This document shows, piece after piece, positions 1 to 64,000 of a DNA stretch of 64,000 nucleotides (positions within the stretch are counted from its first letter, which is position 1; every line of letters starts with the position of its first letter). The notes beneath the pieces were generated by a model, which was not told the DNA's origin, made no database searches, and saw nothing but the letters and a program-made list of their open reading frames with translations. Origin of the DNA: Clostridia bacterium (GTDB lineage: Bacteria; Bacillota; Clostridia; Oscillospirales; CAG-272); contig JAKSOD010000001.1 of the NCBI GenBank assembly GCA_024405755.1, positions 8,752-72,751 of the forward strand, written 5' to 3'. Both the position numbers and the translations under genes were made by a program.

Positions 1-453
1 GGCTGTACCGCTCTGATAGACGCTATGGCAGATGCAATACATCACATTTCAAATGTTCACAAGTATATCAGAGAAGAGGACGTGCCTGAACATACGGTGT
101 TCGTGATCACGACCGACGGAATGGAAAATGCAAGCCATAGATATACCGCCGAAAAAGTCAAAGAAATGGTGCGTCGTCAGACTGAAGAGAAAAATTGGGA
201 GTTTATTTTCCTTGGAGCCAATATTGATGCCGTACAGACAGCAGGGCAATACGGAATTGCACCTGAACGCGCAGTGAATTATAACTGCGATTCCCACGGA
301 ACAGAAGTAAATTATATGGCGGTCAGTGAAGCAATAACGACGGTACGCGCCAATCGCTCGCTCGGAAATAAGTGGAGAAAGTGCATTGATGAGGATTACT
401 GTTCCCGCGAGCAGGGAAGCAGCATTCCGGGAGGAAAAAAACAGAAGAAGTAA
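1..453 (+). CDS. vWA (von Willebrand factor A)-like domain protein, C-terminal part; 5' end lies outside the window
   Basis: Frame is open from base 1 (GCTALIDAMADAI...). Motifs 'VFVITTDGMENAS' and 'EFIFLGANIDA' look like vWA-fold strands. Stop at 451-453. Confidence 0.55.
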   Translation, partial: GCTALIDAMADAIHHISNVHKYIREEDVPEHTVFVITTDGMENASHRYTAEKVKEMVRRQTEEKNWEFIFLGANIDAVQTAGQYGIAPERAVNYNCDSHGTEVNYMAVSEAITTVRANRSLGNKWRKCIDEDYCSREQGSSIPGGKKQKK

Positions 454-472
454 AACGGTAAGTAAAAAAACG

Positions 473-501
473 AAGGGTATCTGCAACTTGCAGGTACCCT
501 T
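473..501. terminator. Bidirectional rho-independent terminator between the vWA gene and rpmA
   Basis: Near-perfect palindrome aagggtatctgcaa-c-ttgcaggtaccctt. The minus-strand reading is followed by CGTTTTTTTAC. A second 7-bp hairpin sits at 508-528. Confidence 0.6.
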
Positions 502-537
502 TGTTGGCGGTCCGCAGTACACGGACCGTGAGAGCGG

Positions 538-816
538 TCAGTCGGCGTAAACGCTGACCTGCTTCTTATCCTTTGATTTCTGCTCGAACTTGACGTGGCC
601 TTCGATCAGAGCAAACAGGGTGTGGTCAGTGCCCATACCGACATTGTTGCCGGGATGAACAGCGGTACCTCTCTGTCTGATGATGATATTGCCGGCAAGA
701 ACGTGTTCGCCGTCAGCTTTCTTGACACCGAGTCTCTTGGACTCACTGTCACGGCCGTTTTTGGTCGAACCAACGCCCTTTTTATGAGCAAAGAACTGTA
801 AGGAAAGTCTAAGCAT
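538..816 (-). CDS. rpmA: 50S ribosomal protein L27 with cleavable N-terminal extension
   Basis: [32 protein letters not shown]... is the canonical Firmicute L27 with the Prp-cleaved leader (..QFF/A). Start taken at the internal Met of ORF 538..975. Confidence 0.95.
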
Positions 817-850
817 AATTAAATCCTCCTTTTGATAAGTGCGCCGTATT

Positions 851-1210
851 TCATTTGTATTCGCGGTCGATAACGTCAACGTCAAGGAAATCGGAATACT
901 CATCGAGCAAATCGTTGAGCTGATAGTAGTAAGCCATAAAGAGTCCCGACACGGCGTAACGCTTTCGCTCGTCATCCTCGAATTCGGGGAGAGCAGCCTT
1001 GGCAGTCACAACGATCCGTGTAGCACCGTCATTTACGTCATACTGTACGTCAGACGCATATCCGAGTTCAACTGCATTGACAATAAGCATTGTCATAGCA
1101 GAGAGAGCAGCGCAGAGAACATCGTCTCCGGCGTCGCCGTACCCGGTGTGCCCCGTTTCTTCAAAGCCGTAAAAAATACCGCCGCTTCTGTAAAATACGA
1201 CCTTTGTCAT
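851..1210 (-). CDS. prp: Ribosomal-processing cysteine protease Prp (YsxB family)
   Basis: 119 aa between rplU and rpmA. Carries the '[21 protein letters not shown]' Cys/His motif typical of Prp. Confidence 0.85.
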
Positions 1211-1216
1211 TTCAGA

Positions 1217-1528
1217 TCAACCCTCGATCTTAGCGATCTGCACTTTGGTGTAGGGCTGTCTGTGACCGATTTTCTTTTTCTCGTTCTTCTTGGATTTGTA
1301 CTTGAAGACGTAGATTTTCGGAGACTTACCGTTGGCAAGCACCTTAGCTGTGACTTTGGCTCCGGCAACGGTAGGAGTACCGATTCTGAAATCGCCCTCT
1401 GAGGATAATGCCTTGACCTGGTCGAAAACGACCTCGCTGTCCTGTTCCGCGTTGAGCTTCTCAATAAAGATGATATCGCCCTCGCTGACCTTGTACTGCT
1501 TTCCGCCGGTTTCAATAACTGCAAACAC
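1217..1528 (-). CDS. rplU: 50S ribosomal protein L21
   Basis: (V)FAVIETGGKQYKVSEGDIIFIEKL...HRQPYTKVQI. The GTG at 1528 is preceded by a GAGAGGTG RBS. The ORF-track start at 1537 lies inside that RBS. Confidence 0.93.
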   Translation of the reverse strand: MFAVIETGGKQYKVSEGDIIFIEKLNAEQDSEVVFDQVKALSSEGDFRIGTPTVAGAKVTAKVLANGKSPKIYVFKYKSKKNEKKKIGHRQPYTKVQIAKIEG

Positions 1529-1610
1529 GAAAAGCACCTCTCTTTCATATAGACTCGCTGACTGATGGCGGCGTCAGAAAGACGCACTTAAAAAAGCCAT
1601 TTACAAGCGG
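1529..1610 (-). promoter_or_regulatory. 5' leader of rplU operon (possible L21-leader type ribosomal autoregulatory RNA)
   Basis: About 80-nt UTR between the consensus promoter and the rplU start, containing the hairpin GCGTC-TTTCT-GACGC. Called from position only; I cannot verify the Rfam L21_leader consensus from memory. Confidence 0.3.
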
Positions 1611-1616
1611 CATCTT

Positions 1617-1645
1617 ATTATACTATATCCCGCCCCCGTTGTCAA
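1617..1645 (-). promoter_or_regulatory. Sigma-70/SigA promoter of rplU-prp-rpmA
   Basis: Minus strand reads TTGACA (1645-1640), 17 nt, TATAAT (1622-1617). Both hexamers are perfect consensus. Confidence 0.75.
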
Positions 1646-1697
1646 TAGTTTTTTCGCATTTTTTGCCTGTTTTTTTATGAACAATGAAGAATATGCA

Positions 1698-1738
1698 GTG
1701 TGATTGTTATTGACAATCACTTGAAAAGATGATATAAT
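1698..1738 (+). promoter_or_regulatory. Consensus promoter with an operator-like palindrome over the -35
   Basis: TTGACA 1710-1715, 17 nt, TATAAT 1733-1738. An 8-bp inverted repeat GTGATTGT(1700-1707)/ACAATCAC(1713-1720) straddles the -35. Confidence 0.6.
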
Positions 1739-1763
1739 AATAAAAAGCTCACGGAGGTTTCAA

Positions 1764-2354
1764 ATGGTCAGTAAGATCCTTTCCAATTTCAAAAAGATCC
1801 CCGCGTATATCCTTTATAATATCTTGGGTTTTGTTGCTTATACGGTACTTGTTTTTATTGTAAATACCGTGAGCGGAGGTGATCTGTTCACTTTGTCCGG
1901 AGCAAATCAGGCTCGGGGATGGAATCCGTCCGATATTGACGCTGGCAAACAGGCGATATTGTTTTTCGTTCTGTTCCTTGTCAACGTTTGCTGCTTTGTT
2001 TCGTTTTTTGTCGCGTACTATTTTATGCTTGCCAAAAGGGAAAAGCACCGCGACGAGTATCTGCGCCGGCTCGGTACGGTGAAATATGACTTTGAGGCGG
2101 AAAGAAAACGGTATTTTCTCGAAGACGCCCTGCCCGAGATCATCTTTTTCTCGGTAATACTCCTCGTAGTTCTCTTAATCGACTTTTTCCCGCTCTCGCT
2201 TTGCTTCGTTTCTCTGACTATGTTCACGGCATATCTTCCGTGGATCTTCGTTCTCCTGCTCGACGTAGCGGGACTGTTCGCGTTCCATTGGTTCGCAGTC
2301 CCGCGCCTCCATACCAAATGGGCGTCGGAAAGAATGAGAGTCGATAACGACTGA
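1764..2354 (+). CDS. Hypothetical polytopic membrane protein
   Basis: 196-aa ORF with several hydrophobic segments and a GGAGG RBS just upstream. No family recognised. Confidence 0.6.
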   Translation: MVSKILSNFKKIPAYILYNILGFVAYTVLVFIVNTVSGGDLFTLSGANQARGWNPSDIDAGKQAILFFVLFLVNVCCFVSFFVAYYFMLAKREKHRDEYLRRLGTVKYDFEAERKRYFLEDALPEIIFFSVILLVVLLIDFFPLSLCFVSLTMFTAYLPWIFVLLLDVAGLFAFHWFAVPRLHTKWASERMRVDND

Positions 2355-2383
2355 CGAATAAAACGAATATTTTGCAAAAAACA

Positions 2384-2419
2384 GCGCCGGGCTGCCTTTT
2401 CGGGCAGCCCGGTGCTTTT
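2384..2419. terminator. Bidirectional rho-independent terminator
   Basis: GCGCCGGGCTGCC-TTTTC-GGGCAGCCCGGTGC with T-runs on both strands (TTTTGCG on plus, TGTTTTTTGC on minus). Confidence 0.75.
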
Positions 2420-2429
2420 GCGTTAATTA

Positions 2430-2917
2430 TTATTTTTCAAATTCAAGATGCAAAAGGTTCCCGTTTTTGCCGACGTAATGACCGCTTCCCGCGAATATCA
2501 ATCCGGTATCTTTGAATAATAGGTAAGGCTCGCCGTACTGAACGTCGACGACGAGATTCCCCTCAAAGTCAACAAATCCCCACTTATTGTAGTCGCGCAC
2601 CGCGATAAGTTTATGTTCCGGGAACACTATGGCTTCGTTATACGGCAGGTCAAGTGCGAGTTCCCGCGCTCGTCGATGTAGCCCCATTTCCGTCCAACCT
2701 CCGCGTCGCAGATCTTGTCGGGGAACGAATAGATTTTCTGATCCCTGCCGTTCAGAAATATGAGCAGGAATACTGCGGCGCATACCAATACGGCGGCACA
2801 GACGGAGATCAGAATTATCAACTTCTTTTTTCGAGAATCGTGCTTTTCTTGAAAGTTTCCAGGATTTTCTTCGTTCATTACGTTGTCAGTCATTTGCGGT
2901 TCCTCCTTTTGAATCAT
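2430..2917 (-). pseudogene. WG-repeat (KWG-type) membrane-anchored protein, frameshifted
   Basis: ORFs 2627..2917 and 2430..2783 are two halves of one gene: '..GRKWGYIDERGN' then '..LALDLPYNEAIVF..NKWGFVDFEGNLVV'. One extra G in the GGG run (plus-strand CCC 2663-2665) would restore 'WGYIDERGELALDL'. Confidence 0.6.
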
Positions 2918-3104
2918 AAAATATTATGATGGCAATTTGTGTAGATCGCTGACTCTCATTATTTAATACAGTAAAAAACAAATGATCTTACACTTTTTGT
3001 TTGAAAAAGAAAAAACACCGATTCATTCGATAATATTTCAAAAACTTTTTGATATTTTGTCAATAGCAGTCTTTCGTATTTACATTTAAATTTGATAAAA
3101 AAGA

Positions 3105-3239
3105 CTAAATACAACAAATGGTGTGTAAAAAAATGACGATAACGAGTTTTTTAACACACCATTGCTTTTTCTGACCGTTTTCATCAATAAAGCTGTAAAC
3201 TACGCAGTAGTGTCCTTTTCTTTCAATTATTGAAGCCAT
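3105..3239 (-). pseudogene. Tyrosine integrase remnant (only the first ~27 codons of the arm-binding N-terminus)
   Basis: 44-codon ORF starting 2 nt after the xis stop. MASIIERKGHYCVVYSFIDENGQKKQW matches the typical integrase N-terminal arm-binding (AP2-like) domain, then diverges into WCVKKLVIVIFLHTICCI*. A 13-bp hairpin (3120-3160) sits at the break. Confidence 0.55.
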
Positions 3240-3241
3240 CT

Positions 3242-3484
3242 TTATTCCTCACTTTCCAAGTATTCTTGTTGTTCAATCATCCATCTATCGAAGTCAAGTT
3301 TGGGTATTCTGTAACTACCGGCAACCGAGACATAAGGAATGATGTTTTCTCTTATCATCTTTTTTACCGTTGACTTTTTTACATCCATCTGTTCAGAGAC
3401 TTCATCAAGAGAGTAGTAAAGCTGTATAACATAAAAGTCCTTTCTCAAGCGAAGGCTTGAAAAGGACTTTCTAACGCAGTACAA
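3242..3484 (-). CDS. Excisionase-family HTH DNA-binding protein (Xis)
   Basis: 'LYYSLDEVSEQMDVKKSTVKKMIRENIIPYVSVAGSYRIPKLDFDRWM' fits the excisionase/MerR-like HTH pattern (..RIP...W). The start is uncertain: TTG at 3484 or TTG at 3448. Confidence 0.65.
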   Translation of the reverse strand: MYCVRKSFSSLRLRKDFYVIQLYYSLDEVSEQMDVKKSTVKKMIRENIIPYVSVAGSYRIPKLDFDRWMIEQQEYLESEE

Positions 3485-3642
3485 AGCTCACCGTGCATAA
3501 AAATAGCGCCATGCAAATCGAATCAAGACAGAAGGATACAAGTATCCTGTAAATCTCAATCCGGCTTCGCACGGCGCTTGGAAGTTTTTCAGCCCTTACG
3601 GGACTGCTCCGCTTGCACGATTAGAAATCGTATTGTTTGTAT
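3485..3642 (-). ncRNA. Candidate structured RNA or leader between the wHTH regulator and xis
   Basis: Nested complementarity. Outer pair: cgtgca 3492-3497 with tgcacg 3614-3619. Hairpin 3590-3606 has a GUAA (GNRA) loop on the minus strand. A 9-bp stem (3506-3514/3569-3577) encloses the palindrome AGGATACAAGTATCCT (3533-3548). No class recognised. Confidence 0.3.
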
Positions 3643-3858
3643 TTAATTATCGAATGGTTCTTTCGTTTCAATAGAAGAACCATTATAATAGAGTTCGCCG
3701 TCTTCATTCATACGAGTCAGATACCTGTAAACAGTGGTACGGCTCACATTCAATTTCTTGGCGAGGTCATTCAGCGAAGGCGAGTAGCCATAGCTCCGTT
3801 TCCAATCATTGACGGTATCGTATATTTCTTTTTTAAGTTCCAAACTCTGAGATCTCAT
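3643..3858 (-). CDS. Small winged-helix regulator resembling the LexA N-terminal DNA-binding domain
   Basis: 71 aa. 'GYSPSLNDLAKKLNVSRTTVYRYLTRMNEDGEL' resembles the LexA_DNA_bind-type wHTH. There is no protease domain. Confidence 0.6.
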   Translation of the reverse strand: MRSQSLELKKEIYDTVNDWKRSYGYSPSLNDLAKKLNVSRTTVYRYLTRMNEDGELYYNGSSIETKEPFDN

Positions 3859-3881
3859 TAGATCGCCTCCGTTTTCTATGT

Positions 3882-3930
3882 GGAACGGTTGTTACAGTTA
3901 CAATTATACTCGTTTCAAGAAAAAAATCAA
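3882..3930 (-). promoter_or_regulatory. Promoter of the wHTH regulator with an SOS-box-like site just downstream of the -10
   Basis: Minus strand reads TTGATT (3930-3925), 16 nt, TATAAT (3908-3903). GGAACGGTTGTTAC (3882-3895) approximates the Firmicute LexA box CGAAC-N4-GTTYC with 2 mismatches. Confidence 0.35.
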
Positions 3931-4014
3931 GGGGTATTATGTGAGTTATCGTATGCTAACAATGAAATGTCGGTTTTGACCGACAAAAACTGCATTTGAA
4001 CTTTCTCCGTCCTA

Positions 4015-4043
4015 TTGAAAAAAAGAAAGACCTGTGTTATAAT
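4015..4043 (+). promoter_or_regulatory. Strong SigA-type promoter (extended -10)
   Basis: TTGAAA 4015-4020, 17 nt, TGtTATAAT (TATAAT 4038-4043). Confidence 0.7.
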
Positions 4044-4069
4044 ATTCGCAAGAACAACAACTGAATAAC

Positions 4070-4199
4070 TTTACCTATTAAGAGTGCGTGAGAGACAAGC
4101 TCGCTGACCGCACAGCAACCTACTGAAAGGCAAGGTGCTAATGCTTGAACGATGGGGATAAATAACAGAACCCCGTCGTGACGATGGGGTTCCTTTTTT
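4070..4199 (+). promoter_or_regulatory. SAM-I (S-box)-like riboswitch candidate with intrinsic terminator expression platform
   Basis: Has 'UUAAGAG', P2 GUGCG(4084-88)/CGCAC(4109-13), GAG/CUC in place of GGG/CCC, 'AGCAACC' (4114-20) and 'AAGGUGCUAAU' (4132-42). The loop CAAGC (4096-4100) is complementary to GCUUG (4143-47). Terminator GAACCCC..GGGGTTC 4168-4192 plus T6. A competing antiterminator pairs 4149-57 with 4171-79. P1 and P4 are atypical. Confidence 0.5.
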
Positions 4200-4240
4200 G
4201 CGCTCTCTTTAGGAATATATTTTTTAGGAGGGCGTTTATT

Positions 4241-4576
4241 ATGCGTCAAATCAAAGATTTAGTTCAGGACAAAGAGAAGGTCTGGGTTTATCTGTCCACA
4301 GATGAAGTCGCTCACGGATTTATCACGAAAGCGATATCCGAAGGGTTTCACTGGTCAAATGGTGAACCAATAAGCGAAACTACAACCGGTTATCTGTTTG
4401 GAGTGCATCGTGATCTGTCGATAGCGCATCTTTCAATGTATATTTGGTGTACTGCGTTTCAATGTCATGGAAAGATACCGGGAACACCGATGTGTATTGA
4501 CTATGAAAAGTACGCTGCCGGAGAGCTTGACTACATCTGTCACGAGCCGCACATCAAAGGTGTAATAACAAACTGA
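4241..4576 (+). CDS. Hypothetical 111-aa protein downstream of the riboswitch candidate
   Basis: The ATG at 4241 is preceded by AGGAGG. MRQIKDLVQDKEKVWVYLSTDEV... No family recognised. Confidence 0.6.
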   Translation: MRQIKDLVQDKEKVWVYLSTDEVAHGFITKAISEGFHWSNGEPISETTTGYLFGVHRDLSIAHLSMYIWCTAFQCHGKIPGTPMCIDYEKYAAGELDYICHEPHIKGVITN

Positions 4577-4585
4577 AATAAATAG

Positions 4586-4630
4586 GGCGATGCCGAGAGA
4601 TAAATTCTTTGGCATCGCTCTATTTTTGAT
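4586..4630. terminator. Bidirectional terminator between convergent genes
   Basis: GCGATGCC(4587-94)..GGCATCGC(4611-18) followed by TCTATTTTTG. The reverse reading is followed by CTATTTATTT. Confidence 0.7.
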
Positions 4631-4643
4631 TGCTCAATCTTCA

Positions 4644-4976
4644 TTAACCGGCGCATATAATTTGAGCGCAGACATCGAAATCGTAATTGAGTTTAACGAA
4701 AGATAAGGACACATCATATTTGTGCTTGGCTTCAAAGATACAGTCATCAAAATCATACTCGTTTGTGATGGTGACAAAGTAAGCCACGCAATCTTCGTCT
4801 GTGTTTTTGATTCGCATCACTTTTATTCCATCCATATCTGACACTTTTTTCTTTACAAAGTCAAACAGCTTAGACGGTGTTTGCTTTTCGTGTTTTGCGG
4901 CTCGTGCCGGTTTGGGGATGAAATGATAACATTGCTTTTGCAAACAAGAGTGTTCCTTCATTTGCTTTTCGGTCAA
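4644..4976 (-). CDS. Hypothetical protein; its frame stays open upstream to 5081 and encodes a Cys-rich stretch
   Basis: TTG start in the ORF track. Upstream in frame: '..RRCIDGTTVGCSKCCGYCQYEEQPGF'. May be the 3' half of a frameshifted gene together with 5042..5317. Confidence 0.4.
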   Translation of the reverse strand: MTEKQMKEHSCLQKQCYHFIPKPARAAKHEKQTPSKLFDFVKKKVSDMDGIKVMRIKNTDEDCVAYFVTITNEYDFDDCIFEAKHKYDVSLSFVKLNYDFDVCAQIICAG

Positions 4977-5041
4977 AAAGCCGGGTTGTTCTTCATATTG
5001 ACAGTAGCCGCAGCATTTACTGCATCCAACTGTTGTCCCGT

Positions 5042-5269
5042 CTATGCAACGACGTTCATATTTTGAATTACTGTCTGCTCGTCAACCGATGGATCATTCA
5101 ATATACTACTAATCTCTATCGAATTATCATAGAGATTGAAAACGCCACAATAACCGGTTACAAGGTCTTTCGTCCATCGAATAGACGGTCTTTTCAAGTA
5201 TGGATCGCAATAATAATTTGAACGGACATAATCCAATAGTTTATCAAGATCATGATGATTTGCGTTCAT
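5042..5269 (-). CDS. Hypothetical protein with weak, degenerate SprT-like resemblance
   Basis: MNANHHDLDKLLDYV..PSIRWTKDLVTGYCGVFNLYDNSIEISSIL.. is patterned like the SprT 'v.w..r....G.c....I.ls', but no HExxH follows. Its 3' end overlaps the open frame of the next ORF for 40 nt. Confidence 0.35.
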   Translation of the reverse strand: MNANHHDLDKLLDYVRSNYYCDPYLKRPSIRWTKDLVTGYCGVFNLYDNSIEISSILNDPSVDEQTVIQNMNVVA

Positions 5270-5300
5270 GTTACAAAAATTCACTCCTATGCTTTTTCGC

Positions 5301-5996
5301 TTACTCAATAGATACAACCCTTATGGTTTTACAGGTTATTTTGTGGCTACCTATATCGAACACCTTTGTATCTGTCCTATCGGGGAATACAGGATAGCAA
5401 TAAAAGTCGAAGATGTATTCATCGGTATCGTAATACAGATGTATGTCCAAGATGCCCTCGAATTCGAGCGTTACAATCTTTGTATCATACTCATATTTCA
5501 GCGTTGCGGTATCGTTCTCTTGCTTGAAATAAAATACCTTCCCGTCGTGAAACCACACATCTTTTTCGTAAAAGAGTTCAGAGTTTTCAATTAGGCTCAA
5601 ATATCGCTTGTAGCTTTCTTCGCCGTCATCGGCTTTGAAATCATTTTGCGCTTTCAGCACTTCATATTCTTGACGAGCCTTACTGATTTCTTTTTCATAT
5701 TTTCCCGGCTCATCAACTAAGTCATATTCAGCCATTGCCGGCTCAATATACTTTTTGAAGCGTTCATAATCGCTAATATTGAAATGACCGGGATAAGCCA
5801 TTTGCTTCAAAATACGAGCATACCAAAGGTGATCTTTTTCGGGTTCCTCGACTGCGGCGAGATATGCTTTCAGCAAATAGAATAAGCCCTTGTTTTCTTC
5901 CCGATGCCACTCGTTACAGTGCTTCGGGCAAACCAAGCAATTCCAAGCCGTTTTATAATCTGATATTATTTGTTCCCAATGTTCTGTGTTTAACAT
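5301..5996 (-). CDS. Hypothetical protein (island operon gene G)
   Basis: Start MLNTEHWEQ at 5996 with a GGTGG RBS, 10 nt after the upstream stop. The C-terminus '..TLKYEYDTKIVTLEFEGILDIHLYYDTDEYIFDFYCYP' is reminiscent, from memory, of DUF4085-type immunity-like proteins. Confidence 0.7.
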   Translation of the reverse strand: MLNTEHWEQIISDYKTAWNCLVCPKHCNEWHREENKGLFYLLKAYLAAVEEPEKDHLWYARILKQMAYPGHFNISDYERFKKYIEPAMAEYDLVDEPGKYEKEISKARQEYEVLKAQNDFKADDGEESYKRYLSLIENSELFYEKDVWFHDGKVFYFKQENDTATLKYEYDTKIVTLEFEGILDIHLYYDTDEYIFDFYCYPVFPDRTDTKVFDIGSHKITCKTIRVVSIE

Positions 5997-6006
5997 ATTA
6001 CCACCG

Positions 6007-7437
6007 CTAATTTTTGCCGTAGTTTTCGGATTTGAGTTGTATAAGCTGAATATCTTTGACATATAACTCTGTGAGTATATGTTGGTCGGTATCTATAAAG
6101 ATAGACTCAGGATCGGGTTCGTTGTCAAGATCAGAAATCCAATCATCAAGAACACCTGTGAAGATTTCTCCGTCTTTCATCGTAATTTCGACGCGCTTAT
6201 CTTCAAGTGCATCGAAACATTCACTCATATCAATGATATGGATGGCGTCGCCTTTAAGTTTATAAAGGGCATCATATTGTTTTTTGATCTGACCTGCGAT
6301 TGCAATAAAACTATCAATGCCAAACGGTTCGTTAAAATAATGCGTCATTACTTCCGCAATAACCGAAGCAATCTGATAAATGTCATATTCCGGCTTTAAC
6401 TTGGACGCTATGAGTCGGGACTCGCCGTTGTATTCGTCTTTGGGCGCACCCATTTCAAGCAGCCCTACGCAGTCAATGCTGTCTATTGCGGCTTTAACGA
6501 TACTGAAAACTGATGGCTCAGTATTCAGTACTTCTCCGAGTATTTCGGTATTAAGTCTTTGCATCTCTGCCAAATCGGAATATGGGGGATCTGGTTCAAC
6601 TTTGCAGATAATTGATTTTATCTTTTCAAGCTCCATTGGGAGATCTACTTCATCAAGACTTTCAATGTTTGCAACTCGGACTTTCTTTTGATCGCCGTTA
6701 TTTCCGACCGGAACCATAACCATATCTCCGATATGGATAGTCTTATCATCGGTTTGGTAATAATACTGCTTGCCGCCGTACTCAAACTCGCAGCTACACA
6801 ACCTTATAGCTGAATATGATACCTCGTTAAATACATAGAGTTCCGGCATTTCAAGCATTTCCCGAAGATCATCGGAATATTTATCAAGCCATTTATCTCC
6901 TTCGGTTAAGTAACCGGAGGTACGATACTTCTTGTTCAGTTCGTTGACGATTTCGATGTCCCAAGAACCGACATCGGTTATCATCGTCAAATCAATCAAT
7001 ACAGACAAATGAGTGTTTACATTGTTGAGCCAAGCTACCGCTTTTTCGGGAGGTATGCTTTTTTGCAGTCTGCGTAATGTCTTTCCCTCATAGTTTTTCA
7101 GGGTTATATAGACCTTTCCCGTAGCTGACACAGTGATCTTTTGGATACGTTCTTCATCGGGCTCCGGGCAGGGGCCGTAGCATATACCGTTTGAGTCAAG
7201 AGTGATTTTCTTTGGAACACCGTCTGAAAGCGGTAGTGCGCCAGTCTTAGCGGCATCCTGATACGCAGAAATAACGGAATTAACCATTTCGGGATATACA
7301 TACGAGCGAATTATTTCTGAGATATGATACATCTGTGCCGTTGTCAAACCGTGCTTTTCGCACTCTTTCCAAAGCTCAAGCGTTTTTTCAAATTGAGTTT
7401 CCGTCAATGTATATCCCTCCTTATTTTGAAAATCCAA
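6007..7437 (-). CDS. Hypothetical multidomain protein (island operon gene F)
   Basis: 476 aa. Its stop abuts the gene E region (7437/7438). Contains a 'YYYQTDDKTIHIGDMVMVPVGNNGDQKKVRVANI' module, 'LLEMGAPKDEYNGE' (DUF1871-like, from memory) and a C-terminal 'VEITMKDGEIFTGVLDDW' Sm-like stretch. Confidence 0.75.
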   Translation of the reverse strand: MDFQNKEGYTLTETQFEKTLELWKECEKHGLTTAQMYHISEIIRSYVYPEMVNSVISAYQDAAKTGALPLSDGVPKKITLDSNGICYGPCPEPDEERIQKITVSATGKVYITLKNYEGKTLRRLQKSIPPEKAVAWLNNVNTHLSVLIDLTMITDVGSWDIEIVNELNKKYRTSGYLTEGDKWLDKYSDDLREMLEMPELYVFNEVSYSAIRLCSCEFEYGGKQYYYQTDDKTIHIGDMVMVPVGNNGDQKKVRVANIESLDEVDLPMELEKIKSIICKVEPDPPYSDLAEMQRLNTEILGEVLNTEPSVFSIVKAAIDSIDCVGLLEMGAPKDEYNGESRLIASKLKPEYDIYQIASVIAEVMTHYFNEPFGIDSFIAIAGQIKKQYDALYKLKGDAIHIIDMSECFDALEDKRVEITMKDGEIFTGVLDDWISDLDNEPDPESIFIDTDQHILTELYVKDIQLIQLKSENYGKN

Positions 7438-8154
7438 TTATCCAATAATGTCTAAAAGTGCCTTGATAAATAGCGTTGCTTTTTCCGAAAAATCTTCGTA
7501 AACATCGCTGGTCATCTTTTGGCTCTTGGGAGCAAACATTAGTTTGACCTTTTTTTCATTTTTCGTGTCATATACCGTCAAAGAAAAATCTTCGACAACA
7601 TCATATACTTTTGCTGCGGAAGCGGCAATATATCCCAAGAAAGAACCGCCTGCCAATCCAATCAATAATGCTTTCTCTACTTGTGATCCATCAACTTTTG
7701 TATCATTTTTTGACTCTACGAAAACAGTGCTTGCAGCATTAAGAATATAGTAAAGTGTGACACCAAGATGACTTATCGCAATCATAAATTTACCAGTGAT
7801 TTGGCTTGCCGGATAAAGCGTCATTTGTATATTAAAATAATTATAAGATGCTATCGGATTTTCTGGGATTGAGTATTTTTTACGTTCTTCATCGAGCTTG
7901 TTAATCCGGTTATTACCTGAATAGACATAGCTTATTAGTCTTTCATGAAAATCAAAGTCTTCTATTCCGTTTAAGAAAGCATCAAAATACACATAATCTT
8001 TACGCATCAAGCCACTCACACAGTTTTGACAAATAGTTTTCGGTGGCATGCCTTCAAACTCTTTACACTTTAATACTCCGCTATTAGGAATCTTTACGTT
8101 GAATATGCTTTTAGCAAATTCCGTTTTGCATATAGGACAAATAAGTTTAGACAT
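7438..8154 (-). CDS. Hypothetical protein with an N-terminal CxxC...CxxC zinc-ribbon-like motif (gene E)
   Basis: MSKLICPICKTEF...KTICQNCVSG. A Gly/Ala-rich hydrophobic segment LIGLAGGSFLGYIAASAA lies near the C-terminal third. Confidence 0.7.
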   Translation of the reverse strand: MSKLICPICKTEFAKSIFNVKIPNSGVLKCKEFEGMPPKTICQNCVSGLMRKDYVYFDAFLNGIEDFDFHERLISYVYSGNNRINKLDEERKKYSIPENPIASYNYFNIQMTLYPASQITGKFMIAISHLGVTLYYILNAASTVFVESKNDTKVDGSQVEKALLIGLAGGSFLGYIAASAAKVYDVVEDFSLTVYDTKNEKKVKLMFAPKSQKMTSDVYEDFSEKATLFIKALLDIIG

Positions 8155-8168
8155 ATCACTACTTCCTT

Positions 8169-9269
8169 TTATTTCAACGGTTTAAGTTGGTTTTTCAAAT
8201 TTTCAATTTTTGAAATTGTATCGGCATAAACCGTAAATGCCTCTACAACCTCTGCATCGTTTTCAAAGGTCGGTCTCATGGCAAATTTCTTATGGATCAT
8301 AAAGACCTTTTCAACCTCTGCAAAGCGAATGGTAATCTGATTGACATTCTGCTTTACGATAATGCCGTCACCGTAGTTCTTATGATTTACCTCAACATTA
8401 AGCAAAGAAATCTCTTTATACGGCTCTATACTCAGTTCCAAATCTCTGATCTCTTTTTCAAGTTCTTCGATTTTCTTTTGACGCTCCGCTGCTTCCTGCT
8501 CCCGAAGTTGTTCTAACTTGTAGGACTTAATGCTTTCTTGCTTTGAGATGTGCGTTAGTCCATCGAAAAGATTATATCCACGACAGCAGTACAAAAAGTC
8601 GAAGGCGAGCAGATGTAAGCTCTCATCCGGATAAAAGTCCCCACTGTATATCAACTCGTGATACTTGTCGATCAAAGTCGGGTGTTCTTTCAGTGCTTCA
8701 ACGATCATGTCGCAAAGGGCATAATAGTTCTTTAATTTGAAGTCTTCACCGGCACCGATGTCCATGCCGAACTCAATGTTCTTTGCAAATTCTTCAGCTT
8801 CACTATATCGGTAGATGTAGTTGTGTTCCGGATCAATGAATGTCATGTAGCAAGATGCGGCATGACGGTCTTGCTTATACTTATAAAAGCGAGGAAATGC
8901 TTTCTGACGGAGTTTCTCTATTTCATCGAGGAATGTGTCCAAATGCTTTTGCTTCAAATCAATGTCGCCGTCATCCGGTGCAAACAATACCTCACGGAAA
9001 AGTCTTTCGACCTCTTCGGGGTATTCCTCAGCCAATTTAACAATTCCGTTTGTGGGTGACACCTGCGCATTGTCGATCATATTGGAACATTCTTTTTTTG
9101 CCTCTTTGAACAGAGAGGAAAAATCCGCCGGTTTATTATCTGAGAACCAAACAGAACGAAATTGCTGTACGGCTCTCCATTTGAATACTTCGTTATGCTC
9201 CGAATCATTAAACAAAGCATAATTGCTTTCGTATCTATTGATAAGTTCATGAAGATTATTTGTGTTCAT
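8169..9269 (-). CDS. Hypothetical protein: helical N-domain, coiled coil, and a small beta domain (gene D)
   Basis: 366 aa. 'EVFKWRAVQQF' N-terminal motif. 'LREQEAAERQKKIEELEKEIRDLE' coiled coil. C-terminal 'VNHKNYGDGIIVKQNVNQITIRFAEVEKVF' resembles the small Tudor/UvrD-C-like beta module. Confidence 0.75.
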   Translation of the reverse strand: MNTNNLHELINRYESNYALFNDSEHNEVFKWRAVQQFRSVWFSDNKPADFSSLFKEAKKECSNMIDNAQVSPTNGIVKLAEEYPEEVERLFREVLFAPDDGDIDLKQKHLDTFLDEIEKLRQKAFPRFYKYKQDRHAASCYMTFIDPEHNYIYRYSEAEEFAKNIEFGMDIGAGEDFKLKNYYALCDMIVEALKEHPTLIDKYHELIYSGDFYPDESLHLLAFDFLYCCRGYNLFDGLTHISKQESIKSYKLEQLREQEAAERQKKIEELEKEIRDLELSIEPYKEISLLNVEVNHKNYGDGIIVKQNVNQITIRFAEVEKVFMIHKKFAMRPTFENDAEVVEAFTVYADTISKIENLKNQLKPLK

Positions 9270-9570
9270 CGCTGAAACCTCCCATCCAGTAGTCTTTCAT
9301 TTTTTGGAGAAATTCTTTGGTAATAGGAAACCCAGAACTTTCTCCGATAATTGAATCCGTTCCGCAATAAGGGCATTTTGCCGTGCCATATCTATCACAC
9401 GGATTGTCATCCTCAAGCCACTCGGTTATTTCTTTCGGATCAAAAATGGTCAAGCAGTCGAAGCAGCCACACTTCTTGTCGTGTTGCAATGCTTCTTTAT
9501 GGTTATTGCTATAACGATGCGCAACCACATAATCCGGTTCTTCTTTTCTTGTTTGAGACACGAGAATCAC
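9256..9570 (-). CDS. Small Cys-rich (putative zinc-binding) protein (gene C)
   Basis: 'CGCFDCLTIFDPKEITEWL...TAKCPYCGTDSIIG' carries two CxxC pairs. Overlaps gene D by 14 nt and gene B by 4 nt. Confidence 0.7.
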   Translation of the reverse strand: MILVSQTRKEEPDYVVAHRYSNNHKEALQHDKKCGCFDCLTIFDPKEITEWLEDDNPCDRYGTAKCPYCGTDSIIGESSGFPITKEFLQKMKDYWMGGFSDEHK

Positions 9571-10121
9571 TCCTCATCCATTAACATCATTTCTTCAAGC
9601 CAGTCATCAATTTTGCGGTTTTCGTCATCCTTCAGCCGTTTCTGAGCTTCGTATGGAATATCACCGTAATCTGCAACCGGATAGTTTTCTATAACTACTA
9701 ACTTTTTGTTTCGCCGCAGCAACATTTCTTTGGTAAGATCACGCTCTCTCTGACAAGTGATATACCGCTCCGAGCCGTGCCTTGTTTTGATAGTTGCGAC
9801 TGAAATGTCATACGGCGGGTACTTTGATGTTTCAATTAGATTGTTGTGCGTTTTAACCTTGCCTTCGCTGAGCAATCCTGCTTCCTGAATAATACCTTTC
9901 GTATTAACAAGAGGATAAGGGACATCTTTTGCCTTGAACTGCTGTTTGCCGGCAATGGTTCCGATCTTCCACTTGCCGTTATTTGAGATGGGAACGATAA
10001 CCTTTGTGCCGATACGATGAAATGCAGAATTGGAGCGATACCAATATGTTTTCTCATCATCAAACTTTACAAGATAATAGTTGTATCGCTTCTCGAAAAG
10101 CATCTCATCACATCCTCTCAT
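9567..10121 (-). CDS. Hypothetical protein (gene B)
   Basis: The ATG at 10121 overlaps the gene A stop (ATGA). An alternative ATG at 10103 has a GAGAGGA RBS. 'YYLVKFDDEKTYWYRSNSAFHRIGTKVIVPISNNGKWKIGTI' repeats the module seen in gene F. Confidence 0.7.
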   Translation of the reverse strand: MRGCDEMLFEKRYNYYLVKFDDEKTYWYRSNSAFHRIGTKVIVPISNNGKWKIGTIAGKQQFKAKDVPYPLVNTKGIIQEAGLLSEGKVKTHNNLIETSKYPPYDISVATIKTRHGSERYITCQRERDLTKEMLLRRNKKLVVIENYPVADYGDIPYEAQKRLKDDENRKIDDWLEEMMLMDEE

Positions 10122-11485
10122 TTATGGTGTTCGTTATAGTAATCTTCTGCGTCGTAGTAGTCGAAGAAGTCATCATAATGGTCATAGTAGAAGTCTTCTT
10201 CGTTGGAATAATCGTTTACATCGTAAGGATCATCGTCGCTCTTTGATTTCGTGTTTTTCTTCGGAGTGTATGGAACAACCGGATCGCTTCTGTGATCCCA
10301 CACTTCTGTGACTCGACCTTTAACGCAACGTGCGGTAAATATCGTTTTGTTACCGGACTTAAAATCATACAAATTGGCAATATATCTTTCGCCGTTAATC
10401 ATTTCGGAATTATGGCGCACATTGCTTGAAGGAGCGCCCAAAGAAGTGTTTTTGATTTCACTTTCGGACATTCCAACATAAGGCACTCCGTATGTAATGC
10501 GGTCACGATATGCCTTTGCATCAGCTTCGGACTTTTCTTTAAGATATACGTCGTATTCCGCTTTCAGCGTTTTTACAAAGTCATTTACGACTTTATCTTG
10601 CTCGGAAGAAAGATAGGAAAAACGCACCTTATTCATATCATAATAGGCGCTTGAAATATATCCTCGTTCGTAGTCAATATGTGCTTCGCAAAGCAATATA
10701 TAGGCCGACGTATCATGATAGTTCTTTTCTTCAATTTCCTCGAATAACTCTTTTGCCTCTTTGTAGGAGCCGATGTCAACGAGCGACACCGCTTTATCGT
10801 AAGCATTTGCGAGTTTTGAGGTATTCACTGCCGATATTGTAATTAGTCCTGCGATAACCGCACCAAAGATGCAAGCGGTGATAATCCCACTATTACGCTT
10901 TTTCTTGCGAATAGCAGAGAGTTCTTCTTCCGAAAGAAGTTTCAGATAATTTTCTTTCAAATCATGCAGCTTGTTGCATTCTTCGCTTATCAGCTTAATG
11001 ACGGTACTCCATATAATTCCGAGAACAACAAGTCCGCCGCCAAAAAACAGCAAAAATACGAACCAGTAAGCAGTATTCTTATCATCATAAGATTCAACCG
11101 TTGCCCACATTACCAAGCCGGGAATAAGTGAGATAACAAGACCGATGATTATTGAAATAGCAATACTGAATCTCGATGCGTTTCTAAGATTAGGATAATT
11201 CTCTTTGGTTAGCTTCGACGGAACACTAACGGTTGGTATTGTAGAGGGCGATGACTTGACAACGGGTGCTGCTTTAGGGACAGTGTGATATGTTGGAACA
11301 ATATCAGACTCTATATCTTCGATGTCGTCATCATCAAGATCGTCATCATCGGGATCGTCATCAAGTTCTTCGTTGGTTGTTTCTTCAAAGATTTTATAAG
11401 CGATATATTCTTCGTCAAGGGAGGTCTTTCCATCACCGTCAAGGTCGAATAATCCTCCTAAAAAATCGTCATTCTTACTGCTCAT
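10118..11485 (-). CDS. Membrane protein with an N-terminal EF-hand-like loop, three TM segments and an acidic/Tyr-rich tail (gene A)
   Basis: Start MSSKNDD at 11485 with an AAGGTGGTGA RBS. 'DLDGDGKTSLDEE' is a canonical DxDxDGxxxxxE loop. TM segments around residues 110-170 and 205-225. C-terminal 'EEDFYYDHYDDFFDYYDAEDYY'. Confidence 0.75.
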   Translation of the reverse strand: MSSKNDDFLGGLFDLDGDGKTSLDEEYIAYKIFEETTNEELDDDPDDDDLDDDDIEDIESDIVPTYHTVPKAAPVVKSSPSTIPTVSVPSKLTKENYPNLRNASRFSIAISIIIGLVISLIPGLVMWATVESYDDKNTAYWFVFLLFFGGGLVVLGIIWSTVIKLISEECNKLHDLKENYLKLLSEEELSAIRKKKRNSGIITACIFGAVIAGLITISAVNTSKLANAYDKAVSLVDIGSYKEAKELFEEIEEKNYHDTSAYILLCEAHIDYERGYISSAYYDMNKVRFSYLSSEQDKVVNDFVKTLKAEYDVYLKEKSEADAKAYRDRITYGVPYVGMSESEIKNTSLGAPSSNVRHNSEMINGERYIANLYDFKSGNKTIFTARCVKGRVTEVWDHRSDPVVPYTPKKNTKSKSDDDPYDVNDYSNEEDFYYDHYDDFFDYYDAEDYYNEHHK

Positions 11486-11549
11486 ACAAATCACCACCTT
11501 ACTTATGACAGTATAAGTATAACATCACATGTGTACTATATAACGGACT

Positions 11550-12071
11550 TCATTCTGATTCATTTGCGATGTTGATGATTTTTTTGCCTTGCTTTTCAGC
11601 GTATTTGACCGTCTGATAAGCACCGCCGTTTTCATGGTCGATGTAGCAAATCACAAGATCGGCACGGTCAACCATGTATCGGTTCCTTATTTGAATGGCA
11701 CTTTTGAAATGGGCACGACTGGATTCTTCGCAAATTTCAATTTCATCATAGTATTAATAAAAGTTGTCTTCATTTTTTTCGTATTCTGCTTTCGGATAAG
11801 GAAGAACCCAAATCAACGAACTGTTATCATCACGAACTGCACGTTTCATTCGCTTAACAGTAGATGATACAATTTGATCGAACTCGCCATCTCTGCCAAC
11901 GAGGAAGTCAACATATTCATAGTTGATCAGCAAATCTTTGATATATTTCTCAACGCCAGACTCGGCTTGAGAAAAAAGGTCAATATACCGATGCCCGAAG
12001 AACGCTACTGTAAAAATATCCACTATGTTGCATAAGGTCATCAGATTGTTGGTTTTCAAGTTCAATCTCAT
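11550..12071 (-). pseudogene. SLOG-superfamily DUF1273 (YpsA-like) gene interrupted by an in-frame TAA
   Basis: 'VAFFGHRYID...VDFLVGRDGEFDQIV...LIWVLPYP' then TAA at 11754-11756. The same frame continues 'YYDEIEICEES..IQIRNRYMVDRADLVICYIDHENGGAYQTVKYAEKQGKKIINI' to the TGA at 11550-11552. Confidence 0.65.
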
Positions 12072-12086
12072 TTTGCATAAGTTACC

Positions 12087-14516
12087 TCACTTTATCTTAG
12101 CAAGTACATCCTCAAACTTGGCGTAGTTTACCTTCACACCATCATCGAGATCAATGCGAATCATTTGGTCGGCAAGGTGGTGGATTTTTTCTTCGTAAAC
12201 ACGGATTTCGTTTGCTTGATCCTGTAATTTTTGGAGTTGCTTATTGAGTTTTACACGATCACCAGTGGATGCAGAATTGATGCGCTGTTCCAAATCCGCA
12301 ATTGCAGTACGGTAACGGCTCTGCTGTTCGTGAACATAGTCGGTACGCATACGGGCAATGGTATCCGGCTGATAACGATGCATATAAATCAGTGCCTTGA
12401 AGCCATTTTTCTTGCCACTGTCGAAGAGCCAATAAATCGGGCGCTTCTGATAAATCTTTAGATGGTCAGAATAGAAATCATTCAAGAAATAGTTGCGGAT
12501 AACATCACGAGGAGAACCTTTACCGCCAAGTGCATCTGCAATAAACCTGAGATTTTCTTCTAATGTCTGGGGACCATAAACGATTTCAACCCATTTGATA
12601 AAGCGTCCAGTGATGTCATCATCAAAATAATCATCGTCGCAGATTGGGATGATATTGTCCTTGTCTGCCGGGAAAGAAAGATATTTTGATGTATCCCAAT
12701 CTCCTCCTGCATAGGCAAGACCTTCGCAGTCAAGGGAATAACGTCCAAACATACAGCCAACAGCATAGGAAATCAAACTACGAATATCGCGCACAAGATC
12801 AGCTTTGCGAACGGTTACATTTTTATCATCGACATCAGCTATTACTTCATTTTGCAAACCGTATATATCAATAAAGATTCTGTTAAGTTCTTCTTCATTA
12901 GATTTGAGTTGTTGAAATCTGCGTTCAGTTGTTGCACACCACATCATATAGGCTGACTGAATGCTTGTTTCAGGATTTTCTTTTTCACAATGATGGAATT
13001 GCTTTGTATAAAGACAATTCTTTACAAGTGGATGACATTTGAAATCCCATGATGTTTCAAATGAATCCCAATCTTCTTTTGAAATTGCTATACATGAGTC
13101 GACAAGTCTTTCAATTACAGTTCTGCGATCTTTATCGATTATTACGGGCATAGATTTTATTGTGCCGACCTCATAATTCATTGTTTGACTCAGAGTTCGG
13201 ATTAAAACTTGCATAATGCTTGAATTACAAAGAGCCAAAAGATAAAGCAGATCAGTGTTAGAAAAAATTGAGCAGCCAGCAACATCGAAAGCAGAGCCAA
13301 CAGGTACATATCTCATGGATAAACCGCCACTGGTAACTTTTGACCAAGTGATTGACTCTTTGAAATATAGTTCTCTTGAAGGTAAATGGTTGCCAACGGT
13401 AAGAAGATAATCATAAGATGGTTTATCAAACTTGATTAGATATTCAATGTTTCCATACCATTTTCTAAAACTTCCACCTTTATTATACGGAATATACCTT
13501 TTTCCTCCATCTTTATGAAGATCTTCAAGGCTTTGACTGTGCAATGACACTTGATTAAAGTCAACTTCCGACCATAGTCTTAACATTTTGTTGTTGTCTC
13601 CTGTTGCAAGTCCTTGTCTTGGTTTTGCAACAGAATCAATTACTGGATTGTTTGCAAATATCTCAATAATATGGTCACTAATCCAATAAGCAAATGGACT
13701 CCCAGCAATTTCATGAAATACATCTTGTTTTGTGTTGTATTGCGAAGTATGTTTGAGAAACAATTCTTCTTTTCCTGTTTGGGTTGTTGGCTCGATTAGC
13801 CATGAATACACACCAGTAATATTCTTTATGAATTGTTTTCTGATGACAAAACTTGTGGTTTGAACAACTTCTCCTCCAATTTCTTCAAAAGCATGTGCGC
13901 CGAGATGCGCCATATTTACTACATTATCATGTAAAAGTTTTGAACGCAGTTGCTCAAAACTTGATAAGAACATCCACGAATGTTGTGTGATCATTGCTTG
14001 AAAATAGCTACGATTTGTTAATGAATTACATTTTTCAATGAAGCACGCATATAAATCCGCTTTGCTGTCAGCATAATACTTTTTGACAAAGTTCAGAAGT
14101 TTAGCACTCATTCCTGACGATCCCATATATGGCGGATTCGTCACAACAGCATGATATTTTTGAACTAAGGCTTCTGCAACGTTTATTATCTCTTGCAAAC
14201 GGGCAGATGCTTCTTGCTCACCATGAATATCTAATGTAATCTGACCTTCGGAAACACAACGAGGAACAGCAAATCTTCTGAGCAAATCCCAATCACACGG
14301 GGTAATATTCAAAATTGAGCCGTATTCTTTGGCATCGTTCATTTCGTCGATCAAGCGGATGGTTTGCTTTACCGCTTCGTCATATTCTTCTTCCGTCAGT
14401 TCCAAACCCATATCATGAAGCGGTGCGGTTGTAATACCGTTGCTTTCGACGATAGAATACACATGGGGCTGAATATTGCGACTGAAAATACGGCGGTCAT
14501 ACTGTCTTGCTTTCAT
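12087..14516 (-). pseudogene. pglX: PglX-type (BREX-1 family) N6-adenine DNA methyltransferase, 5'-truncated
   Basis: 'VVTNPPYMGSSGM' (motif IV) and the C-terminal 'RPIYWLFDSGKKNGFKALIYMHRY...DDGVKVNYAKFEDVLAKI' are typical of PglX. Only ~140 aa precede NPPY from MKARQYDRR, and no FxGxG/'DPACGSG' motif I is present. Sequence upstream of 14516 is unrelated. Confidence 0.7.
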
Positions 14517-14583
14517 CCGTATATCTGCTGAGAATATCCAGTATTGCCGGCAGCAACATCCTCTTTGGTGCATTTGCATACAT
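14497..14583 (-). pseudogene. 28-codon remnant resembling the N-terminus of a WYL/BrxR-type HTH regulator
   Basis: A perfect AGGAGG RBS (14591-96) precedes MYANAPKRMLLPAILDILSRYTDESKTV*. The pattern K..LL..L.IL..YTDE matches N-termini of clostridial WYL regulators (from memory). It overlaps the truncated pglX ATG. Confidence 0.3.
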
Positions 14584-14747
14584 AAGCGATCCTCCTGTGC
14601 AAGTCCTTGAACTGTATATATTATAACAACTGCTATGAGTAAAATATGTCCCATAGTTATTGTAGCATATCTTTCTCAAATATTCAAGATTGTACGAATG
14701 ATTTGCTGAACAAGTATTATGTATCCTGTTGCTTTCGCAATGAGCAT

Positions 14748-14793
14748 AAAATAAGAAAAGATGCCACCCGAACATTTCTGTCCGAGTGGCATC
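14748..14793 (-). terminator. Rho-independent terminator after the CHAP fragment
   Basis: GATGCCAC(14760-67)..GTGGCATC(14786-93). The minus-strand reading is followed by TTTTCTTATTTT. Confidence 0.75.
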
Positions 14794-14797
14794 CGTT

Positions 14798-15349
14798 TTA
14801 ATACGCCGGTATTCCGAATCCGAGTATTTCATAGTGTCCTATTGCATACTGTCTTTCAGCACAACTGTCGCTTGTATTTCCCTCAACGGTGTAGATTTTT
14901 CCGTTCTCGACTTTCTCAACGATGCCTACATGATCTGCAAGTCCGTCTTGCGGACCGGAGGAACCTTTGTTATTCCAATCGAAAAAGATTATGTCTCCGG
15001 GATTTGGAGTATAGGAATTATCCTGCCATTCGCTTCTGTCCTTGAACCACTGAACGCCGTTACAGCATCCGGCAAACTTCGGAATAACTCCCACATCAAT
15101 ATATCCGGCTTCATGAGCGCACCATGAAACAAAACAAGCACACCATTCTACACGAGAATTAAAGCCATACCAACGCCAGTATGGTTCGCCGCCGACATTG
15201 CCGATCTGCGTCAATGCAACGGCAACAATGGTATCATTACCGACTGAGAATCCGTATAATACCTGACTCCATATTTTTTGCTTATCCTCAGAAAGCAATT
15301 CTGCAAGTTCTTCCTTTTGAGAAGCATTGAACCCATAGCTGTTCGCCAT
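14798..15349 (-). pseudogene. CHAP-domain peptidoglycan hydrolase of conjugative-element type, N-terminally truncated
   Basis: 'MANSYGFNASQKEELAELLSED..' followed by 'WCACFVSWCAHEAGY...GDIIFFDW...ADHVGIVEKVENGKIYTVEGN' (CHAP Cys/His). ICE homologues are much longer. Its 5' end overlaps the ParA fragment out of frame. Confidence 0.65.
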
Positions 15350-15350
15350 T

Positions 15351-15701
15351 TCATCCACCGTTACCGAGCGTATCGCGCATACTCTGAACAATGGATTTAT
15401 CATTGTTCGTGCGGAAATCCACCATCGTGAACAGAATACCGTCGATCTTTAAGCCCGGATTGATGCTTCGCTGAACCTTTCGGTAAGAATGAAGCAAAAG
15501 GTCAAGACCTTTCGTGGAAAGAATACGGGGCTGAGACGGAACAATAATACTGTCTGCGGCAACAAAAGCATTGATAGGTAAGATACCGAGCGAAGGTGTA
15601 CAGTCGATAAGAATATAATCGTAATTCTTTCTGACCTGATCCACATACGCTTGCGTACCGCTGTTCGGCTCGCTTAACAGATAACGTATCTGTTGGTTTG
15701 T
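15351..15701 (-). pseudogene. ParA/Soj-family ATPase fragment lacking the Walker A N-terminus and the C-terminal end
   Basis: 'NYDYILIDCTPSLGILPINAFVAADSIIVPSQPRILSTKGLDLLL..INPGLKIDGILFTMVDFRTN' is the middle of a ParA. There is no KGGxGK(T/S). The frame opens only after the TAA at 15702-04. Confidence 0.7.
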
Positions 15702-15712
15702 TTATTCAGTTT

Positions 15713-15772
15713 TCAAGGAACTCCGAAGAGGTTTTTGAGTCTCTCGGAGAACCCCTTCACTTGATACGCCAT
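15713..15772 (-). pseudogene. 19-codon remnant resembling an XRE-family HTH N-terminus
   Basis: MAYQVKGFSERLKNLFGVP*. The 'F.ERLK.L' pattern is typical of XRE regulators, and a GGGGAGGA sits ~30 nt upstream. Very short, so weak. Confidence 0.2.
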
Positions 15773-15837
15773 TTCAGAGGGCAAAAAAACAGTGTCCTCC
15801 CCAAAAAAATTTTGAAAATTTTTGAGAAAACAAAAAA

Positions 15838-15884
15838 GAGCCAATCTGCATCACTGGGATTACAGATTGGCTCAATACTTTTTT
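15838..15884. terminator. Bidirectional rho-independent terminator
   Basis: Perfect 11-bp stem GAGCCAATCTG(15838-48)/CAGATTGGCTC(15863-73), flanked by an A-run upstream and TACTTTTTTCC downstream. Confidence 0.7.
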
Positions 15885-15997
15885 CCTTATTAAATATAAT
15901 TACATCGTTTATGTGTTTAGCGGATTTCGTTAGTTTCATGCGTCTATAATTTCAGCATTGTTACGGAATAGCAATGGCGGCATAGACGATGCACCAC

Positions 15998-16402
15998 CAA
16001 AATTAGCAAGGTGGTAGAGAGGGTGCCTGTTTTAGCGATTAGCAAAACGCCATTTTCAATTAGCAAAAAATCGAATTTTGCTAATTGCGATTAGCACGAA
16101 ATCACGAAATCGTTATCAGAGATAAAGAAAAACACGGGAAATCGAAAATCGAAATTCCGTGATAATAGGTGGCGTCCCCGGGCGGATTCGAACCGCCGGC
16201 CTTTCGCTTAGGAGGCGAACGCTCTATCCTGCTGAGCTACGGAGACATTTATGAAAAAATGCAGTATTTACAAGGGTTTTTGGCTTTTTGCGTTCTGCAT
16301 TTTTTGTTTGTTCAGTGCGCTTTGATTAACTAATTGACGATTTTGCTAATCGTTTTTCCTGTTTTTGAGTAACAGGGCGCGAGTGCCCGAAATTAGCAAA
16401 TC
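15998..16402. repeat. Cluster of ATTAGCAA 8-mers (both orientations) flanking tRNA-Arg
   Basis: Perfect forward copies at 16002, 16038, 16059 and 16392. Perfect inverted copies at 16078 and 16343. A 7/8 copy at 16090. Also tandem ACGAAATC x2 (16095-16112) and GAAATC-like x3 (16137-16160). Confidence 0.6.
16170..16246 (-). tRNA. tRNA-Arg (anticodon CCT)
   Basis: Reverse complement is GTCTCCGTAGCTCAGCAGGATAGAGCGTTCGCCTCCTAAGCGAAAGGCCGGCGGTTCGAATCCGCCCGGGGACGCCA. It folds as a cloverleaf with anticodon loop CUCCUAA, a TTCGAATC T-loop and an encoded CCA. Confidence 0.9.
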
Positions 16403-16486
16403 CATCAAAACCTATGGCATCCACAACTCGGTTAGAACTGTGAGCCGTTTTTGCGGCTTTAAGTTTGGGGATAGACGCGCCATTAC

Positions 16487-16526
16487 CTTAGGAGGCGAAA
16501 GCTCTATCCTGCTGAGCTACGGAAAC
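16487..16526 (-). pseudogene. Partial duplicate of tRNA-Arg(CCT): 5' acceptor, D arm and anticodon stem-loop only
   Basis: 38/40 identical to 16207-16246. Identity ends exactly after CTCCTAAG, the anticodon loop, then the sequence is unrelated. Confidence 0.8.
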
Positions 16527-16611
16527 ATATTTACTGTGATATATTATACTACGTTCTCCCTGAAATTTCAAGTACCGAATGAGAGAAAGATAAACTTTTT
16601 ATCAAAGTCAT

Positions 16612-16640
16612 CCCGCCCGATCCGAGAGGGACCGGGCAGG
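16612..16640 (-). terminator. Probable terminator of the pot operon
   Basis: 11-bp GC-rich stem CCTGCCCGGTC/GATCGGGCGGG (2 G:U pairs) located 20 nt after the potD stop. The T-tract is weak. Confidence 0.45.
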
Positions 16641-16660
16641 ACAGATTAATCATTTTTTGA

Positions 16661-17944
16661 TTATTTCTTGTTTTTTTTCTTCTTCTTGTCGTCTTCTTCA
16701 TCTTTGTCATCATCGTAGAGGTCATCATATCCGGAACGTTTTTTCTTGCGGATGACCAGAACGGTAATTACAGCGGCAAGTACAACAACGAGAATTGCGC
16801 AGAAGAGGAACACACCTCCGCCGACGGAACTTTCGACTTTGAGTTCTTCCCAAAGGGAGTTCATAAGAGCTTGGGTATCGGAATCAAGTTTAGCGTAGGA
16901 AGAAGTTTTAACTTCTGACGCGCGGGTGTAAAGGATATCATATGCGTCGGGATGAAGTTCGGCAAGATATTCCTTGTATTCTTCATTGTCCCTGACCTGT
17001 GTGTTGGGAGAAGCATAGCAGATGTATTCGGCGTTTGCAACGGCGGGTTCTTCGGAGAGCATGAAGTTGATGTATGCTTCTGCGAGATCCTTGTTGGCTG
17101 ATCCTTTGGGAATGCACATAGCATCAATGAAGATGTTTGTTCCCTCTGTGGGATAGTAGAATGCAAGTTTGTCGTTGTCGGCATACATGGTGAAGAAGTC
17201 ACCGGCATAATAGGGGGCAATAGCTGCCGAACCGCTCTTCATCTTATTGAAGATCTCGTCCATTACGTAACTCTGGACGTACTGTTTCTGATTTTTTAAA
17301 GAATCAAGAGCTTTCTGCCATTCTTCGGCGGAAGTGGTGTTCACGTCGATGCCGAGTTTATACATTGCAGTTCCGAAGGCATCACGGGGATTATTGAAGT
17401 TGAGGATCTGTCCGGAGTAATCGGGGTCCCAGAGGAGACTCCAGCTGGACTGATCTGTGGGGACTTTTTCTGTATTGTAAATGACACCGACCATACCGTA
17501 AGTGTAGGGAACGGAATATTCATGATTGGGATCATACTTGTTTATGGAGGACTCGGAGTCCTTGAATTCGTCTGCAATATACACATAATTGGGAATATTG
17601 TTGAAATCAAGTTTTTCAAGCATATCCTCGGAGATCATCTGCTGGATCATATAATCGGAGGGAACAACAACGTCGTAACTGACGGCTCCGCTTTTGAGTT
17701 TTGCGTACATATCCTCGCACGATGCAAAAGTTGTGTAATTAACTTTTATCTTTTCGTTGTAGGTTTTAAGATACCATTCCTCGAACGCTTTATTAACGTC
17801 AAGAGAATCGTCGGCTCCATCGGAGATGTACTGCCCCCAGTTGTATACGTTGAGGGTGCGGACGGATCCGCATGAGGCGGATGAGAACAGAACGAGTGCG
17901 ACAGTTACAATGGCAAGAGCAAAAGAGATTATTCTTTTTTTCAT
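16661..17944 (-). CDS. potD: Spermidine/putrescine ABC transporter substrate-binding lipoprotein with an extra C-terminal TM anchor and charged tail
   Basis: Lipobox 'FSSASC'. PotD-like body (..VPSDYMIQQM.., ..YAGDFF..). C-terminal 'GGGVFLFCAILVVVLAAVITVLVIRKKKRSGYDDLYDDDKDEEDDKKKKKNKK'. Last gene of potABCD. Confidence 0.8.
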   Translation of the reverse strand: MKKRIISFALAIVTVALVLFSSASCGSVRTLNVYNWGQYISDGADDSLDVNKAFEEWYLKTYNEKIKVNYTTFASCEDMYAKLKSGAVSYDVVVPSDYMIQQMISEDMLEKLDFNNIPNYVYIADEFKDSESSINKYDPNHEYSVPYTYGMVGVIYNTEKVPTDQSSWSLLWDPDYSGQILNFNNPRDAFGTAMYKLGIDVNTTSAEEWQKALDSLKNQKQYVQSYVMDEIFNKMKSGSAAIAPYYAGDFFTMYADNDKLAFYYPTEGTNIFIDAMCIPKGSANKDLAEAYINFMLSEEPAVANAEYICYASPNTQVRDNEEYKEYLAELHPDAYDILYTRASEVKTSSYAKLDSDTQALMNSLWEELKVESSVGGGVFLFCAILVVVLAAVITVLVIRKKKRSGYDDLYDDDKDEEDDKKKKKNKK

Positions 17945-18793
17945 TTAAATATTTTCCTTTCCGTTTAATTTGTCTTTGCCTTTCCTTAATGAACCCGCAT
18001 TGCTCTGATTGCTGCGGCTGCTCATGACGTTTGAAAGGATCAGCAGTGAGATGATCGCTATTATTATGAGCGTAGAAAGCGCATAAATATTAGGCTTGAC
18101 CTCTTTTTTCGTAAGAGAATAAATGAGGATCGGCAGAGTTTCGAAATCACTTCCGGAAGTGAAGTAACTGATCACGAAGTCATCAAGAGAGAGGGTGAAC
18201 GCCATTATTGCGCCGGCAATAATGCTGGGCATCATAAACGGAAGTTCGACTTTGAAGAAAGACTGAACGGGAGTACATCCGAGGTCTCTGGCAGCTTCGG
18301 GAAGATTTCTGTCCATCTGACGGAGTCTCGGAGTGATGTTCAACAGTACGTAAGGAATATTGAAAGTAATGTGGGCGATAAGCAGAGTAAAGAAATTCAG
18401 TTTATCAGCTGTAGCTCCGACGAGATTCCCGAAGAATGCAAAGAGAAGCATCATTGAAACACCGGTCACAATATCGGGATTCATCATGGGAATGTTGGTA
18501 ACTGAATTGATCACTCCGCGTATTTTGGCAGAGCGCATTCTGTCAAGTCCGACAGCAGCTCCGGTAGCGATTACGGTGGAGATAAGAGAGGATGATACGG
18601 CAAGAATCAGCGTGTTGCGCAGAGCGGTGAACACCCTTGCATCCTTGAAAAGTTCACCGTACCATTGAAATGAAAAACCGGAGAAGACTCCCGTGCTTGC
18701 GGTGCTATTAAAAGAGAACAGCATAAGCACGAGGATCGGTATATACAGTATCGCAAATACAATGGCGATATATGAGCGGGAAAGAATTTTCAT
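17945..18793 (-). CDS. potC: Spermidine/putrescine ABC transporter permease
   Basis: Polytopic protein with the EAA-loop-like motif 'LPEAARDLGCTPVQSFFKVELP'. Operon position matches potC. Confidence 0.85.
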   Translation of the reverse strand: MKILSRSYIAIVFAILYIPILVLMLFSFNSTASTGVFSGFSFQWYGELFKDARVFTALRNTLILAVSSSLISTVIATGAAVGLDRMRSAKIRGVINSVTNIPMMNPDIVTGVSMMLLFAFFGNLVGATADKLNFFTLLIAHITFNIPYVLLNITPRLRQMDRNLPEAARDLGCTPVQSFFKVELPFMMPSIIAGAIMAFTLSLDDFVISYFTSGSDFETLPILIYSLTKKEVKPNIYALSTLIIIAIISLLILSNVMSSRSNQSNAGSLRKGKDKLNGKENI

Positions 18794-19635
18794 ACGATTA
18801 TACCTCCTCCCGCGCCGTTTCCGTCAGCCTCGTCTGTAAAGCGGTTCATGACCGCAATGGAAACGAGAATAAGCAGCATCATAACAAGAGAGATTGCCGC
18901 GCCGACATTATATGTGTCCGGGCGTTGGAACTGACGTTCGATAGCGTCGCCTATCAGATCGAAAGTACCTCCGCCGAGCTTCTGTGAAATATAGAATGTG
19001 CTGATAGATGGAACGAAAACCATAGTAATACCCGAAACAATGCCGGGAATGCTGAGCGGAAGAATTACCTTCATAATAACCTGCCGTCCGTTGCAGCCAA
19101 GGTCTTCCGCCGCTTCAATAAGGCGAGAGTCGAGTTTTGACATAACGGAATAGATAGGCAGCAGCATATAGGGAAAGAAATTGTAAACCATGCCGAAGAT
19201 CACGGCACCGGGAGTACCGAGGATCCTGACTTTTGAAAGACCGATCGCTTCAAGTGCCTTGTTGAGAAAGCCTTCGTTGTCAAGAATCGCCATCATTGAG
19301 TAGGTGCGGATAAGCAGATTCATCCACATGGGAAGCATGGCAAGCATAATAAGGATCTTTTGCGAACGGGGGGAGAGTTTGCAGATGCAGTAAGCGAGCG
19401 GGTAAGCCACGAGCAGACAGAGGATAGTGGCTATAAAGGCAAAACACACGGAAAGTGCAAATGTTCCGGCGTAATTTCCGAGTCCGGTGATATTGGAAAA
19501 AGTGAAATGCCCCGACGCGTCGGTAAACGCGTAGTAGCAGACAAAGATCAGCGGGGCGACGATAAAGAGAACCGACCACACCACGTGCGGAGCGGCTGCG
19601 GCGGAGCGCAGAAGACCGTCAGAACGCTTTTTCAT
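18790..19635 (-). CDS. potB: Spermidine/putrescine ABC transporter permease
   Basis: 'LIEAAEDLGCNGRQVIMKVILPLSIPG' EAA loop. Its stop overlaps the potC start by 4 nt and its start overlaps the potA stop by 1 nt. Confidence 0.85.
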   Translation of the reverse strand: MKKRSDGLLRSAAAAPHVVWSVLFIVAPLIFVCYYAFTDASGHFTFSNITGLGNYAGTFALSVCFAFIATILCLLVAYPLAYCICKLSPRSQKILIMLAMLPMWMNLLIRTYSMMAILDNEGFLNKALEAIGLSKVRILGTPGAVIFGMVYNFFPYMLLPIYSVMSKLDSRLIEAAEDLGCNGRQVIMKVILPLSIPGIVSGITMVFVPSISTFYISQKLGGGTFDLIGDAIERQFQRPDTYNVGAAISLVMMLLILVSIAVMNRFTDEADGNGAGGGIIV

Positions 19636-20756
19636 TATTTCTCCTCCTCGGGGAGTTCGGAAAGGTGCTCCAACTCGTCGCTGAAAGAGGAATAATCGCC
19701 GTATTTACCGGAGAATTCAGATTTTTTCATTACCTGGATTTCATAAGGGTCGATGGAAATACCGATCGTTGCGCCGACGGCAACTCTGTCGGTCGTTTCT
19801 ATCATCCATTTGAAATTGTCAATGTCAACGATGATCTCGTAATAGTCACCCTTGAAAGTAACGGATGTGACTTTTCCGGTGAGCATGCTTTCGGAAACGG
19901 GAACAATGTCAATGTCCTCGGGACGCACAACGACGTCGACAGGCTCGTTCTTTTCAAATCCCTTGTCTTCGCATTTGAACTTTTGTCCTGCAAATGAAAC
20001 CATATAGTCTTCGAGCATAATGCCGCTTACAATATTGGATTCTCCGATAAAATCGGCAACAAAAGCATTGACGGGCTCGTTGTATATTTTTTCCGGAGTG
20101 CCTATCTGCTGGATTCTTCCTTCCGCCATAACTACTACGGTGTCGGACATAGAGAGTGCTTCTTCCTGATCGTGAGTAACGTATATGAATGTAATTCCGG
20201 TCTGTCGCTGCATCCGTTTGAGTTCAACCTGCATATCCTTGCGGAGTTTAAGGTCGAGTGCGCCGAGCGGCTCATCAAGAAGGAGAATTTCAGGTTTGTT
20301 GATAAGTGCGCGGGCAATGGCGACGCGCTGCTGCTGACCTCCGGAGAGATTGTTCACGCTTCGGCGTTCAAAACCTTTGAGGTTAACCATTTTGAGCATT
20401 TCTTTGACGCGCGAGCGTATTTCTTTTTCGGGTGTTTTTTTAAGGCGCAGACCGAAAGCGATGTTTTCAAAGACGTTGAGATGAGGGAAAAGGGCGTACC
20501 GTTGAAAAACGGTGTTGATCGGTCGCTTGTGAGGGGGCATATCATTGATGCGTTTGCCGTCAAAGATAACGTCACCCTCGTCAGGGGAAACGAAGCCGCC
20601 GATAATGCGGAGTGTTGTGGTCTTTCCACAGCCGGAAGGACCGAGGAGAGTTATGAACTCTTCCTTGTGGATGTCGAGGTCGATAGACCGCAGTACCTGC
20701 TCGCAGTCGAAGGACTTGGAGACAGAGCGGAGTTCGATAAGCTTTTCGTTGTTCAT
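19635..20756 (-). CDS. potA: Spermidine/putrescine ABC transporter ATP-binding protein
   Basis: Walker A 'GPSGCGKTT', signature 'LSGGQQQR', Walker B 'ILLLDEP', and a TOBE-like C-terminal domain. Start taken at MNNEKLIEL. Confidence 0.9.
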
Positions 20757-20806
20757 TCCGTACAATTCCTTTGTGCATAAAATTACGGAAGGGTCTATGT
20801 CACACA

Positions 20807-20859
20807 CCGGAAAAAAGCGCAAATCCGTCCACTGACGCGATATAACGTCGAGCGGACGG
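20807..20859 (-). promoter_or_regulatory. Terminator-like hairpin inside the potA 5' leader (possible attenuator)
   Basis: Minus strand has the 9-bp stem CCGTCCGCT..AGTGGACGG followed by ATTTGCGCTTTTTTCC. It lies between the promoter (20905-33) and the potA start. Confidence 0.4.
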
Positions 20860-20904
20860 GCAAAAAAAGCCGGGTGTACTTACGTACCGCAGTTTCCGAC
20901 CAAT

Positions 20905-20933
20905 ATTTTAGCAGAAACTTGCGAAAAATGCAA
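20905..20933 (-). promoter_or_regulatory. Probable potABCD promoter
   Basis: Minus strand reads TTGCAT (20933-28), 17 nt, TAAAAT (20910-05). Confidence 0.55.
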
Positions 20934-21048
20934 TAGATTTTTGAAATATCTTGAAAAAACCTTGACTTTTTCTTGATTTTTTGAAAGGATCGCACGAAAA
21001 TCTTTCATTTCTTCCGTTTTCTTGCTTAAATCTCGTTTTTCCGTTGCC

Positions 21049-21672
21049 TTATGTACTGTCAGAACGGGCAAAAATACGTCTGAAAACAGAAAGCGTAAAA
21101 ATAAAAAGCGACAGTGACGTACCGAATTTCATAAGGAGATAGACTGAGAGCATCCATAAGATTATGACGGAGAAGAACGAGCCGATATCGAGTGCCTTAG
21201 AAGCAGCAGCCGGACCGAAGAGACTTCCCGTAATACAGCAGAGCATTCTTCCTCCGTCAAAGCCGTCGACGGGAAGAAGATTGATTGCAGCGAGCATGAC
21301 CGACACAGTACAGAAATTAACAGCCCATTGAGAAAGTTCACCGTCGGAACGGAATAAGGCGGACGCTGCCCACGCGCTTAACAGGTTCACGGCTGGTCCT
21401 GCGGCGCAGAGAAGCCATTCATTCCGGTAAGAAATAAGCGCACCGCGAACTCTTATGGTTGCACCGAGCGGACCGATATCGAGCGAGCGGAGTCTGATCC
21501 CGAGCAAAAGAGCGGCAGCAAGATGACCGCACTCGTGCAGTCCTGCGGCGAGAAGGGAAGTCAGTGCCATGTCTGCCGGCTGCAGGATCAGCATTGCGGT
21601 GATGAACATTGCCGGGACAAGGCCGACGCGCAGGAATCCTCCGTTACGCTTACGATTATGTTTTTTTGGCAA
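21049..21672 (-). CDS. M50-family site-2 metalloprotease (SpoIVFB-like)
   Basis: Polytopic protein with 'GLHECGHLAAA' (HExxH inside a TM segment) and a later 'NLLPVDGFDGGR' motif. Confidence 0.8.
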   Translation of the reverse strand: MPKKHNRKRNGGFLRVGLVPAMFITAMLILQPADMALTSLLAAGLHECGHLAAALLLGIRLRSLDIGPLGATIRVRGALISYRNEWLLCAAGPAVNLLSAWAASALFRSDGELSQWAVNFCTVSVMLAAINLLPVDGFDGGRMLCCITGSLFGPAAASKALDIGSFFSVIILWMLSVYLLMKFGTSLSLFIFTLSVFRRIFARSDST

Positions 21673-21942
21673 AAGTTCACCTCCGTTACGCTTTCAGGAA
21701 CACGTTTTTACTTGAAATAGCATAATGCTTGTGATATAATGTTTATAGAAGTGTTTCGGAAATATCGCTACATTATTTTATAATAAAAGGACTGTCCGTA
21801 TGACGGAAGATGGTTTGAAAAACAAATCGTTTTTTAAACCGCATTTGTTCCTTTCAAATCATATATCAAACCTTGTTTTTTCTTTGCGATGCAAAGAAAA
21901 ACGGCACAAATGCGCGATCGAAAGAAAGGATTTGTCATAAAA

Positions 21943-22599
21943 ATGAAACTTACAGACGCCGAATGGATTTTTTTTGATCTCGGGTCGACTCTCGTTGACG
22001 AGACGGAAGCACATAATATCCGTGCAGAAGCAGCTCTGTCCTTACTTGAAGAAGAAACTGGGAAGAAGCATACACTTGAAGAGTTCAACGAACTTGCTTA
22101 CCGATTCGGAACTGAAGGAAGGAAGGCACCGTCACCCTCTGCGCTGCGTTATCTCGGAGTCAAAAAATTCGATAAATATAATAAGACGTTTGAAATAGCT
22201 TACGAGAATTCTGCACCGGTACTTGCAAGGCTGCATAAAAAGTATAAGATCGGAATAATTGCAAATCAGAGCGGAGGTACGGTCAGACGTATGTTACGGA
22301 TGGGGATTCTTGACAATATTGATCTTGTCTATTCAAGTGCTGAAATGGGGATGAGCAAACCATCTGTCGAGTTCTTCCGTTCTGCACTGAAAGCGGCCGA
22401 GTGTTCTCCCGAACGGTCGGTAATGGTAGGAGACAGACTAGACAACGATATTTTTCCCGCAAAGAAAGCAGGAATGATGGCTGTAAGACTTCGTCAGGGA
22501 TTTTATCGCGGGATGGAGATTCCTGCCACAGAGGAGACTCCTGCTCCGGATGCCGATATCGGAGATTTATCCGATCTGCCGGATCTTTTCGGATGCTGA
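21943..22599 (+). CDS. HAD-superfamily hydrolase
   Basis: 'IFFDLGSTLVDE' (DxD-type motif I variant), 'SSAEMGMSKP', 'VMVGDRLDNDI'. Start taken at MKLTDAEW. Confidence 0.75.
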   Translation: MKLTDAEWIFFDLGSTLVDETEAHNIRAEAALSLLEEETGKKHTLEEFNELAYRFGTEGRKAPSPSALRYLGVKKFDKYNKTFEIAYENSAPVLARLHKKYKIGIIANQSGGTVRRMLRMGILDNIDLVYSSAEMGMSKPSVEFFRSALKAAECSPERSVMVGDRLDNDIFPAKKAGMMAVRLRQGFYRGMEIPATEETPAPDADIGDLSDLPDLFGC

Positions 22600-22636
22600 A
22601 AATCGGAAGATATCTAAAAAAATATTGCAAACAGCA

Positions 22637-22665
22637 TTGACAATCATATGAACGTGTGGTATAAT
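22637..22665 (+). promoter_or_regulatory. Consensus SigA promoter of the DUF1836-NfeD-flotillin operon
   Basis: TTGACA 22637-42, 17 nt, TGgTATAAT (TATAAT 22660-65). An ~80-nt leader follows with two hairpins. Confidence 0.7.
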
Positions 22666-22747
22666 GAACTTATGATAAGGCACAGTGCAGTGCCCGGAGT
22701 TTGCAGGATACGCAAACTGCTGTAAATATTAATGAAAGGAGAAAAAT

Positions 22748-23335
22748 ATGAATCTTCAAATAAATGAAGAGAATATTCCGGGTACAATTTTAAGACGTGA
22801 TGCCATGGGGGATGTTACCGGACTTGACTTTCTGAACAAGATATTTTTCATTTCGGATGGAATAATGCTGACGCAGATCAGAGAGATTTCCGGAATTGAC
22901 GGATCCACGCTTCAGAATTGGACCAAGCGCGGGTGGGTGGAAAACTCAAAACTCAAACGCTATAATATTGACCAGCTTGCGCATATTCTTATCATAAATA
23001 TGCTTCGTTCGTGTATGCAGTTGGATAAAATCGCTTTTCTTATCTCCTACATCAACGGCAGAGTATATGACCGTTCTGATGATATTATCAGGGACTCACA
23101 ATTATACGACTATATCTGCCGCATCCTTGACAGAATAATGGAGCATGGTGACGTTACCACGGATGCGCATACACTTCGTGAGTGTATAACAGATGTAACC
23201 TCTGACTATGTTGAAAAAATCAGCGGAGCCAGAAGAAGGCTTAATAATGCGCTGGAAGTGATAATTATAGCGTACTACGCATCTGTTATCAAGCAGCATT
23301 CGGATTTGATGGTGGATAGCCTTATGAACGGCTGA
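22748..23335 (+). CDS. DUF1836-family (MerR-like HTH) protein
   Basis: 'MLTQIREISGIDGSTLQNWTKRGWVENSKLKRYNIDQLAHILIINMLR' matches the DUF1836 signature as I remember it. Confidence 0.65.
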   Translation: MNLQINEENIPGTILRRDAMGDVTGLDFLNKIFFISDGIMLTQIREISGIDGSTLQNWTKRGWVENSKLKRYNIDQLAHILIINMLRSCMQLDKIAFLISYINGRVYDRSDDIIRDSQLYDYICRILDRIMEHGDVTTDAHTLRECITDVTSDYVEKISGARRRLNNALEVIIIAYYASVIKQHSDLMVDSLMNG

Positions 23336-23395
23336 CATCCGGCGGCAAAAAACTGTCATACTCCATACTTTGAATTTCTTAGAAAGGAATAACAA

Positions 23396-24040
23396 ATGAT
23401 TACGTGGTGGAACAATCTGCAAACAGTACAGCAGATATTTGCACTTTTTGCAATACCTTCTACGCTTCTGCTGCTCATACAGACCGTTATGCTTCTTGTC
23501 GGATTCGGGCATGACGGAGATGCCGACACCGATACGGATCTTGATGCCGACGGCGTGGATCTTGACGGCGACGGTATTCCGGATCATACGGACGTTGACA
23601 TTTCCGGAGACGACGGATTATCGCTTTTCACCGTTCGAGGCATTCTTTCCATGCTGTGTATTACAGGTTGGACGGGAGTAGCATTGCTTGAAACCTCGCT
23701 TCCCTCATGGGCGGCTGTTCTGATAGCCATAGTATGCGGTCTTGTGACACTGTTCGTCATAGCATATCTGATGAAAGCAGCTTCAAAACTTCAATCCAAC
23801 GGAAATATTGATATGGGCAACTGTATCGGCAAAGTCGGTCAGGTTTATATTCCGATCCCGGCTTCCGGAAGCGGATCCGGGAAAGTTAACCTGACGATTC
23901 AGGAAAAATACTGCGAGTTTTCTGCGATTACTCTTTGTAATGAACAGTTACGGACCGGAGCGTATGTCCGCGTGACTTCCGTTAACGAAGCCGGTGTGCT
24001 TGTCGTCGAGCCTGTCGGCGAAATAATTAATAAAAAATAA
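23396..24040 (+). CDS. NfeD-family membrane protein (flotillin partner)
   Basis: TM segments plus the C-terminal OB-like 'GKVGQVYIPIPASGSGSGKVNLTIQEKYCEFSAIT..GAYVRVTSV'. It lies upstream of flotillin. Has an Asp-rich 'DLDADGVDLDGDGIPD' insert. Confidence 0.75.
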   Translation: MITWWNNLQTVQQIFALFAIPSTLLLLIQTVMLLVGFGHDGDADTDTDLDADGVDLDGDGIPDHTDVDISGDDGLSLFTVRGILSMLCITGWTGVALLETSLPSWAAVLIAIVCGLVTLFVIAYLMKAASKLQSNGNIDMGNCIGKVGQVYIPIPASGSGSGKVNLTIQEKYCEFSAITLCNEQLRTGAYVRVTSVNEAGVLVVEPVGEIINKK

Positions 24041-24103
24041 AGCCGAGCTCTTAACTCGACAAATAAAAAACCCCGAATCTGAGTTCAGGGCAGAGAGGCT
24101 TAA

Positions 24104-24868
24104 ATGGATTATCAACGCAATAAAAAATACTTTACTCAAAAAGAAAATGTCGTTCCCGTAATAGTTTCAGGTATTCTGATAGCACTTGGTTTTTTTCTGA
24201 TAGTTTTTCTCTCAAATACCCGAGGAATGAGTACATGGCTGATGCGAAGCATAGGACTTGTATGCCTTGCAGTCGGTGCTGTAGTAGCACTGATATATAC
24301 CAACGTCAGGATCAAAGACTCTGAAACGGATGGCGACGTTGAAGAAATAAAGAAGAAGTTCTACGCAGATTTCAAGGATCACTTCGATAAACTCGATGTC
24401 AGACGTCTAAGATCCGAACGACAGATGGGACAGGCGCAGCAGAAATACGATCCCGTTTTTTTCGGAACTTACAGTTTTGACGGAGCGGAAGACGGAAAGA
24501 TCCTTGTAAAGCGCGGAAGTGACGGAAAGAGCAGATCATCCGTTTATTCACAATCAGGATTCTGGCTCCGTTCGAACAGCGTGTGCCTTGCCGAAAGAAA
24601 AGAATCACTTGTTGAGGATTCCGTTCTGTTTGAGAACTTCACCGAGTACCGTTATACCGAACTCGGAGAAGCCGTACTCGTTGAAACCGAAGCATCAGGT
24701 TACAGCGGAGTAACGAAATACGAGCATCTCAGAATCACAGATACGGACGGAAAAACCATAATCGAGTTTCCGATTCTCGGAGATGCCGATGCCGACGGTT
24801 ACGCTGCCGAGATCAATTCCGTAATTATTAAGGCAAAAAAAACCGCGGAAAACGGCGATAACATATGA
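24104..24868 (+). CDS. Hypothetical membrane protein
   Basis: Two N-terminal TM helices followed by a soluble domain. No family recognised. Confidence 0.6.
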   Translation: MDYQRNKKYFTQKENVVPVIVSGILIALGFFLIVFLSNTRGMSTWLMRSIGLVCLAVGAVVALIYTNVRIKDSETDGDVEEIKKKFYADFKDHFDKLDVRRLRSERQMGQAQQKYDPVFFGTYSFDGAEDGKILVKRGSDGKSRSSVYSQSGFWLRSNSVCLAERKESLVEDSVLFENFTEYRYTELGEAVLVETEASGYSGVTKYEHLRITDTDGKTIIEFPILGDADADGYAAEINSVIIKAKKTAENGDNI

Positions 24869-24933
24869 CAAACCGGAGTATTTTTTAAATCAGCTGAACA
24901 AATAATTATACTATATTGAAAGGAAGAAAAGAA

Positions 24934-26367
24934 ATGTTCGGAATTAATGCTTTCCTCGAAGGTGGGATTTCTCCCGCCGTCCCAATGATAATCGCAGCCG
25001 TTGCGATAGTCGTATTCGCTTTCTTTATTGTATTCGCATCCCGTTATAAAAAATGTCCGTCTGACAAGATCATGGTCATTTACGGTAAAGTCGGAACGAA
25101 TAAAGACGGTACACAGCGTTCAGCCAAATGTATTCACGGCGGCGCAGCGTTTATTGTACCCGTGATCCAGTCATATGAATATCTGGATCTGACTCCTCTG
25201 TCTATTCCAGTAGACCTTACCAATGCTCTGTCACATCAGAATATCCGAGTTGACGTTCCTTCCCGCTTTACGGTCGGTATTTCGACAGAGGTCGGAGTAA
25301 TGCAGAACGCTGCAGAACGCCTTCTCGGACTCAAACTTATTGAAATCCAGGAACTTGCAAAGGATATCATTTTCGGTCAGCTGCGTCTTGTTATCGCTAC
25401 CATGGATATCGAAGAGATCAACACCGACCGTGATAAATTCCTTGACGCCGTTTCCGGAAACGTTGAGACCGAACTGAAAAAGATCGGTCTGCGTCTGATA
25501 AACGTTAATGTAACCGATATCAACGACGAGAGCGGCTATATTGCCGCCCTCGGTAAAGAAGCAGCCGCAAAGGCAATAAACGACGCGAAGATATCTGTTG
25601 CAGAAGCTGACCGTACCGGTGCTATCGGTGCCGCCGCTGCGGAGAAAGATCAGAGAATAAATGTCTCACGTGCCAACTCCGAGGCGATTGCGGGTGAAAA
25701 CGAAGCAAAGGTAAAGATCGCAGATTCCGACGCTACCCGCCGTGAGCGTGAGGCTGAAGCCAATAAGCGTGCCGTTGCGGCAGAAAATATTCAGGCTGCA
25801 AAGGCACAGGAAGAGTCCTATGCCGCCCAGAAGGACGCAGAAAATGCCCGTGCGAAACTCGAATCCGCAAAACTCGAAGCCGACGTTATCGTCAAGGCTG
25901 AAATCGCAAAGAGAGAACTCGAACTTCAGGCTGAAGCCGAAGCTGAGCAGATGCGCAGAAAAGCACGCGGTGAAGCTGATTCCATCCTTATGAAGATGCA
26001 GGCGGAAGCTGCCGGTGCCCGTGAGATCCTCATTAAACAGTCGGAAGGTCTTGCAGCCGTTGTATCTGCGGCAGGCGGAGATGCTAATTCCGCAATCAAA
26101 CTGATGATTGCTGATAAACTCGAAGAACTTACAAGGATCCAGGTTGATGCAATTTCCAATCTGAAGATCGATAAGGTTACCGTGTGGGATAACGGAACTC
26201 AGAATGCTGACGGAAAGAGTTCTACCGCGGGTTTCATTTCCGGTCTGTATAAATCCGTTCCTCCGCTTACGGAACTCTTCAATATGGCGGGAATGGAACT
26301 TCCGGAGTACCTCGGTAAGGCAAAGGAAGATAAACCCGAAATCACAGCTGATAAAGACGCCGAATAA
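24934..26367 (+). CDS. floT: Flotillin (SPFH/band-7), FloT/YuaG-like
   Basis: N-terminal membrane hairpin, SPFH body, and long Ala/Glu-rich 'EA' repeats (..REREAEANKRAVAAENIQAAKAQEE..). The ATG at 24934 follows an AAAGGAAG RBS. Confidence 0.8.
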   Translation: MFGINAFLEGGISPAVPMIIAAVAIVVFAFFIVFASRYKKCPSDKIMVIYGKVGTNKDGTQRSAKCIHGGAAFIVPVIQSYEYLDLTPLSIPVDLTNALSHQNIRVDVPSRFTVGISTEVGVMQNAAERLLGLKLIEIQELAKDIIFGQLRLVIATMDIEEINTDRDKFLDAVSGNVETELKKIGLRLINVNVTDINDESGYIAALGKEAAAKAINDAKISVAEADRTGAIGAAAAEKDQRINVSRANSEAIAGENEAKVKIADSDATRREREAEANKRAVAAENIQAAKAQEESYAAQKDAENARAKLESAKLEADVIVKAEIAKRELELQAEAEAEQMRRKARGEADSILMKMQAEAAGAREILIKQSEGLAAVVSAAGGDANSAIKLMIADKLEELTRIQVDAISNLKIDKVTVWDNGTQNADGKSSTAGFISGLYKSVPPLTELFNMAGMELPEYLGKAKEDKPEITADKDAE

Positions 26368-26383
26368 TCGACAACTGATTTTT

Positions 26384-26425
26384 GCACCGCACTGCCGCTG
26401 TAAGCGGCGGTGCGGTGCTTTTTTT
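26384..26425 (+). terminator. Rho-independent terminator after flotillin
   Basis: GCACCGCACTGCCGC-TGTAA-GCGGCGGTGCGGTGC followed by T7. Confidence 0.85.
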
Positions 26426-26455
26426 AAACTGTTTTCTTGACAAAAATGCAAAAAT

Positions 26456-27070
26456 GTGGTATTATTCTTCTGTGAGGTGATTCGGTTGAGATATATATTT
26501 TCTTTTGCGGAAAAAATAATCCCGTTCATAATCTTATATCTTTTGTTCTATTTTCCCCTCAGAGCACTGACTATGAAAAAGAGCACAACAGTTGGACATG
26601 AGATCAGCCGGCTGCTGCTTCACCTTACTATTGTTGCGATACTGTCACAGACGATGACACCGGGAGGGAAAATCGCCGATTTCAGATTTCATTTTTCCAT
26701 TGCAGAGCAGTATTATAATTTTGTACCTTTCAATGCTGCCTGGAGAATGCTCAAAATGTCGGGACAAAAAGCAGAATACTTTTTTGTTGTGAATATTCTC
26801 GGAAATATTCTGATTTTTTTACCGGTCGGATTTTTTCACAGACTGTCAGAAAAATGTAAATTTGAAAATACGGTACTGTTCGGTTTTTTTCTGTCGCTGT
26901 TTATTGAACTTGTTCAGGTCATACTTCCGCGGACAACAGATATTGACGATATAATTATGAATACGGCGGGAACTGTTCTCGGCGCACTTCTTTGTGTTCT
27001 TTGTGAGAAAGTGTTTACTCATTTCAAAAGAGGAGAAGCAGATAATCTGAATTTTTTGAAAAAAAATTAA
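26456..27070 (+). CDS. VanZ-family membrane protein
   Basis: 'NFVPFNAAW', 'NILGNILIFLPVGFF' and 'ELVQVILPRTTDIDDIIMNTAGTVLG' are VanZ hallmarks. The start is uncertain. Confidence 0.75.
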   Translation: MVLFFCEVIRLRYIFSFAEKIIPFIILYLLFYFPLRALTMKKSTTVGHEISRLLLHLTIVAILSQTMTPGGKIADFRFHFSIAEQYYNFVPFNAAWRMLKMSGQKAEYFFVVNILGNILIFLPVGFFHRLSEKCKFENTVLFGFFLSLFIELVQVILPRTTDIDDIIMNTAGTVLGALLCVLCEKVFTHFKRGEADNLNFLKKN

Positions 27071-27133
27071 CTTTTTTTCAAAAAGGTCTTGCAATTTGCT
27101 TTGCAATGTGCTATAATAATCAGGCTGAATCAA

Positions 27134-27210
<77 letters not shown>

Positions 27211-27218
27211 ATATATGT

Positions 27219-27294
27219 GGGGCATTAGCGCAGTTGGGAGCGCACAACACTGGCAGTGTTGGGGTCAGGGGTTCGAATCCCCTATGCTCCACCA
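27219..27294 (+). tRNA. tRNA-Ala (anticodon GGC)
   Basis: GGGGCATTAGCGCAGTTGGGAGCGCACAACACTGGCAGTGTTGGGGTCAGGGGTTCGAATCCCCTATGCTCCACCA. The G3:U70 identity pair is present, and the anticodon loop is CTGGCAG. Confidence 0.9.
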
Positions 27295-27350
27295 TAACGC
27301 ACACATACGAACTCTTTTGGTATAAGTCCGTATTTGCGCTAACAGTAAAA

Positions 27351-27387
27351 ATACCGAGGAAGTAATTACCTTCCCCGGTATTTTTAA
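27351..27387 (+). terminator. Terminator after the tRNA pair
   Basis: ATACCGAGGAAG-taatta-CCTTCCCCGGTAT followed by TTTTTAATTT. Confidence 0.7.
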
Positions 27388-27474
27388 TTTGCTGGTAACT
27401 GGCTCAGCGGTGTGTAGTTTTTCGCCCGTTCCTGCGTTTATGCGGCTTCTTAACTTGCCGGTAACTTGCTGAGC
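27388..27474 (+). repeat. Two ~21-nt direct repeats 66 nt apart
   Basis: TTTGCTGGTAACTGGCTCAGC (27388-27408) and CTTGCCGGTAACTTGCTGAGC (27454-27474), in non-coding DNA downstream of tRNA-Ala. Confidence 0.5.
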
Positions 27475-27492
27475 AGACACGGTAATTTGATG

Positions 27493-27608
27493 TGGACAAT
27501 ATCTCTTTTTTGTGCTATAATCATTTATGGCGATTGAGTCCTTTCGTGCAGTTTTTTTGTGGTGATTAAATTTTAGCACGACTCAATCGCTTTTTCAATT
27601 CTTTTTTT
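27493..27608 (+). ncRNA. Self-contained promoter-hairpin-terminator unit: candidate sRNA or leaderless 12-codon leader-peptide attenuator
   Basis: TGGACA 27493-98, 17 nt, TGcTATAAT (27516-21). An ATG at 27527 opens MAIESFRAVFLW* (to 27565). The stem GCGATTGAGTC(27530-40)/GACTCAATCGC(27580-90) is extended by CGTGC/GCACG and followed by TTTTTCAATTCTTTTTTT. Confidence 0.4.
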
Positions 27609-27671
27609 CACTTTTGGTTTCACATCAATTGTAACACTACAAGGCGATTAGACCAAAATGCGTCGAATGGC

Positions 27672-27700
27672 TTGACTATGCGAATAATTTATGCTATAGT
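27672..27700 (+). promoter_or_regulatory. Promoter of the VanW gene
   Basis: TTGACT 27672-77, 17 nt, TGcTATAGT (27695-27700). Confidence 0.6.
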
Positions 27701-27739
27701 TTAGGTGATTGTTAAATTCGTTATCGGAAGGAGACCCCT

Positions 27740-28585
27740 ATGGAGGAAAAAACCGAAAAATATGCAGTGAAACGCTCCGAATTCCGGATGAAGCTCGGTA
27801 TACTGTATTTCGGATTCCGCCGCCGTCTGTTCTGGATACGGCATTCCGGACAGTTTGCCAAAGAACGTCGGGCGGAAAAACTGGAATATGTGCAGTTTTC
27901 TCATGCCACGCCGATGCTGCGCAAGTTAAAGGACCTGGAAATGCAGCTGCAATATAACAAGGTGACCAATTTGCGCATTGCCGCTTCCTGTCTCGACGGG
28001 CTGATGCTGCAGCCGGGGGAAACCTTTTCCTTCTGGTATCTGGTGCGAAGGCCGACGCGCAGAAGAGGGTTCCTGGACGGTATGGTTCTTCGGGAAGGGA
28101 AATGCGTACCGGGGCTCGGTGGCGGTCTTTGTCAGATGACCAACCTGATTTATTGGATGACGCTGCACACCCCGCTGACGGTGTCCGAACGGCATCGGCA
28201 CGGGTACGATGTGTTCCCTGATTCCGGCAGGACACAGCCGTTCGCCACCGGTGCTACCGTTTTTTACCCGTTTGTAGATTTGATGATCCGCAATGATACC
28301 GACCGTGCATTCCAACTGTCCCTGTGGCTGACCGATACTCATCTGTGCGGGGAATGGAGATCGACACGGGAGCCGGAGTATCATTATGAAGTCGTGGAAA
28401 CGGAGCACTCGATGACTCACGAATATTGGGGCGGTTATATGCGGCACAATAAAATCAGCAGAAAGATATATACGCCGGACGGAGAATTTGTCCGCGAGGA
28501 GTTTGTAACGGCCAATGATGCCATTATGCTGTATTCGCCGTTTCTGGCATCCCCAAATTACAGTTCCGAAGGATTCGACAAATAA
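27740..28585 (+). CDS. VanW-family protein
   Basis: 'LQPGETFSFWYLV....GF..G......G...GLGGGLCQMTNLIYW' is the VanW core motif. Markedly GC-richer than its neighbours: roughly 50% against the low 30s in hand-counted 60-nt samples. Confidence 0.8.
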   Translation: MEEKTEKYAVKRSEFRMKLGILYFGFRRRLFWIRHSGQFAKERRAEKLEYVQFSHATPMLRKLKDLEMQLQYNKVTNLRIAASCLDGLMLQPGETFSFWYLVRRPTRRRGFLDGMVLREGKCVPGLGGGLCQMTNLIYWMTLHTPLTVSERHRHGYDVFPDSGRTQPFATGATVFYPFVDLMIRNDTDRAFQLSLWLTDTHLCGEWRSTREPEYHYEVVETEHSMTHEYWGGYMRHNKISRKIYTPDGEFVREEFVTANDAIMLYSPFLASPNYSSEGFDK

Positions 28586-28702
28586 AACAGACGGAATAAA
28601 TATGATGTGCCGATGGGTGTTGATTGACATTCTTTAAAATCAATGATATAATTAAATAAAGCGAACCTGACACACTATCATTTTTTCAGAAAGGCAAGAA
28701 AA

Positions 28703-29638
28703 TTGTTTTACGTAGTAGATTCACATTGTGACAGTATACAGAAAGTCGATAAATGCCAATACGGTATAGTCAATCCGTATAATTACAGCCGTCAGAGAAA
28801 GCAGCTGCAGTTCGTCGCACTGTTTTGCAGTTGGCCGGGAGATACTCCGGAGGATTCTTACAAACGCGCTGTACGCTATCTCGGACACTTCAAGATCGAG
28901 ATGGAAACAGAAAAGGATAAAGTCGTTCAGGTACGGACATATGATGACATTGAGAAAGCATTTGCGGAAGGCAAACACGCGGCACTCCTGTCTGTCGAAG
29001 GCGGAACGGGAATAAAGGGCAGCAAGAAGATACTCAATGACTTCTATGCAGTCGGAGTCCGTGTTTTCGGTCTTGCGTGGCTGTCGAATGATCTTGCCAA
29101 GAGCAACAGAATTGCCGAAGGTGAGGAAGATACAGGACTGACAGATCTCGGCCGGGAGATAATTGATGAAGGCAACAAGCTCGGAATGATCTGGGACGTT
29201 TCACATCTTTCCGATAAAAGTTTCTGGGATCTTGCTGCAATAAGCAAAAAACCTATTATCGCTTCTCATTCAAATTTCCGTACTGTCTGCGGTCACAGCC
29301 GGAACTTAACTGACGATATGGCGCGAGAGATTGCACGTCAGGATGGAATGATAGGTCTTAACCTTTGCACCCATTTCATTCACGAGATCCCTGAAAAGAG
29401 AACTGTAGAGAATTACTTCAAGCACCTTGAATACTGCCTCGGACTTATCGGAGAGGATCATATCGGATTTGGCGGAGATATTGACGGAGTAGACGGTATC
29501 TATCCTTCACCTTTGACTACCGATGATTCGATCCATGATCAGCTTATTGAGTTTATGCTCAGCCATAATTACAGTGAGAAACTCGTTCGTAAGGTCGCCG
29601 GAAAAAATTATCTGAACTTTTTGAAGAAATACTTATAA
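28703..29638 (+). CDS. Membrane dipeptidase (peptidase M19 family)
   Basis: N-terminal '(M)FYVVDSHCDSI' plus '..DVSHLSDKSFWD..ASHSNFR..' metal-ligand motifs. TTG start. Confidence 0.8.
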   Translation: MFYVVDSHCDSIQKVDKCQYGIVNPYNYSRQRKQLQFVALFCSWPGDTPEDSYKRAVRYLGHFKIEMETEKDKVVQVRTYDDIEKAFAEGKHAALLSVEGGTGIKGSKKILNDFYAVGVRVFGLAWLSNDLAKSNRIAEGEEDTGLTDLGREIIDEGNKLGMIWDVSHLSDKSFWDLAAISKKPIIASHSNFRTVCGHSRNLTDDMAREIARQDGMIGLNLCTHFIHEIPEKRTVENYFKHLEYCLGLIGEDHIGFGGDIDGVDGIYPSPLTTDDSIHDQLIEFMLSHNYSEKLVRKVAGKNYLNFLKKYL

Positions 29639-29648
29639 TAAACAAAAA

Positions 29649-29669
29649 ATGACCTGATATTCAGGTCAT
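29649..29669. terminator. Bidirectional terminator between convergent genes
   Basis: ATGACCTGA-TAT-TCAGGTCAT flanked by A6 and T6. It overlaps the GT2 stop codon. Confidence 0.65.
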
Positions 29670-30583
29670 TTTTTGAATTTACCGTATTTCTTCCGATAGA
29701 TAATTCTAATCAGAATATTCAGAGCAACACCGGGAATGGCTGCTGCAATAACTGCTGCCTTGTGCTTGACGGGAATGAGAATTTTTTTTCTGTGTGCAAA
29801 AATCACGCTTGAAACGTAGTGAACGGCGTTGCGCATGATAAAAGAGAAAGATGCGTACGGCATTGACATCATCATCAGACGTAATTCCGCAAAACTGTTT
29901 GGACTTTCACGGTACTGTCTGATGATGTACGTGCTTAATCCGTCGGGCTGATAGTTCACGACGCAGACCGGAACGTTCATCAGCAGCATCGGAAGTTTTT
30001 TGTCTGCTTTAAGAAACAGATAGTACGGATTAAGATATAATTCACCGTCGTAAACCGGAATCGGAGCCTCGTCTGCGAGTACTGACGTACGGTAGATCAT
30101 TTTAAGATCGTTTTTGCACTTGTACTTGCATCGTAATTCCGTAATATGCGCCATAGAAAGCTCAGGAAGAGGATTCCCGAGGATTTTTTTCTCAGGTGTT
30201 CTGTTCAGTGCAACGATACCGGCAACATTGTCTGATCCGTGTTCTTGCCAAAAAACGGCAATCTTTTCAATTGCGGAATCAATAAGAAAATCGTCGTCGT
30301 CCACACAAACGAAAAGTTCGGTATCGGCAGTTTCAAGTGCAGTGTTATAAGCGGTATGGAGTCCTCCCCGTGACTTTGAGATATACTTGATATCAAACAC
30401 ACCACGGGCGATTTCAGTCCATTTCCGAACGTTTTCGGCGGTATCGTCTGTTGATCCGTCGTCAACAATAATCCATATAAAATTGTGTGAAGTCTGACGC
30501 ATCAGACTATTGAAGCAGTTGCACAGAAGTTCACATCTGTTATACGTTGGGGTGAAGACAGTAATCAACTTTTTTTCAGCCAT
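29666..30583 (-). CDS. Family-2 glycosyltransferase
   Basis: MAEKKLITVFTPTYNRCELL..IWIIVDDGSTDDT..VCVDDDD. Start taken at the internal Met of ORF 29666..30772. Confidence 0.85.
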   Translation of the reverse strand: MAEKKLITVFTPTYNRCELLCNCFNSLMRQTSHNFIWIIVDDGSTDDTAENVRKWTEIARGVFDIKYISKSRGGLHTAYNTALETADTELFVCVDDDDFLIDSAIEKIAVFWQEHGSDNVAGIVALNRTPEKKILGNPLPELSMAHITELRCKYKCKNDLKMIYRTSVLADEAPIPVYDGELYLNPYYLFLKADKKLPMLLMNVPVCVVNYQPDGLSTYIIRQYRESPNSFAELRLMMMSMPYASFSFIMRNAVHYVSSVIFAHRKKILIPVKHKAAVIAAAIPGVALNILIRIIYRKKYGKFKK

Positions 30584-31116
30584 TTTAGAAATCCTTTTCG
30601 GACTTTTTCGGAGAATCGTACGGCAAAAATGCTTAATGATATTCCAAGCAAAGTACCGAGAAAATTTGAAATAACGTCGTCGATCTCGACCAGACCGAGA
30701 CCAAAACGGTATTGTAAGAATTCGACTCCGGCACTGATCACGATACCGATAACGGCGACGGAGGCATACCACCAGTTGTGTTCAATAATCTCACAGGCAG
30801 CCGCACCGAAAAATATAAACAAGAAAATATTCAGATAAATTTCCTGAAACAGATCATAGTTTCCGTCAATGAAAGCTGATTTGTACGACCACATAGGAGG
30901 CATAATTGAATGAATAGTCCCCGGTTCACGCGACAGAACAGTAATGTAAGCAAATACAGCAAGCCAAACCGCAATGAAAAAACCGTGAGAGGCTTTCCAG
31001 ATTATTCTGTGTATGGAAGCAAAACTGCCTTTGATCCATCCCCAAAAGAAATATCCAATGAGAATAATGGTCAAAAGGGATGTGAATGAAAGTCTGTCGT
31101 AAAAGAATCGGTACAT
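30565..31116 (-). CDS. VanZ-like membrane protein
   Basis: Polytopic, with the C-terminal 'EFLQYRFGLGLVEIDDVISNFLGTLLG' VanZ motif. Overlaps the GT2 start by 19 nt. Confidence 0.65.
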   Translation of the reverse strand: MYRFFYDRLSFTSLLTIILIGYFFWGWIKGSFASIHRIIWKASHGFFIAVWLAVFAYITVLSREPGTIHSIMPPMWSYKSAFIDGNYDLFQEIYLNIFLFIFFGAAACEIIEHNWWYASVAVIGIVISAGVEFLQYRFGLGLVEIDDVISNFLGTLLGISLSIFAVRFSEKVRKGFLKWLKKS

Positions 31117-31128
31117 TTCAACTCCGGA

Positions 31129-32289
31129 TTATTTATTTTCTGATTTCTCTTCTTCGTATTCGTGAAGTGAGGGGAAAAACTTTTTTAGAATCCAATCGGC
31201 GAATGCAGTAATCTTTCTGTCAAGGAACTCACTGAATTGTCTGATATGGAGGAGTTTGAAAAGATAGAATCGTGGAATATCTATCAGAGTACAGCAGATG
31301 TATATTGCCGCGCCGCAGCCTATAATGGCAAATGGATAGACAAAGACCGGAAGTTCGGTAAGTTTAGTAAAAGCATTTCTGATTTCAAAACTATAGATAC
31401 ACGGATGAACATGGATGAGATATACAGAAAAAGTCATAGGAGCAAGGAAGGCAATAACTTTTTTTATGGGCGATTTGAGTTTCATATCAGCAAAAATCAT
31501 TAACAAGGCAATTCCGGCGAGCAATACGGTGGGGGACGTGTACTGATATAAAAGAGTGCCTTCCCCGGTTCTTCCGATCATTCTGTTCAAACCGGAAAGA
31601 ACGACTTTTGAACCAAAAGTTAGTAAAGTTGAGGCAAGAAAAACCATAAACCATTTTGTTTTGGAATGATGAACAAATATCTTGCTTCCGTATTTTTTGA
31701 GATATGCTCCGATTATGTAAAGGATCATCAGCCACCATGGAGAGTAGCCTTCATCAAGTGAGAAAGCGTTTTTACCTTTAGCAATCAGTGGTGTCACGGT
31801 AGAAAGAACAGAAAAAACAACAGTCAGAAGAACACAGACACGGCGTAGTTCTTTTTCTTTCAGAGAGTTGATCCCTTTGTTGATGATTGGAATAAGAACG
31901 AAAAGCGCAACGTAACCGGTAAAATACCAATAAAAGTGAGAAGTAACAGGGATAAAAGAAGAAGCGATGGGTCTGAGTCCAACAACTTGGGGATTAATAA
32001 GTTTGTAAATCAAGGTAATACCGACAGAATAGAATGCGACAAGAAACCATAAATTGATAATGCTTGAATTCTTATGTTTGCTGTCAATTCCGACATATCC
32101 GGAAATCAAAGCATAGCAGTTTACACAGCAGCAAAATGCAGCATTCAGTATCCAACCGATGCAAAAATGTGCAGAATTATCGGAAATACCGTTCAGAGCG
32201 CCGCCGATATTCATAACATGAATCGTTGAGATCATCATCATTGATACGATTCTCAGAAAATCAATGCCGTAATTTCGTTCTTTAATCAT
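31129..32289 (-). CDS. Acyltransferase family 3 (O-acetyltransferase) membrane protein
   Basis: 'NYGIDFLRIVSMMMISTIHV' N-terminal motif and about 10 TM segments. Confidence 0.8.
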   Translation of the reverse strand: MIKERNYGIDFLRIVSMMMISTIHVMNIGGALNGISDNSAHFCIGWILNAAFCCCVNCYALISGYVGIDSKHKNSSIINLWFLVAFYSVGITLIYKLINPQVVGLRPIASSFIPVTSHFYWYFTGYVALFVLIPIINKGINSLKEKELRRVCVLLTVVFSVLSTVTPLIAKGKNAFSLDEGYSPWWLMILYIIGAYLKKYGSKIFVHHSKTKWFMVFLASTLLTFGSKVVLSGLNRMIGRTGEGTLLYQYTSPTVLLAGIALLMIFADMKLKSPIKKVIAFLAPMTFSVYLIHVHPCIYSFEIRNAFTKLTELPVFVYPFAIIGCGAAIYICCTLIDIPRFYLFKLLHIRQFSEFLDRKITAFADWILKKFFPSLHEYEEEKSENK

Positions 32290-32312
32290 GCTGTTTCCTC
32301 AATAATTTAAAA

Positions 32313-33140
32313 TTATTTAATAAATTTGTAAGCAAATTCAAGGTCATTGGCGGTAATATCGGAAAATTCTCCGGAATGTCTCTGTGAGAGACTGGAAGGA
32401 AGACTCCATATATCTCCGTATTCATTATAAAGGCACTCTTTATAATTTTTGAACACGTCATATTTCTTTCCTTCAAACTCAACTTCATTGGTAAGCAGTG
32501 GAAAAACATCACTTTTTTTGTAGATCTTAATTGCCTCACGGAATGGAACAGGGTTATCAATACCTTCGCATATGGAATCTCCCTCTCCATAATAATCAAG
32601 ACTTGTCATGTACTTTATTTCTAACTTTTTTTCAAGTTCATCAATGGATTCATTGGAAACCGGGCGTATATTTTTCCCCGGAATAATGTTGTGATTCAGC
32701 AAAATACGCCCGAGTTCAGCGGCATATTCAGAACTGACCGCTTGTGTTTCATTCCAGCGTTCCTCAATATTTCCGTTAGAAGTATCAAGACTGTCAAACA
32801 GGAAAATATCGACATAAAATGCGTCTGATCCTTTGAATTTGACTTTAACTATTTTTATATTATTATATCTGTTGTTATAGTAATTTCTTATTGACAGTTC
32901 GGGAGCCTGAAAGATCACTTCTTTCAGTTTCTCGTAATCCTCACGCATCATCCCGATATCAATATCATCATCCCATGGAATAAAACCGCCGTGTCTGACT
33001 GCGCCGAGAAGGGTACCGTCAAGCAAGAACATATGGATACCGTTATTGTCGCAGATCTCTTTTATACGTTGAAGTATGTAATTACAGGCAAGTTGACACT
33101 CTCTGGATTTACCCGTCGCAGGGGACATTTTTTTAAACAC
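32313..33140 (-). CDS. licD: LicD-family phosphotransferase
   Basis: 'FLLDGTLLGAVRHGGFIPWDDDIDIGMMREDYEKL' is the LicD signature. An out-of-frame upstream ORF (33062..33307) may be its displaced N-terminus. Confidence 0.8.
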   Translation of the reverse strand: MFKKMSPATGKSRECQLACNYILQRIKEICDNNGIHMFLLDGTLLGAVRHGGFIPWDDDIDIGMMREDYEKLKEVIFQAPELSIRNYYNNRYNNIKIVKVKFKGSDAFYVDIFLFDSLDTSNGNIEERWNETQAVSSEYAAELGRILLNHNIIPGKNIRPVSNESIDELEKKLEIKYMTSLDYYGEGDSICEGIDNPVPFREAIKIYKKSDVFPLLTNEVEFEGKKYDVFKNYKECLYNEYGDIWSLPSSLSQRHSGEFSDITANDLEFAYKFIK

Positions 33141-33307
33141 TCTTTTTTTGTATCGAGCGGAGATTCATTAATGAGATTCTGGGATACCCAAAACAAATAA
33201 TCATTTTTAAAGCGGATTTCTTCAATTTCTTCATCAAAGTGTTTAATAATTATATTACCCATTCTGTATGAAGGAACGAGGTTTTTAAGTTTTTCTTTAA
33301 AGCTCAT
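33062..33307 (-). CDS. 81-codon ORF coupled to the wzx stop; possible frameshifted 5' part of licD
   Basis: Its ATG at 33307 overlaps the wzx end. It runs into licD across two A7 tracts (plus-strand T7 at 33128-33134 and 33144-33150). Confidence 0.35.
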   Translation of the reverse strand: MSFKEKLKNLVPSYRMGNIIIKHFDEEIEEIRFKNDYLFWVSQNLINESPLDTKKECLKKCPLRRVNPESVNLPVITYFNV

Positions 33308-34772
33308 TATGAACTCCTTGTTTGGTTTTAATTTTTGATAAGAATCCTTTTACAATATTCCAGATATAGTTAAAACAGTCGAATCTGAAGATAACTGACC
33401 CGATAATATAGACAGCTATTCCAAGGAGAGTCTGAATGGCAAGTGTAAGTATATCATTCAGGTTTAGCAATGTTACGGAATATACGATTCCTCCCATAAC
33501 ACATGACAGGATTATTGTTGATGTAATATCCTTTATCTGTTCAAACACTCCGTAATCAAACAACTTCTTACTTGAGCTTGTGTTGATCACAAGACTTACA
33601 ATATCAGTCAGCAATTGTCCAAGTGCGAAGACAAAAACCCCGTTCCACATAGTTGCTGCAAGAATAATTAGACCGAATACCTTTTTGAAAACTTCCTGCT
33701 TTAAAATAAGGTCACTTCTTCCGATTGATTTAATTGCATTCAGATTGGAGAGATCAATAGGATAAAGAACGTATTTCAGACAGTATATAATAATAAAAGG
33801 GGCGCATGGAAGCCATTTTTCGGTCAGTAACAGACGAACCAATGGAACAGCACAAACAGCGATTCCGGTCATCATAGGCCACATGATATATGAACATATC
33901 GTTGTTGTACGCCTCATGACTGCTTTGAGCTCGCTTTTTTGATCCTGAATTGCAGACATAGTCGGAAAGAGAACGCTGTTGACCGAAAAATTAATATTCG
34001 AAACGACTGTATATGGAAGAGTTTGAGCTTTATTATAAAACGCAAGATCCTCTTTGGAATAAACTTTGCCGATAATCAACTGACAGATATCACCGTGCAG
34101 CGTGCTCAGCAGTTCCGCAACGAGAAGTTTCCATCCATACGAAAATAAACTCTTTAAACGCTGGAAAGAAAACTGTCTCTTCGGTCTCCATTTAACCGTA
34201 AGCCAAAGAATAATCGTATCAACAGTGTTGTTGAACAAACTCTGAGCGATCAGAGCCCAAACGCCGTATCCTCTGTATGCCATCCATATTCCGAGAGCGG
34301 CAGCACCTATTGTACCGCCCAATGTGGCAAAAAAGAATCGCTTGAAAAGCATATTCCTTGATACATATGAGCTCTGAATATTCTTAATTCCGGAAACAAT
34401 AAGTGTCAAACCCAGCACTCTTATCAAAGCAGTAAGATCGGGAATAGCATAAAAAACTGCAATGAATGGAGCGGAGACAAAAATTAAAATGTACAGAAGA
34501 ACGCAAACAACAATATTGAAATGAAACAATGTGGAAAAATCAAGGTCATCCGCATCTTTTTTTTGAATAAGTGCGTTGCCCATTCCGCTGCTGATAAATA
34601 TTTCAAGTATATTAATAAAAACTGTAACAATAGCTACTGTTCCGTATGCGTCAGGATCAAGTATTCGTGCAATAATGATCGAAACAACGAAAGTTACTCC
34701 CTGGGCACCGAAACGCTCAAGGAATTTCCAAAACAAGCCCAAGAATGTCGCACTCTTTAAATCTTTTTCCAT
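33297..34772 (-). CDS. wzx: Polysaccharide flippase (Wzx, MOP superfamily)
   Basis: 491 aa with about 12-14 TM segments. The N-terminus 'GLFWKFLERFGAQGVTFVVSIIIARIL.P..YG' is typical of Wzx/RfbX. Confidence 0.8.
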   Translation of the reverse strand: MEKDLKSATFLGLFWKFLERFGAQGVTFVVSIIIARILDPDAYGTVAIVTVFINILEIFISSGMGNALIQKKDADDLDFSTLFHFNIVVCVLLYILIFVSAPFIAVFYAIPDLTALIRVLGLTLIVSGIKNIQSSYVSRNMLFKRFFFATLGGTIGAAALGIWMAYRGYGVWALIAQSLFNNTVDTIILWLTVKWRPKRQFSFQRLKSLFSYGWKLLVAELLSTLHGDICQLIIGKVYSKEDLAFYNKAQTLPYTVVSNINFSVNSVLFPTMSAIQDQKSELKAVMRRTTTICSYIMWPMMTGIAVCAVPLVRLLLTEKWLPCAPFIIIYCLKYVLYPIDLSNLNAIKSIGRSDLILKQEVFKKVFGLIILAATMWNGVFVFALGQLLTDIVSLVINTSSSKKLFDYGVFEQIKDITSTIILSCVMGGIVYSVTLLNLNDILTLAIQTLLGIAVYIIGSVIFRFDCFNYIWNIVKGFLSKIKTKQGVHNEL

Positions 34773-34783
34773 TGTCTGATTTC

Positions 34784-35647
34784 TTATTTATGTAATTTGT
34801 TTTTAATGTGCCAGAAAAACCTTTTGATATATGTTTTATATTTCAGTTTTTTCAGCCCTGCCCGATCGGCATATTTCCAAAATAAGCTAAAATACCACGA
34901 AGAGTAGTTGTAATTCCATGGTTTGTCAGAACCCGCATAATGGATAAGAGCAGCATTTTTCAGCCGTTCATCAGCTTCTTGTTTGTCCTTTATGTGAAGA
35001 ATGGTCTGGTTGAAAATATGCCAGTCAACATATTTGACTCTGTCATAAAAAAGTGCATTCAATGTATCCTGATCATGATATTTCAGCACATCGCTGTGTT
35101 CTGCTATATAGTTTATCATCAGATCAGGGGCTACCTCACTGCGAAGAAGATCCAGATTCATGAGCAGTACGCCGGCGTTGAAGTAAGGATACCCTTTTGG
35201 AATATTCAGATTTTCGTAAACCGTCCATTCACGTTTTGAACCCCCCGGACCTTCGCAGACTACGAAATAACAATCTGTTCCGTGATCTTTGAAATCCTGA
35301 TCGTACAGAGCTTTCAATGAACTTACCGTGACAATATCGAGGTCAAGGTACAGTATCTTGTGAAGTTCCTTGGGAAGAAGAGTATGGGCCATCAGTCTGT
35401 AGTATGCTTCTTTTGTTATATGTATTGATGTCGGAGCATTATCGAAAATACCGTCCGGAATCTCAATAAAGTGAAGATTTCCGCCGTTTTTTTTAACCAG
35501 ATTACTGATTAATTCAATATTATCTTCAGTTAGTCCTGCGTATAGAACATAAATGTCAAGGGTTTCTTTTTCATTATCAAATAAAGACTGGAGCAGAGCA
35601 AGCCCCGGCATAACATAATAATTATTCGGCGCAATAAGTATATTCAT
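34784..35647 (-). CDS. Family-8 glycosyltransferase
   Basis: 'YYRL..LP.....ILYLDLDIV', 'FNAGVLLMNL' and 'HYAGSDKPW' are GT8 motifs. Confidence 0.8.
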   Translation of the reverse strand: MNILIAPNNYYVMPGLALLQSLFDNEKETLDIYVLYAGLTEDNIELISNLVKKNGGNLHFIEIPDGIFDNAPTSIHITKEAYYRLMAHTLLPKELHKILYLDLDIVTVSSLKALYDQDFKDHGTDCYFVVCEGPGGSKREWTVYENLNIPKGYPYFNAGVLLMNLDLLRSEVAPDLMINYIAEHSDVLKYHDQDTLNALFYDRVKYVDWHIFNQTILHIKDKQEADERLKNAALIHYAGSDKPWNYNYSSWYFSLFWKYADRAGLKKLKYKTYIKRFFWHIKNKLHK

Positions 35648-35659
35648 TTCAATTCTCCT

Positions 35660-36769
35660 TTAAATGCTTTTGATGAGTTTATCAAGTTCGGCAAATGCGG
35701 CATCGGTACCTGTGAATTCTTTTGAGTCGACAAGTATTGCCTGAGAAATAATCTGTTCTGCAGAAACGTTCGATAAATCGTCGATTCTGATATAACCTTG
35801 GCTGACGCCGCAATCTTCAAGCATATGGATGGTTTTATTGCTGTAAACCAGGGAAAAGACCGGAGTTCCAAGTGTCCATCCGAGAACGGTGGCGTGGAAA
35901 CGGGAAGCTATTACGAGCTCAGATTCAGCTATTGCTGAGAGCATTTCACAAATGTTTTCCGAATAATTCAGTACACGTACATTTTCAATTCCGCCGAGTT
36001 TACCAATAATACGGTCTATTTGTGTTTCATCTCCTTCTGAGCGGCAGAAAGACATAAGAATCACTTCATATCCCAACCCTGTAAATTCACGGCAGATATC
36101 AACGATTTTATTCGTATAAGAATCACCGGAAGACTGATATTCGCTTTTTTGTGAGACATCAATAACTGATATGGCAACTTGCTTCTTTTTGCTTTTGCAG
36201 CTGACAGCATTTTTAACGTATTCTGCCCCCATCAGAATGTCACCGCCGTGCCTGATGTTTTTCTTTGCTTTGAAAACATCAGCAGAAAAACTGTCTCTGA
36301 AATATATATCAGTAATAGAATCAAAGGCGCGGTTGAAGTTTTCAAAGAAGTAGTCGTTGAAACAGGGTCCCCAATTGGCACCGAGAACAAAATATGGCTT
36401 TCCGGCTTTTGCGGCTATTTCCCAATCCTGAATAAAAGAATAGTTTTCAACTTCTCTGCGGTGATAAACGGGAGGGTTCTTTTGATCAATGAAAAGAGAA
36501 CCGCCGATACAGACAACCGCATCAAATCTTTTCATATAAAGTTTGCTGTACAGTTTCGGCAACAAATATGTTTTATGTGATGTTAGCTTGGAAATACCCA
36601 AGAAATCAACAATTCTCAGATTACTGATATCTGAAAAAACTGATTTGTTCTCCGTTCTCAGAGTAGGAAGATAAAACTTAACATCAGGGTATCTGTCAGT
36701 TATGACACGAAAAAACAGATCGTCTCCAAGATTATTCTGTGTATATCCGTGAAGCAGTATTTTTTTCAT
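35660..36769 (-). CDS. Polysaccharide pyruvyl transferase family protein
   Basis: 'GYTQNNLGDDLFFRVI', '..CIGGSLF..', '..ASRFHATVLG' match the CsaB/WcaK-type pattern. Confidence 0.75.
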   Translation of the reverse strand: MKKILLHGYTQNNLGDDLFFRVITDRYPDVKFYLPTLRTENKSVFSDISNLRIVDFLGISKLTSHKTYLLPKLYSKLYMKRFDAVVCIGGSLFIDQKNPPVYHRREVENYSFIQDWEIAAKAGKPYFVLGANWGPCFNDYFFENFNRAFDSITDIYFRDSFSADVFKAKKNIRHGGDILMGAEYVKNAVSCKSKKKQVAISVIDVSQKSEYQSSGDSYTNKIVDICREFTGLGYEVILMSFCRSEGDETQIDRIIGKLGGIENVRVLNYSENICEMLSAIAESELVIASRFHATVLGWTLGTPVFSLVYSNKTIHMLEDCGVSQGYIRIDDLSNVSAEQIISQAILVDSKEFTGTDAAFAELDKLIKSI

Positions 36770-36949
36770 CTTATGATCTCTTATTTATTTAATAACATCA
36801 AGTTGTTTTTTGGAATCCATCGTCATTATAGTTGAAGGCTTCTGTTAAAGTGTTTGATATTACAGCACAATCAGCTTTTTCACATTTATGAATGCAGTTG
36901 TTGATCATGGGTTGATTGGAGCAAGGATGTGAATCGGAGCATATAATAA

Positions 36950-37966
36950 TCAATGATTCAGCCAAAAAGTAATTGCTGATAACAATTTATTATACCAAAG
37001 GAAAGCTTGGATTTTTTCCTTTTTTTCTTTTCCGTGTTTCAGAATAAAACCGCTTGATTCATGCAGAAGCGGATCGGAGCAGAGTTCTTTCAGTTTACTT
37101 TTCAGTTCTTTACCGGAGTAGAAAACACAAAGCTGTTCTTCTGCATAACTTACTGCAAAATTGATAGCCTGCTTATGCCTGTTGTATTCAAGATCCTCGC
37201 TGTTTCCAAAACGTTCCGTCAGGGTATCAACCGATTTGCCAAGCAAATCCTTGTATCTTTCCCACAACTTTTTATTCTGCTTCCGCGTGGCGGAAGACGA
37301 AGAAACGTTATACATATAGAGTGGTTCGTTCACAACTCCGATTTTTTTCGCAAAAGACAGATATGTAATATTGAAAATCGTGTCTTCCCCTATTGTAATT
37401 CCGACCGGGAATCTGATGTTGTTTTCCCTGATAATGTCTGCACGATACAGATTCGGCCAGACGCTGCCGTAAAGCATTGCCTGTTTTTTACCTTTGTAAT
37501 ATCCGTCCCAGAATGCCATTGAATATGCTGTGGATCCGGCGGCGTCTTCCGGCAGATCATCATGAAAGGGAAGAAAAACGGGATTTTTGGTTCCGTCGTC
37601 GCTGACCTTTTCATATCCGCCCATTACGAGGTCGCATTTTTCGCTTTCTGCTTTTTCGATCAGTTTTCGGAACATATCCGGATAAATTCCGTCGTCGCAG
37701 TCAATAAAACCGATGTACTTTCCACGGGCTTCTTCAAGTCCGAGATTACGAGCGGTAGAAACTCCTCCGTTGGTTTTGTGAATAACTCGGATGTGGCTCG
37801 GATTCTCTGCAGCAAATGTGTCACAGATCAAACCAGTATCATCTGTCGATCCGTCGTCTATCAGCAGCAATTCCCAGTCTTCAATTGATTGTGACAGTAC
37901 ATTACGGCACAACGGTGCAACGAATTTTCCGCCGTTAAATATCGGCGTAATGATTGACAATTCCAT
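36950..37966 (-). CDS. Family-2 glycosyltransferase
   Basis: 'LSIITPIFNGGKFV...WELLLIDDGSTDDT...GFIDCDD'. Confidence 0.85.
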   Translation of the reverse strand: MELSIITPIFNGGKFVAPLCRNVLSQSIEDWELLLIDDGSTDDTGLICDTFAAENPSHIRVIHKTNGGVSTARNLGLEEARGKYIGFIDCDDGIYPDMFRKLIEKAESEKCDLVMGGYEKVSDDGTKNPVFLPFHDDLPEDAAGSTAYSMAFWDGYYKGKKQAMLYGSVWPNLYRADIIRENNIRFPVGITIGEDTIFNITYLSFAKKIGVVNEPLYMYNVSSSSATRKQNKKLWERYKDLLGKSVDTLTERFGNSEDLEYNRHKQAINFAVSYAEEQLCVFYSGKELKSKLKELCSDPLLHESSGFILKHGKEKKEKIQAFLWYNKLLSAITFWLNH

Positions 37967-38019
37967 AAGCAGGTTTCCTTTTTTGGGGGGATATTTTGAG
38001 GAATGAAATGAATCAGTTT

Positions 38020-39138
38020 TTATTCGGGGTCTCCCGACAGTAATTTTTCTATTTTGTTTATTTGTTTGTGAAGATCGAAATTATCTGTATTTCGGGAAGC
38101 AATTTCCAGGCTCTTTTCATATGTGTCAGAATTGACAAGCAACTCACGCAGTCCGTTTTTGATACCATCCGAAGTGTTGTCGACAAGCATCCCGGCCTCA
38201 CCGTTTTTCAGAAGTTCCACAGGACCTACGCATCTGGTACTCATCACGGGAATACCAAGCACCATTGCTTCCGCTGTAACAAGAGAAAACGATTCGTCAC
38301 GTGACGATAGAAGAAACAGATCCGCTTGTTTCAGAATCGGATATGGATTGTTGAAGTATCCGGCAAGAATAATGTCATCGCCGAGACCGCGTTCCGTAAT
38401 CATTTTCTCATAAAATTCACGTTCATATCCTTCACCGAGAATCGTAATTCGTGTCGGTTTTATTCCCTCATTTTTCAGTTCACCGTATACTTCGATCAGT
38501 CTGTCAAAGCCTTTCTGAGGCGTAAAACGACCGATACAAACGATGTTGAAACGATCTGTGGGAAGTATGAGTGCAGGAGATTCTTCCGCCTTTTTTCTGA
38601 TTTCTTCGGAGGGAACCGGATTATAAATGACACACGTGGGAAGATCTGCACCGAATTTCCGGATAAATTTCTTCTCACAATCCTGCGACACATTGACGAT
38701 CTTATCAAAATTCCGGTAAAATTTTTTTCTTCCTCGTTTTGTTTTCATCTCAAATCCCTGATATCCGCGTTCAATGACGTCCATATGGATCCAGGCAATT
38801 TTTTTTGATGTTTTGGAAGGTGAGTGACCGATCACACGGGAAGGAATATCGTCCCCGCAGGCTATCTCGACATCATACTTGTCATGAATGAAGGTACGGT
38901 AAACCAAAGAAGCAGGGAAAGAGGTAACGTAGCGTATTACGAAACGAATAAACCGGGGAAAAAAGTATTTTTTGTGTACATAGTCCGGAATGTTATCCCA
39001 ATAATACCCACCGGCGTACATGCTCATAAGAGTAATATCGTATTTTTCGGGATCAATGTTTTTTATAATATCATAAGTAACTTTTTCTGTTCCGCCGGTG
39101 TCAAAGTGAACTGTGAGAAACAACAACTTTTTTTTCAT
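38020..39138 (-). CDS. Family-4 (GT-B) glycosyltransferase
   Basis: The C-terminal 'LLSSRDESFSLVTAEAMVLGIPVMSTRCVGPVELL' has the E-x7-E motif. Confidence 0.85.
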   Translation of the reverse strand: MKKKLLFLTVHFDTGGTEKVTYDIIKNIDPEKYDITLMSMYAGGYYWDNIPDYVHKKYFFPRFIRFVIRYVTSFPASLVYRTFIHDKYDVEIACGDDIPSRVIGHSPSKTSKKIAWIHMDVIERGYQGFEMKTKRGRKKFYRNFDKIVNVSQDCEKKFIRKFGADLPTCVIYNPVPSEEIRKKAEESPALILPTDRFNIVCIGRFTPQKGFDRLIEVYGELKNEGIKPTRITILGEGYEREFYEKMITERGLGDDIILAGYFNNPYPILKQADLFLLSSRDESFSLVTAEAMVLGIPVMSTRCVGPVELLKNGEAGMLVDNTSDGIKNGLRELLVNSDTYEKSLEIASRNTDNFDLHKQINKIEKLLSGDPE

Positions 39139-39148
39139 CGTATCATCC

Positions 39149-40168
39149 TCAACGTCTTTTAATTTGGAAAACGACCGAATGAATAAACAAACTTGTGCGG
39201 ATCAGACGGTGTTTGATCAGGAAAAGCATCATTTTCCCGCGGGCAGAGGAAGGATTTGTTCGTGAAATGCATTCCAACGTGTCCTCGGAAGAGTAAAAAC
39301 GCCGGATCTCTTTAAGTTTTTCTTTGCGTGAAAGAGGGCAAGCCGAATATAGTAAATTGTTAATACAGGCACTTATGTATGTCAGGTAGTTTTCGTTGAA
39401 TATTTTCTCAAACTCGGGACTGTAGTTTTTCTTTGCCCACTCAATTTCTTCACGGTAGGCATTTCCCTTGCAGTCGAATTTATCCGGATTGTATTTAGTT
39501 GTTACGCTTCCTGATTCACGACGTTGATATAAATACAATCCATTTGAGATCGAAGAGAGCGAAGCAGAGAGGTCTATCGCACGAAGTACCATCAGTAAAT
39601 CTTCTTCAACAACAGTTCCGTCAGGATATCTGAGTCCTTTTTCTTTGAACAGAGATGAAGAAAATGCCTTGTTGGCGGTACTGTTAAGATCACCGCTTTC
39701 AAAGTGATCAGTAATAAAACGTATTATATTGTTTTTCCCCAAAACAGCCGTTGTTGTATCAGGAAAAGTACGAAGAATCTCTCCGTTTTTCCCGATATGT
39801 CTGATTCCGAAGAAAACAAGATCTGAATTTGTTTTTTCTATCGTTTCGTTGAGTACATTGAAGTAATCCTTGCTGACCATATCATCTGAATCAACAAAAG
39901 TGAGATAATCTCCGCTTGCAGCTTCAATTCCATTATTTCGTGCAGCAGCGGGACCGGAGTTTTTCTGTGAGATAAATTTAATATTCCCGTATTTTCCGGC
40001 GTATTCACGACAGATGTCTCCCGATCCGTCACTTGATCCGTCATCAATCAGGACCAATTCAAAAACGTCTTCCGCTGCAAGCTTTTCATTGCCGCACAGC
40101 AGGCTGTCAAGACAATTTCTGAGATAATCCGAACTGTTGTATATGGGAATTATTACGCTGAATTTCAT
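39149..40168 (-). CDS. Family-2 glycosyltransferase
   Basis: 'FSVIIPIYNSSDYL...LVLIDDGSSDGS...FVDSDD'. Confidence 0.85.
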   Translation of the reverse strand: MKFSVIIPIYNSSDYLRNCLDSLLCGNEKLAAEDVFELVLIDDGSSDGSGDICREYAGKYGNIKFISQKNSGPAAARNNGIEAASGDYLTFVDSDDMVSKDYFNVLNETIEKTNSDLVFFGIRHIGKNGEILRTFPDTTTAVLGKNNIIRFITDHFESGDLNSTANKAFSSSLFKEKGLRYPDGTVVEEDLLMVLRAIDLSASLSSISNGLYLYQRRESGSVTTKYNPDKFDCKGNAYREEIEWAKKNYSPEFEKIFNENYLTYISACINNLLYSACPLSRKEKLKEIRRFYSSEDTLECISRTNPSSARGKMMLFLIKHRLIRTSLFIHSVVFQIKRR

Positions 40169-40197
40169 TTGAAAATTCTCCTGATTTTCGAATCTTT

Positions 40198-41550
40198 TCA
40201 GTTTTTTCCTTTGGAATATAGCAAAGATCGCGGATCTTCCATAATTTTTTTGTTCTTTTTTGACTTAAATTCAAACTTGTCCCACAGCAATGCAAACTCA
40301 ACAAGATACAGCATAATCATCTTGTCTCTGTGCCGCAGAGCAGTACCGGAATTTGAACATCCCCATGAGAAAATGAAAAGCACAAGTACGGAGGCGAAGA
40401 ACAATGCCGAAACCATCGAGGGTATCTCAGACTTGCGTTTGAAAATGGAATATATGGCAAACACAAAAATGCCGAAATAGAAAACCCCGCTCAGGAAAAA
40501 TGCTATAATATCGTTTAGACCTCGCCAGTCCCACGGCATGGGAGAAAGCATAAAGTACAGTATTCTTGTCGGAGTGTTAATGATAAACGCCGGCAGACTG
40601 TCACTGTTAATTATGTTTGCGTTATAAGCAGATGCTCCGTCAACATAGTACTGTGAAATGGAGACAACTTCACTGATAGAGTCGGCTCCTCGGAAGTATG
40701 CGGAAATACCGAGTTCATCTCCGATACCTGTGTTAATTGTCACAAGCATAAAGGCGACAAAACCCACAATGCAGATTGTCATTGTTTTGGGGTCAAATAT
40801 TTTAAAACGGCGAACTCCGTCCTTTTTTGTTGACGTTATTGCAAGACAGGCTATTCCTCCGGTAAAAGCGATTGTTCCGGAATGAAGCCAAACTGCCGGA
40901 AGTGAGATGATTATTGAGATCAAAAGGAATTTCCAATTGTCTTCATACCACCACCTTGTGAAGAAATAAATGCATATTGATACAAGCAATATTAACAGAC
41001 TTTCTCTTAGCAGAACTGCGGACATAATTGCATAGTTAGGTAAGAAACAAGCAAGCGCCATAGTGATGTATCTTGTTTTTTCGCTTATATTGAGTTTGTG
41101 CAGCGTGGCGTTGATCACAGAGAGCGCAGACATTGAAAACAAAATATTGATAAATCTGCCGAAAAACATAGAAGAACCGTAAATGGTAAATTGCCAACCG
41201 AGGAAAGCGGGATAACCGCTGAACTTGGTTCCGTTCACGATATGCGATATTGCATTATAGTAGAATGTCCACTCGTCATATCCTGAATTGGGCAGAAGAA
41301 GGATATCACTGAAATACTGAATCCACACAAATACAAGGATTCTGAAAGTTAATGCTCCTAGGAATAAACCGAGAAGTTTGCGGTCATTCCGGTACTGATA
41401 AGTCATACATAACAGTAAAATAAAGGTGGTGATAACAGTCAACCATATGTATGTTTCTTCCGAAAAACCGTACTGACCTTCCGGCAGAAATTGCAGAGCA
41501 AAATTAATAAACAGATTTTCAATACAAAACAAAAACCAAAATATCCACAT
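40198..41550 (-). CDS. Polytopic membrane protein, probable repeat-unit polymerase (Wzy/EpsG-like)
   Basis: 450 aa with more than 10 TM segments, inside the EPS cluster. Called from position and topology only. Confidence 0.55.
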   Translation of the reverse strand: MWIFWFLFCIENLFINFALQFLPEGQYGFSEETYIWLTVITTFILLLCMTYQYRNDRKLLGLFLGALTFRILVFVWIQYFSDILLLPNSGYDEWTFYYNAISHIVNGTKFSGYPAFLGWQFTIYGSSMFFGRFINILFSMSALSVINATLHKLNISEKTRYITMALACFLPNYAIMSAVLLRESLLILLVSICIYFFTRWWYEDNWKFLLISIIISLPAVWLHSGTIAFTGGIACLAITSTKKDGVRRFKIFDPKTMTICIVGFVAFMLVTINTGIGDELGISAYFRGADSISEVVSISQYYVDGASAYNANIINSDSLPAFIINTPTRILYFMLSPMPWDWRGLNDIIAFFLSGVFYFGIFVFAIYSIFKRKSEIPSMVSALFFASVLVLFIFSWGCSNSGTALRHRDKMIMLYLVEFALLWDKFEFKSKKNKKIMEDPRSLLYSKGKN

Positions 41551-41764
41551 AAGATAAAAAGTCTCCGTTTAATTATAATTAACTTACATTATTATATCAC
41601 AAAAAAATTGTTTTTGCAATATAATAATCAAATGAATAAATAATATAATGTGTTATTTCGAATAAAAACAAAAAAACACTTTACAAAACGCGGTTTTGGT
41701 GATATAATATCACAAAATGGCAGAAAATGTCGTGATATGTATTCTTAAATATTTTTATTGAAGA

Positions 41765-42475
41765 ATGTTAACGCTTCGAACTGCCAATAATACACTTGAA
41801 CAGAAAACTGAAATAATGCAAAAAACTGATATGAAGAAATACAGACCGCCGACGGTGTTTCGCTTTGTCAAGCGTGTGTTTGATGTTTTCACCAGCCTGC
41901 TAACGATCATTATCCTGTCTCCGATATTGCTGATAATAGCAGCCGTCATTCTTCTGACCGACGGCAGACCGATAGTGTTTTCACAGCGCAGAGTGGGACT
42001 TGACGGAAAAATATTCAAATGTTTAAAATTCCGCACTATGCGGAAAGATACTCCCCCGTATCTCGGAAAAGGGGAGATCGAGGATCCGGAACGATATATT
42101 ACCGGATTCGGAAGATTCCTTCGCAGGACAAGTCTCGATGAACTTCCGCAGTTATTCAATATCCTTGAGGGAGACATGAGTATTGTCGGACCGAGACCGA
42201 TTATAGCCGAAGAACTCAATCTTCAGCGTTTGCGTAAGGAAGCGGGAGTTTATGACGTAAGACCCGGACTTACGGGTTATGCGCAGGTCATGGGAAGAAA
42301 CGACCTTGATGATGAAACCAAGGTGAGTTATGACAAATACTATCTTGATCATATATCCATAGGACTTGATCTGAGTATTATTCTGAGAACTTTTTTCGTT
42401 GTTCTTCTTCGCAAAGGTGAACACGAAGGAGCATGTGTGATTCAACCCGATGAAGATGAAACCGAACACAAATAA
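41765..42475 (+). CDS. Undecaprenyl-phosphate sugar phosphotransferase (bacterial sugar transferase family)
   Basis: 'KRVFDVFTSLLTIIILSPILLIIA..DGRPIVFSQRRVG..FKCLKFRTM..DELPQLFNILEGDMSIVGPRP'. The true start is probably at 41816 or 41831. Confidence 0.85.
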   Translation: MLTLRTANNTLEQKTEIMQKTDMKKYRPPTVFRFVKRVFDVFTSLLTIIILSPILLIIAAVILLTDGRPIVFSQRRVGLDGKIFKCLKFRTMRKDTPPYLGKGEIEDPERYITGFGRFLRRTSLDELPQLFNILEGDMSIVGPRPIIAEELNLQRLRKEAGVYDVRPGLTGYAQVMGRNDLDDETKVSYDKYYLDHISIGLDLSIILRTFFVVLLRKGEHEGACVIQPDEDETEHK

Positions 42476-42498
42476 GCGGCTGCCGGAGGCAGCCGCTT
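42474..42498. terminator. Bidirectional terminator
   Basis: AAGCGGCTGCC-GGA-GGCAGCCGCTT followed by ATTTGTTATT. Confidence 0.75.
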
Positions 42499-42503
42499 AT
42501 TTG

Positions 42504-43808
42504 TTATTCTTCTTCTTCGTCTTCTTGAGGGCGTTCACCTACCGTAACGGTAAGTTTTGTGACTCTGACATCATCTTCCATCTCTGAAACGAGAACAGTA
42601 AGAAAATCGTATTTGAAGATGTCACCGACGTGAGGATCGGAGTTCAGGTTTTCGATTGCCCAACCGCCTACGGTTGAGTATTCACATTCGAAGTCCTTGG
42701 GTTCATAATCGAGTTCATAGAAGAAATCGTCAATGTTCATTTCACCGATTACTTCATACTTATTCGGCGCGATCTCTGTCATACTTGGCACGATCTCGTC
42801 GGATTCATCCCAGATATCTCCAACGATTTCTTCGAGAATATCTTCGATGGTAACAACGCCCATAGTGCCGCCGAATTCATCAATTACTATTGCAATATGA
42901 GTCTGACGGTCACGGAGATGCTTCAGCGCAGCCGGAAGTTTCATAGTCTTGTGCAGAAAGCACGGTTTGATCAAAAGACTGCGAAGGTCAACTTTATTGT
43001 TGTCAACAGCTTCTTTGAAGTAATGATTGAGGTAAAGTACTCCGATAATGTTATCAATGCTGTCGCTGTAAACAGGAATACGCGAAAATGTCGATCCTTC
43101 GATTATATTGCGGATATTTTCCGGATCGTCATCAATATCGATTGTAACGAGATCAATACGCGGTGTCATAACTTCTTCTATTGTGGTCTCGTGGAATTCA
43201 AGAGAAGATTGAAGAAGTTCACTCTGATCTTCGTCAATGACACCTTCTTCTTCAACTGTGTCAATAATGGAAGAAAGTTCATCCTCGGTTACGTCGGGGG
43301 CAGAGCCGTCGGAATCTTTCCCCCATAGCTTACGGAGAAGCCACAGCAGTCCCATCACGATAATAACAGCGGGAAAGAGAACGATCGTGAGTACTCTTAC
43401 AGGTATCGCGACCCAGCGAACGACCTTGTCGGCGTTCTGCTTACAGAGGATCTTGGGGCAGATCTCTCCAAAGATCAGAACTATCAGCGTCATTACAATG
43501 GTAGATACCGTAGAAGCAACTCCGGCGAGATTGTCTTTGCCGCTCAGGTGGGTGAACAACTGAATAAAAAGCGTTGTAGCGCAGGTGGAAGCGGCAATGT
43601 TTGCAAGGTTATTGCCGATAAGAATAGCCGAAAGTGCAGTGGTGAAATGTTCGCTGATACTGTACGCTATTTTAGCCGTCTTTTTTCCTTCTTCGGCAGC
43701 GTGATGCAAACGCATTTTGTTTGCTGCATTAAAGGATATTTCGCTTCCGGAGAAGAAAGCGGAGAGGACGAGCATCAGAAAAATAATAGCTATGTAAATT
43801 CCCGTCAT
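42504..43808 (-). CDS. CNNM/CorC-family (DUF21-CBS-CorC_HlyC) transporter, 'hemolysin family' protein
   Basis: N-terminal DUF21 TM segments, a CBS pair ('VMTPRIDLVTI..', '..IAIVIDEFGGTMGVVTIEDILEEIVGDIWDE') and a CorC C-terminal domain. Confidence 0.85.
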   Translation of the reverse strand: MTGIYIAIIFLMLVLSAFFSGSEISFNAANKMRLHHAAEEGKKTAKIAYSISEHFTTALSAILIGNNLANIAASTCATTLFIQLFTHLSGKDNLAGVASTVSTIVMTLIVLIFGEICPKILCKQNADKVVRWVAIPVRVLTIVLFPAVIIVMGLLWLLRKLWGKDSDGSAPDVTEDELSSIIDTVEEEGVIDEDQSELLQSSLEFHETTIEEVMTPRIDLVTIDIDDDPENIRNIIEGSTFSRIPVYSDSIDNIIGVLYLNHYFKEAVDNNKVDLRSLLIKPCFLHKTMKLPAALKHLRDRQTHIAIVIDEFGGTMGVVTIEDILEEIVGDIWDESDEIVPSMTEIAPNKYEVIGEMNIDDFFYELDYEPKDFECEYSTVGGWAIENLNSDPHVGDIFKYDFLTVLVSEMEDDVRVTKLTVTVGERPQEDEEEE

Positions 43809-45109
43809 TGTGCTGCAGCCTCCTTCCCTCCGTCGGAAATATCCGACTGTGCGGTAAGTTCGGCGAGTTCATCTTCGTCAAGAATATGAATAATTACGGT
43901 AATAACGCGCGTTTTGTTTACTTTTTCAACGGAAACTTCAAGATTTCCGAAGATGAATGATTCATCTTCTTCGGGAAGACGTCCGAAGTGCTCTGTGACC
44001 CATACACCGATCGAGTGAGATGCGATTCTGTCGTCAGGACGATCGAGTCCCATGCGTTCAAAAGCATCACCGGTATTCAGTTGGGCATTAATAGCAAAGC
44101 GGTTTCCGCCGAGTTTGTAGAAGTCTTCGTCAACTACATCTTCTTCGTCCCAGATTTCACCGACAAGCTCTTCAAGGAAGTCTTCAATGGTAACGACTCC
44201 GCACACGTGTTTGTCTTCGTCGCGTACGATACCTAAATAGATCTTGTGCTGACGCATTGTATCCAACAGTTCGTCTATGGTCTCGCTGCAATCAACGAAG
44301 TGAGGTTTCAGCATGACCGTACGGATGTCTGTTTTCGGATTGTTCATGTAGGCGCGAAGGAATTTTCTGATCGGAAGAACACCTACGACACGGTCAAGAT
44401 TCCCATCAACGACAGGTAGACGCGAGTGTGGGATAGACTTGATTTTTTCAACGATCTGACGGTTTGAGTCCCTGACATTGAGATATACGATATCGTCACG
44501 CATGGTCATAACATCAGACGCGCGTGTATCGTTGAAGTCAAGCACTGATTTTAACAGATCTGACTGTTCCTCATTGACTACGCCCTGTTCCTCGGCAGTA
44601 TTAATAATTTCTTTGAGTTCATCTTCGGTAATGGAAGGCTCTTCTGTCGTGCGGAACAGATGGGAGAAGAAATCAGAGATCCAACCGAAAAATGCCACAA
44701 GCGGAGAAAATATCTTCATCAGAAAACGAAGAGAGCCGGCGCAGGCAAGAGACATTGTCTCGCTGCGGTCATTGGCAAAACTCTTGGGTATCATTTCGCT
44801 GAATAAAAATACTATGCCTGTGGTTATAAAGGTGCTGACAAGCGTTACTGACTCTGAATCGCCGAACTTTTGCGTAACGAAAAGCGTAGCGACTGACGCT
44901 GCGGCAATATGTGTGATGTTGTTGCCTATAAGCAACGTGGTAAGCGCACGGTCAAAATTGTTTGCAATGAACAATGCATTTTTGGCCTTGCGGCTGCCGT
45001 TTTCGGCCTGGCTTTTTATGCGGATCTTGTTCATGGCGGAAAAACTGCTCTCAGAGCCGGCAAAATATCCGCCCAGAATGACAAAAATTACAAAAATTGC
45101 GATCAGCAT
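43805..45109 (-). CDS. CNNM/CorC-family transporter, tandem paralogue
   Basis: Same architecture ('VMTMRDDIVYL', 'LGIVRDEDKHVCGVVTIEDFLEELVGEIWDEED'). Overlaps the downstream paralogue by 4 nt. Confidence 0.85.
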   Translation of the reverse strand: MLIAIFVIFVILGGYFAGSESSFSAMNKIRIKSQAENGSRKAKNALFIANNFDRALTTLLIGNNITHIAAASVATLFVTQKFGDSESVTLVSTFITTGIVFLFSEMIPKSFANDRSETMSLACAGSLRFLMKIFSPLVAFFGWISDFFSHLFRTTEEPSITEDELKEIINTAEEQGVVNEEQSDLLKSVLDFNDTRASDVMTMRDDIVYLNVRDSNRQIVEKIKSIPHSRLPVVDGNLDRVVGVLPIRKFLRAYMNNPKTDIRTVMLKPHFVDCSETIDELLDTMRQHKIYLGIVRDEDKHVCGVVTIEDFLEELVGEIWDEEDVVDEDFYKLGGNRFAINAQLNTGDAFERMGLDRPDDRIASHSIGVWVTEHFGRLPEEDESFIFGNLEVSVEKVNKTRVITVIIHILDEDELAELTAQSDISDGGKEAAAQ

Positions 45110-45220
45110 AAACTGTCACCGTCCATAAAAAAATACCATCTCCTATTCATAGAATTAATATTATTATAATATAGACTTGTTGATTTGTCAAGGGAAATTA
45201 CATAAATAACTTTAATCGTA

Positions 45221-45256
45221 TCAAAAAGCAGCCGTCCCCGTAAAAGGGGAGGCTGC
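45221..45256 (-). terminator. Terminator after the FAD oxidoreductase gene
   Basis: Minus strand reads GCAGCCTCCCC-TTTTA-CGGGGACGGCTGC followed by TTTTTGATACG. Confidence 0.75.
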
Positions 45257-45264
45257 CAAAGGAA

Positions 45265-47091
45265 TCATCTGATGTCAAATGAGAAAATATGAGCAACAGC
45301 ACTGCCGTAAGTGTTTATCAGTGCTTCGCTGCCCCATGTGCCGAGGGGAACGAGTCGAATAGCCGTTGTGTCAACATCAAGTTTTTCGCGGATCATTCTC
45401 TGGTGGTTTTTGTCAGTCGCATAGACAGTGTTCCATTTTCCGTCATCGGCAAGTGCTTCGATACGGAATGATTTCAGCAGGCATTTCGGGAAACCGAAAG
45501 ATGTGTTGTTGTATGAACGCGGACGGAAAAGCGGCATGGAAATATACATAAGATCGGGATTACCGTCTATCTGTTCACGGTCAAGATCAGAGTCAACGAT
45601 AAGGCGGAAACCTGAAATATGTTTCTTCTCTTTGAAACTGTAGGTAATAGGCTTATTGATGTTTCCGAAGTAACCGTTATCAGATCCGAAAATACGGCGG
45701 TCGGTGCCGCTGCGCAGAGCAGAGCAGTCACCGTATTCGCAAGATAGTTCGGCATCCCCTGAGAGAGCGTAATTCTTTCGGCTGAATCCGGGCAGGAAAC
45801 AGTCGTCTTCCATAAGTTCATTCTGAAGTTCGGTGATCTTGTATTTGTAGATATCACGTGGAAGCATACCGTTTTTAACGGCAATGGCCGCGGCGGTCCC
45901 GGCAGCCTGTCCCATAATGCCTATCGTACCCATAACTCGGGTTGAGGCAAAAGCAATGTGAGAGGCACTGATATTGCGTCCGGCAAACATCAGGTTGTCA
46001 ATATTTTTGGAGTAGAGGCAGCGGTAAGGTATTGAGTAGGGAAGAGACAGACGGCGTTTTTGCAGGAAATCACCGCCGTTTGTTCCTCCGTCCATAAAGA
46101 ATCCGCCCGGCAGATGGTTATCAATCTGCCAACCGCCGTAGGCGACGGTGTCCTCAAACTTTTTCCCGCCATCTTCAACATCAGACTGAGTCAGAATATA
46201 GTCGCCGACATAACGGCGGCTTTCACGTTTTCCGGGAAGGAACCCCATCCATTCAAGTTCCCAGTTGTCGGCATGGTGGTCGCCGTGATTCTTCATGTGA
46301 TCCCATACACCGAATGCAATTTTCAGAAGTTCGTCGCGAAGCTTTTCGGTATCGCGTATTGTGTCCATTTCTCCGCCGAGTTCGATCCAGTAGAAATTGG
46401 TGTTGGGTTTTACAAGGCATTCGTGGGGTTTATTGTGCATATCATCGTCGGTGGGAAAGTCGTATGCCCAATCGGGAGGGGTGAATTCAACTTTGTGGTC
46501 TGTTTCGCGAGCCTGAATCAGAACGCTCATGCCCATAGTGCGGCGGTCGGCTTCGTCAAGACCGAATTCCTCGCCGAATTCGTTTCTGGCTTCACGCCCG
46601 ACGCGGTATTCCGCACCGCTGAGGGGGGCAAGGATACTGTCCCCGGAACAGTCTGCAAAAATTTTTGCACGTACAACGTGATTTGTGTATGTAGTTAGTT
46701 GGAAACCGCTTACTGAGACAATATGATCCCCGTCAGTCTCGCAGGCGTTGCAGGCGCAGTTCAGGATAAGGTCAATATTCGGCTCAAAGCGGACTTTTTC
46801 ATAAAGAATGCTGTCCCAGATCGACCAGTTTCGTGAGGGATTCCGATGCATATTTTCAAGTGCAATCTCTTCCATAATGCCGGTTTCCTGCAAATTACGG
46901 ACTCGGCTTCCGGCTCCGCAGACCCACATACGGATCTCAGAAGACGCATTTCCGCCGAGTACGGGACGATCGTGCATAAGAGCAACTCTTGCACCGTGAC
47001 GTGCCGCGGAAATAGCAGTAAGCATTCCACCAAAACCGCCGCCAACTACACATAAATCAACATCATGATAAATAACGGGTAAGGATTCCAT
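45265..47091 (-). CDS. FAD-dependent oxidoreductase (large, PF12831-like)
   Basis: N-terminal 'DLCVVGGGFGGMLTAISAARHGARVALMHDRPVLGGNASSE' dinucleotide-binding fold. 608 aa. Confidence 0.7.
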   Translation of the reverse strand: MESLPVIYHDVDLCVVGGGFGGMLTAISAARHGARVALMHDRPVLGGNASSEIRMWVCGAGSRVRNLQETGIMEEIALENMHRNPSRNWSIWDSILYEKVRFEPNIDLILNCACNACETDGDHIVSVSGFQLTTYTNHVVRAKIFADCSGDSILAPLSGAEYRVGREARNEFGEEFGLDEADRRTMGMSVLIQARETDHKVEFTPPDWAYDFPTDDDMHNKPHECLVKPNTNFYWIELGGEMDTIRDTEKLRDELLKIAFGVWDHMKNHGDHHADNWELEWMGFLPGKRESRRYVGDYILTQSDVEDGGKKFEDTVAYGGWQIDNHLPGGFFMDGGTNGGDFLQKRRLSLPYSIPYRCLYSKNIDNLMFAGRNISASHIAFASTRVMGTIGIMGQAAGTAAAIAVKNGMLPRDIYKYKITELQNELMEDDCFLPGFSRKNYALSGDAELSCEYGDCSALRSGTDRRIFGSDNGYFGNINKPITYSFKEKKHISGFRLIVDSDLDREQIDGNPDLMYISMPLFRPRSYNNTSFGFPKCLLKSFRIEALADDGKWNTVYATDKNHQRMIREKLDVDTTAIRLVPLGTWGSEALINTYGSAVAHIFSFDIR

Positions 47092-47309
47092 TTTTTACCT
47101 CACATAATTATTGTTTAAGATAATTATAACCTATCGCAAAATTAAAGTCAATGTTTTACCGTGAATAAAAATAACATTTTTCCCTAAATAATACTTATTT
47201 GATTATATATATATTGACTTTTTTTGCTTTTTGCGGTAAGATAATGAAGTAACGCCGAAAAAACGGAACACCTGCTTTTACAGGCTGTCTCCAAAGGAAA
47301 GAAAATAAA

Positions 47310-48686
47310 ATGAGTAATAAAATAAAATTCTATTTTGCAATGCTTGCCGCAAAGAGCGCAAGGGTTGCTCTGCGTATGCTCGGCAGACAAGCAAGCTGTA
47401 CCCCCGGAATTATTGCTTTAAAACTATGCCCCGATTTTTTGGGACATCTGAAAATGCCGCCGACAACTGTCTGTGTTACCGGAACGAACGGAAAGACGAC
47501 AACGAGCAACCTGATCGCTTCCGTGCTTACGGACTGTGGATATTCAGTAACGAATAACAGTTACGGATCAAATATTCAGGCAGGAGTAACATCTGCGCTG
47601 ATTGCGGATTCAACATTCACCGGGAAACCGAAAAAAGAGATCGCCGTGCTTGAAGTTGACGAGCGCAGTTCATTGCTTGTGTACAAGTACATCACACCCG
47701 ATATTCTCATTTGCAATAATATAATGCGCGATTCTCTCAAAAGAAACGCGCACACGGAATTTATTTCATTCATCATAAATAAAGCCGTTCCAGCGAGCAC
47801 CAAGCTTGTATTGAACGCCGACGATATAATCTGTTCACGTCTTGCACCGCAGAATAAAGACAGAGTGTATTTCGGTATGGAAGCCGAGATCCCTCAAAAG
47901 AGTGCAGAGGGAATGAATCGTGATATCACCTACTGTCCTGAATGCGGATCACTTCTTGTTGCGGATTACATCAGGTACAACCATATCGGCAGAGTTCACT
48001 GTTCTGAATGTGATTTATGTTCTCCCGACAGAGATTTCACTATTACCGACATTGATCGGGGAAACCTGACATTTACTGTTTCTCACGACGGAAAAGAAGA
48101 AAAGTATAAACTTGTCAACGATAATCTTGTGAACATCTATAATTGCTGCGGTGCTGTTGCGGTTCTGACACTACTCGGACTTTCGTATGAGCAGATCAGT
48201 AAATCATTCGATAAGCAGAAGATTGTAAGTTCACGTTTTGATCGTTTTACCGCAGGAAAACTCAATGTAATAATGCAGTTGGCAAAAGGTCAGAATCCCA
48301 TTGCGTGCTCACGTGCTTTTTCCTACGTTGTTTCATATCCCGGCCTCAAGAAGAGCCTTCTTATCATGACTGACGATAAATCCGACAACACCAATAATTC
48401 CGAAAGTACCTGCTGGCTGTATGACTGTGATTATTCTGCTCTGACAGATCCTTCGATCGACGAGATCATTTTTGCCGGGAAACGATGCCGTGATCAGCGT
48501 TTGCGCGCTCTTCTTGCGGGAGTAGACGGGAGAAAAATTAAAATTACCGACGACGCGGCATCAGGTGCGGATTATGTGGATACCGATAATCACACAGATA
48601 TCTGCGTCCTTTATGACCCGTATATCCTTGCCGAAGCGGATGTTGTAAAACAGAAACTTATCGAAAAGGGAGGAAAAGCGTTATGA
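47310..48686 (+). CDS. murT: Mur-ligase-family protein MurT (lipid II isoglutaminyl synthase subunit)-like
   Basis: 'VCVTGTNGKTTTSNL' P-loop, the Cys4 ribbon 'CPECGS..(19)..CSECDLC', a DUF1727-like C-terminus, and 4-nt coupling to the GatD-like gene. Confidence 0.75.
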   Translation: MSNKIKFYFAMLAAKSARVALRMLGRQASCTPGIIALKLCPDFLGHLKMPPTTVCVTGTNGKTTTSNLIASVLTDCGYSVTNNSYGSNIQAGVTSALIADSTFTGKPKKEIAVLEVDERSSLLVYKYITPDILICNNIMRDSLKRNAHTEFISFIINKAVPASTKLVLNADDIICSRLAPQNKDRVYFGMEAEIPQKSAEGMNRDITYCPECGSLLVADYIRYNHIGRVHCSECDLCSPDRDFTITDIDRGNLTFTVSHDGKEEKYKLVNDNLVNIYNCCGAVAVLTLLGLSYEQISKSFDKQKIVSSRFDRFTAGKLNVIMQLAKGQNPIACSRAFSYVVSYPGLKKSLLIMTDDKSDNTNNSESTCWLYDCDYSALTDPSIDEIIFAGKRCRDQRLRALLAGVDGRKIKITDDAASGADYVDTDNHTDICVLYDPYILAEADVVKQKLIEKGGKAL

Positions 48687-49390
48687 AAATAGAGATCCTT
48701 TATGATGAGATATGCAATCTTTACGGAGATCCGCAGAATGCCGCATATCTCAAAGCAACGCTTCACGACGCGGAGTTCATACATACTCCGCTCAAATCCC
48801 GCCCGTATTTTGCTGATTACAGACCTGATATGATCATTATGGGGTCTATGAGCGAGAGTACGCAGAGGCTCGTTATTGAAGAACTGCGCCCATATCGTGA
48901 ACGTATCTGCGACCTGATCGACGACGGGGTTGTCTTCCTTATGACAGGAAACGCATCAGAAGTGTTTTACGGTCAAATAAAGTACGTTACCGAGGAAAAA
49001 GAGATCGACGGTCTCGGAATATTTGATTTTTCCGTCAGCACCGATTGGTTCAAACGCTGCAATGCAAAAGTGCTTGCGAAATTTGAAAATATGACGATCA
49101 CAGGTTTCCGTTCACAGTTCGGAGAAGTAACAGGAGACAATTCGGAAGAATACTTCATCGAAGTCACGCGCGGACTCGGAATGAACAAATCAAACAGATT
49201 TGAAGGCGTGAGAAGAAAGAATTTTTTCGGAACTCAGCTTCTCGGTCCGATTCTTCCGCTGAATCCGGAATTTTGCGAGTATCTTATCCGTCTTGCCGGC
49301 GGAAATGCACGAGCTGCTTTCCGTGAGGAAGCAATGGAAGCATTTTTACAGCGTGTAAAGGAATTTTCAGATCCTGCAACCGAATTTTAA
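48683..49390 (+). CDS. gatD: GatD-like (CobB/CobQ-type glutamine amidotransferase) protein lacking the catalytic Cys and His
   Basis: It lines up with S. aureus GatD as I recall it ('LYGD', 'GLGI.DF', 'GFxxxxG', 'GT.L.GPILP.N'). However, 'LTICGGYQ' reads 'FLMTGNAS' and 'GFENHGG' reads 'GFRSQFG'. Confidence 0.65.
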   Translation: MKIEILYDEICNLYGDPQNAAYLKATLHDAEFIHTPLKSRPYFADYRPDMIIMGSMSESTQRLVIEELRPYRERICDLIDDGVVFLMTGNASEVFYGQIKYVTEEKEIDGLGIFDFSVSTDWFKRCNAKVLAKFENMTITGFRSQFGEVTGDNSEEYFIEVTRGLGMNKSNRFEGVRRKNFFGTQLLGPILPLNPEFCEYLIRLAGGNARAAFREEAMEAFLQRVKEFSDPATEF

Positions 49391-49411
49391 TTCTTCCAAT
49401 GTTAATAAGTA

Positions 49412-49448
49412 ATATGCGCCGCCCTGCTGAGGACGGCGCATATTTTTA
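49412..49448. terminator. Bidirectional terminator
   Basis: ATATGCGCCG..CGGCGCATAT stem followed by TTTTTATT. It abuts the stop of the convergent gene. Confidence 0.7.
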
Positions 49449-51284
49449 TTCAGGCTTTAAGACATTGTATGTTCTCCCACGATAGTCCATGGTGTCGGGA
49501 AATTCTGTTCCGACTATGTAAAATGAAACACTGATCAAAGAATAACCGGAGACACGGTAATTCGTAGATCCGATCTTAAATTCCTCAGGGACAATCGGGA
49601 ACGAATCCGAAGTATATGGAGTTGAGGATCTTTCGGGAATACCTATTGAAAAACTCACCCCGTATTCGTTTGTGGTATTCAGAGCATGATCGGGATTTGT
49701 AAAGAATGTTTCGTTTAATGACATTCCGTATCCGTCCCAGATATTTTCGTTATCCGTCGTACAGAAGTACAGATGACAATATCCTTCCTTCCAGTTCGGA
49801 GCATCATCCCACGTTACGTCAACCCAATACCATTTACCGTCGTCGAGGCGGATAAGATTCCATGCGTGGCTGTCGTTTGTTACATAAATGCATTCGATTC
49901 CGTTGAGATTCATAAATAACTGGAAAGTTTTGGCGTAGCACTCGCAAACACCGCTGTTATGGGTAAAGAAACCTTCGATCGAATGGGCCCACGAAGCGGT
50001 TTCCGGAGTTTTTCCGTCGGACTTATAGGCATATTCGAGTTTTTGAACGATATGATCGTGATATCCGAGAGCGATCATATATGCGGATTTTTCCACTCCG
50101 TAGACATTTTGCAGAGTTTCTGAAGTATCATAGATTTTCTTGTTGATCCCTGCTCGTACTGATCCTGAAGCAAAATTGCTGTTTGCACTGAGCTGAACAA
50201 AATATGTTGCGGGTTGACCGCCGTATGAAATTTTCTTTGATCCGACTGAAGAATCTATCCAATAGAACAGAGGGTGATCATACTTGAAAACGCTCCATAC
50301 GGAGTAAGCTTCCTCGACCGTAAGTCCGAGTTCGGTTATATTGACTTCGGAAATAACGGTATCCGAAGATAGATTTCTCGATGTATCTGAATGAAAGTTG
50401 TAGCAATCTTTTTCGAAAGAATCGTAAAGTTTGCACATTCCGACTCCCTTAGGAAGAGAGGCAAGGTATTTGTAACCCTGGTCAGACTCATAATTGTGAG
50501 GGTCGGAAGTGTCTGTTTGTAAAATCTTATTCTGCGGGACCAGTATCGCGCCGCATACGCTGCAGTGGCTGCCTTCCGTCAGTCCCGTTTTCCCTGACGA
50601 GGGGGCGACTGCGGGGTCAATTACAACAGTATGTCCCGAAGCGGGTATCTGTTCATTTTTTATTTCACCGCAGGAACAAACCGAACGCTTCAGACCATTT
50701 TCAGTGCAAGTCGGAGCATGGATTACGGTCCAATTGCTGAAATCGTGAATATGGGCAGTTGTAGTTTCCGGTGCCTTTTCAGATTCGTCTGTCGCGGTGT
50801 CAGCTGGAAGAGACTGAATTTCCGCCGTAGCCTCCGCAGATGTTTCATCGGTTTCGGGAGCAGTAGTATCGGGAACAGTATCATTTTCGGTCTCCGGAGA
50901 GACAGTCTGAACTGTTTCGGGTAAAGATGTATCTGCGGGAGTTCCCGGCAAAGTCGTTTCAGGGATAGAATCTGCTGTTGTAACTTCACTCATTCCGGAA
51001 GGTGATTCATCTGTCGATTCGGGAATGTTTGAAGTTGTCTCGTTATCGGATGAAGAGGTCGGAATTATATCGTTGTCACTATCGGCAGCGTCTGTATTTT
51101 CCGGACCGGGAAAGACGGAATCAAATACTTCGTTATCAGTGGGAATCAGTGATACCGAAGTGCTGCCGGATTCAGCCAAGCTGCCGAAAGAATTACCGCA
51201 TCCCGCAGCAAATGAGAAAAGCAAAGCGGCGGTTAAAAGACAGATGACCAGTCGAAAGAAGTTTTTGGTATCATTAGTCTTCAT
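49446..51284 (-). CDS. Secreted lipoprotein with a low-complexity Thr/Glu/Pro linker and a transglutaminase-like Cys-protease core
   Basis: Lipobox 'FSFAAGC'. T/E/P-rich residues 60-180. 'GVCECYAKTF...DSHAWNLIRL...WVDVTWDD' is the Cys-His-Asp transglutaminase-core pattern. Confidence 0.7.
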   Translation of the reverse strand: MKTNDTKNFFRLVICLLTAALLFSFAAGCGNSFGSLAESGSTSVSLIPTDNEVFDSVFPGPENTDAADSDNDIIPTSSSDNETTSNIPESTDESPSGMSEVTTADSIPETTLPGTPADTSLPETVQTVSPETENDTVPDTTAPETDETSAEATAEIQSLPADTATDESEKAPETTTAHIHDFSNWTVIHAPTCTENGLKRSVCSCGEIKNEQIPASGHTVVIDPAVAPSSGKTGLTEGSHCSVCGAILVPQNKILQTDTSDPHNYESDQGYKYLASLPKGVGMCKLYDSFEKDCYNFHSDTSRNLSSDTVISEVNITELGLTVEEAYSVWSVFKYDHPLFYWIDSSVGSKKISYGGQPATYFVQLSANSNFASGSVRAGINKKIYDTSETLQNVYGVEKSAYMIALGYHDHIVQKLEYAYKSDGKTPETASWAHSIEGFFTHNSGVCECYAKTFQLFMNLNGIECIYVTNDSHAWNLIRLDDGKWYWVDVTWDDAPNWKEGYCHLYFCTTDNENIWDGYGMSLNETFFTNPDHALNTTNEYGVSFSIGIPERSSTPYTSDSFPIVPEEFKIGSTNYRVSGYSLISVSFYIVGTEFPDTMDYRGRTYNVLKPE

Positions 51285-51708
51285 TTCCGTATTTTCCTTT
51301 CATATATTCAATAGCTTCGGCATAACCGTCAATACCGTGTCCCGTGATTACAACATCAGCTGCAGGAGTGATATAGGAAATATGACGGTATTCTTCACGG
51401 GATGAAATGTCAGTCAGATGTACTTCGGCAACGGGGATACCAACGGCAAGAAGAGCATCATGAATTGCAATGCTTGTATGGGTATATGCTGCGGGGTTGA
51501 TGATGATTGCATCAAATTGTCCGTAAGCATCCTGAATCTTGTCAACAAGGATGCCCTCGTGATTTGACTGAAATATTTCATGCGGATCATCACCGCAGGC
51601 GGCGTTAATCGCAGCACAAAGATCTGAATACGTTTTTCTCCCGTAAATATCGGGTTCACGTATGCCGAGCATATTGATATTCGGTCCGTTCAATATGAGA
51701 AATCTCAT
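51274..51708 (-). CDS. aroQ: Type II 3-dehydroquinate dehydratase
   Basis: 'ILNGPNINMLGIREPDIYG...SNHEG...IIINPAAYTHTSIAIHDAL'. Confidence 0.92.
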   Translation of the reverse strand: MRFLILNGPNINMLGIREPDIYGRKTYSDLCAAINAACGDDPHEIFQSNHEGILVDKIQDAYGQFDAIIINPAAYTHTSIAIHDALLAVGIPVAEVHLTDISSREEYRHISYITPAADVVITGHGIDGYAEAIEYMKGKYGNED

Positions 51709-54326
51709 TGTATTACCTCAATAATGCGTCTTACCGTAACGTCGGTATCAGAGTCAGTATCAACTGAAAAATCAGAAAAGCGAATGTATTTTTCATATCT
51801 TTGTTCAAAAAGACGTTCGACACCTTCACTTTGTGTCAAAGGTCTTCCTTCGGCAGACAGTTTTTCAAGCGGAGTGTTCAAAAGTACAACCGCGCAGACT
51901 TGTCTGAGAGGAAGATAATTGTCTTCTCGGGTTACAATTCCTCCGCCTGCGGCGATCACGGCGGGAGAGTGACGAAGGGCACGGAGAAGTTCCCGATGCT
52001 CGATCTTCCGGAATTCTTCCTCGCCGTTCTCACGAATTATCTGTTCGGGAGTTTTTCCGGAAGAATAGAAAATTTCCTCGTCTGTGTCTATCACTTGTCT
52101 GTCAAGTATTTCGGCGAGTCGTCGTGCTGCTGTGGATTTTCCGCATCCCGGCATACCGATAAGAACAATGTGCCTGAGTTCATTTTTCAGGCAGCGTATT
52201 ATGTTCACGACTGCCTCTTCGTCGGAAACAGATTCTGACGTGAACTTACCGGTAACAATTCCGCACGTCTGTGCAGCCTGAGCTGCAAGCATGGGAAGAC
52301 CGCCGCAGGCAGGGATTCCGAGTTCTTCCGCAAGGCAGATCAGAGTTGTACGGAACGGATTATAAGTAAGATCTATTACTGCGCCGGCTTTTGCGATAAT
52401 GTCGGAACTCAGCGGACATTCGTCGTAATGAGGATACATTCCGACTGGTGTCGCGTTTACGATCACTGTGTTTTTGCAGACAATATCTTTGAGATTGTCA
52501 TAGCCTATATCGCCGGCATTCCTGCGTGATCCCAATAGAGCAGTGCGGCACTTTTGGCGCGTTACGGCTTCACGAACTGCTGCTGCGGCACCGCCTGTTC
52601 CGAGAATAACAACATCTTTACCCTCAACACTGATATTTGAAAATCGGAGCAGAAAATCAAATCCGTATACGTCGGTATTGAATCCGGCAAGTCTTCCGTC
52701 TTCAAGACGCAGTACCGTGTTGACAGCACCGCAGTGAGCGGCAGTAGGGGAGAGGGTATCGAGAAAAGGAATTATATCTCTTTTGTAAGGAACGGTTACG
52801 TTCAGAGCGTCAAAATCTTTCTTTTGCAGAAAAGCGGGAAGTTCTTCACCGGATAAATCCTTCAGTGAATACTTGTAATCAGCGAGGAATCCGTGCAGCT
52901 TCGGTGAAATGCTGTGACCGAGCGGATGACCGATAAGAAATACTTTTTTATTTGAAAATCCGCTTATAATGGCGGTAGGTTTTGTTTGAATGTTTCTTGA
53001 AATACGCAGGATCGTGTCGTAAAGTTCAAGGCAGTTATCGGAATTTTCGCCGGACAGAATAGAAAGTCTTTTTTTAAGTTCGGATTCCCGTTCGGGAACG
53101 AAAACCGAACTCATAGATGCTTTTTTCAAATGACCGATACGGCGCACGGCAGAACATCTTGCAATAAATGCGTCGGTGATCTGTCTGTCGCAAAGATCGA
53201 TCAATCCTCGTTCTGCGTCAATACCGCGTAAGGATTTCACAGGATCAAGGAGGACATCACATACGGCAATGGCAGCGGCTGCTTCTGCGGCTGGAACGGC
53301 ACGGGGAACTATACACGGATCGTGCCTTCCGGATATTTTTACGGTAACGTTTTTCATTTGCGAAAGAGATACCGTATGCTGTTCCTTGCCTATTGTCGGA
53401 GTTGGCTTTATTGCGGCACGGAAAATAATCGGCATTCCGTCAGACATCCCCCCCAGAATTCCTCCGCAGTTGTTGGTTTCTGTACAGATATGTTTTCCGT
53501 CGGTAATAATAGGATCATTGTTTTCCGAGCCGCGCTTTTCACTCCCGGAGAATCCGGAGCCGAATTCTATACCTTTGACGGCGGGAATGGCGAAGACAGC
53601 TGACGAAATACGTGCTTCAAGTCCCGCGAACATATGCTCACCGAGTCCGGCAGGAATGCCGCAGATCGCGCATTCTATCACTCCGCCTATGCTGTTAAGG
53701 TCGGCTTTCGCATCTGAAATGACTTTGCGCATACGCTCACCCGATTCAGTATCAAGGACCGGAAACATACCGGATAAGTTTTTATTTTCAAGAATTGAGC
53801 GTTCCGTCTCGCCGACATTCACGGGATCAAACGGTGTATCGTTTACCGTTCCGACAGAAAGCGCGTGCGCGATTACGAATATTCCTTTTTGAGCGAGGAA
53901 TTGTTTTGCAAGAAAACCGGCGACGCAGAGAATCGCGGTCAGTCTCCCGGAAAAATGTCCTCCGCCGCGAAGGTCAACATTTTTTCCGTAAGCGGCAACG
54001 GCGGCAAGATCAGCGTGAGAAGGGCGGGGAGTATCGTTGAAATTATAGTCGGAAGGACGTGAGTCGCGGTTAAATATACGGAATTCAATGATTCCGCCGT
54101 CGGTGACACCGTCGGTGATTCCGCGGATAAATTCCGGTTCGTCGGTTTCGCGGCGTGCCGTTGCGAGAGGATCACGTCCCGGTGCTCTGCGAAGCAGAAA
54201 ATCACGCATTTTGTCGGGATCAACGGAAACACCCGCCGGAAAACCCGACATAGTTCCCGTCATATATTCATCGTGAGAGCCTCCGTCAATGCGGAGTTTT
54301 AAGTTGATACCGTATGGACAACTCAT
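51705..54326 (-). CDS. Four-domain fusion: chorismate synthase, chorismate mutase (AroQ class), shikimate dehydrogenase and shikimate kinase
   Basis: Chorismate synthase: '..GRHDPCIVPRAVPAAEA'. Chorismate mutase: 'LRGIDAERGLIDLCDRQITDAF....VPERESELKKRL..ILRISRNIQ'. Shikimate dehydrogenase: 'GHPLGHSISPKLH...NVTVPYK...NTD'. Shikimate kinase: 'IVLIGMPGCGKST...DTDEEI'. 873 aa. Confidence 0.8.
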   Translation of the reverse strand: MSCPYGINLKLRIDGGSHDEYMTGTMSGFPAGVSVDPDKMRDFLLRRAPGRDPLATARRETDEPEFIRGITDGVTDGGIIEFRIFNRDSRPSDYNFNDTPRPSHADLAAVAAYGKNVDLRGGGHFSGRLTAILCVAGFLAKQFLAQKGIFVIAHALSVGTVNDTPFDPVNVGETERSILENKNLSGMFPVLDTESGERMRKVISDAKADLNSIGGVIECAICGIPAGLGEHMFAGLEARISSAVFAIPAVKGIEFGSGFSGSEKRGSENNDPIITDGKHICTETNNCGGILGGMSDGMPIIFRAAIKPTPTIGKEQHTVSLSQMKNVTVKISGRHDPCIVPRAVPAAEAAAAIAVCDVLLDPVKSLRGIDAERGLIDLCDRQITDAFIARCSAVRRIGHLKKASMSSVFVPERESELKKRLSILSGENSDNCLELYDTILRISRNIQTKPTAIISGFSNKKVFLIGHPLGHSISPKLHGFLADYKYSLKDLSGEELPAFLQKKDFDALNVTVPYKRDIIPFLDTLSPTAAHCGAVNTVLRLEDGRLAGFNTDVYGFDFLLRFSNISVEGKDVVILGTGGAAAAVREAVTRQKCRTALLGSRRNAGDIGYDNLKDIVCKNTVIVNATPVGMYPHYDECPLSSDIIAKAGAVIDLTYNPFRTTLICLAEELGIPACGGLPMLAAQAAQTCGIVTGKFTSESVSDEEAVVNIIRCLKNELRHIVLIGMPGCGKSTAARRLAEILDRQVIDTDEEIFYSSGKTPEQIIRENGEEEFRKIEHRELLRALRHSPAVIAAGGGIVTREDNYLPLRQVCAVVLLNTPLEKLSAEGRPLTQSEGVERLFEQRYEKYIRFSDFSVDTDSDTDVTVRRIIEVIQ

Positions 54327-54350
54327 TTTCGCCCTTCCTTTGATTTGTAT

Positions 54351-55172
54351 TTATACTTTTGTCCCTGCTTTTTTCGCAAGTTTCTTTTTTAATTGACGGC
54401 GTACGCGCGGGCGATCGAGGAAATATCGGAACATTGATTTGATATGGATCTTCATCAGTTGTTTATTTCCTCGGCTTCCGCCGTGCCAGTCGTGTATAAC
54501 ATAACTGTCGTGGATCAGCATGGTGTTGCCGAATTCCTGCATACGTTCGGTAAGATCGACGTCTTCAAAATACATAAAGTATTTGTCGTCAAACCCGCCG
54601 ACTCCTTTGAAAAAAGCAGTTTTTGTTACCATAAAACAGCCGGTGCAGAACTCGATCTTAACGGGAGAGGAGCAGTCTATGCCTCTCATCGTGTATTCAT
54701 CACGGTATTTTTGGAATGCTTTGACTTTTTCCGAAAGCCTTCCGAGAACAAGATAACGGAAGTTCGGAGTACGTCGGGGCAGGAACTGTTCCGATCCGTC
54801 AGCATTGCGTATCTGAGGAGTTACAAGAGCGGTTTCGGGGTGATTTTTCAGATATTCGGTAAGTTCAGGCAGTACATTTGTTTCGATTCTGATATCGGGA
54901 TTGATGATTGCATGGTATTCAGAATCGATAAGGTTCATAACAGAGTTGTGACCGGCACCGAAACCGTTATTTTTGCAGGTCAGGAATGTTATATTTTCAT
55001 TATCAATGAATTCATTTTTAAGGACGGAGGCAGTGGAATAGTCCGGCTCCCCATTATCGACAACGTAAACGTGATATGAGATACCTTTTGTGTGTTCCGT
55101 CAGATTCTGAAGCAGGATACGTACGTTGTCGCAGTCATTGTGTGAGACTACGCTGATACTGATATCGTTCAT
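54351..55172 (-). CDS. Family-2 glycosyltransferase
   Basis: 'ISISVVSHNDCDNV...VYVVDNGEPD...', 'FMYFEDVDL'. Confidence 0.8.
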   Translation of the reverse strand: MNDISISVVSHNDCDNVRILLQNLTEHTKGISYHVYVVDNGEPDYSTASVLKNEFIDNENITFLTCKNNGFGAGHNSVMNLIDSEYHAIINPDIRIETNVLPELTEYLKNHPETALVTPQIRNADGSEQFLPRRTPNFRYLVLGRLSEKVKAFQKYRDEYTMRGIDCSSPVKIEFCTGCFMVTKTAFFKGVGGFDDKYFMYFEDVDLTERMQEFGNTMLIHDSYVIHDWHGGSRGNKQLMKIHIKSMFRYFLDRPRVRRQLKKKLAKKAGTKV

Positions 55173-55177
55173 AATGA

Positions 55178-55969
55178 TTATTCCTCTCCGTGATCATTAT
55201 CCGCAGGCATACGGGCGATCTGAGCCTTACGCCGTAAGAGATATAATTTGCAGTAGATTCTGTCCGCGAGAGATCCCTCGGAGCAGAAAACAGTAAAATC
55301 TTTTTTAAATAAATTGAATCTTTTTTCAGCCGATTTCCGTGATACATTTCCGCTGCGTGAAAAATGCTGAATAAGAGGTGAATCAAATACCGCGAGTTGT
55401 GCGCCGGAATTTTTGAGTCTACGGATGTAGTCGTGATCAGCATAATCAAGGAAAAGTTTTTCGTTATATTTGAATTTACGTGCCGTTGCGGAACGGATCG
55501 CAAGACCGCTGTTAATACCCGTTAGTTCATTCGCAGAAACGGCAAAAGGATCGTCAGCGCGGCTGACGCGGCAGCCTTTTATTCTGCACGGGGACATAAT
55601 GAGACCGTTGTCGGCCTCACGGACGACGGGTAAAAAGGCGGCTGCTTCCGGATTTTTCTCAGCTGCATCGGCAAGAGCGGAGAAGTACCCAGAAGGTATC
55701 TCCGTGTCGTCGTCAAAAAGACAGATAAGAGTATCGTCGGAAACGTCGGATAAAGAATCAAAAGCACGGTTGTAAGCACGCGGAAGTCCCGCATTTCCAT
55801 TCATATCAAGGTAGCGTACACCGTCGGATTTTGCTTTTTCCTCATTGCGAGTTACAGATATACTGTTGTCGCAAACAGTAATACCCACGCCGGATAGAAG
55901 CAGGGAAGAATATGAAGGCGAGTTTTCGAGGTCCCGGTTATAAACGACAATGACAGCTTCAATTTTCAT
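55178..55969 (-). CDS. Family-2 glycosyltransferase
   Basis: Start MKIEAVIVVYNR.., then '..ICLFDDDTEIP'. Overlaps the upstream GT2 by 11 nt. Confidence 0.75.
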   Translation of the reverse strand: MKIEAVIVVYNRDLENSPSYSSLLLSGVGITVCDNSISVTRNEEKAKSDGVRYLDMNGNAGLPRAYNRAFDSLSDVSDDTLICLFDDDTEIPSGYFSALADAAEKNPEAAAFLPVVREADNGLIMSPCRIKGCRVSRADDPFAVSANELTGINSGLAIRSATARKFKYNEKLFLDYADHDYIRRLKNSGAQLAVFDSPLIQHFSRSGNVSRKSAEKRFNLFKKDFTVFCSEGSLADRIYCKLYLLRRKAQIARMPADNDHGEE

Positions 55970-56708
55970 TCTTCGACCCTGCCCTTTCTTGTCTGACACG
56001 GGCAACTTCTTTTCTGCGTTTAAAAAGGGCAAGTGCAAGAGATGCTCTCCATTTAATCATCTGACGGATACCCGCATGTGAGGTGGATGATGAATTATCT
56101 CCGTGGCGTCGCCAAAGGATAAGAGGCTTATCAATAAAGGCTGTACGTCCGATCTGTTCTCCGATAATGCCTATCCATTGATCGTGCATAGGTAATTTGT
56201 CGGGAAACGGCAGGATAGCCGGAATGATCTCACGGCGGAAAGCCATGCAGCAGCCTATATATGAATTCCGCAGCCAGTTGTTAAAAGTGCCTTCTTTCCT
56301 TCCGTGAACTGCAAAAAAAGATTCTGAGATCACATTGAGTTCTCCGTCGGTTACCGAAGCATCATGAATTGCTGCGGTGACATCTGGATCGTCGAAAGCG
56401 GAGCACATAAGTTTCACTTTTTCGGGCAGCCATACGTCATCCTGATCAGAAAGGAATATTATATCTCCGCGGCAGGCCGACACAGCGTTTCCGAAATTAG
56501 CGATAAGTCCTTCTCCCGGACCGTTGATCACCCGCAGACGTTTGTCTTCTGAGGAAATACCGGATAAAATTTCAGCTGTCCGGTCTGTTGAGGGATCGAG
56601 GGAAACGACGATTTCACCGTCTTCGGGTAACTGCAATAGGATCGAGCGCAGTTGATCTTCAATATATTTTTCACCGCAGTAAGCAGCAAGAGCGACCGAA
56701 ATTCTCAA
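55959..56708 (-). CDS. Family-2 glycosyltransferase
   Basis: TTG start after an AAGGAG RBS. 'ISVALAAYCGEKYIEDQLRSIL...IIFLSDQDDVW'. Confidence 0.8.
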   Translation of the reverse strand: MRISVALAAYCGEKYIEDQLRSILLQLPEDGEIVVSLDPSTDRTAEILSGISSEDKRLRVINGPGEGLIANFGNAVSACRGDIIFLSDQDDVWLPEKVKLMCSAFDDPDVTAAIHDASVTDGELNVISESFFAVHGRKEGTFNNWLRNSYIGCCMAFRREIIPAILPFPDKLPMHDQWIGIIGEQIGRTAFIDKPLILWRRHGDNSSSTSHAGIRQMIKWRASLALALFKRRKEVARVRQERAGSKNEN

Positions 56709-56839
56709 AATTGACTCCTTAAAAAGTTAAAAAGGGGAAATAAAATACCTATATATAATATACAATATATTTAAGAAAAAATCAAGATGTTGTGTGCAGG
56801 AAAAGAAAAAATATACTAAAAACAAATCAGAGGTTTAAA

Positions 56840-56887
56840 CAAAAATGACGGGGTGCCAAAACAGTCGAAAGACTTTTTTAACACCCC
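56840..56887 (-). terminator. Terminator after the glnS-DUF1294 unit
   Basis: Long imperfect hairpin GGGGTG..(GAAA-type loop)..CACCCC. The minus-strand reading is followed by GTCATTTTTGTTT. Confidence 0.6.
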
Positions 56888-56896
56888 GATATTAAA

Positions 56897-57211
56897 TCAG
56901 AATATCAGGATCCCGAAGTAAAAAGCCGAAAACAGAAGAACAGCCTGCAAAATCATTATAACAGGGATACCAATCATAAACTTTTTGTGCCGGGTTTTAT
57001 GCCTTATTCCAAGCATTGTAAGATACATGGCAAGAGACCCTCCGAATGCAGAGAGCAGCAGAAGAGTCCGCTCACGAGTCCTGTGCTTTGGTCTTCTTTT
57101 TGCCGCCCATTTGTCGTAGACCGTGACAGACACTGAGATCACGGAAATGATCAGCAGCCAGCACAGAAGAACAAGCAGCGGAAAATGATGAGAAGAAAAA
57201 ATTTTTTCCAT
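56897..57211 (-). CDS. DUF1294-family small membrane protein
   Basis: 'VYDKWAAKRRPKHRTRERTLLLLSAFGGSLAMYLTMLGIRHKTRHKKF' matches the DUF1294 pattern. Confidence 0.75.
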   Translation of the reverse strand: MEKIFSSHHFPLLVLLCWLLIISVISVSVTVYDKWAAKRRPKHRTRERTLLLLSAFGGSLAMYLTMLGIRHKTRHKKFMIGIPVIMILQAVLLFSAFYFGILIF

Positions 57212-58875
57212 TATTTTTTCGGGAAACTATCTTTAAGACCGACTATGCGGTTGAAGGTATCGGTATTTTTAGTGTCCTTGACGTAGTAACCGTTGCGGAC
57301 GAACTGGAATCTTTCACCTGCTTCGGCATTTCCGAGAGAAGGCTCTACCATGCACCCTTCGAGACGGATGGCGGAATCAGGATTGAGATAATCGTTATAC
57401 GTTTTGCCTTCCGGCATATCGTCAATATTTTCAAGAGTAAAAAGATAATCGTAAAGGACGACATTTGCGGGGATGGCAAATCTGGCAGACAGCCAATGGA
57501 TAGTACCTTTGACCTTGTGACCGTCGGCGGGATTACCGTTTCCGGTTTCAATATCAGCGGTGACGTGCACCTCTGTGATATTACCGTCTTCGTCTTTCTC
57601 GATTTTGCCGCATTTAACGATATAAGCGCCCATGAGACGAACTTCACCTTCGGGTTTTAAGCGGAAAAACTTGGAAGGAGGTACTTCTGCAAAGTCGTCA
57701 GCGTCAATGAAGAGTTCACGGGTGAAAGGAAGCGCACGTGTACCGGCTTCGGGATCCTGAGGATTGTTGGGAAGATCAAAGTATTCGACCTTGTCTTCAG
57801 GGAAATTGTCAACTATAAGTCTTATGGGTTTCATCACAGCAATGCGTCTGGGCGCTGTTAAGTTCAGTTCCTCACGAATGCAGTGTTCAAGCAGTTCAAT
57901 GTCAACAACGCTGTACACCTTTGCGACACCGGCTCTGTCAACGAAATCAAAGATTGCGGATGGAGTATATCCGCGGCGGCGCAGACCGCAGAGAGTGGGC
58001 ATACGGGGGTCATCCCACCCGTCAACGAGACCGGTTTCCACCAACTGACGGAGATATCTTTTGCTCATTACGGTGTGAGTGACATTAAGGCGAGCAAATT
58101 CTCTCTGCTTAGGTTTAACTTCAAAACCGACATTGTCAACTACCCATTCGTAAAGAGGGCGGTGATTTTCAAATTCGATCGAGCAAAGAGAGTGTGTGAT
58201 TCCTTCAAGGGCATCCTGAATCGGATGGGCAAAGTCATAAAGAGGATAAATGCACCACTTGCTGCCCTGACGGTGATGAGAAGTGTGAACTATGCGGTAG
58301 ATCGCAGGGTCGCGCATATTCATATTGGGACTTGCCATGTCGATTTTAGCACGGAGGGTGTGAGAACCGTCGGCAAATTCACCGTTTTTCATTCTTTCAA
58401 AGAGATCAAGATTCTCCTCAACGGTACGGTCACGGAAAGGAGAAGGCTTTCCGGGGGTATTGAGCGTTCCGCGGTATTCCTTCATTTCCTCGGCGGAAAG
58501 ATCGTCAACGTATGCCTTGCCTTCTTTGATGAGTTTTACGGCAAACTCATAGCACTTGTCAAAATAATCCGAGCCGTAAAAAACACCGCCGGTTGGCTCG
58601 CAGCCAAGCCATTTCAGATCCTCGTAAATAGATTGAACATACTCGTCATCCTCACGGACGGGGTTGGTATCGTCGTAACGGAGATTAAAAAGACCGCCGT
58701 ATTTTTTTGCGACCTGTGTATTTATGCGGATCGCTTTGGCTGAACCGATATGGAGGTAACCGTTCGGTTCGGGAGGGAATCGGGTGTGGATCTTCAGACC
58801 GGGATTGAGTTCGAGATCGGCATCAATGATCTCGTGAATAAAATTGCTTTGTATTTCTTTTCCTTCAATTTCCAT
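57211..58875 (-). CDS. glnS: Glutamine--tRNA ligase
   Basis: 'NFIHEIIDADL..TRFPPEPNGYLHIGSAKA' (HIGH) and 'VMSKRYL' (KMSKS variant). 554 aa. Confidence 0.92.
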   Translation of the reverse strand: MEIEGKEIQSNFIHEIIDADLELNPGLKIHTRFPPEPNGYLHIGSAKAIRINTQVAKKYGGLFNLRYDDTNPVREDDEYVQSIYEDLKWLGCEPTGGVFYGSDYFDKCYEFAVKLIKEGKAYVDDLSAEEMKEYRGTLNTPGKPSPFRDRTVEENLDLFERMKNGEFADGSHTLRAKIDMASPNMNMRDPAIYRIVHTSHHRQGSKWCIYPLYDFAHPIQDALEGITHSLCSIEFENHRPLYEWVVDNVGFEVKPKQREFARLNVTHTVMSKRYLRQLVETGLVDGWDDPRMPTLCGLRRRGYTPSAIFDFVDRAGVAKVYSVVDIELLEHCIREELNLTAPRRIAVMKPIRLIVDNFPEDKVEYFDLPNNPQDPEAGTRALPFTRELFIDADDFAEVPPSKFFRLKPEGEVRLMGAYIVKCGKIEKDEDGNITEVHVTADIETGNGNPADGHKVKGTIHWLSARFAIPANVVLYDYLFTLENIDDMPEGKTYNDYLNPDSAIRLEGCMVEPSLGNAEAGERFQFVRNGYYVKDTKNTDTFNRIVGLKDSFPKK

Positions 58876-58889
58876 GTTTTTACTCCATT

Positions 58890-60575
58890 TCAGAGAGATT
58901 CGGAAAATTTACGTACACGGTCGAGAGTTCTCTCACGTCCGATAATGGAAATAACCGTAAACAGATCGGGAGAATTCATTTTTCCGGTGACGGCAACGCG
59001 AATAAACATACTGATGTCTGCAACGCTGCCCTTAAATGCGGCGGGATCGGCTTTGTACTGCTTCATATCAGACGCAAAACCGAGATCGTCGGCAATTACC
59101 TTGATTCTTTCAAACCAAGCGTTAGCATCGCTCATATCAAGCGTATCTGCGAAGAGAGCAAGTGCTTTTTTGATGTCATCACGTTCGAAAGAATCGGGGA
59201 TCGTATCGGTTACTGTGAATAATTCATCATAGAAGAATCCGATAAAATCTTTGACTTCACTCCATACGGCAAAATCTTTGCGAGGCTTTTTGCCTCCGCG
59301 ACCGATCGAGAGAATTGCTTTGGCATAATCGGGATCACGGCGGAGAAGAGCGGAAAAATCTTTATCGTATTCGTCTGCCCATTCCGTAAGCTGATCAAAA
59401 ACCTGCTCTGCGGTCATTTTTGAGACAACATTCTTCGATACGTCGTTGAGTTTAGTATGGTCAAAAAGGCAGCCTGACGCGCTCATTTTGTTGATACCGA
59501 ATTTGAAATCGCTCCAATGCTTGTCGGGATTCTGCATACGCCATTCCTCAAAATTGGAGTTGAGTATCGTCAGCAGATATTCAGATACACATTCGGGAGC
59601 ATATCCGATACGAGTGTAGTCGTTCATATTTGCACCGAGATCGCGTTTTGACAGCTTTTTCTTGTTTCCGTTTTCGTCAAGCTGCATGATCTGTGCCGTG
59701 TGCAGGTACTTGGGCAGTTTGAAACCGAGATAACGGAAAAGCATAATGTGCTTTGCAACACTCGGCAGCCATTCCTCGCCGCGAATAACGTGAGTGGTGT
59801 GCATCAGATGGTCGTCAATGGCGTGAGCAAAGTGATAAGTCGGGATTCCGTCGCTCTTTAACAGAACGAAATCTTCGTCATTCTCCGGGATTTCAAGTTT
59901 TCCTTTGATCAGATCGTTGAACGGAGTTTTCTTTTCGGGATCACCGTCGGCGAGGATTCGCAGAACGAATTTGTTGCCGGCGGCAATGTTCCGTTCAACA
60001 TCTTCCATGGTGAACTCGCGCAGACGTCGCATGGCAGTTTTCTGTTCAGCCTCAGTGTTTTCGGTCCACTCGCGGGATTTAACTTCTGCTTTCTTGTCAA
60101 TAGCTTCAAGGGCTTTCAGTTCCTCGTCGGTTGTGAAGCAGGGATATGCTTTACCTTCAGCAACAAGTTTCTTGGCATAAACGTGGTAAATATCTCCTCG
60201 CAGGCTCTGTTTGTAAGGACCGTAGATACCGTTGTCGGTAACCTGACCGTCTTCTCCGACGGTTGCGCCTTCATCAAATTTAATCCCGTATCTTGACAGT
60301 GTGTTTATCAGATTTTCGGCAGCTCCGGGAATTTCGCGCTTTGAGTCAGTGTCTTCGATACGAAGATAGAAAACACCTCCCGACTGATGAGCAAGACGCT
60401 CGCCTACCATAGTCTGATACACACCTCCGAGATGAACAAATCCCGTAGGACTGGGGGCAAAACGTGTTACTTTTGCGCCTTCCGGAAGTTGACGGGCAGG
60501 GTATTTTGCTTCGATCTGCTCCGGAGTCGCAGTAACGTCCGGAAACAAAAGACCCGCTAAATGTGAGTAGTCCAT
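58890..60575 (-). CDS. gltX: Glutamate--tRNA ligase (long clostridial type)
   Basis: 'TRFAPSPTGFVHLGGVYQ' (HIGH-like) and 'KLSKRD' (KMSKS). Start taken at MDYSHL (60575), with MVTEMD (60587) also possible. The ORF-track N-terminus overlaps the MBL gene and is rejected. Confidence 0.88.
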   Translation of the reverse strand: MDYSHLAGLLFPDVTATPEQIEAKYPARQLPEGAKVTRFAPSPTGFVHLGGVYQTMVGERLAHQSGGVFYLRIEDTDSKREIPGAAENLINTLSRYGIKFDEGATVGEDGQVTDNGIYGPYKQSLRGDIYHVYAKKLVAEGKAYPCFTTDEELKALEAIDKKAEVKSREWTENTEAEQKTAMRRLREFTMEDVERNIAAGNKFVLRILADGDPEKKTPFNDLIKGKLEIPENDEDFVLLKSDGIPTYHFAHAIDDHLMHTTHVIRGEEWLPSVAKHIMLFRYLGFKLPKYLHTAQIMQLDENGNKKKLSKRDLGANMNDYTRIGYAPECVSEYLLTILNSNFEEWRMQNPDKHWSDFKFGINKMSASGCLFDHTKLNDVSKNVVSKMTAEQVFDQLTEWADEYDKDFSALLRRDPDYAKAILSIGRGGKKPRKDFAVWSEVKDFIGFFYDELFTVTDTIPDSFERDDIKKALALFADTLDMSDANAWFERIKVIADDLGFASDMKQYKADPAAFKGSVADISMFIRVAVTGKMNSPDLFTVISIIGRERTLDRVRKFSESL

Positions 60576-60618
60576 TTCAGTTACCATTCCTTCAATAAAT
60601 TTAATCAAACTGTTTTTG

Positions 60619-61227
60619 TTATTGTGTGAATCCGCGGAGCGCATCTGCCTCACCGACAGAGCAGGACGGACCGTGTCCGGGAAAAAGACGTATTTTTTTA
60701 TCCAACAGAGAAAACCGACAAAGAGTATCTTCGGTATCGGACATTGAACCTCCGGGAAGATCATATCTGCCGTATCCATGAGCAAACACAGCATCACCGC
60801 AGAAAAGATTGTTACCGCAAAGGAAGCATGACGATCCGGGAGTATGTCCCGGGGAGTGGATAACTCGGATAAGTTCATCTCCGAGTCCGATAACGTCACC
60901 GTCTTTTAACATGATGTCAGCTTTTTCAAAAACGACCGGTCTTCCCGCAATCCACGTTGATACATTCAGTTCTGCGTCAGTTAAAAAATTCCCGTCGCAG
61001 ATGTGGATATAAACAGAAGCACCGCTGATTTTTCTGAGCGTGGTCAGATTTATCATGTGATCGTAATGCCCGTGGGTTAGGAAAATATGAGTGAGGGGCA
61101 ATCCCGACACAGTATCGAGAATATCACGGATGTCTGCGGCAGGATCGATCACGGCAGCCGCATTCTCCGATTTCAGAACGTACGTGTTTGCGCCGTATCC
61201 TTGTGATAATACAGTCAGGATTTTCAT
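60619..61227 (-). CDS. MBL-fold metallo-hydrolase
   Basis: 'IFLTHGHYDH' and '..HSPGHTPGS..' motifs. 202 aa. Confidence 0.85.
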   Translation of the reverse strand: MKILTVLSQGYGANTYVLKSENAAAVIDPAADIRDILDTVSGLPLTHIFLTHGHYDHMINLTTLRKISGASVYIHICDGNFLTDAELNVSTWIAGRPVVFEKADIMLKDGDVIGLGDELIRVIHSPGHTPGSSCFLCGNNLFCGDAVFAHGYGRYDLPGGSMSDTEDTLCRFSLLDKKIRLFPGHGPSCSVGEADALRGFTQ

Positions 61228-61510
61228 CTGATCCTCCTGTGACCCTCCGGCAATTAATGAACGAAAAAATCTTTTATTATTTTACCATAATTTTTTTATT
61301 TTGTCTATACGGTAATTACAAATTCATATTGAATATTCTTAAAAAAATTTATAATGATTAAAACAAATAATCGAAAAATGACGAATATTATCATAATAAA
61401 ATAAACTTATGAAAAATAGAGCAAAGGCTATTGATTTTTTCTTTTCAATGTAGTAAAATATGGGGTAGAACTGAAAATCAGCAAAATTTATTCCCGAAAG
61501 GATAGTAACT

Positions 61511-62683
61511 ATGAATATCAAAGAATTAGCAATGCAGAAACACGCCGAGTGGAAGGGAAAGATCGAGATCAAGACCAGAACTACCGCCGGCACCAAAGAA
61601 GCACTATCTCTGGCATATACGCCCGGTGTTGCCGAGCCTTGCCTCGCGATTCAGAAGGATCCTTCATTATCTTACACTCTTACCCGTCGTTGGAACACTG
61701 TTGCCGTCGTTACTGACGGTACGGCTGTTCTCGGACTCGGCGATATCGGTCCTGAGGCAGGTATGCCAGTTATGGAAGGAAAAGCTCTCCTGTTCAAGGA
61801 ATTCGGTGATGTTGACGCTATTCCGCTTTGCGTACGCTCTAAAGATGTTGATGAGATCGTTCGCACCGTCCAACTGCTTGCCGGCAGTTTCGGTGGAGTC
61901 AACCTTGAAGATATTTCTGCCCCCCGCTGCTTTGAGATCGAGCGCAAACTGAAAAAAGTATGCGATATTCCGATTTTCCATGATGACCAGCACGGTACCG
62001 CAGTTGTCTGCCTTGCTGCTATGATGAATGCACTTAAAGTCGTAGGCAAGAAGATCGACGAGATCCGCGTTGTTACCAGCGGAGCAGGTGCCGCCGGAAT
62101 TGCTATCGTTCGCCTTCTGATCGCCATGGGTCTGAAAGATGTTGTTATGTGCGACAGAAAGGGTGCCATCTATAAGGGACGTGAAGGACTCAACTCCGAA
62201 AAGGTCGAAATTGCAGAGATCACCAATCAGAATATGAGAAAAGGTACTCTTGCCGATGTTCTTGTAGGTGCTGATGTGTTTATCGGTGTTTCCGCTCCCG
62301 GTTGTGTAACTCCCGAGATGGTCAAGACCATGGCTAAGGATCCTATACTGTTCCCGATGGCTAACCCCACTCCCGAGATTATGCCTGATGTTGCCAAGGC
62401 TGCCGGAGCCGCTGTTGTTGGAACCGGTCGTTCCGACTTCCCGAACCAGATCAACAATGTTCTGGCTTTCCCCGGAATTTTCAGAGGTGCTCTTGACGTC
62501 CGTGCATCCGATATCAACGACGAGATGAAGATTGCTGCCGCAAAGGCAATTATGTCCCTTGTACCTGATGATGAACTCAACGCAGAGAACATTATGCCCG
62601 CTGCATTTGATCCTCGCGTAAGAGATGAAGTCTCAAAGGCTGTTGCCGAGGCTGCAAGAAAGTCCGGAGTTGCAAGAATCTGA
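61511..62683 (+). CDS. NAD(P)-dependent malic enzyme (short form)
   Basis: 'LSLAYTPGVAEPC', 'VAVVTDGTAVLGLGDIGP.AGMPVMEGKA.LFK', 'GAGAAG'. Confidence 0.9.
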   Translation: MNIKELAMQKHAEWKGKIEIKTRTTAGTKEALSLAYTPGVAEPCLAIQKDPSLSYTLTRRWNTVAVVTDGTAVLGLGDIGPEAGMPVMEGKALLFKEFGDVDAIPLCVRSKDVDEIVRTVQLLAGSFGGVNLEDISAPRCFEIERKLKKVCDIPIFHDDQHGTAVVCLAAMMNALKVVGKKIDEIRVVTSGAGAAGIAIVRLLIAMGLKDVVMCDRKGAIYKGREGLNSEKVEIAEITNQNMRKGTLADVLVGADVFIGVSAPGCVTPEMVKTMAKDPILFPMANPTPEIMPDVAKAAGAAVVGTGRSDFPNQINNVLAFPGIFRGALDVRASDINDEMKIAAAKAIMSLVPDDELNAENIMPAAFDPRVRDEVSKAVAEAARKSGVARI

Positions 62684-62701
62684 ATATGAATTTAAAAAAA
62701 C

Positions 62702-62734
62702 ACCGGTTGCGGAAAACCGCAACCGGTATTTTTA
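62702..62734 (+). terminator. Terminator after the malic enzyme gene
   Basis: ACCGGTTGCGG-AAAA-CCGCAACCGGT followed by ATTTTTAAA. A second hairpin lies at about 62749-62780. Confidence 0.8.
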
Positions 62735-62888
62735 AATAAAAATCTTTTAAACGGTGTCGTGAACGGCACCGTTTTTTTAAAATTAAACATTCTTATTCTG
62801 ATATATTTTTGTCTTATATTTGAACAGAGGCTGTAAAACAACTTTTTTTACAGCCTCTTTATGTTATTATTTCTGATTACTGTCTGAA

Positions 62889-64000
62889 TCAGTCGGCAAA
62901 CTTATCTGCAAACTTAGTGCAGAGAGTCTTCAACTGTTTCACTTTGGCTTCTGCCTTAGAGGTCCATGCGCTGTTCTCGTCGGCAACGGCATCTCTGAAA
63001 GTGGACTGACCGATCAGGTCAGAGCTGAATATACGTCCGACATCATACGTTACGTTTTCTCTGATCATATCATACATCTTGGAAGAGAGGTTGTCGAAAG
63101 TGTAGCGGGTCTTAAGGGAGAGTTCGAACACAGCGGGAGTTACAATGCGGTAGCCCTGAGATGCAAAGCTCTCAATGAATGCGGAAGCAAACTCTGGATC
63201 GGTGGTATCTTTCGGGATAGCGTAGAGTGTGAAGGGATTGCCCATAACGGTAATGTAGTTTTTCTGATCTTTGTCATACTTGGGGCAGGGCAGGATCACG
63301 AAATCCTGGAAGCCGTACTCGGCAGCAAGTATCTTGTGAGAAACACGTGCACGGTCCATAATAAACAGAACCTTGCCGGCTCCGAAAGCTCTTTGGTGAA
63401 AGACTTTGGCAGTATCGTTACCGGTATAGATAGCGTCATCAGAGTTGTAGAGAAGTGTCTGAAGCATGTTAAGAGTGTTGATTACACGCTCACTGGTGAA
63501 AGACTCGGAGGGAACAACAACTCCGTCAGCGTTTTTTTCACAGATGGTAGCACCGCATCCGTAGAACCAAGGGTCAACATGGATCTGAGCGGTCATATAT
63601 CCGAAGAAGTCACTTTCGGTCTTGGAAGCGGACTTCCCGGGAATGCCGTCAGCCTCAGCATAAATACCCTGGCACATCTCAATGAACTTTTCGTATGTCC
63701 AGTCGCCGCTCTCAACGAAAGTCTGAGGATTCTCAAGGTTGTGCATTGCAAGGAGCTGAGTATTGCAGTAGCAGACGTACATCATTTCCAGCGCGTTACG
63801 GGAAATATCTCCGGATGCGAAGTACAGTTTGTTGTTGATGGTAGCCTGACTCAGAAGAAGGGAAGACCACCAAGGCATATCGAAGTCAAGGTACTTGCAG
63901 TCTTCATCAAGCATATTGTAGAGGTAACCGCTGGTAGCGTTAAGAGCAACGGAAAGAGAATAACCGGCAATAATATCAAAGGCATGCTCATTAACAGAGA
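62889..64000 (-). CDS. ABC-transporter extracellular solute-binding protein (sugar type), N-terminus outside the window
   Basis: The frame stays open beyond 63914 to the window edge. Size and composition are typical of family-1 SBPs. Weak family call. Confidence 0.55.
   Translation of the reverse strand, partial: SVNEHAFDIIAGYSLSVALNATSGYLYNMLDEDCKYLDFDMPWWSSLLLSQATINNKLYFASGDISRNALEMMYVCYCNTQLLAMHNLENPQTFVESGDWTYEKFIEMCQGIYAEADGIPGKSASKTESDFFGYMTAQIHVDPWFYGCGATICEKNADGVVVPSESFTSERVINTLNMLQTLLYNSDDAIYTGNDTAKVFHQRAFGAGKVLFIMDRARVSHKILAAEYGFQDFVILPCPKYDKDQKNYITVMGNPFTLYAIPKDTTDPEFASAFIESFASQGYRIVTPAVFELSLKTRYTFDNLSSKMYDMIRENVTYDVGRIFSSDLIGQSTFRDAVADENSAWTSKAEAKVKQLKTLCTKFADKFAD

Follow-up and report, generated by a model that had tools for sequence, protein, structure and literature searches.

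Positions 4015–4627 of the window, by which we mean the whole 64,000-nucleotide stretch of Clostridia DNA that was analysed, form a self-contained, horizontally mobile cassette that comprises a promoter, a SAM-I riboswitch devoid of the P4 hairpin, an orphan gene and a terminator. In rumen and gut Clostridia, phages, ICEs and defence islands carry the orphan gene as an accessory, and the gene probably yields its protein only when SAM runs short. The account that best explains the data as a whole, and in which we have considerable confidence, is that of a mobile cassette in which SAM controls transcription in a first tier and, by inference, translation in a second tier, with the protein being produced when SAM is scarce. 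What is new is the deep, near-obligate coupling between P4-less SAM-I aptamers, as predicted at the homologous loci, and this orphan family. The patchy, mobile distribution is also new, with the cassette placed as a 'moron' beside immunity repressors. A third novelty is a conserved leader module downstream of the terminator, in which an anti-SD strand has two alternative predicted partners; neither this module nor the family-wide coupling had been noticed in the initial annotation. The loss of P4 is itself not new, as P4-less SAM-I riboswitches are already documented.

Promoter and aptamer structure

All elements of the leader lie on the forward strand. A sigma-70-type promoter with a TG-extended -10 element (TTGAAA-17-TATAAT, 4015–4043) matches 11 of the 12 consensus positions, in agreement with the initial annotation, which had described it as near-consensus. 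The promoter sequences differ between loci and are not conserved, hence the conserved cassette begins at the aptamer.

The aptamer spans positions 4072–4158 and was matched by the RF00162 covariance model with a score of 60.2 bits (gathering score 44.4, E = 1.9e-11) over model positions 1–108. The 17 P4 model positions, i.e., the whole P4 hairpin, are deleted in the alignment. The S-box hallmarks noted at the outset are thus upheld by the covariance model and, together with the covariation described below, this match identifies the window aptamer as truly SAM-I, within the P4-less subtype that is already known.

P1 (4072–4079/4151–4158) comprises 7–8 pairs with a single A·G mismatch. It leads in register into J1/2 (AAGA, 4080–4083; AAGAG, 4080–4084), P2a (GUGCG/CGCAC, 4084–4088/4109–4113), the tandem G·A/A·G pairs of a K-turn, which are in the correct register at the level of sequence (4090–4091/4106–4107), and P2b (GAG/CUC, 4092–4094/4100–4102). 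The GCAACC segment occupies positions 4115–4120 and the GGUGCUAAU segment occupies positions 4134–4142. P3 pairs 4114–4124 with 4129–4139 and carries a GAAA loop, and a pseudoknot is formed between CAAG of the P2 loop (4096–4099) and CUUG of J3/4 (4144–4147). The window aptamer does not possess a four-way junction with a P4 hairpin; its junction is three-way. All of the sequence elements that the initial annotation had named were located, displaced by 1–2 nt at the most. It had considered neither P1 nor P4 to be canonical; P4 is indeed missing, but P1 is essentially canonical.

The fold was assessed on 28 related aptamers, where 92.9% of the cells are paired, compared with 28–42% when the partners are slid. 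Double-sided changes affect 17 pairs, versus 5.8 ± 1.5 in shuffles, and 0 of 500 shuffles reached 17. The covariation occurs in P1, P2, P3 and the pseudoknot. The pseudoknot had been anticipated from the sequence, and all four of its pairs covary, with full compensation in locus L024 (UGUC/GGCA) and in the metK leader (CAGG/CCUG). Likewise, the replacement of GGG/CCC by GAG/CUC, previously interpreted as compensatory, proves to be a true compensatory change, the pair being A-U in 14 of the sequences and G-C in 14. The K-turn, as read from the sequence, and the core nucleotides are invariant in the 28 sequences. The nucleotides that presumably contact SAM, by reference to the SAM-I structure of Montange & Batey (2006), are all present in the window aptamer. 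We take this pocket to consist of the A-U/U-A pairs of P1, the G of the J1/2 AAGAG, and GCAACC together with GGUGC in P3. Across the 28 aptamers the pocket nucleotides are invariant or nearly so, with the exception of L023 and L027, in which GCUUCC replaces GCAACC at the ligand-contact site.

Association of the aptamer with the orphan gene

In 35 of the 37 homologous loci, among which protein identity falls as low as 24%, a P4-less aptamer is located directly upstream of the orphan gene. All close homologues with sufficient upstream DNA carry the aptamer (57–60 bits). Among the 24 distant relatives (24–38% identity), which come from species-representative genomes and are rumen and gut Clostridia MAGs, 22 have an above-threshold RF00162 match directly upstream, and a 23rd locus, the above-mentioned L024, has a sub-threshold aptamer. 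The aptamer is likewise carried by five further homologues in other genera of the class and by one in the genus, with scores of 75–105 bits; these are scores of a purpose-built model, R1, and not of RF00162, with which the homologous leaders score 45–65 bits. The aptamer is lacking at two homologues, L029 and L047, the latter being a distant paralogue in the window's own genome. The aptamer is near-invariant while the proteins fall to 24–45% identity.

Ligand and class assignment

SAM is the likely ligand of the window aptamer because the leader of the host metK gene shares the P4-less form. The window's own genome (2.12 Mb) contains only two RF00162 matches, the window aptamer and the metK leader. 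The metK aptamer, 86 nt in length and directly upstream of metK, scores 71.6 bits and likewise lacks P4. A single SAM-I match occurs in 23 of 24 same-genus genomes, and almost all of these matches are 84–92 nt long; the SAM-I matches in other families of the order are 95–108 nt long. As the metK leader shows, aptamers with a predicted P4-less fold are the norm in the lineage of the window, and their presence on metK provides strong comparative evidence that such an architecture responds to SAM there.

Natural SAM-I sequences vary mainly by deletion of P4, and one group of Actinomycetota has little or no P4 (PMC12714719). SAM aptamers without P4 can work, at reduced affinity, and some designed P4-less aptamers respond to SAM (PMC12714719); the lowering of SAM affinity upon loss of P4 is attributed to Heppell 2011 as cited in PMC12714719. 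As P4 is not strictly defining and natural members without it exist, the window aptamer is filed as SAM-I, P4-less subtype.

The SAM-I/IV (RF01725) and SAM-IV (RF00634) riboswitches belong to the same clan, share the ligand core and, like the window aptamer, have no P4 inside the junction. In both, a PK-2 subdomain takes the place of P4 and arises from pairing of the P3 loop with a 3' tail. No partner for such a PK-2 pairing of the P3 loop with sequence 3' of P1 was found in the window or in the homologous leaders. The P3 loops of the family vary (GAAA, ACAA, AAAU; L032 has an insert of 16 nt), and antiterminator and terminator, rather than a PK-2 strand, follow P1 on its 3' side. Because the variable P3 loops have no PK-2 partner, and with clan competition in cmscan keeping RF00162, the SAM-I/IV and SAM-IV assignments were rejected, and the earlier suggestion of a SAM-I/IV-like variant was abandoned.

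Terminator, antiterminator and direction of the switch

The aptamer is followed by an intrinsic terminator (4168–4199), which consists of an 11-bp stem GAACCCCGUCG/CGAUGGGGUUC (4168–4192) with a UGA loop and a CUUUUUU tract, the U-run extending to position 4199. The terminator stem exhibits compensatory changes between loci, for example, CAAUCCC/GGGAUUG in L006. The 3' strand of P1, CGAUGGGG, is repeated as the 3' arm of the terminator; consequently, the P1 3' strand can also pair with CCCCGUCG to form an antiterminator (4150–4157 x 4171–4178), as read from the sequence. This pairing cannot coexist with P1 or with the terminator, consistent with the strong terminator and exclusive antiterminator described originally. 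The antiterminator duplex energy is -17.3 kcal/mol in the window, and the mean over 25 leaders is -14.6 kcal/mol. The terminator is the more stable of the two structures in 19 of the 25 leaders. The strand layout of this platform is that of the classical S-box arrangement.

The reading supported by these predicted structures is a P4-less OFF switch with a terminator and an antiterminator. Binding of SAM would lock P1 (4072–4079 x 4151–4158), which would free positions 4171–4178 for the terminator, and the terminator stem together with its U-run would halt transcription ahead of the gene. At low SAM, the 3' strand of P1 would capture positions 4171–4178 in the antiterminator and RNA polymerase would read through. 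Sequence and comparison together establish this predicted first tier of SAM control, which is transcriptional.

The SD-sequestering hairpin

A second structure on the forward strand follows the terminator at positions 4200–4235, where the anti-SD strand GCGCUCUCUU with a UAGG box (4200–4214) pairs with AGGAGGGCG(U). The SD sequence AGGAGG (4226–4231) is masked inside this hairpin, the energy of which is -15.0 kcal/mol in the window. The hairpin is present in all 25 distinct tails, with a mean MFE of -12.1 kcal/mol and a mean z of -3.5, and the SD core is wholly paired in 24 of them. Its outer pairs covary (GCGC/GGCG, GCAC/GUGC, GCUC/GAGC, GCCC/GGGU). The SD-masking module is absent from the host metK leader.

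The anti-SD strand and the UAGG box find a second complement in the aptamer's 5' half (4074–4088), namely the P1 5' strand, AAGAG and the start of P2. The energy of this alternative duplex is -16.5 kcal/mol in the window, and its mean is -15.2 kcal/mol versus -5.2 kcal/mol for shuffled strands. Cognate anti-SD/aptamer pairs are more stable than non-cognate pairs (-15.2 versus -14.2 kcal/mol, permutation p = 0.00025). The anti-SD strand covaries with the aptamer into P1, such that CCAUA occurs with UGUGG/UAUGG in L023/L027 and CUAUC with GGUAG in L033. Further covariation joins ACCUAUA with UAUAGGU in L012 and, into P2, GCGU with GCGC in L028. In 18 of 25 leaders, including that of the window, the full-length MFE of the apo form has the anti-SD strand paired to the aptamer and the SD free. 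The MFE of the remaining seven keeps the SD masked, and the SD-free state lies 0.6–8 kcal/mol above it.

These predicted pairings suggest a second, translational tier of SAM control. In the read-through RNA, the anti-SD strand 4200–4214 would mask the SD at 4226–4231. In the ligand-free RNA, pairing of the same strand with the aptamer's 5' half would release the SD. When SAM is bound, the aptamer would retain its own 5' half and the SD would stay masked, rendering transcripts that have escaped termination untranslatable.

The 111-residue orphan protein

The regulated gene (4241–4576 on the forward strand, stop codon at 4574–4576) encodes a 111-residue orphan alpha/beta protein. It is followed by a probable terminator, GCGAUGCC...GGCAUCGC then UCUAUUUUU (4587–4627), which was read from the sequence and is common to the convergent genes; the terminator scan skipped it on account of its 16-nt loop. 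The protein has six close clusters in a collection of 5.8 billion proteins, and a profile search of 1.84 billion representatives returned 337 clusters at E ≤ 1e-3. The initial annotation had stated that the gene is not a recognizable Met/Cys/SAM gene, and indeed Pfam, NCBIfam, PHROGs and PADLOC yielded no consistent match to the protein and 60 family members. Scattered single profile matches among family members are to TusA, MORN_2, Imm6 and PDC-M10A.

The HMM and structure searches advocated for this protein returned neither a sequence nor a fold match in the PDB. The HMM profile search of PDB sequences with the orphan family gave 0 matches. An AF2 model computed from 29 homologues has a pLDDT of 94 and a pTM of 0.86, with the order beta-alpha-beta-beta-alpha-beta-alpha. 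A Foldseek search of the PDB with this model resulted in a best E of 0.62 and TM ≤ 0.28, and a first model with a pLDDT of 84 likewise gave no significant match there. The Foldseek search of BFVD with that first model returned weak matches to uncharacterised phage proteins only (best E 9e-3), and no relative of the protein was found among the IMG/VR viral contigs.

Clear purifying selection acts on the protein, as seen in an alignment of 29 homologues. The only invariant residues are F27, A31, G35 and D87, and a DYEKY..G..DY motif is near-invariant. The approximately four invariant columns across the family do not make up an apparent catalytic set. The pI of family members ranges from 4.7 to 9.1, and for this reason a DNA-mimic anti-restriction protein was rejected. 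Based on the few invariant columns and the wide pI range, the orphan protein is unlikely to be an enzyme or a DNA mimic. Our best guess is a factor with a binding or regulatory role, which the element would bring into play once SAM is depleted by methionine starvation or by SAM-destroying invaders. The orphan gene is monocistronic and has no conserved operon partner, only a loose co-occurrence with two other orphan cargo families.

Mobile setting and distribution

Members of the family are present in 6 of the 401 class genomes, in 2 of 38 species of the genus and in 0 of 400 other sampled genomes of the phylum. The island in the window extends approximately from a truncated integrase (3105–3239) to a tRNA-Arg (16170–16246), and no convincing attL/attR direct repeats bounding it were found. 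A divergent gene on the reverse strand (3643–3858) encodes a 71-residue winged-HTH regulator of the island with matches to HTH_11, HTH_29 and others; it is LexA-N-like and lies outside the switch. In close homologues, the cassette is similarly placed against the repressor of the element, and close copies adjoin the master repressors of otherwise unrelated elements (HTH_3 with ImmA, S24 LexA-like, wHTH), in line with the location on a mobile island proposed earlier. Other copies of the cassette adjoin McrBC and WYL genes. One copy resides in a phage replication-terminase region together with genes for a PAPS reductase, a ParB-methyltransferase, a MetK N-domain protein and a small terminase. The Eco57I/PglX-type methyltransferase remnant of the window (12087–14654) had been described as lying next to the orphan gene, but is actually ~7.5 kb and six genes away from the cassette.

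Alternative explanations

The switch could be read in the opposite direction, as a four-way-junction ON switch in which the antiterminator, i.e., the first copy of CGAUGGGG paired with CCCCGUCG, is the missing P4 and the second copy of CGAUGGGG is the true P1 3' strand, such that SAM would break the terminator and turn the gene on. The Rfam model itself chose a P4 alignment in L010, L012, L014, L017, L018 and L028, with 115–118-nt RF00162 matches at 58–65 bits, and the strand copies are near-identical in many leaders. These six were rejected as P4-containing relatives, the model having absorbed the antiterminator hairpin as 'P4', and similarity of the strands is, to our knowledge, inherent to every S-box terminator/antiterminator design. 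In 24 of 25 leaders, replacing the first copy by the second brings no gain in P1 stability (the first is better in 18, equal in 6), and the sole apparent exception, L024, is a parsing error. Only the first copy fits P1 where the copies have diverged, with energies for the first versus the second copy of -9.1 versus -6.0 kcal/mol in L023, -6.3 versus -4.6 kcal/mol in L027 and -7.2 versus -5.2 kcal/mol in L010. Moreover, the loop of a 'P4' in the window would be 13 nt long, the model prefers the P4-less alignment there, and P4-less aptamers are the norm in this lineage, all of which render an ON switch very improbable. We give equally little weight to an aptamer whose ligand is SAH or a different adenosyl compound, a change of ligand that has precedents among variant subgroups in other classes of riboswitch. 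A different ligand class had been entertained initially, and would accord with the regulated gene not being a Met/SAM gene, with the missing P4, and with the GCUUCC of the L023/L027 sub-clade at the ligand-contact positions A45/A46. It is opposed by the retention of all conserved RF00162 core positions (AAGAG, GCAACC, GGUGC and the A-U/U-A pairs of P1) in the window and 25 other leaders, SAM-contacting nucleotides included, and by the same architecture serving the host metK. Least probable of all is a decaying relic, in which the riboswitch and ORF would have lost their function within an island that is a graveyard of genes. The island does bear a truncated integrase and a truncated methyltransferase, but none of the promoter, aptamer, terminator, SD and ORF shows damage, copies in intact elements match the aptamer exactly or almost exactly, and the purifying selection on the protein is clear.

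The alternative that carries the most weight concerns translation. The post-terminator hairpin may be no more than a constitutive translational damper or an mRNA-stabilising structure on a switch with a single tier, which we regard as a reasonable, if less favoured, possibility. On the same footing, somewhat doubtful yet by no means far-fetched, is the associated proposal that the complementarity to the aptamer is a by-product of the resemblance between AAGAG and the SD. As J1/2 (AAGAG) and the SD (AAGGAG) are alike, the anti-SD strand fits both and the complementarity is partly automatic. The advantage of cognate pairs is small, ~1 kcal/mol, and the SD is still masked in the MFE of seven of the 25 leaders. 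Nevertheless, the complementarity reaches past AAGAG into the P1 5' strand, where it covaries, and in L028 also into P2. The permutation test favours cognate pairing, and a permanently masked SD would make the gene hard to express. The two-tier OFF switch is the reading that we retain.

Comparison with known systems

The window aptamer has P1, J1/2, the P2 K-turn, the pseudoknot and the P3 pocket in common with SAM-I (RF00162), as represented by the yitJ/metI leaders of B. subtilis and the metF leader of T. tengcongensis. The OFF logic of terminator, antiterminator and anti-antiterminator is shared with the SAM-I S-box leaders. Unlike the usual SAM-I, the window aptamer has no P4 and a three-way junction, its switch controls a mobile orphan gene rather than Met/Cys/SAM genes, and its leader adds a conserved SD-sequestering module after the terminator. 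The lysC riboswitch of E. coli is dual-acting, on translation and on RNase E decay, and in some leaders a single hairpin serves as both terminator and SD sequestor. The likeness to such dual-acting systems is that one aptamer is proposed to control two levels of expression. Unlike them, the two platforms of the window are physically separate, and the second tier is proposed to depend on the anti-SD strand reaching back over a long range to pair with the aptamer's 5' half.

In the P4-less SAM-I riboswitches reported previously (PMC12714719), P4 is deleted and the core otherwise retained, as in the window. That group is actinomycete, whereas the present aptamers belong to rumen and gut Clostridia, where they precede the host metK and occur in the mobile cassette. 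The phiCD630 prophages of C. difficile carry c-di-GMP-I riboswitches that control type I antitoxin RNAs, and SAM-I in C. difficile precedes only Met/SAM metabolism and transport genes (PMC11477304). The phiCD630 riboswitches resemble the window switch in their carriage by mobile elements and in an accessory function rather than metabolism, but differ from it in that the window ligand is SAM, by our assignment, and the output is an orphan protein. Literature searches identified no earlier publication that describes a prophage- or ICE-borne SAM riboswitch, nor one on the orphan protein.

Biological implications

The textbook role of SAM-I riboswitches is to regulate the metabolism of methionine, cysteine and SAM. 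Here, SAM-I is hard-wired in at least 35 independent loci to an unnamed family, whose predicted fold is without a solved relative, and the cassette moves between prophages, ICEs and defence islands. Because a riboswitch states the condition under which its gene is needed, the orphan family gains a testable context, low SAM. This context suggests that mobile elements monitor the SAM pool of their host. If confirmed, the switching of the anti-SD strand between the SD and the 5' half of the aptamer would constitute a compact natural design, and a single aptamer would gate both transcription and translation.

A more speculative extension, which we consider unlikely but worth stating, is that mobile elements of gut and rumen Clostridia use the two-tier SAM riboswitch as an alarm for the collapse of the SAM pool and deploy a conflict factor in response. 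The collapse might, with the same reserve, be caused by methionine starvation or by phages that destroy SAM to disarm SAM-dependent restriction or BREX. The output would then be a small protein with a previously unseen fold for defence, restriction-alleviation or lysogeny-decision, an assignment that is equally tentative. Were this alarm reading true, a metabolite riboswitch would serve genetic conflict, not metabolism.

SAM-I elements of the host genome and family members without a riboswitch

Apart from the element in the cassette, the host genome carries a SAM-I element only in the leader of metK, where a P4-less aptamer of 86 nt scoring 71.6 bits lies on the minus strand (G000:C123:13380-13465, corresponding to 1501-1586 of the metK locus, L039). 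This aptamer is accompanied by a plain terminator and lacks the SD hairpin. A single SAM-I match was identified in 23 of 24 genomes of the same genus, and in almost all its length is similar to that of the metK aptamer.

The window's own genome also encodes a second, distant member of the orphan family, a 91-aa protein (G000:C133:1994-2266, or 1492-1767 of locus L047) that matches the family profile with E 3.5e-28. Its gene is flanked by a glycoside-hydrolase-like gene on one side and argG on the other, is not associated with a riboswitch, and has a counterpart in just one other genome of the genus, being absent from all the rest. Among the homologues from the genome collection, the one at L029 350-610 is the single case in which the riboswitch is absent. 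Upstream of it lie a strong promoter, TTGAAA...TATAAT, and a leader of unrelated sequence; 5 kb away there is a distinct SAM-I element of canonical form, scoring 83 bits.

Variant leaders

The aptamers of two loci, L023 (5818-5904, 52.9 bits) and L027 (5822-5908, 45.3 bits), carry GCUUCC in place of the near-invariant GCAACC at the ligand-contact positions of P3, and their scores are lower. This sub-clade may represent either altered specificity or degeneration. tRNA genes are located just upstream of both leaders.

The expression platform varies as well. In one leader (L016, about 2912-3205), the two terminator arms, 5' and 3', are held apart by ~300 nt of additional, hairpin-rich sequence; a small element appears to have inserted here and split the platform. 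The leader at L032 (5861-6010) lacks a terminator altogether; the anti-SD/SD hairpin comes immediately after the aptamer, which has a 16-nt insertion within P3, and control at this locus may accordingly be purely translational.

Gene neighbourhoods of the cassette

The island in the window encodes two further orphan cargo proteins, of 476 aa (6007-7437) and 366 aa (8169-9269). Proteins homologous to these two are encoded close to the cassette elsewhere too, at L001, L014, L031 and L034. Their co-occurrence with the cassette is loose but recurrent, with neither order nor strand fixed. A 459-aa ORF (window 10118-11497) matches the Csm6 6H domain below threshold (E 3.8e-4).

On the phage-like contig of L006 (830-4251), the cassette is convergent with genes for a PAPS reductase, a ParB_N-N6_N4 methyltransferase, a 260-aa protein in which the N-terminal domain is the sole part of SAM synthetase represented (E 5.5e-12), and a small terminase. 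Phage genes related to SAM are thus clustered here.

Follow-up and report, generated by a model that had tools for sequence, protein, structure and literature searches.

In the window, as the whole 64,000-nt stretch of Clostridia bacterium DNA analysed here is called, a complete tRNA-Arg(CCT) gene is called by ARAGORN on the minus strand at 16170-16246. The Rfam tRNA model matches this interval with 68 bits, the sole match passing between positions 15500 and 17000. Positions 1-40 of this tRNA are repeated on the same strand at 16487-16526, with 38 of the 40 nucleotides identical and mismatches at tRNA positions 3 (C>T) and 27 (G>T); as judged from shuffled sequences, 0.00 such matches are expected by chance. 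The partial copy, which holds the 5' strand of the acceptor, the D arm, the 5' strand of the anticodon stem and the loop, is called as a tRNA by neither ARAGORN nor Rfam, and exactly 240 nt (16247-16486) separate it from the full gene. Identity stops after CTCCTAAG (16487-16494, minus strand), which corresponds to the 7-nt anticodon loop plus 1 nt, as only five of the following eight nucleotides match. The complete gene, its 5'-half copy and the abrupt breakpoint in the anticodon loop, all described in an earlier sequence-only reading of this DNA, are confirmed.

The gene at 16170-16246 is the only Arg-CCT gene of the 2.12-Mb assembly, and its 3' half has a single occurrence both in the window and in the assembly. 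The promoter-proximal copy lacks any 3' half, and no orphan 3' half was found in the window or in the whole assembly, a MAG of 187 contigs, by pattern search, short-word BLAST or a loop-plus-T-loop regular expression. The only other CTCCTAA on that contig strand, at window position 4224, was considered as the lost 3' half and discarded as the reverse complement of a ribosome-binding site.

A sigma-70-type promoter (TTGAAA, 17 nt, TATAAT; 11 of 12 matches) lies on the minus strand at 16543-16571, and 16 nt separate it from the orphan 5' half downstream. Between 15600 and 16700, no other promoter-like site occurs and no terminator-like site was found, so that no terminator stands between the promoter and the tRNA. 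A promoter of the tRNA's own within the spacer was also sought: the only candidate, a TTGTAA/TAAAT-like pair, is placed such that transcripts would begin within the tRNA, and the promoter scan gives no site there.

At higher coordinates, on the right side, the locus is followed by an ABC-transporter operon whose solute-binding protein gene occupies 16661-17944. The left flank is the rplU-ysxB-rpmA operon (540-1645), which is 76-81% identical across the genus. Between this operon and the tRNA, about 13 kb of DNA have a lower GC content (0.35-0.43 against about 0.46) and all their genes are on the minus strand. Most of this region is a decayed ICE-like remnant (3160-16001, minus strand) truncated at both ends, whose cargo includes a ParA lacking the first 110 profile positions, a CHAP protein, an Eco57I/PglX-like methylase, a small wHTH gene, genes of unknown function and an excisionase (3242-3484, minus strand; HTH_17/TIGR01764). 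Directly after the excisionase and 13 kb from the tRNA, the N-terminal fragment of a tyrosine integrase, of about 26 aa, runs from 3239 to 3162 on the same strand and then breaks off. It ends at a hairpin (3120-3160, GGTGTG..A-run / T-run..CACACC) that resembles the terminator of a chromosomal gene next to it; this hairpin marks where the island was cut off by deletion on its left. On the contig of the window, no tyrosine or serine recombinase domain came up when the genome was searched with Pfam.

Genomes and loci compared with this one are given G- and L-numbers, respectively, the genome holding the window being G000. In the island-free relative G021, the order is solute-binding gene, promoter, a single intact 75-nt tRNA-Arg(CCT), terminator, about 1.9 kb, and the rplU operon. 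G005, also island-free, has the same layout with one intact tRNA, except that the tRNA is inverted. Since both carry a single tRNA, the ancestral locus can be deduced to have held one tRNA and no island. An old local duplication shared with island-free relatives, which the earlier reading had named as the finding that would overturn an origin by integration, is therefore not what these genomes display. In the inverted case (L040, G005:C81, 2644-2718), the native tRNA and its promoter are turned together relative to the flanking genes and an extra ORF lies between the tRNA and the transporter gene, which suggests that inversions happen at this locus.

Split states are also found within the genus. 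G017 carries the promoter region of G021 followed by the 5' half of the G021 tRNA, identical at 39 of 39 positions up to CCTAAG; then come about 52 nt of unrelated element sequence and a different complete tRNA-Arg(CCT). Two further members of the genus, G020 and G016, carry orphan halves of their own, and the spacers differ. In the window, the acceptor of the orphan 5' half is of the GTTTCCG type, as in the native tRNAs of G002 and G773. Native singleton tRNAs of two other genera match the full tRNA with 100% identity, whereas that of the genus relative G002 reaches only about 85%. Taken together, these affinities fit an imported gene beside a native relic. Base pairing alone cannot separate host from element in G000, since its orphan 5' half also pairs at 12 of 12 positions with the 3' half of the resident tRNA.

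The origin of the DNA beyond the breakpoint is revealed by G618, a genome of another genus retrieved by a family-wide DNA search in which spacer, tRNA and downstream flank gave a 94% match. Upstream of the tRNA half, G618 and G000 are unrelated (49% in a forced alignment), and their host 5' halves agree at 36 of 40 positions, with four differences. Past the core, the spacer is identical at 227 of 241 positions (94%), the tRNA at 77 of 77 and the next 130 nt at 119 of 131 (91%), before the similarity is completely lost near window position 16038. In G562, the core links the start of this spacer to a third, quite different 5' half. Hence, the element homology of G618 and G562 begins at CTCCTAAG whereas the 5' halves differ, and one element head stands behind three different host 5' halves in three genera (G000, G618 and G562), which upholds the crossover in the anticodon loop proposed from the letters alone. 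The foreign DNA thus starts at the core, at 16486/16487, and what remains at the junction in the window is the host promoter, the host 5' half, the core and a cassette head (spacer, tRNA and candidate arm sites) reaching to about 16038. In addition, the G562 locus (L136, G562:C121, reverse strand, 2760-3140) combines the spacer start of G000, the arm sites of G618 and a different 75-nt tRNA-Arg(CCT), a mosaic that implies modular exchange between cassette heads.

G618 also retains the far end of its element. This element of about 4.3 kb continues on a second contig, with attL on contig C116 and attR at position 4043 of L134, and no integrase was found in it by tblastn. About 4 kb downstream of the orphan 5' half lie a displaced core and a complete 3' half, which pairs with that orphan at 7 of 7 acceptor and 5 of 5 anticodon-stem positions. 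The missing 3' half, which the sequence-only reading had advised searching for, is therefore absent from G000 and present, as a displaced host sequence, in G618; the same 12 of 12 pairing supports its proposal of an orphaned chromosomal 5' half with a full tRNA on the incoming element.

The comparison with G618 bears on two other explanations. Firstly, a chimeric join at a repeated tRNA or a similar assembly artefact might be suspected in a MAG of 187 contigs, the more so as the tRNA-Arg(CCT) genes of relatives often lie at contig ends. But the two copies differ at two positions and have unique flanks, and G618, an independent assembly, shows the same architecture base for base, which leaves an artefact with an almost negligible probability. 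Secondly, the orphan might stem from an older integration and the full tRNA be a hybrid left by excision of a later element between an inner attL and an outer attR. Stacking does happen, as arrays of two to five orphan halves in other genomes show, and the complete genome G063 has two identical scar units before one element. In G000, however, the 77 of 77 identity of the tRNA and the 91% identity of the far-side 130 nt to G618 indicate an intact cassette head rather than a hybrid, so that this explanation, kept as an alternative in the earlier reading, is very unlikely at this locus.

Besides the tRNA, the cassette head contains short repeats. Six of the seven TTGCTAAT motifs of the window fall within 16002-16399, flanking the full tRNA on both sides. 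Two of them are in the spacer, at 16343-16350 on the plus strand and at 16392-16399 on the minus strand, while four more cluster with one GTGCTAAT at 16002-16110 (no strand assigned), an interval inside which the homology to the G618 cassette stops at about 16038. In G618, TTGCTAAT sites also occur 110-140 nt ahead of the far core. Judging from this clustering around the tRNA and before the far core, the repeats are likely arm-type sites for the N-terminal domain of an integrase, an assignment that would place the replacement tRNA within the attachment-site arm.

A candidate recombinase family is indicated by G063, where the genes adjoining the tRNA and reading towards it encode an excisionase and a tyrosine integrase of 483 aa (PF00589), whose N-terminal domain is of the arm-binding type. 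Besides int and xis, this element comprises an IS21 and ParE. The tRNA is preceded by two orphan units, and an orphan core with a 3' half, behind TTGCTAA sites, lies 6.1 kb downstream; this 3' half pairs at 12 of 12 positions with the orphan 5' half that stands outermost. When three integrases of this kind were aligned and used as a query, species-representative genomes yielded 259 relatives, in genera including Faecalibacterium, Gemmiger, Blautia, Dorea, Agathobaculum and Anaerotruncus. In 69 of the 80 loci fetched, a tRNA-Arg(CCT) is located about 200-240 nt past the integrase stop codon on the opposite strand. Orphan 5' halves precede the tRNA in 62 of these 69 loci, as one copy in 41, two in 17, three in 2 and five in 2. 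Loop-to-loop spacing in the arrays has its mode at 92-93 nt, with a few at 272-342 nt, and amounts to 280 nt in G000. An order-wide pattern search agrees with this picture, a real tRNA standing only at the end of each array.

Orphan 3' halves complete the picture at several loci. They lie 4.7 kb downstream in L110 and L088, and directly beside the integrase, without a 5' half, in L123, L049, L065, L071, L080, L100 and L121, as expected if a second element inserted into the tRNA of the first. In every case with both ends (G063, L110, L088 and L123 included), the orphan 3' half pairs at 12 of 12 positions with one 5' half of the array, but at only 7-11 of 12 with the 5' half of the element's own tRNA. 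Core lengths deduced from attL/attR junctions are 7 nt in L110, 11 nt in L088 and 13 nt in G618. The deepest arrays seen are those of L123 and L117. L123, from Angelakisella massiliensis (reverse strand, about 855-1386 and 9719), has five stacked orphan 5' halves of at least three tRNA types before one real tRNA-Arg(CCT), and the matching orphan 3' half is 8.3 kb away, beside the integrase.

The arrays also allow a tandem duplication to be weighed, in which ordinary decay would have removed the 3' half from the upstream copy of an old local duplication. Tandem units repeating every 93 nt or so, roughly the length of a tRNA and 16 nt more, occur widely in the order, and some upstream units retain a degenerate T-arm-like stretch. 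Decay would not, however, leave 38 of 40 identities up to the loop and then none; the same spacer would not be expected behind three different 5' halves in three genera, nor a single tRNA in island-free relatives, nor matching orphan 3' halves kilobases away in other genomes. Such a duplication is, accordingly, highly improbable. A working RNA is another possibility, the orphan 5' half being kept as a leader, a decoy or a small RNA resembling a tRNA half that is co-transcribed with the tRNA. A near-consensus promoter does lie immediately ahead of it and no terminator intervenes up to the tRNA, and such units persist in many genomes. But the 5' halves of arrays differ and match different lost 3' halves, as passive scars would, the spacer families are unrelated to each other, and no Rfam family is matched, so that retention for function appears extremely improbable.

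Several observations concern the surroundings of these arrays. In the canonical ones (L023, L031, L033 and L014), the spacer of about 52 nt, in which AAAATTGAATA comes after a degenerate GTTCGAATCC reminiscent of a T arm, forms a conserved pseudo-3'-half common to several families of the order. It looks like the fossil of a classical attP carrying a 3' half, or possibly is a processing signal. In many Lachnospiraceae loci (L047-L123), the targeted tRNA-Arg(CCT) is found just downstream of serS, within the origin-proximal gidA-gidB-soj-spo0J cluster. ParA homologues upstream of the tRNA in this family, considered as element genes, belong to this chromosomal gidA-gidB-soj-spo0J-serS cluster and were set aside.

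Exact-pattern scans of metagenomes for the host promoter junction and for the cassette junction gave no match, and a plasmid collection gave tRNA-length matches only. In a phage collection, the best integrase matches are below 50% identity and fall in unverified faecal contigs of 4-12 kb. Two human-faeces contigs deposited as "bacteriophage", likewise unverified, encode integrases 48% identical to the family: L137 (MT836781, 1592-3720) and L139 (MT836186, 2860-5065). In both, the core and a tRNA-Arg 3' half follow the integrase in the same direction, a layout of the classical type. The sequence ahead of the L139 core is identical to that abutting the split tRNA in L080, so such elements may compete for the same site, L137 and L139 being possible competitors of the classical type.

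The integrase family also clarifies the nature of the 13-kb island of the window. The 26-aa fragment at 3162-3239 is 58% identical to residues 20-45 of the G063 integrase, and the xis-int pair of the remnant would accordingly derive from the family of the tRNA-Arg(CCT) integrases, a placement judged from 58% over only 26 aa. This pair reads away from the tRNA locus, which is the reverse of the standard layout of the family, and a simple single integration would not give that direction. Inverted repeats, which could have explained why the ICE remnant is turned round, were sought at its borders, and none exceeded chance. Rather than one element, the island is a composite wreck in which only about 0.45 kb of the tRNA-cassette head survives; the core is indeed the right end of foreign DNA, as the sequence-only reading had placed it. 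Elsewhere in the assembly, contig C184 (2756 bp) carries a second truncated integrase of the same family, 51% identical over 174 aa, behind a Schlafen/AlbA_2-like regulator gene. With neither a tRNA nor TTGCTAAT sites on that contig, it was dismissed as the recombinase of this locus and called unrelated.

From all these data, the locus is with high probability the attL left when an element integrated site-specifically, cut the resident tRNA-Arg(CCT) gene in two within its anticodon loop and brought a full replacement tRNA, the orphan 5' half being the host side of this attL. In the proposed mechanism, element and target would share only the loop CTCCTAA(G). As the shared sequence consists of the anticodon loop and 0-6 flanking bases, strand exchange must fall within CTCCTAA, which makes the core at 16487-16494 the presumed exchange region. 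Because the element would bring no matching 3' half, the host gene would not be rebuilt: its 5' half would be orphaned behind its promoter and its 3' half displaced to the far end of the element. The element would compensate with its own complete tRNA-Arg(CCT) just inside the junction. Since the spacers hold no properly placed promoter or terminator, the replacement tRNA would most simply be read from the host promoter through the scar, in G000 probably across the orphan half and the 240-nt spacer, and then probably be freed by normal tRNA processing. The cassette, devoid of an integrase, was presumably moved in trans by tyrosine integrases of about 460 aa of the kind that is widespread in Clostridia. 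In the order of decay envisaged for G000, the far junction was then lost, so that the arrangement would be frozen and the cell now dependent on the imported tRNA. As for arrays, a new element may enter the tRNA of the resident element, and homologous collapse between element copies, or excision between the inner left and outer right sites, may then leave an additional 5'-half unit, a course that fits G063, L088 and L123.

On a wider scale, the evidence tips somewhat in favour of a view of tRNA-Arg(CCT) in gut Clostridia as a horizontally replaceable part, repeatedly overwritten by integrase-bearing islands and integrase-less cassettes, each of which would put the tRNA that it carries under the host promoter and turn the 5' half of its predecessor into a scar transcribed along with it; in the window, one end-state of such overwriting would be preserved, frozen. 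If this holds, arrays up to five deep would be an ordered record of successive invasions, with the host dependent on the tRNA of the last invader. The strategy of destroying the host tRNA and bringing one's own would extend from a few actinophages to non-viral islands and cassettes very common in human-gut Clostridia. It would also account for orphan 5' halves at tRNA-Arg(CCT), for assembly breaks at this gene and for a core tRNA that is identical across genera. In annotation, an orphan 5' half ending in CTCCTAA(G) upstream of a full tRNA-Arg(CCT) could be read as the exact end of foreign DNA, and an integrase with a minimal core in the anticodon loop may serve as an integration tool for Clostridia. 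The copy in the window itself is a decayed example that adds little function of its own.

Among known systems, cis-mobilizable elements and att-site accretion were described around ICESt1 and ICESt3 of Streptococcus thermophilus, where CIMEs rely on a recombinase acting in trans and stack at one site, their target being the 3' end of fda. The cassette of G618 and G000 resembles CIMEs in having att sites and arm-like repeats without a recombinase, and its mobilisation in trans is presumed; G618 has both att sites and no integrase, and G000 retains only attL and the 0.45-kb head. Unlike those of the ICESt1/ICESt3 family, the elements here enter a tRNA gene in its interior and stack by inserting into the tRNA of the element before them. 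An anticodon-loop class of integrase target sublocation is itself said to have been recognised by Williams in 2002.

In classical tDNA islands (Islander database, PMC4383910), the element carries the 3' part of the tRNA, a hybrid gene is regenerated and the displaced 3' fragment is found at the far end. The Clostridial elements share with them a predicted tyrosine integrase, a crossover in the 7-nt anticodon loop and an integrase gene adjoining the junction. In contrast, they regenerate nothing: next to the promoter a 5' fragment stays behind as an orphan, and the element brings in an entire tRNA gene; the displaced 3' fragment, absent from G000, is the whole 3' half of the host gene in relatives.

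The closest parallel is the tRNA-dependent lysogeny of actinobacteriophages (Fionnbharth/K4, cluster L and others), in which a tyrosine integrase acts on an attB within a host tRNA gene (Guerrero-Bustamante & Hatfull, mBio 2024, PMC10865867). There, the core is of about 10 bp, no functional tRNA is rebuilt and a compensating tRNA is present on the element (PMC10865867). The Clostridial loci likewise have a short core, of 7-13 bp, with no functional tRNA rebuilt (compare PMC10865867), and a complete tRNA-Arg(CCT) on the element, 240 nt inside the junction in G000. Their junction is inside a tRNA gene, and a predicted tyrosine integrase (PF00589) adjoins it in 69 of the 80 loci of relatives, although in G000 only the putative 26-aa fragment subsists, 13 kb away. 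Full-text literature searches retrieved no description of this Clostridial family, and no phage structural genes were found, including in the G063 element (int, xis, IS21, ParE) and the 4.3-kb G618 cassette. It thus seems that a non-phage split-and-replace family of Clostridia is undescribed, its principle being known from actinophages. Unlike the latter, the Clostridial elements are small integrase/excisionase islands, ICE-like elements and integrase-less cassettes, and their target is tRNA-Arg(CCT) rather than tRNA-Lys. Their replacement tRNA lies 50-240 nt from the core, apparently within the attachment-site arm, where the host promoter could drive it. Finally, as a further difference, later Clostridial elements insert into the tRNA of earlier ones, so that orphan 5' halves accumulate in arrays.
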